A stretch of DNA of 28,328 bases from Ignisphaera sp. (GTDB lineage: Archaea > Thermoproteota > Thermoprotei_A > Sulfolobales > Ignisphaeraceae): the NCBI GenBank assembly GCA_038889075.1, contig JAWAHS010000018.1:1-28328 (forward strand), written 5' to 3'. Below, in pieces: positions 1 to 28,328 of this stretch (the stretch's first letter is position 1; the number at the start of each line of letters is the position of its first letter). A model generated the notes under the pieces. It did no database searches, was not told the DNA's origin, and saw only the letters and a list, made by a program, of their open reading frames with translations. The translations under genes and the position numbers were made by a program.

Positions 1-423
1 TCAGGAGCAGTGCTAATCGCCATCGAATTGCTGACACCCGGTTTTGGAGTTTTTGGCATTGCAGGTACGGTGCTCACGGCTATAGGATTTACACTCACAT
101 CCATATCTATACCCAGAGAGGCCGTCACAGGTCTAGTAATAACAGTTGCAAGCGGCTTAGCATCTCTAACAGGGCTATTTCTATTCATAGCTATAAAGGC
201 CGCCAAGGCTATGAAGATAAGGAGAGTTGAGCTAAGGGAAAGACTAGCCGGCTCCATCGGATATGCTAAAACAGATATAGGTGAAACAAACCCCGGTACA
301 GTCTACGTACTAAACGAAGATTGGACAGCCTACTCAATCAAAGGAACAATTGCAGCTGGAAGCAGAGTAAGGGTAATCCGAGTTGAAGGACTCAAAATCT
401 ACGTCGAGAAACTAGAGGAATAG
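1..423 (+). CDS. nfeD: NfeD-family membrane protein, C-terminal part (5'-truncated by window)
   Basis: Frame is open from base 1. Hydrophobic helices (ELLTPGFGVFGIAG) are followed by an OB-fold-like tail GTVYVLNEDWTAYS...GSRVRVIRVEGLKIYVE typical of NfeD. Confidence 0.8.
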   Translation, partial: SGAVLIAIELLTPGFGVFGIAGTVLTAIGFTLTSISIPREAVTGLVITVASGLASLTGLFLFIAIKAAKAMKIRRVELRERLAGSIGYAKTDIGETNPGTVYVLNEDWTAYSIKGTIAAGSRVRVIRVEGLKIYVEKLEE

Positions 424-712
424 AAAAATAGAAACAATCCTTAAATTAAACACAGCCACAGATCTTCAAGACCACTACATATAGATAGACCCCTGTTGAA
501 ACGTCTACATCATTACAGACAGCAAGGGAATTTGTTACAGATGTAAGTTCTTGGATTTACCAAGGCACTAAGGATATAGCTACCATTAACATCATTTAAA
601 CCCTTACCCACTATGAAATATTCTAGAAGTTCCTTATAGTCTCTTACTATGAAAAATTTATTTTTAAGTATAGGTCATTTAGTTTACTAGATAGCTTGTG
701 GTCCTATTGAGA

Positions 713-1270
713 CTACAACATGTAATCAAAGTTTGTTTCTGCTTCTTTTAGTGATGGACACTTCGCGTCTTTTTCACTTAAGGTAACATCGTTTCTTATT
801 GGCCATGATACCCCGATTATAGGGTCATCCCATTTTATGCATCTCTCGTGTTGCGGACTATACTCCTTCGTGACAAGGTAAAGGAAGTAGGTTTCTTCAA
901 GTGCTTGAAAACCGTGTGCAAATCCTGGCGGTATCCATAGAGCTTTACCTGGTTCAAGTACTACACCAACATATCTACCGAACCATGGTGAACCCCTTCT
1001 AATGTCTACAGCAACATCGTATACCTTTCCGATGATAACGTATACGAGTTTGCCTTGCTCCATAGGTTTAAGCTGGTAGTGTAGACCCCTTACAACACCT
1101 CTTTTTGAATAACTTAGGTTTACTTGGACGAAATCATAGGGAATGTTGTTGGCAAGGAAGTCAGTTCTCTTGTACATCTCTGTAAAGAATCCACGGATGT
1201 CTGGAAACATTACGTATTCAGTTAGTATTACATCTGGTATTTCGAGTCGTTTAAATAATTTAAAAGGCAT
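713..1270 (-). CDS. rmlC: dTDP-4-dehydrorhamnose 3,5-epimerase
   Basis: DxRGFFxE, GVVRGLHYQ, QGKLV, DVAVDIRxGSP, IPPGFAHGF motifs; 185 aa; last gene of the rml cluster. Confidence 0.95.
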   Translation of the reverse strand: MPFKLFKRLEIPDVILTEYVMFPDIRGFFTEMYKRTDFLANNIPYDFVQVNLSYSKRGVVRGLHYQLKPMEQGKLVYVIIGKVYDVAVDIRRGSPWFGRYVGVVLEPGKALWIPPGFAHGFQALEETYFLYLVTKEYSPQHERCIKWDDPIIGVSWPIRNDVTLSEKDAKCPSLKEAETNFDYML

Positions 1271-2174
1271 TTCCTCTACCTCTTTGAAGTTCTAGCCATT
1301 CACTATATAGTACGTCGAGTGAGTCGTTAAGTGTATAAAAGTTTGTTTTTACTAATTCTCTAGCCTTTGAGGTATCAAGGCTCGAGTCCCTCGGTCTTTT
1401 AGCTAAGAACCTTATCTCATTCATAGATATTGGGTCTATTAGCAATTCGTTGAAATTAAACTTTTTTGCTATAGCCTTGGCGAAGTCATGTCTATTGATC
1501 TTCTCTCCAGCTACGTGAAGAACACCCGTATACCTAACCTCAACGATTTCTCTAATAGCTTTAGCTAGCAAAGTATTCAATGTTGGCGATAGCCATTGAT
1601 CTACGAGAGCCCTAACCCTTATCCCCTGGCTAAGGGACTCAATTACGTATCTAGCAAAGTTCTTTCTCCCCATACCAAAGCCGTATATATGGCTCGTCCT
1701 AACAATAGAATAGCTATCTGTAGCTGATTTAACAATGTTCTCTGCTACAAGTTTTGTTAATCCATAGAAGTTTATTGGATTTGGTACATCTTCTTCTCTG
1801 TACATACCCTTCTCACCATCGAATACATAGTCTGTGGATAAGTAGAGGATATAGTTACCCAAATCACCTACCTTCTTAGCTATAGCATAGGTAGCCTCAA
1901 CGTTTATCCTCCAAGCTGATCCCCTATCAGTTTCACATTTATCTACATCCCCCAGAGCTGCTGTATGGATCACTATATCGGGTTTGACCTCATTTAGTAC
2001 ATCTACAAGTTTATCTAGTTCATCAACGAAGTCGAGTTTAATCTTTAAAACATTTTCTGTATCTGGAATTACATGCGAATAGAACTGTGCATATACTTTA
2101 TACCCAGCCCTAGCGAATTCAAGCATAATTTTGTAGCCTGGTGTGCTTGAAGCACCTGTAATGAATACCTTCAT
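1260..2174 (-). CDS. rmlD: dTDP-4-dehydrorhamnose reductase
   Basis: DVDKCE, STDYVFDG, YGLTK (YxxxK), DQWLSPT, AKRPRDSSLD motifs; overlaps rmlC start. Confidence 0.9.
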   Translation of the reverse strand: MKVFITGASSTPGYKIMLEFARAGYKVYAQFYSHVIPDTENVLKIKLDFVDELDKLVDVLNEVKPDIVIHTAALGDVDKCETDRGSAWRINVEATYAIAKKVGDLGNYILYLSTDYVFDGEKGMYREEDVPNPINFYGLTKLVAENIVKSATDSYSIVRTSHIYGFGMGRKNFARYVIESLSQGIRVRALVDQWLSPTLNTLLAKAIREIVEVRYTGVLHVAGEKINRHDFAKAIAKKFNFNELLIDPISMNEIRFLAKRPRDSSLDTSKARELVKTNFYTLNDSLDVLYSEWLELQRGRGNAF

Positions 2175-3184
2175 GGCGGATTCACCACCATATCTACAGG
2201 CTTGATTAATCCATTATTAACAAGCTTGTACCACCAGTCAATTACATGAGTCCAAGGCTCATCATCTATAAGCTTCTCTTGAAGAGCTTTATATACCTCT
2301 CTAGTGCCATCAGCTATGGTATACCTGCAGCTAAAACCAAGAACTTGTCTGATCTTCGAGAAATCAACTACATATGAACGAGTATCGGGTTCTCCATAGA
2401 ACTCTATATTAGGCTCCTTATTCAATGCATTGAATATCTCGTAGGCGATATCTACAACTCGATAGTTTTGCTCATTACTACCAACATTAAAAATCTCATT
2501 GTTTACGATTTCACAGGGAGCCTCTAAAACACTTACTATTGCGTTGACAACATCTTTAATATGTACAATGGGTCTCCTCTGGACACCAGGTCTGCCAACT
2601 CTTATCTTGCCATACTTAAACAGTGTCAAAGTCATAGCATTTACAACTAAATCGAATCTCATTTTAGGGGAATAACCGTAGACTGTGGCTAGCCTTAGAA
2701 TAGTTTTACACAATCCATTTATTTTTTGTATCCCTTGCTCTGCCATGTACTTAGTTTTAGCATAATCCTCTAATGGATTTGGAGGACACGTTTCATCAAC
2801 CACCTTGTTTTGAAAACCATATACACTACAAGTAGATGTAAAAATATACCTCTTAACACCTTTCTTTGTAGCTATCTTAGCAGTTCTCAATGGAGCTAGG
2901 TAGTTTATTTCGTAAAACATTCTTGTATCAATCCTACCTAGTGGATCAGGTTGGGAAATAGCAGCTAAATCAATAATAGCATCGTATCCTACTACTAGAT
3001 CAGGACTATAGGTTCTAACATCAGCTTCAACTATCTTCAGACCTTTTTCGCCAATAAGGTCTAAAAATCCTTTATTTCCGAATAGCATTAAGTCTAATAC
3101 TGTGAGTTCATAGCCTCTTTGTAGTAGCTCTTTGACTAGAACAGAACCTATATAACCGGCACCTCCCGTTATAAATATATGCAT
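2171..3184 (-). CDS. Extended SDR, NAD-dependent nucleotide-sugar epimerase/dehydratase (not a canonical RmlB)
   Basis: TGGAGYIG Rossmann motif, STCSVYG, YAKTK; ATGA overlap with rmlD; lacks RmlB-type ESHVDRS and STDEVYG. Confidence 0.85.
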   Translation of the reverse strand: MHIFITGGAGYIGSVLVKELLQRGYELTVLDLMLFGNKGFLDLIGEKGLKIVEADVRTYSPDLVVGYDAIIDLAAISQPDPLGRIDTRMFYEINYLAPLRTAKIATKKGVKRYIFTSTCSVYGFQNKVVDETCPPNPLEDYAKTKYMAEQGIQKINGLCKTILRLATVYGYSPKMRFDLVVNAMTLTLFKYGKIRVGRPGVQRRPIVHIKDVVNAIVSVLEAPCEIVNNEIFNVGSNEQNYRVVDIAYEIFNALNKEPNIEFYGEPDTRSYVVDFSKIRQVLGFSCRYTIADGTREVYKALQEKLIDDEPWTHVIDWWYKLVNNGLIKPVDMVVNPP

Positions 3185-3210
3185 GCAAACACCATACTAT
3201 ACTATTTCTC

Positions 3211-4275
3211 TCATAAATATACTTTACTATAGTCTGAAATCGCCAGCTTTATATCCCCATGGATTTCCTTTGAGCATGTAATGTGACTATAACTACCAAC
3301 AACACTATTTATAAGTCTAGCCTTGTTGATGTTTATTTCGCTAAAGTCCATCACTAGAGATCTCATTATAGAACCGGAGACAATCTTGGTAGCTTGTTCT
3401 ATGGTTGTGTAGTGTTCAACTACAGCATTCTTCTCTATAACTACGTTATTCCCTATATAAGCCGGGCCATAGACCACACCTTTTACGATAGCATTTTCGT
3501 CAACAATAACTCTACCTTTTATTTCACCCTCAATTTCACCTTTAGTTCTAGGTTCAATCCTGTCTAATAGTAAGTATATGGCATCGAGAAGACCTTCATA
3601 TGTGCCAACATCTTTCCACCATCCAGAGGCTGTAGAGTATGTAACCTTGTATCCTCTATCTATGAACCACTGAATGAGCCCTGTTATCTCATACTCTCCA
3701 CGCCAAGAAGGTTTCAAGGTCTTAAAAGCCTTTTCAACAAGGTCTGGATCTCTAAACATGTAGACACCTACAACAGCCATATCTGATATAGGCTCCTTAG
3801 GCTTCTCCACAAGTTTAACAACTTTGTTGTCTCTTAAGATAGCTACACCAAAATAGCGTGGATCTTTAACCTTAGCTAGAAGAATATGGACATCACTACC
3901 TTCTTCATACCATAGCGTAACATATTCTGCTATTCCATTACTCAGAATGTTATCTCCTAGATACACTATGAACTCCCGATCGAGAAAATTTTCTTCAATA
4001 CCTCTATAAATCGCATGTGCAATACCAAGCCTCTTCTCTTGAACAATGTATGTTATTCGAATGTTGAATTTCGAACCATCGCCTAAAGCTTCTTTAATCA
4101 TATCGCCGAAGTAACCTATGACTAAACCTATATCCTGGATACCCACTGATATAAGATCTTCTATAGGGTACTGAATCATAGGTTTGCCGAGCAAAGGTAT
4201 GAGGTGTTTAGGTCTAGAAAATGTAAGGGGTCTTAGTCTAGATCCTTCGCCTGCTGCAAGAACTAAGCCCTTCAT
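3211..4275 (-). CDS. rmlA: Glucose-1-phosphate thymidylyltransferase, long form with C-terminal beta-helix
   Basis: LAAGEGSRLRPLT..PK, YLGDN, VEKP, RGEYEIT, WWKDVG motifs; hexapeptide-repeat-like C-terminus; 354 aa. Confidence 0.93.
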   Translation of the reverse strand: MKGLVLAAGEGSRLRPLTFSRPKHLIPLLGKPMIQYPIEDLISVGIQDIGLVIGYFGDMIKEALGDGSKFNIRITYIVQEKRLGIAHAIYRGIEENFLDREFIVYLGDNILSNGIAEYVTLWYEEGSDVHILLAKVKDPRYFGVAILRDNKVVKLVEKPKEPISDMAVVGVYMFRDPDLVEKAFKTLKPSWRGEYEITGLIQWFIDRGYKVTYSTASGWWKDVGTYEGLLDAIYLLLDRIEPRTKGEIEGEIKGRVIVDENAIVKGVVYGPAYIGNNVVIEKNAVVEHYTTIEQATKIVSGSIMRSLVMDFSEININKARLINSVVGSYSHITCSKEIHGDIKLAISDYSKVYL

Positions 4276-4621
4276 TACAACGATCCCTGTTCTTTTAGTT
4301 ATACTTGATCACTATTTACTTAGGTTATATAAATTTTTAATAATTCATCGCTATTACGTAGCCAAAACCATTTATAGAATGCAACAGATGGTCTCTATAG
4401 GGTAATCTAGAACTTTAGCTAGATGAAATTGTAGAAGCTAGAACAGGTGCTAAATATATCCATCTAAAGAATAACTTATGTTGAACTTAGTAAAATCTAC
4501 ACAGTTACCATTACAACTTGATATGCAATACATCTAAGGTAATGGGTCAATCTTTTTCATAGAATAATGCAAACTCTGTTAAATATTGTATATTAAAGAG
4601 ACAATAAGAAATAAAATCGTT

Positions 4622-5767
4622 TTATTCTACAATGTAGCTAGAGATATGTTTTTCGAATTCCCTGGTTACAATTTCGACGAAAATTCTCTTAGCTACAATA
4701 GATCCTACACCTAGGATATAGGGCAAGACGATTTGCGTAGAAAGGTTTAACAATGGAGCTTTGTAGATGTCTATGGGTTTTCCCATCTCGTTAACTATAG
4801 CTCTACCCATTTTGATACCATGTACGTAACCCTTATAGACAGCCCATATCAATTCCTTAAATGGATAAGGTTGTTTTCTAGCGACTTTAGATAAACTTGA
4901 GATAGATAAACCTAGAATTGCTCTACCAAGAATTGTGTATACAAAATGTTGTTTTCGTATAAAGTACTTGAATCTACTATTACACACCTCATTTGTGGCA
5001 TAAAATCCCCTGGTAGTATAGTAAAGTTTCATGGGGGAAACCCTGCCAAAAGTAGAAGATCTTCTATGATATGCTACAGGAATAGGACAGCTCATAACTT
5101 TGAATCCAGCATTCCAAAGCTGCAACCCTAATATACAATCATCGAAGTAAGCAAACATCTTATCATAGAATAATCTGTCTCTAAATCCTGTGATTCTCTT
5201 TACAGCGTTTACCTTAAGAAGAGCATAAGCTCCATCAGCATATGTTACATAAAAAATCCTATTTCTAACATCGCCAACGTCTCTACCTTGATAAAGCTGT
5301 CCACCGATAAGCAATTCTGTAAGAATGCCACCTGCGGTATCCACTTTTTTGGTGTCAAGGTCTAGTATTACCCCCTGTGCAGCCCCTACACCATCTATTT
5401 GCTCTGCACATTCAACTAGGGCGTTAATACTATTTTTAAATGGTATTGCATCATTATTCAACAACATAACGTATTTAGATTCTGGATCTCGAGCTCTAAA
5501 ACCAACATTACAACCTCCTGTGAATCCTAGGTTTCTATCTAATCTAATAACCTTCTTCTTAAGTCCTGTTCTTTCTTCGAGAAAGTTACTTATGGTTTCA
5601 AAACTTCCATCACTAGAGCCGTTATCTACAACTATAAGCTCATATCTATTGTTAGGATAATCAAGATCTGCTACTCCCTCAAGAGATTCTAAAACAATAT
5701 CTATTATCTTATTTGAGTTATAGTTAAGCCAAATAATAGAAACTTTAGGTAGCATTATGCCAGTCAC
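4622..5767 (-). CDS. Glycosyltransferase family 2 (true start probably ATG 5755)
   Basis: VSIIWLNYN, VVDNGSSDGS, NLGFTGGCN, LLNNDA, FAYFDD motifs. The GTG at 5767 lies inside the GGTGA RBS. Confidence 0.9.
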   Translation of the reverse strand: MTGIMLPKVSIIWLNYNSNKIIDIVLESLEGVADLDYPNNRYELIVVDNGSSDGSFETISNFLEERTGLKKKVIRLDRNLGFTGGCNVGFRARDPESKYVMLLNNDAIPFKNSINALVECAEQIDGVGAAQGVILDLDTKKVDTAGGILTELLIGGQLYQGRDVGDVRNRIFYVTYADGAYALLKVNAVKRITGFRDRLFYDKMFAYFDDCILGLQLWNAGFKVMSCPIPVAYHRRSSTFGRVSPMKLYYTTRGFYATNEVCNSRFKYFIRKQHFVYTILGRAILGLSISSLSKVARKQPYPFKELIWAVYKGYVHGIKMGRAIVNEMGKPIDIYKAPLLNLSTQIVLPYILGVGSIVAKRIFVEIVTREFEKHISSYIVE

Positions 5768-5845
5768 CTATTCTTATTATCTACTTAAATATAATTAGAA
5801 TTTAAAAACCTTCTCAATCAAGCAATGCATGAAATATCCCTAGAC

Positions 5846-6641
5846 CTAGGGGCTTAACCGTTTTATAAAAACCCCTTCTTTAAATAAAATTTTTGTACCC
5901 ATACAATAAGTTGACCAACATAAAAGTAGAAATCCGTTCTCCTCTCCTTTAAAAGTATTGTCGAGTCTCTTGCTATGTAGTAGCAATGTCAGGGAGATTC
6001 GTAAGGGACAGTGCTGCCTGTGATATCGGATATCACTGGAACCCATTGTGAACTTCCAAGCTTGTAATCTATAGGCTTACATTTTATTAATAGTGTTGAA
6101 TACCCTAGCTCCCTGACCCTAGCATAGAAATCAAAATTGGCTTGATCTGGAAAGAAGTTATCTCTACAACAACTTTTTGCAGCAAACTCACCTTTAACCA
6201 TAGACCCTGCAAAATCACCATATATAACCTCTTGGAGACTACGATCTCCGTCAACAGAGGAGAGTCATATCAATCCTATCTTGCTCTTTGATGTGTTCGG
6301 TACTCTTTCATATATTTGTAATGCTTTATCTATAGCATTATCTAGTATTACTGTATCGTCATCTAGTAATAGAACCTATCTCTGTTTAAAATGGCTGGCA
6401 GCATAGCCAATACCTATTTTCTAGTGTAGGGGCTATTCCTGAGCTAAAGCTCTATCTCTATAAATAGATACACATTTGTTAACATTATTGTACAACCTTT
6501 TAATGAATTCCTTATTTTGTGAATTATTATCTACAACATTAGTTCTACTGATCTGATTCACTACAGAATTGAATATTTAAACAAATCTGCTGAGCTCGAA
6601 TTGTATGTAATAATTATAGTGGGGTACTCATATATCTTCAA
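5846..6641 (-). pseudogene. Frameshifted GT2 glycosyltransferase, rhamnosyltransferase-like
   Basis: Collinear minus-strand fragments IIITYN (~6600), VVDNNS (~6530), VLLLDDDT (~6360), FFPDQANFDFYARVRELGY (~6130), broken by several stops and frameshifts; explains the short ORFs 5989..6201 and 5846..6046. Confidence 0.8.
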
Positions 6642-6964
6642 CCCTAACCAGTGCTCAGTCCATTACAATAATCGGGATTTAACATCGTAGTTAATGTTCT
6701 AGCTGTTCTATAATCTTTTTAAACTATGTAGTAACACCCATATTTATACAACTGGTATTTGGTACGTGTGACTTAGTTAAGAGCTGGAATTTTATCATAG
6801 GTTTTTAATAACTGAACCTATGCTAGAGTTTCTATATACCATAATGTAGAACATTAGCCCATACAACGTTTAAGATACCGCTTAAACTAAAAATATTTGT
6901 ATATGCTATTTCTTCTATTTTTGTTAAATCTAGCTGGACATGTAAATTAACAGCGTTCTCTGTA

Positions 6965-7260
6965 TTACCATCCATACCTTTGTTTTCGTCAACATTAATA
7001 ATGTAACTATGAATTCTCCTAATGTCAGACTATGAACTTTTCCTATTGCTCTACTCAAATAGCAGCTCCGAAGTTCCTTGTCTATTAATAGCTTACCAAG
7101 GTCCTACAACTCTACTGTATTACTACATTTACTACATTCGAATCCATATATATCTGATTTTACGTAAAAATTCTGCATACTCTTAAAAATATGAGTTACC
7201 ATGGGTAGTCCTCCTAGCCATTGCTTCTGCTACTATTATGTTCCACTATACATCCGCTAT
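6965..7260 (-). pseudogene. Remnant of a GT4 (GT-B) glycosyltransferase C-terminal domain; boundaries approximate
   Basis: WNIIVAEAMAR then, after a frameshift, GLPMVTH...YGFE...EL*...LLIDKELRSCYLSRA, matching the EAMAxGxPVV...LLxDxELR pattern. Confidence 0.65.
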
Positions 7261-7462
7261 TCCGTGGAGAGAGCACCTCAGATGAATCTATCTCTACGCC
7301 AGATTTCCTAGGGTTATCGTTTTGTATTGTGAAGATGAACTATTCCAATGATAAATGTGAACCTGTACTAGTTGACAGTAATAGATTTTCTTTAAAATTA
7401 TAAAAGTTATTGATCATTTAGATCGAAACTGTGGTATGCCTTGCAATGCACATATGTAGATG

Positions 7463-7478
7463 AAAATGTTTATATATA
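7463..7478 (+). promoter_or_regulatory. BRE/TATA-like promoter of the GT4 gene
   Basis: AAAATGTTTATATATA about 30 nt upstream of the start codon. Confidence 0.5.
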
Positions 7479-7508
7479 GCCATCATGTTTATATGCTAAT
7501 CAAAGGGG

Positions 7509-8759
7509 TTGTACATGAAGACGCTTGAGATTGTAGATATTTCCCAAAGAAGTGGAGGTTCCTATAGGGCTTTCAAAGTTCTTCAGTATAGAGGTCTTTA
7601 TAACATTGAATGTTACTCTATATTATTAGGAATTCATGAAGATAGGTCTACCTATTTGTCTGCATTACAATCTAGGTGCCGGCCAATTGGCTATGCTTAT
7701 CTAAGAACTAGGTTCAAACGTTCTTTGTTAAGTAGATTACATGAACTTATATCACCTATCGAGGTAGTGTATGATAAGGTGAGCGCTAAGGATGTAGATG
7801 TTGTGATTGGACATCATGAAACAATAGATTGTATTAAGGCGGCTTCGGACATCTCTAATATCTTAAATGTTAGGAAGGTTCTCGTGCTTCAGCTTCCTCC
7901 ATTCTATGGTAATTCTATAAGAAGGAAAAAGATCGAAGATGCGTACATGCTCTATATAGATATGGTTAGGAGGTGGGGGGATGGTATTGGATATGTCCTT
8001 CGATTTCTCAGGAAAGAAATTGATAATATTACTGAAAGACCCTATATAAAAACTCTTTTAAATATTCTCAATAGCTTTGATGTTGTATTAGCAGTTTCAA
8101 AATCAATAGAAATTGATATGGGTTTTACGCTAGGCAATATGGTATCTTTGAAATGTGGTATAGGTTTTGATGAAGATGAAATAGCATTTTTGAGAAGTTT
8201 CAGAGGTAAGAAATCGTATAATGCTGAAGCCAAGAAGGATCTCTATGCAGTATATTCAGCTCGTTTAAGTATATTGAAGGGTGTAGTTGAGGCTCTACTG
8301 GCTACTAGTTACATTAAGAAGAGTTTAACAAACTTCAAGCTCATAATAACAGGTTATGCGACCAAGAGAGCTCTAACAATAATTAACAAGCTTATTAAAC
8401 ATCTAGGTCTTAAGGATAATGTAGTTATAGCAGGTTTCCTGCCTAAAGCTGAAGCCATTAAGTTAAAGGGGAATGCTAAAGTCTCTATATATCCAAGCCA
8501 CGTAGACGCACATCCCTATAGCGTTGCAGAGGCCTTAATTATGGGTACACCTGTTGTCGGATATAGAATACCAGCACTGACTCTAAACTATGGAGATATC
8601 AGCGGACTGTACCTAGTTGACGAAGGAGATATTGAGGCATTGGCTCAAAAAACTCTAGAGGTATTCGAAATGAAGAAGGTTAAGGTAGAGGAGCCGAGGA
8701 TCTGTACGTTGAACGATGTTGTTAGAGAAGAAATAGAAGTACTAAGGTGCCACGTATAA
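7509..8759 (+). CDS. Glycosyltransferase family 4 (GT-B)
   Basis: ARLSILKG and YPSHVDAHPYSVAEALIMGTPVVGY (D-x7-E variant of E-x7-E); start TTG 7509 or ATG 7515. Confidence 0.88.
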   Translation: MYMKTLEIVDISQRSGGSYRAFKVLQYRGLYNIECYSILLGIHEDRSTYLSALQSRCRPIGYAYLRTRFKRSLLSRLHELISPIEVVYDKVSAKDVDVVIGHHETIDCIKAASDISNILNVRKVLVLQLPPFYGNSIRRKKIEDAYMLYIDMVRRWGDGIGYVLRFLRKEIDNITERPYIKTLLNILNSFDVVLAVSKSIEIDMGFTLGNMVSLKCGIGFDEDEIAFLRSFRGKKSYNAEAKKDLYAVYSARLSILKGVVEALLATSYIKKSLTNFKLIITGYATKRALTIINKLIKHLGLKDNVVIAGFLPKAEAIKLKGNAKVSIYPSHVDAHPYSVAEALIMGTPVVGYRIPALTLNYGDISGLYLVDEGDIEALAQKTLEVFEMKKVKVEEPRICTLNDVVREEIEVLRCHV

Positions 8760-9193
8760 ACTTGTAATCAATAGCCTCTTGGTATGCGACTAAGGGATAA
8801 AAACTAAATCAAAGGTGAGGACTTTCTTTTAATGAAATTAATAACGGTCTTGAATCTATATTGTGAATTGTTTTAGTTTTATCAATGATTAATAGAAGCT
8901 CGATACATAACTTTACTGAACTAGGTAAGTTTAATATCGAAACCTTAAATTCAATTCTTCAAAATGATGCAATATAATATGATTAGACTACAAGCTGTAT
9001 TATTTGAAGGTTTCTTTAAGGAATTCTAAAAATGCTTATTGATCATTATTGTATTCTTAGCAGTGGTTAGTTTTAGGGGTTGAAGATGATAACATTTTAA
9101 AGAATTTAATGACTGAGAAAATATGGGGTAAACCGCATCTTTGGCGCGTCTCTTATTATAAAGCTTAAGAAATCTCTAGGATTTTCAAGACCA

Positions 9194-10216
9194 TTATGTG
9201 GTGTGTAGGTATTTTTTAAGCTGATTAAGTTGCTGTATTGTTTCGTTTTTTAGCTTTGTATAAATTTCTTTTGCAGGTTGTGAAGAGCTTATAGCATTGA
9301 TAATAGCATCCTCTACGCTTTTACTGTTCCTTAGATTGTAGAAGTAGGCATAGCCAGCAAATATTCTATACAATGTTTTTGTATACGATAATGCAAGGGG
9401 TTTATTAAAGGCCAATGCCTCCCATGCACTCATTAAAGCTGTGTACTCTCTCTTAGTGCCTGCAACAATGGCTTTAGCACAGCATAGCAACCGATAATAC
9501 TCTTCATCAGGTATATAACCTGTGAAAATAATGTTACTGGATTTATACTTCATCACGATATCTCTATGCTTGTTCGCATTGCCAGTAACATATACCTTTA
9601 TCTTCTTCATTCTCGATAGAACACTTAACACTTCATCTATTGGTTCATCTGGGGCGAAGGACGCAGGAAAGACTACATATTCATGCTCTTCACATACTGA
9701 TGGACAGTATTTCTTAAAATCTTCCAGTAGAAACCATGGATCGTAGACAACGATACATCTTTCTCTTAACCTTGGAGGAACAACCTCTTCATATATGGTA
9801 TGGTTGTGTAGAATTATATTATTGCAGTAACTTAACATAGTGTAGAAGGGTCTATTGAGTATGTATCCTTTAAAGTTGTCATAGACGAGAAAACCTGTAT
9901 GGACATCGACAAAGAGTTTGAATTTGTAGAGCTTTTTAAGGAGAGCTAGTGAAGCTAGAAGAGGTCCCTGTGGAAGTTGTGCTAGAATTGAATTATATCT
10001 TCCTCTCCTAACTATGTTTAGCGTACTTAAGAATGCCCTTAGATATGGGGGTGAATCATGTATGAAAATGGTATCTATACCAAGATATCTAGATAATAGG
10101 ATTGTTCTACGCGATAATCTTCTCCATGCAATAAAGACACTTTTACTAGGTGAGGACCTAGTCCCGTAGAGCATGTCAGACGTAGTGAGATAGAGGGAGT
10201 TGCAGGAGCTCAGCAT
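9194..10216 (-). CDS. GT-B glycosyltransferase (GT4/ALG1-like); start may be a later ATG
   Basis: QLPQGP, VDVHTG, PASFAPDEP, FTGYIPDEEY, WEALAFNKP motifs; 340 aa. Confidence 0.8.
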   Translation of the reverse strand: MLSSCNSLYLTTSDMLYGTRSSPSKSVFIAWRRLSRRTILLSRYLGIDTIFIHDSPPYLRAFLSTLNIVRRGRYNSILAQLPQGPLLASLALLKKLYKFKLFVDVHTGFLVYDNFKGYILNRPFYTMLSYCNNIILHNHTIYEEVVPPRLRERCIVVYDPWFLLEDFKKYCPSVCEEHEYVVFPASFAPDEPIDEVLSVLSRMKKIKVYVTGNANKHRDIVMKYKSSNIIFTGYIPDEEYYRLLCCAKAIVAGTKREYTALMSAWEALAFNKPLALSYTKTLYRIFAGYAYFYNLRNSKSVEDAIINAISSSQPAKEIYTKLKNETIQQLNQLKKYLHTT

Positions 10217-10223
10217 TCTCTCC

Positions 10224-10240
10224 CCCTACTTGAAGTAGGG
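10224..10240. repeat. Perfect 8-bp inverted repeat CCCTACTT-G-AAGTAGGG
   Basis: Read directly from the sequence; overlaps the purine-rich tract just upstream of ATG 10216. Confidence 0.7.
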
Positions 10241-10718
10241 ATTATCCGATAGCTAAGCCTTGAGTTAAAGCTGAAGACGGTTATGATATCGTCTCTTGCT
10301 AACATTATCACCACCTAAATTTAAGTACTTGATGTATCTAGTTATCTCTGCAACTAAATTATTTCAATATCTAAGTTATTTACTCATCTACAGATACAGA
10401 TATATTTAGGTATAATCAGATCGTATGTACACAGAATTTCTATTCCATTTTAGCTAAAATACTGTAAAAGAGAAAAATTTCGGTTACATTTCTCGATCAT
10501 ATTGATCCGATTAGTAGCTCGAGTATAGTACACCCTTTGTTTCCATAGGTATCTTGTTATTCGATTATTGTCGTATGGTTTAAGTCGATCACTTTAGGAC
10601 TTATTATAGTGTTTTTTCGTGGGATGCTTAATATATTGGTTATGAGGGTAAATCAGTATAACGTTAAAGCTGTATATTTAAGTATAACGATGTTTATGAG
10701 CTCTATTTACTGTATATC

Positions 10719-11146
10719 TTAGGAGTTTTTCACAGCTTCTTTGTGTAGTGGTGCTTGTCAAGCGATGTGCTTTCCGATGCCTAGTTCAGGATCTTTCTTA
10801 GGGGGTGGAGTGTCTATCCAGAAGAGGGATCCCTATCATACATATTGTAGGGTACGAGGTTCTTAGCTATAAGCTCGCTAATTACTTTCTCTGGTACGTC
10901 GTTTAGCCAGAGGTGGTCTGGTCTTCAATGGCTTTAACTAGATGTTCTCTCCATTTTCTGACAATGCTCGGTATATCTTTGAGTACGATTAGCTGATCAA
11001 TATGTTTTACCATCCCTCGGGACACTGAAAAACAACCTAAATAGAGTAGGTGTTTTTTCAGCCCACTGTTCAACTCTTTTTATGGCATGGTCTATATCCG
11101 CAAACTCTATCTCAAGACTAGCGAATTTAAGTCTAATCCTATTCAT
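10719..11146 (-). pseudogene. Internally deleted crenarchaeal ATPase (ATPase_2-like family)
   Basis: N-terminus MNRIRLKFASLEIEFADIDHAIKRVEQWAEK...GKT is joined directly to the C-terminal signature WIDTPPPKKDPELGIGKHIA*QAPLHKEAVK, with stops and frameshifts. Confidence 0.8.
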
Positions 11147-11420
11147 GTCTACCGCCAAACACTATCCTAAAAACCTTAGTACTACATTATTATCCTATAC
11201 AACCGGTTACTGTACCTACTATCAACTTATGCCTAATTTACTGTAGCTCTCTAAAAGGTTTATAACTAAAACCTACTAATTCTGGAGGAGAAGCTGCCGG
11301 TAGTGTAGATGTAGATTTAGTGCAGCAGCTTGTAAATACAAGTGATTTCCTCAGTACCGAATTAATGTCTTGGTACCGCCTTTTTCTTCATAGTAGATAT
11401 AGCAAGGGATAGAAGTTCGT

Positions 11421-12000
11421 TTATTTCTCCAGATGGTATACAAGTCTATAGCTTTTGGCTATCGAGTAGGAATTCGATGTATCATGCATAGGTGTATACC
11501 CTAATCTATAGGCTTCAACAAGGTACTCGATACCGTCATCGATAACAGGTGCTTCACTTCCTTTATAAAGCTCCACACATCTACTGTATAGGGATCTCTT
11601 CATAGGACCGAAATCACCATCTCTACTAACAACAAAGTCTATAAAGTCCTTTAAACCGAGTTTCTTCAAGAGACTACTAGCTACATCTACAGTTTGTTTT
11701 GTAGTTATGCAAAATCTTGTGTATTTCCTAAGTTCCTCTAAAAGCGTAGGTCTTCTATTGGGAATCCATAGATAGAGCTTTCTCTAGATACTGGAGTACA
11801 GATACCGATTTATATCAAAGGTTTTCAGAAGCTGTTAATGAACAACACGAGCTCAAAGCTATTAGCAACGTAGAGCTACTTGTTAAACCTACTCTAATAC
11901 TCTAACTAGGATTCCCCTTACTTTAACTCAATTAACTGGTAGCTTAACTAGTGTATCATCAAAATCAAGCATAGCGATTTTCCTAGGACTTTGACAGAAA
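11421..12000 (-). pseudogene. HAD-superfamily hydrolase pseudogene
   Basis: Motif I KIAMLDFDDTLV (~11950-11985), motif II ITTK, LKKLGLKDFIDFVVSRD, motif IV VIDD; multiple in-frame stops in the cap region. Confidence 0.75.
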
Positions 12001-12231
12001 TCTTTAGGTATCTATTAATCCAAGCTCTTGACGGTTCTTTTGATTTTCTAGGTACTGAGGCTAGACGTTCTTTTCTCTTTTGAATTTCTGAAGTGCTTTC
12101 ACTATTTGAACAATATTTCTAGGTGCATCGGTTAACTCTACATTGCTCTGCGTAAGTCTTGATAGGATTGTCTTAGGCTAGCCTAGCTATATATTTTAAA
12201 TTAAAACATACTTACTTATCTAACCTAGGAG

Positions 12232-12345
12232 ATGGTGTGGGGAATAACATTTATAATAGATAGAGATGCTCTTGAAGTATATCTAGGAGTTGGGAAAGTA
12301 AGTGGATATGTAGAGATTAGAGGGTTTCAAAGGATTGTATACTAA
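12232..12345 (+). CDS. Possible 37-aa small protein or gene fragment (MVWGITFIIDRDALEVYLGVGKVSGYVEIRGFQRIVY)
   Basis: ATG follows AGGAG and an upstream TTTTAAA box; purine-rich coding-like composition; no family recognised. Confidence 0.3.
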   Translation: MVWGITFIIDRDALEVYLGVGKVSGYVEIRGFQRIVY

Positions 12346-12349
12346 TAGC

Positions 12350-12550
12350 GGTTGTGGTAAGGGGTCAGCTCTTGTATAGGTTTATATTGGTTGGCTTCAT
12401 CGCCTCATCTCTTTTCCTCTGCATTGGTCTTGGATCTGCATCGCCCTTGGAGGTGTTTAGGGCGACCCCTAGACATCCACATCTTGGGTATCTCGGGGAG
12501 AGCCTTCATCTAGAGCATCTCAGCGGCTCCCGAACCCCTCATCCAGCTAC
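12350..12550 (-). mobile_element. Remnant 3' tail/right end of a tnpB-bearing IS (IS607 or IS200/IS605 type), omegaRNA-like
   Basis: 12493-12365 translates as RYPRCGCLGVALNTSKGDADPRPMQRKRDEAMKPTNINLYKS*, resembling crenarchaeal TnpB C-terminal tails as I recall them; GC-rich patch with stem TCGCCCT/AGGGCGA (12441-12465); no RuvC or Zn-finger coding sequence upstream. Confidence 0.6.
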
Positions 12551-13082
12551 CTCCACACATATCGCTGTACAAGGTGTTTATAGGCGTTTCCATCAATATC
12601 AATCAATGAACAGATATGAAAAACGAAACAATTGCACAAGGCGGAGAGAGTCTAAGTATATTGCAAGGGTTTGGTTGGGAAGACCTTATCTAGTGTCTCG
12701 TGGATATATAGCTAAAAATGTGCTTCTACCAACCTTAGTTTAGTAAGGTATACCATTATTAGAAGATCGTGTTTTCTAGGAACTTTTATATTTGTACCGT
12801 ATGCTATGGTTGTCGTATTGATGTGTTATCCCGGTCCTTTTACAGCGCTATACTGTGTTTCTATTCTCTATAACTATTTCTGTTGAATAGAAGTTCTTAA
12901 TGATTTTTGCTGTTGAGAAAATTTAGAAAATCGAATAGTATGTAGCAGATCTCTATTCTATGTAGTTTATCCGGCTTTCCAGTCTTAGACTTCTCTATAT
13001 CGCCTTTCTACATCCCTTAGCTGGTGGGATCGGTTTACATAGATGTTTGTTGAATGGTAGCAACTGTTACAGCTGAGTAATG

Positions 13083-13418
13083 CTATCTTGATTTGGATTC
13101 GGGAGATTTTACTGTGAATCTCGGTGGCTCTATCCGTTCACTTTTACATTTAGGGCATCTGGATGGTTTCTTAGGCTTTTCAAGATCCTTAAATATATAG
13201 CCGCATTTTCTACACCTCGGTGGTATCATTAGAAGGATCTTTTTGTTACCGCTTTCTCTTCTAATACTCTTAGCTATATGCTCTAGATGGATATATACAT
13301 CAGAGACCTCGAGTTCAAAGGTTCTAGCTATATCTTCAGCGGAGACGGGCTCCTCTACCTCTTCCAGAAATCTTGTAATCCTCTCCCTAATACTCTCGTA
13401 TAGATCTTCTATAGCCAT
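13083..13418 (-). CDS. Transcriptional regulator, HTH fused to Zn ribbon (COG3357-like)
   Basis: N-terminal wHTH (SAEDIARTFELEVSDVYIHLEHIAKS) and PPRCRKCGY...KPSRCPKCKSERIEPPRF. Confidence 0.88.
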   Translation of the reverse strand: MAIEDLYESIRERITRFLEEVEEPVSAEDIARTFELEVSDVYIHLEHIAKSIRRESGNKKILLMIPPRCRKCGYIFKDLEKPKKPSRCPKCKSERIEPPRFTVKSPESKSR

Positions 13419-13450
13419 AGACCCACCTTAGCAGCAAGCTACCAAATAAA

Positions 13451-13537
13451 GTTTAAAAACCTTTAGAGAGTGAAAGCCTCTTGGCATCACCCTATAGGGT
13501 AGGGGTATCGGTGATGTTTTCTGCAAAGGTTTTATAC
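13451..13537. promoter_or_regulatory. Divergent BRE/TATA promoters flanking a palindromic element
   Basis: Minus-strand AAGGTTTTTAAAC (13463-13451), plus-strand AAAGGTTTTATAC (13525-13537); palindrome ACCCTATAGGGT at 13489-13500. Confidence 0.6.
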
Positions 13538-13572
13538 ATTGGTCTGTAAAATTCCTATAGAGGTGTATTATC

Positions 13573-13899
13573 ATGTCTATACTTATGAGGCATTTTGGTA
13601 CAGTGTTAGCTGGTGTTATACTGATTTTGATTGGTATCGATGTAGTGCTTCTATACTATAGTGCTGTAAATCCCTCTATACTTATGGCTATAAATGTTGT
13701 CTTTATTGGTCTCCTCCTACTGTATAGAGGGCTTACTGAGAGTAGTAAGGGGGAAAGGAAGTTCTATTTTATTTGGAGCCTAATCCTTATAGATATAGCA
13801 GTAGCTGTTTTGACATCGACAGTCACAGGTAGCGTTGTCCTAGGTATATCGATCTTTATCGTAGGACTAGGGTCGATAGTTATATACACCGTAAGGTAG
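13573..13899 (+). CDS. Small integral membrane protein, about 4 TM helices
   Basis: 108 aa, almost entirely hydrophobic segments; GAGGTG RBS and TATA upstream. Confidence 0.8.
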   Translation: MSILMRHFGTVLAGVILILIGIDVVLLYYSAVNPSILMAINVVFIGLLLLYRGLTESSKGERKFYFIWSLILIDIAVAVLTSTVTGSVVLGISIFIVGLGSIVIYTVR

Positions 13900-13965
13900 T
13901 CTGCAGCTATTTCATAGCCACTTTTAAACTCTATAATAGGAGAATATCCACATGGTGCAGTCTAT

Positions 13966-14463
13966 ATGGTTAGACGTGAGACGGCGCTTGAAAAACTTCT
14001 CAATATTCTACCCGGTTTTCATGGGTATAGAAGGAAGGAGTATATAAGAGAGGATGATAGGCTTGTAAGAGAATATATTGTTGGGATATTAAGTGGAGCT
14101 ATTAGAGATCTAGAGGAGGCTATAGCAAATCTAGCTGAATACGACTTTAAGGCAGCTGAGCTCTACGACAGTGTTTTGAGGGATTTGAGGGCTGTAGCAG
14201 ATAGGATTAGATGGGCTGAGCACGGCTATGCACCGCACTTCAATATTATTAAGATACAAGAGGAGGATCTCGGTAGAATTAGGGAGGTGGATGCAGGTCT
14301 GGTTGACGATGTCGAGAAGATAAGAGATTTTGTGATGAATATTAAAAGAGAGACTCTGTTGAGAAACCCGGTAAGGGATAGGGTTCCAGATCTGCTAAAG
14401 CTTTTGGATGATTTGAGGAGCCGGCTTTTAGAGAGGGAGAAAATTATTAGGGGTTGGACATAG
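13966..14463 (+). CDS. Uncharacterised alpha-helical/coiled-coil soluble protein
   Basis: 165 aa, charged heptad-like pattern, LPGFHGY and AEHGY motifs; GGTG RBS and CTTTTAAA box upstream. Confidence 0.8.
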   Translation: MVRRETALEKLLNILPGFHGYRRKEYIREDDRLVREYIVGILSGAIRDLEEAIANLAEYDFKAAELYDSVLRDLRAVADRIRWAEHGYAPHFNIIKIQEEDLGRIREVDAGLVDDVEKIRDFVMNIKRETLLRNPVRDRVPDLLKLLDDLRSRLLEREKIIRGWT

Positions 14464-14516
14464 AGAGGTGTCTATATACAAAACTTATTAACAAGTTAAT
14501 TCTATGATATCAGAGG

Positions 14517-15578
14517 GTGCGTATCTTGGTTTCAAATATAGTTGGGAAGGTCTTGGGCAAGGCTGGTAGCAAGGTAAGCGGTTTTCAGCCAAAGTTGATT
14601 GAATGGAGGGATGCGACTCCAAATGATATTGTTTGGAGGTATCCTGAGGAGGTTATTCCATGGGGGTCAACGGTAGTTGTAAAGGAGTGGGAGAGGGCTA
14701 TATTCTATAGGGATGGAAAAGTATATGGTATGCTTAGCCCTGGTAGGCACGTTCTTGATACACAGAACGTTCCATTTCTTCAAGGGCTTGTAGAGGGGGT
14801 GTATGGAGAGAGCATCTTTAGAGCTATAGTGATTTTCGTCAATATAAATAGGATGCAGGGGAAGTTTGGTGGTAGAAGCCAAACTGTAGAACTTATACCA
14901 GTGCTATTCCACGGCGTGTACTACTATAGGGTTGCAGATCCGGTTCTATTTGTAAACAAGGTTGTCGGACCTGATGATAGGTATACAAGGGAGGAGCTGG
15001 ACAACTATATCAGGAGCTACTTCCTAACAAAGCTCATGTCATTCATAAGCGGATCGAGCATAAGAGACCTATATATGAGGGTTGAAGAGGCGGGCAAGAG
15101 GGCTTTAATGATTCTTAGAAAGGCATTTGATGAAATCGGGCTTATGCTTGAAGATCTGCAGTTTGAGGGTATAGATGTGCCACCGGAGTATAGGGAGAGA
15201 ATGTTCTGGCTACTACAAGGTACATCAGCAGCATATCTAGTTCAGCAGGAGACGGCTAGAAAGTTTGCAGAAGCTATAGAGAAGACCCAGGCTGGTGGAG
15301 CAGCAATAGGAGCCGGGGTTGTCGCAATTCCATGGGCACTCCAGCCACCTCCACCACAGGCACAGCAACAGCCACCGCAGGCAGGGGTAGGTGGTGTAGC
15401 AGCAGCTGCAGCTCCGCAGCAGTATGTTGCCAGGTGCCCATACTGTGGACAGACACCCGTACCAGCAAATGCTAGATTCTGTCCCTACTGTGGTAAACAG
15501 GTTAAGTGGTGCTCCAATGGACATATAGCTCCTGTAGAGGCAAACTTCTGTCCTATCTGTGGCAATAAGCTTGGCTAG
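14517..15578 (+). CDS. SPFH (Band 7, YdjI-like) domain protein with C-terminal double Zn ribbon; likely start TTG 14526
   Basis: IVWRYP...VVKEWERAIFYRDGK...PGRHVLDTQNVP, HGVYYYRVADP; Gly/Pro/Gln linker; CPYC-CPYC-CSNGH-CPIC. Confidence 0.88.
   Translation: MRILVSNIVGKVLGKAGSKVSGFQPKLIEWRDATPNDIVWRYPEEVIPWGSTVVVKEWERAIFYRDGKVYGMLSPGRHVLDTQNVPFLQGLVEGVYGESIFRAIVIFVNINRMQGKFGGRSQTVELIPVLFHGVYYYRVADPVLFVNKVVGPDDRYTREELDNYIRSYFLTKLMSFISGSSIRDLYMRVEEAGKRALMILRKAFDEIGLMLEDLQFEGIDVPPEYRERMFWLLQGTSAAYLVQQETARKFAEAIEKTQAGGAAIGAGVVAIPWALQPPPPQAQQQPPQAGVGGVAAAAAPQQYVARCPYCGQTPVPANARFCPYCGKQVKWCSNGHIAPVEANFCPICGNKLG
15340..15425 (+). repeat. Low-complexity CAG/CCA/GCA tract encoding a Pro/Gln/Ala linker
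   Basis: Encodes QPPPPQAQQQPPQAGVGGVAAAAAPQQ between SPFH and Zn-ribbon domains. Confidence 0.7.
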
Positions 15579-15587
15579 GTCATTTAG

Positions 15588-16667
15588 ATGGCCGAGGAAT
15601 ATCGGTGTAGTAACTGTGGTGCTCCTCTAGACGTTTCTCCAGAGACCATAGCTATTGTGTGTAGCTATTGTGGATTCCTAAACTGGGTTAGAGAGGATTT
15701 AAAAGAAGAGGTGCTGGTAGTCAAGCCTATAGAGGAGGGGCAGGCTTTAAAGAGACTGGCAGATTTTGCAACAAAGAAAGGGCTTGGCGAGGTGTTTAGA
15801 CAGAGCAACCTATCTAAAGCAGCTGTTGTTGCAATCCCATTCTATTTCGTTGATGTGTCTGCTGAAGCCAACTACAGTGGTAGAGTGGCTGTACGTGTAA
15901 GAAAATGTAGGAGGGAGAAGGATAGTGAGAGGTGCTGGATAGATACCCACAATATCTATGTAAGGGGCGTCTATGGTCCGTATAGCGGTACAGTACCTGT
16001 AGTAGCTAGAAGAGGCTCCGATGTTGTGTCGGTAAAGGCGTTGGCAAACAGATATATGGCGAGTAGGGTAGAGGCGGTTCCTATAGGTAAGGTAGAGCTT
16101 GATAGGAATGTGTGGAGTAGCATTCTATCTATAGAAATAGATAGGAAGACGGCCATGGATATAGCACTAGATACACACCTGGATAGTATGAGGGAGATGG
16201 TTGAAAATGTTATAAGGAGAGAGGCAGAAAATAGAGTGAGGATGCGTGGTGAAAATGTTGTCGGCTCTACGGTTATATGGAAGAGGATAACACCTATAAA
16301 CGTAAAGATGGTGTCTTCTAAACCAATACTCCTGCCAATGTATATAGCGGTATATAGATATGGAAACGACATGTATAGATCCATCCTATGTGGATGGGAT
16401 GGGGAAGCTATAGTGTTAGAGAGGCCGATGAAGAGATTGGAAAGGGTTGCATGGGGATCCCTAGCAGCTATAGCCTCTGGAGTTTTAGGTGGCTTAGGGG
16501 TAGCAGCTATCGGTATTTGGATAGGCATTGGGCTTATAGCGATAGGCTCTATAGCCTCGTGGTACTGTATGAGAAAAGCATTAATGCCAGTTAAATCAAG
16601 CATATTTAGCTCCGGTGTTTTAGTAGGATCCGTAAAATCTAAACGGTATTCTAGGCTACTTAGTTAA
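15588..16667 (+). CDS. Zn-ribbon protein with C-terminal TM hairpin (YdjG-like)
   Basis: CSNCGA...CSYCG at N-terminus, IPFYFV and LLPMYIAVYRY...GWDGE core motifs, two Gly-rich C-terminal TM segments. Confidence 0.82.
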   Translation: MAEEYRCSNCGAPLDVSPETIAIVCSYCGFLNWVREDLKEEVLVVKPIEEGQALKRLADFATKKGLGEVFRQSNLSKAAVVAIPFYFVDVSAEANYSGRVAVRVRKCRREKDSERCWIDTHNIYVRGVYGPYSGTVPVVARRGSDVVSVKALANRYMASRVEAVPIGKVELDRNVWSSILSIEIDRKTAMDIALDTHLDSMREMVENVIRREAENRVRMRGENVVGSTVIWKRITPINVKMVSSKPILLPMYIAVYRYGNDMYRSILCGWDGEAIVLERPMKRLERVAWGSLAAIASGVLGGLGVAAIGIWIGIGLIAIGSIASWYCMRKALMPVKSSIFSSGVLVGSVKSKRYSRLLS

Positions 16668-16683
16668 ATGGAGGCGGCTCTGA

Positions 16684-17649
16684 TTGGATGGAGATAGAAT
16701 CAGGTTTACATGTTCTTTCTGTAGAGCTGAGTTCGATGCCCCTAAGACATTTAGGTATGCTACATGTCCATACTGTGGAACAACCTTTAGAATAGATAAT
16801 CCGGGGGTGAGGATAGACCACTACCTATTTATGGTATCGTATGATAAGAACTCTGCCTACAGACTGGTAAAGGAGTTTGCACTAATGCAGGTTGGGATAG
16901 CTGAGGACTTTGAAACAGCTACAGAGTTTGAATCAGCGTATCAGTACCTCATACCTCTATACATATATGAAGTAAATGTAAAGGCTATATGTGGTGGTGG
17001 AAAAGAGGAGGTTGGGGATAGCAAGGTGGAGATAGATATCCACGGGGGTGAGGAGGCAGCATACATAGTAACACCAGCAGCACAGGACATGCCAATAAAG
17101 ATACCGGTAGGCTACAGCTTTCCAGCAAGAGGTAGGAGATTCTTTAAGCCGACTATAGTTAGAGAAGGGATGTATTTACAGCCATCCCTCGATCCAGAGA
17201 CGGTATTCAGAATTGTTAAAGAGCCCTATATAAACAAGGTGATTTCAGAAGCTGTGACAGCATGTGGAAACAACTATAACTTGGTAGATAGCTCAAAGTA
17301 TATCGGAGTAGCACACTATCCATTCTGGCTAGTAAAGTATAGATATAGAGGCAATACATATACATCAATAGTAGATGCATCAGATGGAACGGTACTGCAC
17401 CTCGAATACCCAATAAGCTCAAAGTCGAGAGTAGTAGGTCTAGTTGGAGGAGTGGCCACAACTATCATAGCAGCAGCGATAGGGGGTATAATAACGGGAA
17501 TTGTAACAGGAACTTTTATCTACGGTCTCTTAGGAGGGGCTGTAGCAGCACTACCAGCACTTGGAATAGCGGTGCAGAGATTCATAAGATCTAAAGGAGT
17601 ATATAGATACAAACCATCAGAAGAGGCGGTATTCGTACCAGTAAGATAG
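16684..17649 (+). CDS. Second Zn-ribbon protein with C-terminal TM hairpin, paralogous architecture to upstream gene
   Basis: CSFC...CPYCG, LIPLYIY and YPFWLVKYRYRG...VDASDG motifs, two C-terminal TM segments. Confidence 0.82.
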   Translation: MDGDRIRFTCSFCRAEFDAPKTFRYATCPYCGTTFRIDNPGVRIDHYLFMVSYDKNSAYRLVKEFALMQVGIAEDFETATEFESAYQYLIPLYIYEVNVKAICGGGKEEVGDSKVEIDIHGGEEAAYIVTPAAQDMPIKIPVGYSFPARGRRFFKPTIVREGMYLQPSLDPETVFRIVKEPYINKVISEAVTACGNNYNLVDSSKYIGVAHYPFWLVKYRYRGNTYTSIVDASDGTVLHLEYPISSKSRVVGLVGGVATTIIAAAIGGIITGIVTGTFIYGLLGGAVAALPALGIAVQRFIRSKGVYRYKPSEEAVFVPVR

Positions 17650-18058
17650 CAAAAAGATTGGCACACTATATACGGATCACCCTACTCTATCTCAATAGAA
17701 ATTTGAAGGAATTGGATACAGTTTCTCAGAATATGAGATTAAAGTTGTAGAGGTTAGCGAGAGGAATATTTCTAAAATACGCTCCTCCTTGTACTGGGAA
17801 GCCTATTCCAATGGAACATCCGAACCAGGGTGGTGGAAACTGTATATACCAACTGATACGAAAGTCGGGTCCTGTAAAGAGGTTTTAAATGACGACAATG
17901 TGAAGGTCCTGCCCAGGGAGTGGGGATGAAAGATTTATAAGCTTTGACGCTCTAGCGTATACCTGATTAGAGAAGAGATTTGGATACCATTGAGGTGGAA
18001 GATTCGTACCTAAAATACGTGGTGGAGGTTAGCCTCTACAGGTATATATGGATTTGGG

Positions 18059-18454
18059 GTGCTTGGTTTGTCCTTCGAGGAGGCTGAGGTTTTACGGGAG
18101 CGGGCATATATGTTTCTAGAGAATAGCAGGTATTTGATGGAGAAAGGATTTTTTGATTTAGCTGCATTTAGCCTAGAGCAGTACTGCCAGCTTCTTCTTA
18201 AATACAAGCTTCTGGTTAAGACAGGTGCCTATCCTAGGTCACACTCCCTAACTAGGCTTATCGATTTTCTATCCAGGGTGGAGCCGAGCGTCAGAGTTCT
18301 GCTTGAAAGAGAGGACCTTTTAATAATGTTGACAAAGCTGGAGGATGCATATATAGGTGCTAGATATCTTCCACGTAGATACACCGAGATAGAGGTTCGA
18401 GCACTCTATAGATTTGTGGTAGAGGTGTTTCAGAAAATTGTCGAAGGGATTTGA
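18059..18454 (+). CDS. HEPN domain protein (start may be TTG 18068)
   Basis: FDLAAFSLEQYCQLLLK, YPRSHSL, YIGARY motifs; overlaps MNT gene. Confidence 0.9.
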   Translation: MLGLSFEEAEVLRERAYMFLENSRYLMEKGFFDLAAFSLEQYCQLLLKYKLLVKTGAYPRSHSLTRLIDFLSRVEPSVRVLLEREDLLIMLTKLEDAYIGARYLPRRYTEIEVRALYRFVVEVFQKIVEGI

Positions 18455-18788
18455 AATATACATAGAGTACTCTAGGGAGTTGGAGAAGCTCTTCAGAAAT
18501 CTACAGAACGTACTGCTATCCATTAAGGAAGATATTGAGAGAGATGTGCCGGTTGCAAAGATTTACCTCTTCGGTTCAGTAGCTAGGGGTAGATATACAT
18601 ATGCAAGCGATATAGATATACTGGTAGTTCTCGAAAGCCTAGGAGGAGTAGACATCGATACTCTAAAAACACACATCAAGACTAGATATAGAGGGTATCC
18701 AATAGAGCTACACATAACCGATAGACAAACCTTTGAAAAGTGGTATAAGAGATTCATAAAACCAGAGGAGCTAATAGAAATAGCATAG
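18438..18788 (+). CDS. Minimal nucleotidyltransferase (MNT), partner of HEPN
   Basis: YLFGSVARG...SDIDILVV (GS-x10-DxD); 116 aa. Confidence 0.92.
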   Translation: MSKGFEIYIEYSRELEKLFRNLQNVLLSIKEDIERDVPVAKIYLFGSVARGRYTYASDIDILVVLESLGGVDIDTLKTHIKTRYRGYPIELHITDRQTFEKWYKRFIKPEELIEIA

Positions 18789-19198
18789 AGTATAACGAAC
18801 AATAACCAACTATTCTCTTCCAAGGTATCTAGGTATGGAACATCGAGATATACAAGGAGCAGAGCTGAAAGGTGTTTAAAGAGTACAAAGATAATTATTG
18901 GATGAATAGGAGATGTTGTTGCAAACAGAATAGTCTTTTGTGTTGGTACCTAGCTGCATATAAAAGAGCACGTAGTTGGAGAAGAGGATTTGGTTAGAAG
19001 GTATGTGGAAGTAATTCAAGGAAGAAAAGGTACTATCACAGGAAAACAGGGAAGCATGCTGGAGGCTAGAATTCCTAGGCGGTCTAGTTCTCTGGGGTGG
19101 AGGGGGTCGAGCAGAGCTATGTGTTAGTTGTGAAAAGCTACACCTCATGGTTAAGATGTGTAGCGGGATTAAGATGGTAGGATGTCTATGCCGGTTTT

Positions 19199-20332
19199 CT
19201 ATGCTGTTTCTTTGAGTATGTTTATCCTAAATTCTACTCCTAGCCTTTCTCCCTCCTCCTTTATCTCTTTAAGTATGTTTTTGTGCACTGGTATTCCAAT
19301 TCTCTTTCTCGTTTCCATTGTTAACCATGCTTTTTCTCCAGGTAGCCAGATCTCCGAGTCTTTGGAGATCTTTTTGAGGTTCTTGATGTACCTTCGATAT
19401 TCTTCTATTCTATCTAGGAAGAGGTCTGTAGGTAATATTCTGTTAATGTCTATTACTATCATGAAGTGTCCAACATTTGCTGGTTCTCTTGCTGTTGTAT
19501 GTTTAACTAGGGTGCCATAGTTTGCACCTGTTAGTACACCACAGAGTATATCTATAGCTAAGGCTAGCCCAGAGCCCTTATGGCCACCGAACTCCTCGCC
19601 AAAGCCGCCTAGCGGTAGTAGTGATCCCTTCTTTTCTAGAACGTCGTTTGGGTCATCCGTAGGGCTACCCTCTGATGAGAGGGCCCAGCCAAGCGGTATT
19701 CTCCTACCTTGCTTTGCGTATAGCTCTATCTTGCCTATTGGAACAATACTTGTAGAGGCATCAAACAGTATTGGTGGTGGTATCTTTGTGGGAAACCCGA
19801 TTGCTATGGGATTTGTACCCATGTTCCTACCAACGGTATGCGTATACGATACCAGCGCCTCGGAGTTTGTTGCTACAATACCAATCATATTCCTCTTAAC
19901 GGCCTGTAGAGCATAGTACCCTGCAATACCAAAGTGGTGGCTATTCCTAACACCAACAACAGCCACACCAGAGTTCTCAGCTTTTTCAATAGCTATCTCC
20001 ATAGCCCTATAGGCAACGACCTGCCCTAGACTAGCACCTCCATCAATTAGCGCTACCGTAGGGGTTTCCCTAATAATGCTGATTACAGCTCTAGGCTTTA
20101 CAGAGCCGATTCTAATACCCGTGGTGTACCTCCTAAGCCTCTGTACACCATGGCTCTCAATACCCATGAGATCAGCTGTAACAAGAACATCAGCAGCAAT
20201 CTCAGCCTCATTACGTGGAGCTCCTAGAGCGCAGAAGACCTCTACAATATACTCCTTTAACGATGTCCACTCAACCCTAACAAAATCCTCCGGGGGAGCT
20301 GGAGTACTCTTCTCATACATTCTCCACACCAT
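19199..20332 (-). CDS. Ldh_2-family (malate/L-lactate/sulfolactate-type) NAD(P)H oxidoreductase
   Basis: GIESHGVQR, RNSHHFG, GTNPIA, DASTS, GHKGSGL, WLPGE motifs. Confidence 0.92.
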   Translation of the reverse strand: MVWRMYEKSTPAPPEDFVRVEWTSLKEYIVEVFCALGAPRNEAEIAADVLVTADLMGIESHGVQRLRRYTTGIRIGSVKPRAVISIIRETPTVALIDGGASLGQVVAYRAMEIAIEKAENSGVAVVGVRNSHHFGIAGYYALQAVKRNMIGIVATNSEALVSYTHTVGRNMGTNPIAIGFPTKIPPPILFDASTSIVPIGKIELYAKQGRRIPLGWALSSEGSPTDDPNDVLEKKGSLLPLGGFGEEFGGHKGSGLALAIDILCGVLTGANYGTLVKHTTAREPANVGHFMIVIDINRILPTDLFLDRIEEYRRYIKNLKKISKDSEIWLPGEKAWLTMETRKRIGIPVHKNILKEIKEEGERLGVEFRINILKETA

Positions 20333-20466
20333 GTCTGCTAGCCTCTACAAGTTTTTGAGGAGTATACACTAAAGTCTTAGATCCTCTAAAATACATTATC
20401 CTATTTTATATACACTATGGTATCGTCGAAGAGCGGGGATTACAATAGCCTATAGATGGTGTATCG

Positions 20467-21240
20467 CTACACCCTGGCCATTACTATAAATGCGCTGTCC
20501 GACTCTCTTCTAGCTAGTCTATACATATATTTAACAGGGTCCCAGGTAGCCCATATAATGTCCAGTACCTTAAAGCCTGCTTCCTGAATAGCCCTAAGTA
20601 CTACCTCTTTTTTGTAGACTGGGTATGACGCTTCTTCAACACCCACAACTCTATCCATACTGTCAACCACCTTTATCCTATAGCCATAGAGAACACCTCC
20701 ATCAATATGGGTTACATTCTCGCTCTCTAGTACAGCCCTATAGATTCTACCACCTATATGTACCTCTACCTCGCGTGGTTCATTATACAATTCAAAGTTG
20801 TAGTCTGCTACAAAAATACCTCTACCGATAACCTTGCCAATGTTTTTCAACGCTTTCACCATATCGTTGTAGCTGAAGATTATTAAAAAGTTCACTGCAT
20901 ATCCTCCATCAAATACACCGTTCACCTCACTGCTATCGTTTAGAATATCTAGTTTTGCAAATGGAAGCTTCTTTGCTACACCAAATCTCCAGTCCTCAAC
21001 ATCTGTAAGTAGTACATCGAAACCTTCTCTAGCCATCAGATAGCCGTGTCTACCAAGACCACAGCCAAATTCGATCAGCCTCCTAGCACCATATTTACGG
21101 AAGACATCCCTAAGTATTTCAACCTCGCGCCTAACCCTCCTCCAGCTGCAGTAGAGTCTGGCATAGATCTGTCTAGGTATTTCGGTTTGCCATAGTATCG
21201 TCACTACCACCCCTCTGAGAAACGGGCTAGAGATAAACAC
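20467..21240 (-). CDS. Class I SAM-dependent methyltransferase; true start probably a later GTG
   Basis: Motif I IEFGCGLGRH followed by GFDVLLTD; FDGGY strand. Confidence 0.82.
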   Translation of the reverse strand: MFISSPFLRGVVVTILWQTEIPRQIYARLYCSWRRVRREVEILRDVFRKYGARRLIEFGCGLGRHGYLMAREGFDVLLTDVEDWRFGVAKKLPFAKLDILNDSSEVNGVFDGGYAVNFLIIFSYNDMVKALKNIGKVIGRGIFVADYNFELYNEPREVEVHIGGRIYRAVLESENVTHIDGGVLYGYRIKVVDSMDRVVGVEEASYPVYKKEVVLRAIQEAGFKVLDIIWATWDPVKYMYRLARRESDSAFIVMARV

Positions 21241-21936
21241 TCACCTTTAAACATTTATCCTAGAGATAGAGGCTATAGCAACAATAGAATTCTACATCAT
21301 CTACGTACTGGCTGAGGATTTAGCTGTAGAGATCCCTGCTGTAAATGCATTGATTCATTTATCTATAGCCCTTGTGTTAATAAAGCTAATCCAAAATCCA
21401 GCTCCTCTATTTAAGAAGGTGAGACTTTGCTGCATCTAGGTAGCCAATCTCTTTCACCATCTCACATCTGGCACTAACCTTTCTACATACAGTATATTAT
21501 TGCATCTTATAGTATCCCGTGTACAGTCTCTTGACGAACCCAGGTCGAAGAAGTAAGAGGCTCCTTTTTCCACCTGTTGCTACAGCCTTCACAGCTGTAG
21601 GCAGCCCTTTATCCACCACAGTAACTGCTACAGCCATGTAGCTACCCGCTCTAAAAACTACTTCTTCCCCCCTATAGCTATTGCTGTTCTAGGGCTTGTA
21701 CCAAGAATCTCTAGATTTAATAGCCTATCACTGTTTGTAAAGGTCTGTAGAGCTCTGCCAAATTTTTCGTAGATTTGTGCAACAATACCATATACAAGAG
21801 GCATGGCAACTCCTCATTCGATATACCCAGCCAGCTCTATGGTTGTAAGCTTTAATGTTTCAACCCTCAAATCGCTAGCTATAAGGGAGGTAGAGCTTAT
21901 CTAGCTATAGACTCCAAGTATACCTTAGGTGGTGAC

Positions 21937-22296
21937 ATGGCTGTATTGGCTGAGCTTAGGGTTATTCCAGTTGGAACGTCTTCAACTAGCCTCAGTATGT
22001 ATGTTGCTGAGGTTCTAAAGGTTTTAGAGGAGCTTAGGGTGAGGTACATGCTAACACCATTTGGTACATGTATAGAGGTTGCGGATTTTAGCGAACTTGC
22101 ATCTATGCTGGATAAGGTTTGTAAACATTTAAGGGATCTGGGCATCAACAGAATTGTGATAGATGTAGCCATAGATGTAAGGTTTGATAAGGAAATCTCA
22201 CTGGAATCCAAGGTTAGATCAGTAGAGGAGAAAATGGGAGGTCTCAAACCCGATATGAATTCTAGAGACCATGGTAGACTGCATGGGGGTGCCTGA
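21937..22296 (+). CDS. MTH1187/thiamine-binding family protein
   Basis: ELRVIPVGT..TSLS.YVAE, LTPFGTCIE, IDVRFDK..SLESKV.SVE; GGTGGTGA RBS. Confidence 0.88.
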   Translation: MAVLAELRVIPVGTSSTSLSMYVAEVLKVLEELRVRYMLTPFGTCIEVADFSELASMLDKVCKHLRDLGINRIVIDVAIDVRFDKEISLESKVRSVEEKMGGLKPDMNSRDHGRLHGGA

Positions 22297-22332
22297 TACT
22301 ACTTCCAGCTCCTACCATTAAATAGGTTCCGG

Positions 22333-23244
22333 CTAGAGATATCTAACATCTGTATCTGAATAATTCGATCTAATATATTCAAACACTGTATCTTCTCCTA
22401 TTTTGAGCGGTCCCTGTTCTCTTAGCTTAAGCGATGTTGTTGCTGCTGCAAATACTATAGCATCTTTATATCCCATACCCCGTAGCCTTGCGTGTAGATA
22501 GGAGGCTAAACATGTATCTCCCCTACCGACTCTTCCACCAATACTATCAACCTTAAAGGGTGCAAAGAGCATCTTATTATAGACTCTCAAGTAGACCCCC
22601 TCGCTAGATGTTATCAACACCTCTTTAGAACCCCAAGAGCTCAGTATTTCAGAAGCTCTAAGAGGATCTTCAGCGCCGGTTAGTATCGATGCCTCCTTGA
22701 TATCAGCCTTGAAGATATCTACATACTTCATCCCCTCCATCTTCCATTCCCAATCAACATACTCAATCCTGTTATCAACAACCTTACGTGTAAAACCTTG
22801 AACATCCAATACTACCGGTGCTACTCTGCGAGCCTCTTTAACAAATTCTAAGTTGAAGTCTTTTGTTGTTAGAGGACCTACATATATATACCGGGGTTTT
22901 GGACAATGCTCTAGGTCCTCAACATGGAAAGGTTCCGCAACACTTAACACACTTAAGGTTCTCTCATCGAAACTTCTACCATATTCTGTATGAAATGAAC
23001 TTGTGTATCTACTGGGGAGTACCAGCACATCTATGCCAAGATCGTAAAGCTCTTTCAGCAGATATGCATCCTCTCTAGCTAGCCTAGTAATCACAAAGAC
23101 GCTGCTACCCAGCCTTCTCAATGCTATAGATAGAAAGTATGGTGGTCCACCTGTAAATGGTCTATAGATTCCTCTAAACCTCTCAGACTCTTTAGTAATA
23201 TGTCCAAATGCACAGACTTCAACCTCCATTCGAATCTCCACCAT
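22333..23244 (-). CDS. PfkB/ribokinase-family carbohydrate kinase
   Basis: GHITKE, TGGP, LDVQGF, KADIKEA, VLIT and C-terminal anion-hole region GRVGRGDT. Confidence 0.88.
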   Translation of the reverse strand: MVEIRMEVEVCAFGHITKESERFRGIYRPFTGGPPYFLSIALRRLGSSVFVITRLAREDAYLLKELYDLGIDVLVLPSRYTSSFHTEYGRSFDERTLSVLSVAEPFHVEDLEHCPKPRYIYVGPLTTKDFNLEFVKEARRVAPVVLDVQGFTRKVVDNRIEYVDWEWKMEGMKYVDIFKADIKEASILTGAEDPLRASEILSSWGSKEVLITSSEGVYLRVYNKMLFAPFKVDSIGGRVGRGDTCLASYLHARLRGMGYKDAIVFAAATTSLKLREQGPLKIGEDTVFEYIRSNYSDTDVRYL

Positions 23245-23752
23245 TCACACAAACTCTTGAATTATATCTAGTCCCTACCTAATATTCTTTAGTTCTTTAG
23301 TTAGTATAGCCAGTCCACAATGTTTAGACGATATAGCTGAGAACTGTAGATGGCTACCCCTAGTGAGAACGGTGAGGAACATGGATGGAGATGGTAAGAG
23401 GATATATCTACACAGCAGGCCTTTCCCCAACGATTTACTCAGAAATCTTGGTTTTATAAATTGTGTACAACGTACTATACTATTCGGGTAACCTTATTCT
23501 ATCTAATTCCAATATTACTAGAGTTATCACTGGGTATCTAAGATTAGAGAAGGTTGGAGATTGTTGATGTAGGTCTTGCTAGGGGGCAGGATCTAGCACC
23601 TACCTAGCGTAAGTCCGGATATCTATAGTAAGGAATTTCATCTATTAATTGATTGTTTATTGGTATACGTTATATTTGGTATTGTATAGTGTTAAAAGCT
23701 TCAGTTTAGTATTGTCGAATTTCTTAGCAGATTAGGCTTTTTAGATTCAATT

Positions 23753-23766
23753 AAAAGTTTATTAAA
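23753..23766 (+). promoter_or_regulatory. BRE/TATA promoter of ABC operon
   Basis: AAAAGTTTATTAAA about 33 nt upstream of GTG 23799. Confidence 0.55.
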
Positions 23767-23798
23767 CTGCTTAATAGGTAGATCTATGGTGGTCAGTA

Positions 23799-24860
23799 GT
23801 GGTTTCTAGTATAGGGAAAAGAAGGCTACTACTGGTATCGCTAGCCATTATCGTTATTGCTATCATTGCGGTAGCTTCATATCTCTTCATCATACCTTAC
23901 CTACTAAGGCCCGCACCTGTAAGGGGTTCTATAGTGGTGTATGCAGCTATCCATGAGTTTGAGGTGGATAGATTGTTAAGGATGTTTACTGAGGAGACCG
24001 GTATAGAGGCTAAGTATGTTAGGATGAGTGCTGGTGAGATAGAGGCTAAGTTGAAGGCTGAAGCTGCTACTGGTCAAATTCAGGCTGACGTGGTTTTAGG
24101 GGGACCTATGATAAACCATGAAAGTATGAAGAAGGCTGGGCTTCTATATAAGTGGGATCAGCCCCCACCTAATGCTAGAGATATTCCTTCACAGTATCAT
24201 GATCCTGATAATTACTGGTTTGGATTCTATGTAGGTGCTATTGCATTCTGTATCAATTCGGATAGACTATCGAAACTCGGGCTACCCGAGCCAGGTGGTT
24301 GGGAGGACCTCACAAAACCTGAATATAAGGGGCAGTATGCTATAGCTGACCCTAGAACATCTGGAACAGCATACACTGTTCTAGCAACTCTTCTATCACT
24401 GTATCCAGAGGATAGAGCATGGAGTATAGCCTCCACCATCTGGAAGAATGCTGGTGCTGTTCCAAAGGCTGGAGCGGCTCCTGCTCAAATGTGTGCAACT
24501 GGTGAGTATCCAATAGGTATAGCATTTGCCCATGACATCCTAAAGCTTCTAATGGCTGGATACAAGGTGAAGATAGTATATCCTGCTGAGGGTACAGGCT
24601 GGGAGATAGGTGGGGTAGCCGTGGTGAAGGGTGCTCCAAATCTTGAGGCAGCTAAAGTATTTGTAAACTGGGTACTAGGAAGAAAGGCAGGCCAGCTCCA
24701 CACCGACCTCTCTATGAGGCTTTCAACAAGAGGTGATGTAGTACCACCACCTGGTACAGTACCTCTTTCACAGATAAATATTGTTAGAGATTTTAAATGG
24801 AGGTGGGCAGCTGAGAACAGAGATGCGATACTAAAGACATGGGAGTCTGCGGTGGGCTAA
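23799..24860 (+). CDS. ABC transporter substrate-binding protein, AfuA/FbpA-like, N-terminal membrane anchor
   Basis: KRR + hydrophobic anchor, FTEETGI, QADV, WEDL, DPRTSGTAY, FAHD, GWEIGG motifs. Confidence 0.9.
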   Translation: MVSSIGKRRLLLVSLAIIVIAIIAVASYLFIIPYLLRPAPVRGSIVVYAAIHEFEVDRLLRMFTEETGIEAKYVRMSAGEIEAKLKAEAATGQIQADVVLGGPMINHESMKKAGLLYKWDQPPPNARDIPSQYHDPDNYWFGFYVGAIAFCINSDRLSKLGLPEPGGWEDLTKPEYKGQYAIADPRTSGTAYTVLATLLSLYPEDRAWSIASTIWKNAGAVPKAGAAPAQMCATGEYPIGIAFAHDILKLLMAGYKVKIVYPAEGTGWEIGGVAVVKGAPNLEAAKVFVNWVLGRKAGQLHTDLSMRLSTRGDVVPPPGTVPLSQINIVRDFKWRWAAENRDAILKTWESAVG

Positions 24861-24861
24861 G

Positions 24862-26532
24862 ATAGGTAGAGGTATCCTGGGAAATCCAATTAGGGATGAT
24901 CCATACTCTAAAACTGCAACGATTTTTTTACTTCTTCTAATCTCGTTTTCCTTTCTAGTAATATTTATTCTCTATCCAATAGCTGTCGGGGCATACTACT
25001 CGCTAACTGCTGGTGGTATTGGTTACTACGGTAAATTCCTTGCAGAGGCACTCTATCGCGAAGCTCTACTCAATACCTTTCTTATAACAGTAGTATCTAC
25101 TCCTCTCACAGTTGCTGTAGGGCTATTCTATGCAGTTTGTCTAGAGGCTATACCGCCAAGGTTTAAGAAAATCTTTACCTATCCACTTGTACTTCAGCTA
25201 ATATCACCTCCATTCGTCTCCGGACTTGCCTTCATTATGCTCTTTGGAAGGAACGGTGTAATAAGTAGGTTTCTTGAGGATAGATTTGGTGTAACTCTAG
25301 ATCTATACGGATTGCCGGGACTGGTCATAGTCCAGGTTCTAACCTTCTTTCCCAGCGCCTTTCTCATAATCTATGGTGCGCTTAAGAATATGGATAGATC
25401 TCTAGAATATGCTGCTCAGGTTCTAGGAGCCTCATCCATAAGAACGTTCTTTGATATCAAGTTGAAGCTACTTAAACCAGCAATACTTTCAGCAACACTT
25501 CTCATTGCCATGGAGGTGTTTGCGGATTTTGGAAACCCTCTCCTTATAGGGGGGCGTTTTATAGTGCTTGCTACACTTGCATATACACTTGTTGTTGGAT
25601 GGGGTGACCTTATTGGAGCTCTTACCGTTGCATATGTTCTCTTGATACCTTCCCTTGCTCTCTTCTTTATGCAGTGGAAGCTGATTGGTAGGGGTAGATA
25701 TGTTACAATCAGTAGGGAGGCCGTATTCATACCAACAAGATACTCTATAAGGAATAGAATCCTATCATATCTATTTCTATCTCTTTTCTCTGGCATAATC
25801 TATGCATTCTATGCTCTAATATTTACCGGCGGCTTTATCAAGACCATAGGTGTGGACTACTCATTTACCTTAAGGCATATTGAGGAGGTTAGCCTTGCAG
25901 CTAGAATAACCCTAACAAACTCTCTACTACTCTCAATATCATCATCTCTACTCATAGTGGCTATAAGCTTTATCACGGCCTACCTTGCCGCTACACGGAG
26001 GATTTTTGTTAATAAGGCTTTAGAGGTACTATCAACAATACCTACAGCCATTCCAGGTACCACATTTGGACTATCATACCTCCTGGCATTCGGTAGAGCT
26101 CCATTAAGGCTATATGGTACTCCGAACATCATCATGTTTAACAATGCTGCTAGGTTCATACCCTTAGGATTTCAGGCTATAAAGTCACAGCTACTCCAGA
26201 TAGATCCAGCTATAGAGGAATCCTCTATTGTTTTAGGTGCCGGTGTTGCTAGAACGATGTTCAGAATATACCTACCGCTAAGCATAATAAGCTTTGGTGC
26301 ATCGCTTGGCTATGGTTTTATAAACTCTATGAAGACCGTAAGCTCTGTCATATTCCTACAGACGCCGGATTGGAGGCTTGCAGCACCATTTATTCTAGGT
26401 CTTGGACACCATGGCTACTGGGGTCAGGCGTGTGCATTGAGCACAATTCTTATACTTATCATCATAGCATTCTTCATGTCACTTAAACTATTGTTTAGAG
26501 GAAGAGTTAAACTCTTTGGTGATCTGATATAG
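24862..26532 (+). CDS. ABC transporter permease with two fused TM domains (AfuB/FbpB-like); proposed ATA start
   Basis: Frame is open from 24835 and encodes TM helices and SPPFV before the first ATG (25237); two EAA loops (LEYAAQVLGAS, IEESSIVLGAG); 556 aa from ATA 24862. Confidence 0.85.
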   Translation: MGRGILGNPIRDDPYSKTATIFLLLLISFSFLVIFILYPIAVGAYYSLTAGGIGYYGKFLAEALYREALLNTFLITVVSTPLTVAVGLFYAVCLEAIPPRFKKIFTYPLVLQLISPPFVSGLAFIMLFGRNGVISRFLEDRFGVTLDLYGLPGLVIVQVLTFFPSAFLIIYGALKNMDRSLEYAAQVLGASSIRTFFDIKLKLLKPAILSATLLIAMEVFADFGNPLLIGGRFIVLATLAYTLVVGWGDLIGALTVAYVLLIPSLALFFMQWKLIGRGRYVTISREAVFIPTRYSIRNRILSYLFLSLFSGIIYAFYALIFTGGFIKTIGVDYSFTLRHIEEVSLAARITLTNSLLLSISSSLLIVAISFITAYLAATRRIFVNKALEVLSTIPTAIPGTTFGLSYLLAFGRAPLRLYGTPNIIMFNNAARFIPLGFQAIKSQLLQIDPAIEESSIVLGAGVARTMFRIYLPLSIISFGASLGYGFINSMKTVSSVIFLQTPDWRLAAPFILGLGHHGYWGQACALSTILILIIIAFFMSLKLLFRGRVKLFGDLI

Positions 26533-27614
26533 TCCAGTACATACTCTCAGTTATGAATGTAAGTAAGAGGTTCGGAAGTATAGTAGCTGTAGATAGAGCC
26601 TCGTTTGATGTTGAGAGGGGTGAGTACATCGTTATCCTAGGTCCTTCTGGCTGTGGAAAGACTACGCTCCTAAGAATTATTGCAGGGCTCTACGATCCGG
26701 ATGAGGGAAGTATAGTGATAGATGGAAGGGATGTCACACCACTTCCTCCACACAAGAGGGGGGTTTCCCTAATGTTTCAGAGCTATGCACTATTTCCACA
26801 TATGAACGTTATGGAGAACATAATGTATGGACTCAAAGTTAAGAAGGTTCCACTAAACGATGCTAGAAGAAAAGTTAAGGAGATAGCCTCATTATTGGGA
26901 ATAGACGACCTTCTTGATAGATATCCTCACCAGCTCTCAGGTGGGCAGCAACAGAGGGTTGCCTTAGCAAGGGCACTTGTAGTTGAGCCAAAGGTGCTCC
27001 TTCTAGATGAGCCTCTAAGTAATCTGGATGCAAAAATTAGAGCTAGGATAAGGCATGAGTTAAGAAACCTGCTGAGAGGCTTAAAGATAACAACAATCCA
27101 TGTTACACACGATCAGGAGGAGGCTATGGCCTTAGCTGATAGAATCATTGTTATGAATCTGGGTAGAGTTATGCAAATAGGTTCACCATATGAAGTATAT
27201 AGAAATCCGAGGACGCTATTTATAGCGGATTTTATAGGGTCAACAAACTTTGTTGAAGGTATTGTAGGGGTAGATGCATACAATAGAAAATCCGTAAGGC
27301 TAGGTTCTACGCATCTCATTTCTCAGAATATAGATGAATTCCAGATCGGCGATAAGGTAGTTATAGGTATTAGATATGAAAGTATAGAGTTATATAACGT
27401 CAAACCCAGTACACCCCATGATGATAATGTGTTTCTAGCTACTGTCAAGGATAGGATATTTATGGGAGCTATGACAAGGGTTATAGTAGATGTAGAAGGT
27501 ATTGAAATGGTAGCTGATATAGTCAGTAGCCAAGCTGAAAAGCTAAATCTATCTATACACAGCAATATATACATTAGAATACCTAAGGAGAGGATAATGG
27601 TGTTTAGAAAGTAG
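26529..27614 (+). CDS. ABC transporter ATP-binding protein (AfuC/FbpC/PotA-like) with TOBE domain; ATA 26529 or ATG 26553 start
   Basis: Walker A GPSGCGKT, LSGGQQQR, LLLDEP, VTHD motifs. Confidence 0.93.
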   Translation: MVQYILSVMNVSKRFGSIVAVDRASFDVERGEYIVILGPSGCGKTTLLRIIAGLYDPDEGSIVIDGRDVTPLPPHKRGVSLMFQSYALFPHMNVMENIMYGLKVKKVPLNDARRKVKEIASLLGIDDLLDRYPHQLSGGQQQRVALARALVVEPKVLLLDEPLSNLDAKIRARIRHELRNLLRGLKITTIHVTHDQEEAMALADRIIVMNLGRVMQIGSPYEVYRNPRTLFIADFIGSTNFVEGIVGVDAYNRKSVRLGSTHLISQNIDEFQIGDKVVIGIRYESIELYNVKPSTPHDDNVFLATVKDRIFMGAMTRVIVDVEGIEMVADIVSSQAEKLNLSIHSNIYIRIPKERIMVFRK

Positions 27615-27910
27615 ATACCATAGGTACAATACATAACACGTCGCTATGTTCGGATCCTAAGAACATTTCTAAAACTCTATGGCATTCCTTCACATATTGA
27701 AAGCATGCTATACTATGTTTTCTCAAATTTCTCTTGCTCTTCCAACTATCACCATGGATGTTCCATTGTTCTGCAATACGATGGTGGATTTGTGCAAATC
27801 TATTCATTATCTGTACACCTACTAGCATCCATGCATATATGGCTAGCCTATCCATATAATAGAAACACTCTTATATCTGAGAAACGCCTACTTACTATGG
27901 GGTTATGTAC

Positions 27911-28328
27911 ATGTCTGAAGAATTTGTTAATGCTATTATTGAACTTAATGAGGCTAGAGCTTTGGAGTTGGCTAGAAGGAGGTTGGAAGCTGGTGAGGAT
28001 CCTATGAAAATTTTGGATGATCTTAGGAGGGCTGCTGAGGTTATTGGTTCTAAGTTTGAAGCTGGTGAGTATTTTATAGCAGATCTCGTTATGGCTGGAG
28101 AGATACTTAAGGCTGTATCCGATATTGCTAGAGAGAAGCTTAGATCTCTAGGAAGATCTAGGGAGGTTGTTGGTAGGCTGCTTATTGGTACTGTTGAGGG
28201 TGATATTCATGATATTGGTAAGAATATTGTTGTTACTATGGCTGAGGCTGCTGGTTTTGAGGTTATAGATCTCGGTGTTGATGTACCTCCACAGAAGTTT
28301 GTAGAGGCTATAAAGCAGTACAGCCCCG
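27911..28328 (+). CDS. Corrinoid (B12-binding) methyl-carrier protein, MtbC/MttC/MetH-cap-like; 3'-truncated by window and absent from ORF track
   Basis: MSEEFVNAIIEL...IGSKFEAGEYFIADLVMAGE cap domain, then GTVEGDIHDIGKNIV (DxHxxG) and GFEVIDLGVDVPP. Confidence 0.93.
   Translation, partial: MSEEFVNAIIELNEARALELARRRLEAGEDPMKILDDLRRAAEVIGSKFEAGEYFIADLVMAGEILKAVSDIAREKLRSLGRSREVVGRLLIGTVEGDIHDIGKNIVVTMAEAAGFEVIDLGVDVPPQKFVEAIKQYSP

Follow-up and report, generated by a model that had tools for sequence, protein, structure and literature searches.

At which codons does translation of the last two genes of an ABC importer operon begin in Ignisphaera sp., when one of the two frames offers no ATG, GTG or TTG near its conserved N-terminus? 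The operon is encoded on contig JAWAHS010000018.1, and the window analyzed was the whole stretch of 28,328 nucleotides. Genes for a substrate-binding protein (SBP), a permease and an ATPase follow one another in a single operon (Table 1), and Pfam domains and homologues assigned it to the Fe3+/polyamine-type ABC importers. Gene order and domains are those of the Fe3+ and spermidine/putrescine importers FbpABC/PotABCD, including an ATPase with ABC_tran and TOBE_2, a BPD_transp_1 permease of double length (~550 aa), and an SBP whose homologues bear PF13531/PF13416/PF13343/PF01547. In contrast to FbpABC/PotABCD, the source names of the homologues vary (iron(III), polyamine, 2-aminoethylphosphonate), some SBP homologues being named iron(III) or 2-aminoethylphosphonate SBP, and the best matches are 50–53% identical proteins from other archaeal lineages. 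The operon is an intact Fe3+/polyamine-type importer in a hot-spring crenarchaeon. ATA is the most likely start of both neighboring transporter genes, each behind a putative ribosome-binding site; the probability that permease and ATPase are translated from AUA, 6 nt behind GGUGR in each case, was estimated at roughly 60%.

Table 1. Coordinates of genes, Shine-Dalgarno (SD) elements and candidate start codons of the importer operon (positions in the window; energies are those of the duplex with the 16S rRNA tail).
Feature	Position	Strand	Description
SBP SD, GGTGG	23788..23792	+	6 nt before GTG 23799; -11.4 kcal/mol
SBP gene	23799..24860	+	353 aa; GTG start; TAA stop 24858-24860; N-terminal membrane anchor
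Rival permease start, CTG	24847..24849	+	without SD at working distance; -3.0 kcal/mol
Permease SD, GGTGG	24851..24855	+	in last SBP codons GCG GTG GGC; 6 nt before ATA; -7.4 kcal/mol
Permease gene	24862..26532	+	556 aa from ATA; Fe3+/polyamine-type, BPD_transp_1
Proposed permease start, ATA	24862..24864	+	1 nt after SBP stop
ATPase SD, GGTGATC	26518..26524	+	7 nt complementary to 16S tail; in last permease codons
ATAG, candidate ATPase start ATA (26529-26531) over permease stop TAG (26530-26532)	26529..26532	+	4-nt overlap
ATPase gene	26529..27614	+	361 aa from ATA; ABC_tran + TOBE_2 (Pfam)
Annotated ATPase start, ATG	26553..26555	+	353-aa models; without SD, -0.3 kcal/mol; rival or secondary start

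The permease frame is open from position 24835, directly after a TAA (24832-24834), to the TAG at 26530-26532, i.e., over 565 codons. As the first-pass annotation had stated, it contains no ATG, GTG or TTG before ATG 25237, which lies 134 codons in. Of the 1762 genomic ORFs retained (100 codons or more), only one had a longer startless lead, and no other ORF of more than 223 codons exceeded it (median lead 4, 99th percentile 62). An ORF listing with canonical starts contained the permease only as a 431-aa protein (25237..26532), which would cost it 125 residues counted from the ATA. Homologues of 50–81% identity span 98% of the query, and the PF00528 domain begins at residue 87; the first canonical start, at residue 126, comes 39 residues later. 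No canonical start fits the conserved N-terminus, and initiation of the permease at a canonical codon is impossible. Database models of the protein have lengths of 431 aa (recorded from 14 contigs of four sources), 561 aa (from CTG 24847) and 482 aa (from an internal ATA at 25084).

The missing start codon would be only apparent if an assembly error hid an ATG, or if a +1 frameshift fused the SBP to the permease; the permease frame is indeed shifted by +1 from that of the SBP, with an overlap of both at 24835-24860. However, both junctions were identical in two JGI metagenome contigs (L061 and L062, 99.9% identity), and 0 and 2 differences over 24600-24912/24954 were counted in contigs from run X15 and in an X18 contig from an RNA library. 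Contigs of X15, X17, X18 and X19 agreed with the junction letters at the contig level, and in a 94.5%-identical strain (X19) the differences listed for 24834-24866 included no change, ATA 24862 being kept, and those listed included no indel. An ATG or an indel at the ATA sites, either of which would have undone the first-pass reading, was sought in these independent assembled contigs and none was seen. The sequence is real, and ATA at both junctions is no assembly error. As for recoding, orthologous operons consist of separate genes, each with its own start, and no SBP-permease fusion of ~900 aa was present among the best 120 homologue matches of a search that admitted lengths up to 973 aa. 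Either form of this explanation is extremely unlikely.

Another explanation is that the operon is decaying, its start codons having been lost by mutation so that production of the permease, and perhaps of the ATPase, has ceased. Two adjacent genes without a good canonical start would fit such a history, as would the result of a search of 16 further genomes of the genus, in none of which the operon was found. Against it, both frames run uninterrupted for 556 and 361 codons, and 13 of the 17 strain differences in 24862-25119 fell on third positions of the permease frame and were synonymous (P=3.4e-4), a bias that argues for translation of the startless stretch; in the same comparison, 14 of 16 differences in the SBP gene were synonymous third-position changes. 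Coding selection acts on the startless stretch. Neither frame disruption nor relaxed constraint, the marks of a pseudogene, was found, both frames being open and the synonymous bias kept. Moreover, an 81%-identical relative has the same arrangement with a full-length permease, and essential genes elsewhere in this genome, among them that for thymidylate kinase, share the feature. Decay of the operon was considered highly improbable.

The 3' end of the 16S rRNA was GGATCACCTCCT, with the tail ...GGAUCACCUCCU. The first-pass annotation had read an identical layout at all three genes: GGTGG, a 6-nt spacer and an in-frame ATA one base past the SBP stop for the permease; GGTGA-N6-ATA, with an ATAG that overlaps the permease stop in the geometry of ATGA, for the ATPase; and GGTGG-N6-GTG for the SBP. 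All of this was confirmed in the sequence. Among 1747 first canonical starts of the genome, GGTG followed by 7 nt was the modal spacing (147 cases), and canonical starts peaked at GGTGN-N6 (ATG 47, GTG 23, TTG 31). Across 68 ORFs whose leads span 25 codons or more, an SD was present at 19 of 173 near-cognate codons vs. 18 of 822 other codons (p 1.5e-6). A spacing profile was then compiled for codons behind GGTGN that open long ORFs without a nearby canonical start. At spacings of 6-7 nt, CTG occurred 8 times, ATA 5 times, ATT 3 times and other codons 7 times, vs. 5 near-cognate and 97 other codons at the remaining 14 spacings combined (Fisher OR 44, p 5.8e-11). For ATA, 5 cases, the permease among them, were found at 6 nt compared with 4 over the other 15 spacings; the genome-wide enrichment of ATA at the GGTGR spacing, on which the first-pass reading had been made to depend, thus exists. 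CTG was the commonest near-cognate start of the genome (8-10 cases).

Protein domains gave a further view of these candidates. Of the 17 candidates with SD and near-cognate codon, 7 had a Pfam domain that began ahead of the first canonical start, compared with 3 of 40 other long-lead ORFs, and two of those three also had an SD with ATT or ATA. Of 11 genes whose Pfam domain requires an earlier start, the permease included, 10 had an SD and a near-cognate codon. The ATA-SD geometry at permease and ATPase is that of real starts in the Ignisphaera genome. About 16-22 long genes (~1%) are predicted to start at CUG, AUA or AUU, and these putative starts sit essentially always behind a canonically spaced SD. 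The affected genes include kinases and ATPases whose P-loop precedes the first canonical codon. Nine of 21 near-cognate starts had an upstream stop no more than 20 nt away, compared with 98 of 309 canonical SD-led starts; near-cognate starts are not confined to coupled junctions, some lying far from any upstream gene.

For three other genes, a canonical start was found at the aligned codon in congeners. A HAD hydrolase gene has ATA here where congeners start at ATG or TTG; this codon is ATA in G000, G012 and G014, ATT in G009, and ATG or TTG in G006, G007, G008 and G028; in the ATA/ATT species a stop lies 1-2 codons upstream. A T2SSF-like gene has ATA here, at the second ATAG junction of the genome, and ATG in G009. 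The thymidylate kinase gene has CTG here and TTG in G012 and G009. ATA and CTG thereby occupy predicted start positions in genes other than those of the importer.

In the permease, in-frame near-cognate codons other than ATA 24862 are CTG 24847, ATC 24874, CTG 24877 and ATT 24889. The first of these may itself be the start, 14 nt inside the SBP gene, giving a 561-aa protein (MRWAKIGRG..., compared with MGRGILGNPIR... predicted from ATA 24862) and leaving the ATA with its SD as a by-product of the SBP C-terminus. Four 561-aa database sequences have M for L at residue 1, three of them with one further difference. The calls for 81%-identical relatives also place M at that codon; since the SBP of the relative ends in WEQFAVG (vs. 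WESAVG here), its permease start is taken to be TTG, so that in this 81–84% relative the TTG aligns with CTG 24847 and not with ATA 24862. The frequency of CTG among the near-cognate starts of the genome and the TTG-to-CTG swap at thymidylate kinase point in the same direction. The permease SD pairs with one G-U pair, a duplex of -7 kcal/mol is attained at ~14% of internal codons drawn at random, and this SD is made of conserved SBP codons and could therefore exist for that reason alone. In the 50–53% identical orthologues (L031 and L032), ATG aligns with ATC 24874 and not with ATA 24862. On the other hand, CTG 24847 has no GGTG at working distance, a GGAG ending 1 nt before it, which sets it apart from the 10 of 11 domain-supported genes mentioned above. 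In addition, the TTG of the relative may have arisen by chance from a codon for Phe in the SBP frame, and the residue at the ATA position (Ile, residue 6 of the longer form) is invariant in P0128, P0004 and P0005. Initiation at CUG 24847 was judged unlikely, and AUA 24862 is preferred.

For the ATPase, the incompatibility of any canonical start holds only weakly, in that ATG 26553, 8 codons past ATA 26529, shortens the N-terminus below those of 117 of 119 homologues. The frame is closed upstream by a TGA (26520-26522) within GGTGA. The ATPase may start solely at the annotated ATG (MNVSK...; MVQYILSVMNVSK... is predicted from ATA 26529), with the upstream ATA and SD idle. This ATG is canonical and in frame, 11 of the 15 cluster members listed are 353-aa models that begin at it, the other four being shorter, and both the Phe of the A-loop (KRFG) and every ATP-binding motif are encoded downstream of it. 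The SD before ATA 26529 is, however, the strongest of the locus and of the 11 sites tested (-12.9 kcal/mol), its GGTGA core lying 6 nt before the ATA, and ATG 26553 has none. Counted from the ATA, Walker A is at residue 38, a position common to 13 homologues; counted from the ATG it is at residue 30, compared with 33-60 in 117 of 119 homologues, and one of the only two with residue 30 is the database model of this protein itself. Orthologue starts align with ATA 26529 (GTG in L032) or one residue later (ATG in L031), and solved nucleotide-binding domains align from residues 4-8 of the ATPase, upstream of Met9. In the 81%-identical relative, the only ATPase call, on 2 contigs, was a 291-aa protein beginning at an internal Met, which implies that its first ~70 codons contain no canonical start and that no Met stands at the position of ATG 26553. 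Further, 20 nt separate ATG 26553 from the permease stop, and at such a spacing reinitiation is reported to be nearly lost in Haloferax volcanii and Escherichia coli; in H. volcanii, an intergenic distance of 22 nt abolished it (PMC10666635). A start at ATG 26553 only is possible but doubtful. Taken over both genes, AUA initiation behind GGTGR-N6, as first proposed, is the reading best supported by SD spacing, genome-wide enrichment and the ATG/TTG of congeners; the proposal had overlooked CTG 24847, and ATG 26553 could still serve the ATPase.

If both genes start at AUA, the 16S tail GGAUCACCUCCU would pair with the SD and set the AUA in the P site, where the normal initiator tRNA (anticodon CAU) would decode it via a third-position mismatch and insert Met. 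Initiation could occur de novo or by ribosomes fresh from termination on the preceding gene, in the end of which both GGUGR elements would be embedded, the AUA lying 1 nt past the SBP stop in one case and overlapping the permease stop as AUAG in the other. That AUA in particular is the near-cognate codon used in the permease and in the ATPase is probable, Met would be the residue placed there, and the yield from ATA would be expected to fall below that from ATG. To our knowledge, the stringency of crenarchaeal start-codon selection has been studied in vitro only, through aIF1. Sulfolobus aIF1 is described as discriminating against non-canonical starts (PMC6237735), and near-cognate output in E. 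coli is given as only 1-2%, or 0.02-3%, of that from AUG (bioRxiv 10.1101/063800).

The junctions, TAA-g-ATA (+1 nt) at the permease and ATAG (4-nt overlap) at the ATPase, resemble ATGA-type coupling. Through such coupling, as the first-pass annotation had proposed, the weak codon might keep permease and ATPase less abundant than the SBP. The permease ATA is 1 nt past the SBP stop, the SD falls within the final 15 nt of the preceding gene, and the start and stop of ATAG share two bases, as in the ATGA overlaps described for termination-reinitiation (PMC10666635). They differ from ATGA coupling in that the start is ATA, and in that near-cognate starts of this genome also lie far from upstream genes. 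A 4-nt overlap with a TAG or TAA stop allows only NTA, and so no canonical start fits.

Near-cognate initiation as such is of a known kind. The start codons of NCBI table 11 include CTG, ATT, ATC and ATA, and infC of E. coli starts at AUU. As in bacteria, the candidate codons are one base off AUG and stand behind an SD in a leadered or internal cistron; in contrast to bacteria, an archaeon would use aIF1/aIF1A/aIF2 instead of IF1-3, and ATA and CTG dominate. In Deinococcus deserti, CTG and ATC starts were confirmed via N-terminal peptides, with one gene per codon in the table given (PMC4007540), compared with a predicted ~1% of long genes here. Ribosome profiling of H. volcanii assigned ~30% of putative alternative initiation sites to near-cognate codons, which the authors set aside without analysis (PMC7261190). 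Both cases, ours a predicted one, concern archaeal initiation at codons near-cognate to AUG; those sites, however, are alternative ones in a mostly SD-independent euryarchaeon, whereas here the near-cognate codon would be the sole possible start of conserved proteins and tied to an SD.

Standard gene callers shorten proteins with ATA, CTG or ATT starts: those restricted to ATG/GTG/TTG remove 125 permease residues, three differing models circulate for this one gene, and some twenty further genes in this genome are probably mis-called likewise. The genome provides a concrete set of candidate SD-dependent CUG/AUA/AUU starts in a crenarchaeon, and congeners offer natural ATG-ATA and TTG-CTG pairs that are directly comparable. 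On balance, this lineage probably runs a relaxed, SD-gated start rule, under which ~1% of genes, including the essential thymidylate kinase, would start at CUG, AUA or AUU only 6-7 nt behind GGUG. Start codons that shift between ATG/TTG and ATA/ATT/CTG from one congener to another may then act as an evolutionary expression dial, and AUAG/AUAA would give genes ending in TAG or TAA a 4-nt stop-start overlap that is beyond the reach of canonical start codons.

Three same-strand genes, encoding in order the substrate-binding protein (SBP), a permease and an ATPase of an ABC importer, were located at 23799-27614. The importer was assigned to the Fe3+/polyamine-type class from its Pfam domains and from the names given to homologues by some sources. 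The first ATG, GTG or TTG of the permease frame was ATG 25237, leaving a lead (the open frame before the first of these canonical codons) of 134 codons, which was the second longest among the 1,762 non-overlapping ORFs of ≥100 codons kept from the genome and the longest for any ORF of >223 codons. GGTGG (24851-55) was followed after 6 nt by in-frame ATA 24862, one base past the SBP stop. At the next junction, GGTGATC (26518-24) preceded ATA 26529, which overlapped the permease stop as ATAG; ATG 26553 lay eight codons downstream in the ATPase frame. On re-reading, all statements of the first-pass annotation on the starts of the three genes proved correct. Other near-cognate (non-ATG/GTG/TTG) codons in frame in the permease lead are CTG 24847, ATC 24874, CTG 24877 and ATT 24889, of which the first pass named only CTG 24877.

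The operon occupied part of C18, a contig of 28.3 kb covered here in whole, in a genome of 1.95 Mb (39.4% G+C, 25 contigs) with an archaeal 16S rRNA ending in ...GGATCACCTCCT. The same stretch was present in hot-spring metagenome runs from 11 studies. None of 16 other genomes of the genus was found to carry the operon, and the closest orthologues with DNA (50-53% identity) were in MAGs labelled Candidatus Benthortus and Aeropyrum sp., which together suggest that the operon may have been horizontally acquired. At 39.8%, the contig was not deviant in G+C. A scan of the window against Rfam found no family, and a sigma-70 promoter scan is inapplicable to an archaeon.

Genes of the operon, other genes with candidate near-cognate or displaced starts, and the initiator tRNA
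Feature	Position	Strand	Start codon or context	Observation
SBP gene	GTG 23799 to TAA 24860	+	GGTGG-N6-GTG	
Permease, double-length BPD_transp_1	frame open 24835 to TAG 26530-32	+		upstream stop TAA 24832-34
ABC_tran/TOBE_2 ATPase	frame opens after TGA 26520-22	+		
HAD hydrolase			ATA	Pfam domain upstream of first canonical start
Obg-like GTPase			ATT	Pfam domain upstream of first canonical start
Mpt_N protein			ATT	Pfam domain upstream by 5 residues only
Thymidylate kinase			CTG	Pfam domain upstream of first canonical start
Cytidylate-kinase-like protein			CTG	Pfam domain upstream of first canonical start
S-Me-THD protein			CTG	Pfam domain upstream of first canonical start
ABC ATPase			CTG	Pfam domain upstream of first canonical start
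Aldo/keto reductase			GGTGG-N6-ATT	upstream start needed
DUF1512 protein			GGTGG-N7-ATA	upstream start needed
Archaeosine tRNA-guanine transglycosylase (L120:1-110)	C12 33899-34008	+		TGT domain from residue 12; first ATG/GTG/TTG at codon 33
Second ABC ATPase (L060:201-911)	C9 28485-29195	-	GGTGA-N7-CTG	Walker A 45 residues before first canonical start
Initiator tRNA	C17 about 4984-5066	+		AGCGGGG...; three G-C pairs in anticodon stem

Both junctions appeared exactly as in the window in two JGI metagenome contigs (99.9% identity, 4.2-4.4 kb). Contigs from metagenome run X15 (24600-24954 and 26157-26800) and run X17 (26521-26750) showed 0 differences, and an RNA-library contig from X18 (24600-24912) showed 2; confirmation from these runs, from X19 and from JGI is at the level of contigs, not raw reads. 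An ATG or indel hidden at the junctions, allowed for in the first pass, was thus not found, the letters being the same in the JGI, X15 and X17 contigs. A strain in run X19, 94.5% identical, carried 90 differences over 24600-26226, including a change of the upstream stop from TAA to TGA; none among the differences listed fell in 24834-24866. Over the part of the lead compared (24862-25119), 13 of its 17 differences were silent third-position changes when read in the permease frame (binomial P = 3.4e-4), matching the SBP gene, where 14 of 16 were third-position synonymous. Counted from ATA, 98% of the permease was covered by homologues of 50-81% identity, and PF00528 started at residue 87, 39 residues ahead of the first canonical codon. 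With a real sequence and a translated stretch lacking a canonical start, three explanations are poor: assembly error, given identical junctions in independent contigs; a dead gene, given the synonymous bias and the homologue coverage; and a start at ATG 25237, since the lead upstream of it is homologous and synonymously biased and PF00528 begins before it.

The permease probably starts at ATA 24862 (probability about 0.65). The Shine-Dalgarno (SD) motif ahead of this codon stood at the modal spacing, with a duplex energy of -7.4 kcal/mol against the 16S tail, a measure that serves for ranking within the locus only, as -7 kcal/mol is attained by 14% of internal codons picked at random. An unlikely alternative is a start at CTG 24847, five codons upstream, with a smaller share of the probability left to other codons. 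This codon is the one used by the 561-aa database models, and the permeases of relatives at 81% identity (P0004, P0005) are called from M at its position; moreover, the SBP ends in ..WEQFAVG in the 84% relative and in ..WESAVG in the window, implying (T)TTG there vs (T)CTG here. Against it, the GGAG ahead of CTG 24847 ends only 1 nt before the codon, and the duplex is weak (-3.0 kcal/mol). Ile at the ATA 24862 position was invariant in three close sequences; the permease residues RWAK are constrained anyway by overlapping SBP codons. The DNA of the 81-84% relative was not found among 60 relatives, 16 congeners, genome contigs and JGI metagenome contigs, and the JGI contigs matching the operon came from the window's own species only. 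The predicted N-terminus is MGRGILGNPIR from ATA 24862 and MRWAK from CTG 24847.

Public collections held three versions of the permease N-terminus (561, 482 and 431 aa), none from ATA 24862. The 90% cluster comprised eight sequences. Four are models of 561 aa that open with M where the translated window has L (CTG 24847) and differ at no more than one other residue; two, 482 aa long, place M where ATA 25084, an internal codon lacking an SD, encodes I; one begins at ATG 25237 (431 aa) and occurs on 14 contigs from four sources; and one is partial. Among the 15 members listed of the ATPase cluster, 11 were 353 aa from ATG 26553 and 4 were shorter.

For the ATPase, the SD before ATA 26529 outranked all others of the locus (-12.9 kcal/mol); ATG 26553 was without SD (-0.3 kcal/mol). 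In orthologous operons, the GTG start of the L032 ATPase aligned exactly with ATA 26529 (the ATG of L031 came one residue later, and GGTGA-N6 preceded both); for the permease, the ATG of these 50-53% orthologues aligned with ATC 24874, 18 nt from the SD. A Walker A motif was present in 119 of the 120 best homologues, beginning at residue 33-60 in 117 of them (mode 36). It falls at residue 38 from ATA 26529 and at residue 30 from ATG 26553; apart from the database model of this ATPase, a single sequence has it at residue 30. Solved nucleotide-binding domains aligned from query residues 4-8. For the ATPase of the 81% relative, the sole gene call begins at an internal Met (291 aa, 2 contigs), so that the first ~70 codons of its gene, Walker A included, seem to hold no canonical codon, judging from the length of the gene call rather than from DNA. 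The permease stop and ATG 26553 are 20 nt apart; in Haloferax volcanii, reinitiation is reported to fall by 60% at a distance of 13 nt and to be abolished at 22 nt (PMC10666635). The predicted N-terminus is MVQYILSVMNVSK from ATA 26529 and MNVSK from ATG 26553. Run X19 also contained contigs 83-87% identical over 26444-26800, the 5' part of the ATPase gene, which may come from a relative or a paralogue.

Genome-wide, the distance from GGTG to the first canonical start (1,747 ORFs) peaked at 7 nt (147) and 8 nt (91), equivalent to GGTGN-N6/N7. Unrestricted counts of codons after GGTGA, GGTGG, GAGGT or AGGAG gave no clear signal, being dominated by coding periodicity, and counts were therefore limited to ORF 5' ends. 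A 5'-end count lacking the filter for no canonical start downstream yielded 14 ATA at N6-7 and, since ATA is frequent just upstream of real starts, 16 at N1-3. Within the first 15 codons of 68 long-lead ORFs (≥150 codons, first canonical start ≥25 codons into the open frame), SD occurred on 19 of 173 near-cognates vs 18 of 822 other codons (odds ratio 5.5, p = 1.5e-6), and it was carried by 10/16 CTG, 5/54 ATA and 3/30 ATT. A spacing profile was then restricted to codons opening ≥150 codons, with a stop ≤10 codons upstream and the following 20 codons free of canonical ones. Behind GGTGN at N6-7, it contained 8 CTG, 5 ATA, 3 ATT and 7 of all others, against 5 near-cognates and 97 others at the other 14 spacings summed (odds ratio 44, p = 5.8e-11). 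ATA alone gave 5 cases at N6, the permease itself being one, vs 4 over the other 15 spacings, and canonical starts shared the N6 peak (ATG 47, GTG 23, TTG 31). With CTG, ATA and ATT so concentrated at N6-7, SD-spaced near-cognates at gene starts, ATA among them, are enriched genome-wide, as AUA initiation had led the first pass to expect. On relatives (80 loci, 323 kb, few ORF starts), the only hits of the profile were HAD orthologues, which had been deliberately fetched.

Near-cognate starts were also indicated by homology. A Pfam domain began upstream of the first canonical codon in 7 of 17 candidates with SD and a near-cognate codon, several of them with a P-loop or DxDGT motif inside the lead; 8 candidates were Pfam-indecisive and 2 had no Pfam hit. 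A Pfam scan of 40 of the 50 remaining long-lead ORFs (the omitted 10 had leads of 25-26 codons) required an upstream start in 3. Overall, SD with a near-cognate codon was found at 10 of 11 homology-demanded upstream starts, permease included. In the archaeosine transglycosylase gene, the sole near-cognate before residue 12 was the ATA of codon 5, with no GGTG closer than 19 nt, and the start of this gene is unexplained. The CTG of the second ABC ATPase, four codons past the upstream stop, adds another transporter ATPase to the genes with a near-cognate start.

Start codons varied between species at the same aligned position. The HAD start was ATA in the present genome (G000) and in congeners G012 and G014, ATT in G009, and ATG or TTG in G006, G007, G008 and G028; GGTGR stood 5-6 nt upstream in all seven genus genomes, and in the ATA/ATT species an in-frame stop lay just 1-2 codons upstream. 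A T2SSF-like gene had ATA with an ATAG overlap in G000 vs ATG in G009, with MAPKLQL in both, and thymidylate kinase had CTG in G000 vs TTG in G012 and G009. Near-cognate starts lay ≤20 nt from an upstream stop in 9 of 21 cases, vs 98 of 309 canonical SD-led starts; they are not confined to coupled junctions in this genome.

The best reading is SD-positioned AUA initiation, in which Met-tRNAi would initiate on AUA, placed there by the SD, either de novo or on ribosomes that have just terminated. None of the 45 tRNAs from a tRNA scan was an initiator with an atypical anticodon; the initiator itself, with a normal CAU anticodon, was found by pattern search only. A special initiator tRNA is thereby ruled out as an explanation as far as the assembly shows. 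The initiator was missed by ARAGORN, and its sequence past the T-loop was unlike tRNA, perhaps because an intron interrupts it at an atypical site; only two further CAU tRNAs were detected. In E. coli, one report puts the output from near-cognates at 1-2% or 0.02-3% of that from AUG (bioRxiv 10.1101/063800). By this analogy, the first-pass proposal that a weak AUA start may hold permease and ATPase below the SBP level is reasonable.

Among bacteria, NCBI translation table 11 includes CTG, ATT, ATC and ATA as start codons, and infC of E. coli begins with AUU. In Deinococcus deserti, N-terminal peptides verified CTG and ATC starts, one gene each (PMC4007540). Ribosome profiling of H. volcanii, in which harringtonine proved effective, placed ~30% of putative alternative sites at near-cognates, which the authors put aside (PMC7261190), and Sulfolobus aIF1 is said to select against starts other than the canonical ones (PMC6237735). 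Open papers yielded no account of SD-gated use of CUG, AUA and AUU starts across a crenarchaeal genome. The interpretation that permease and ATPase initiate at ATA is largely right but not proven. The finding is chiefly of value for annotation and as a collection of natural cases on which start-codon selection in archaea can be tested.
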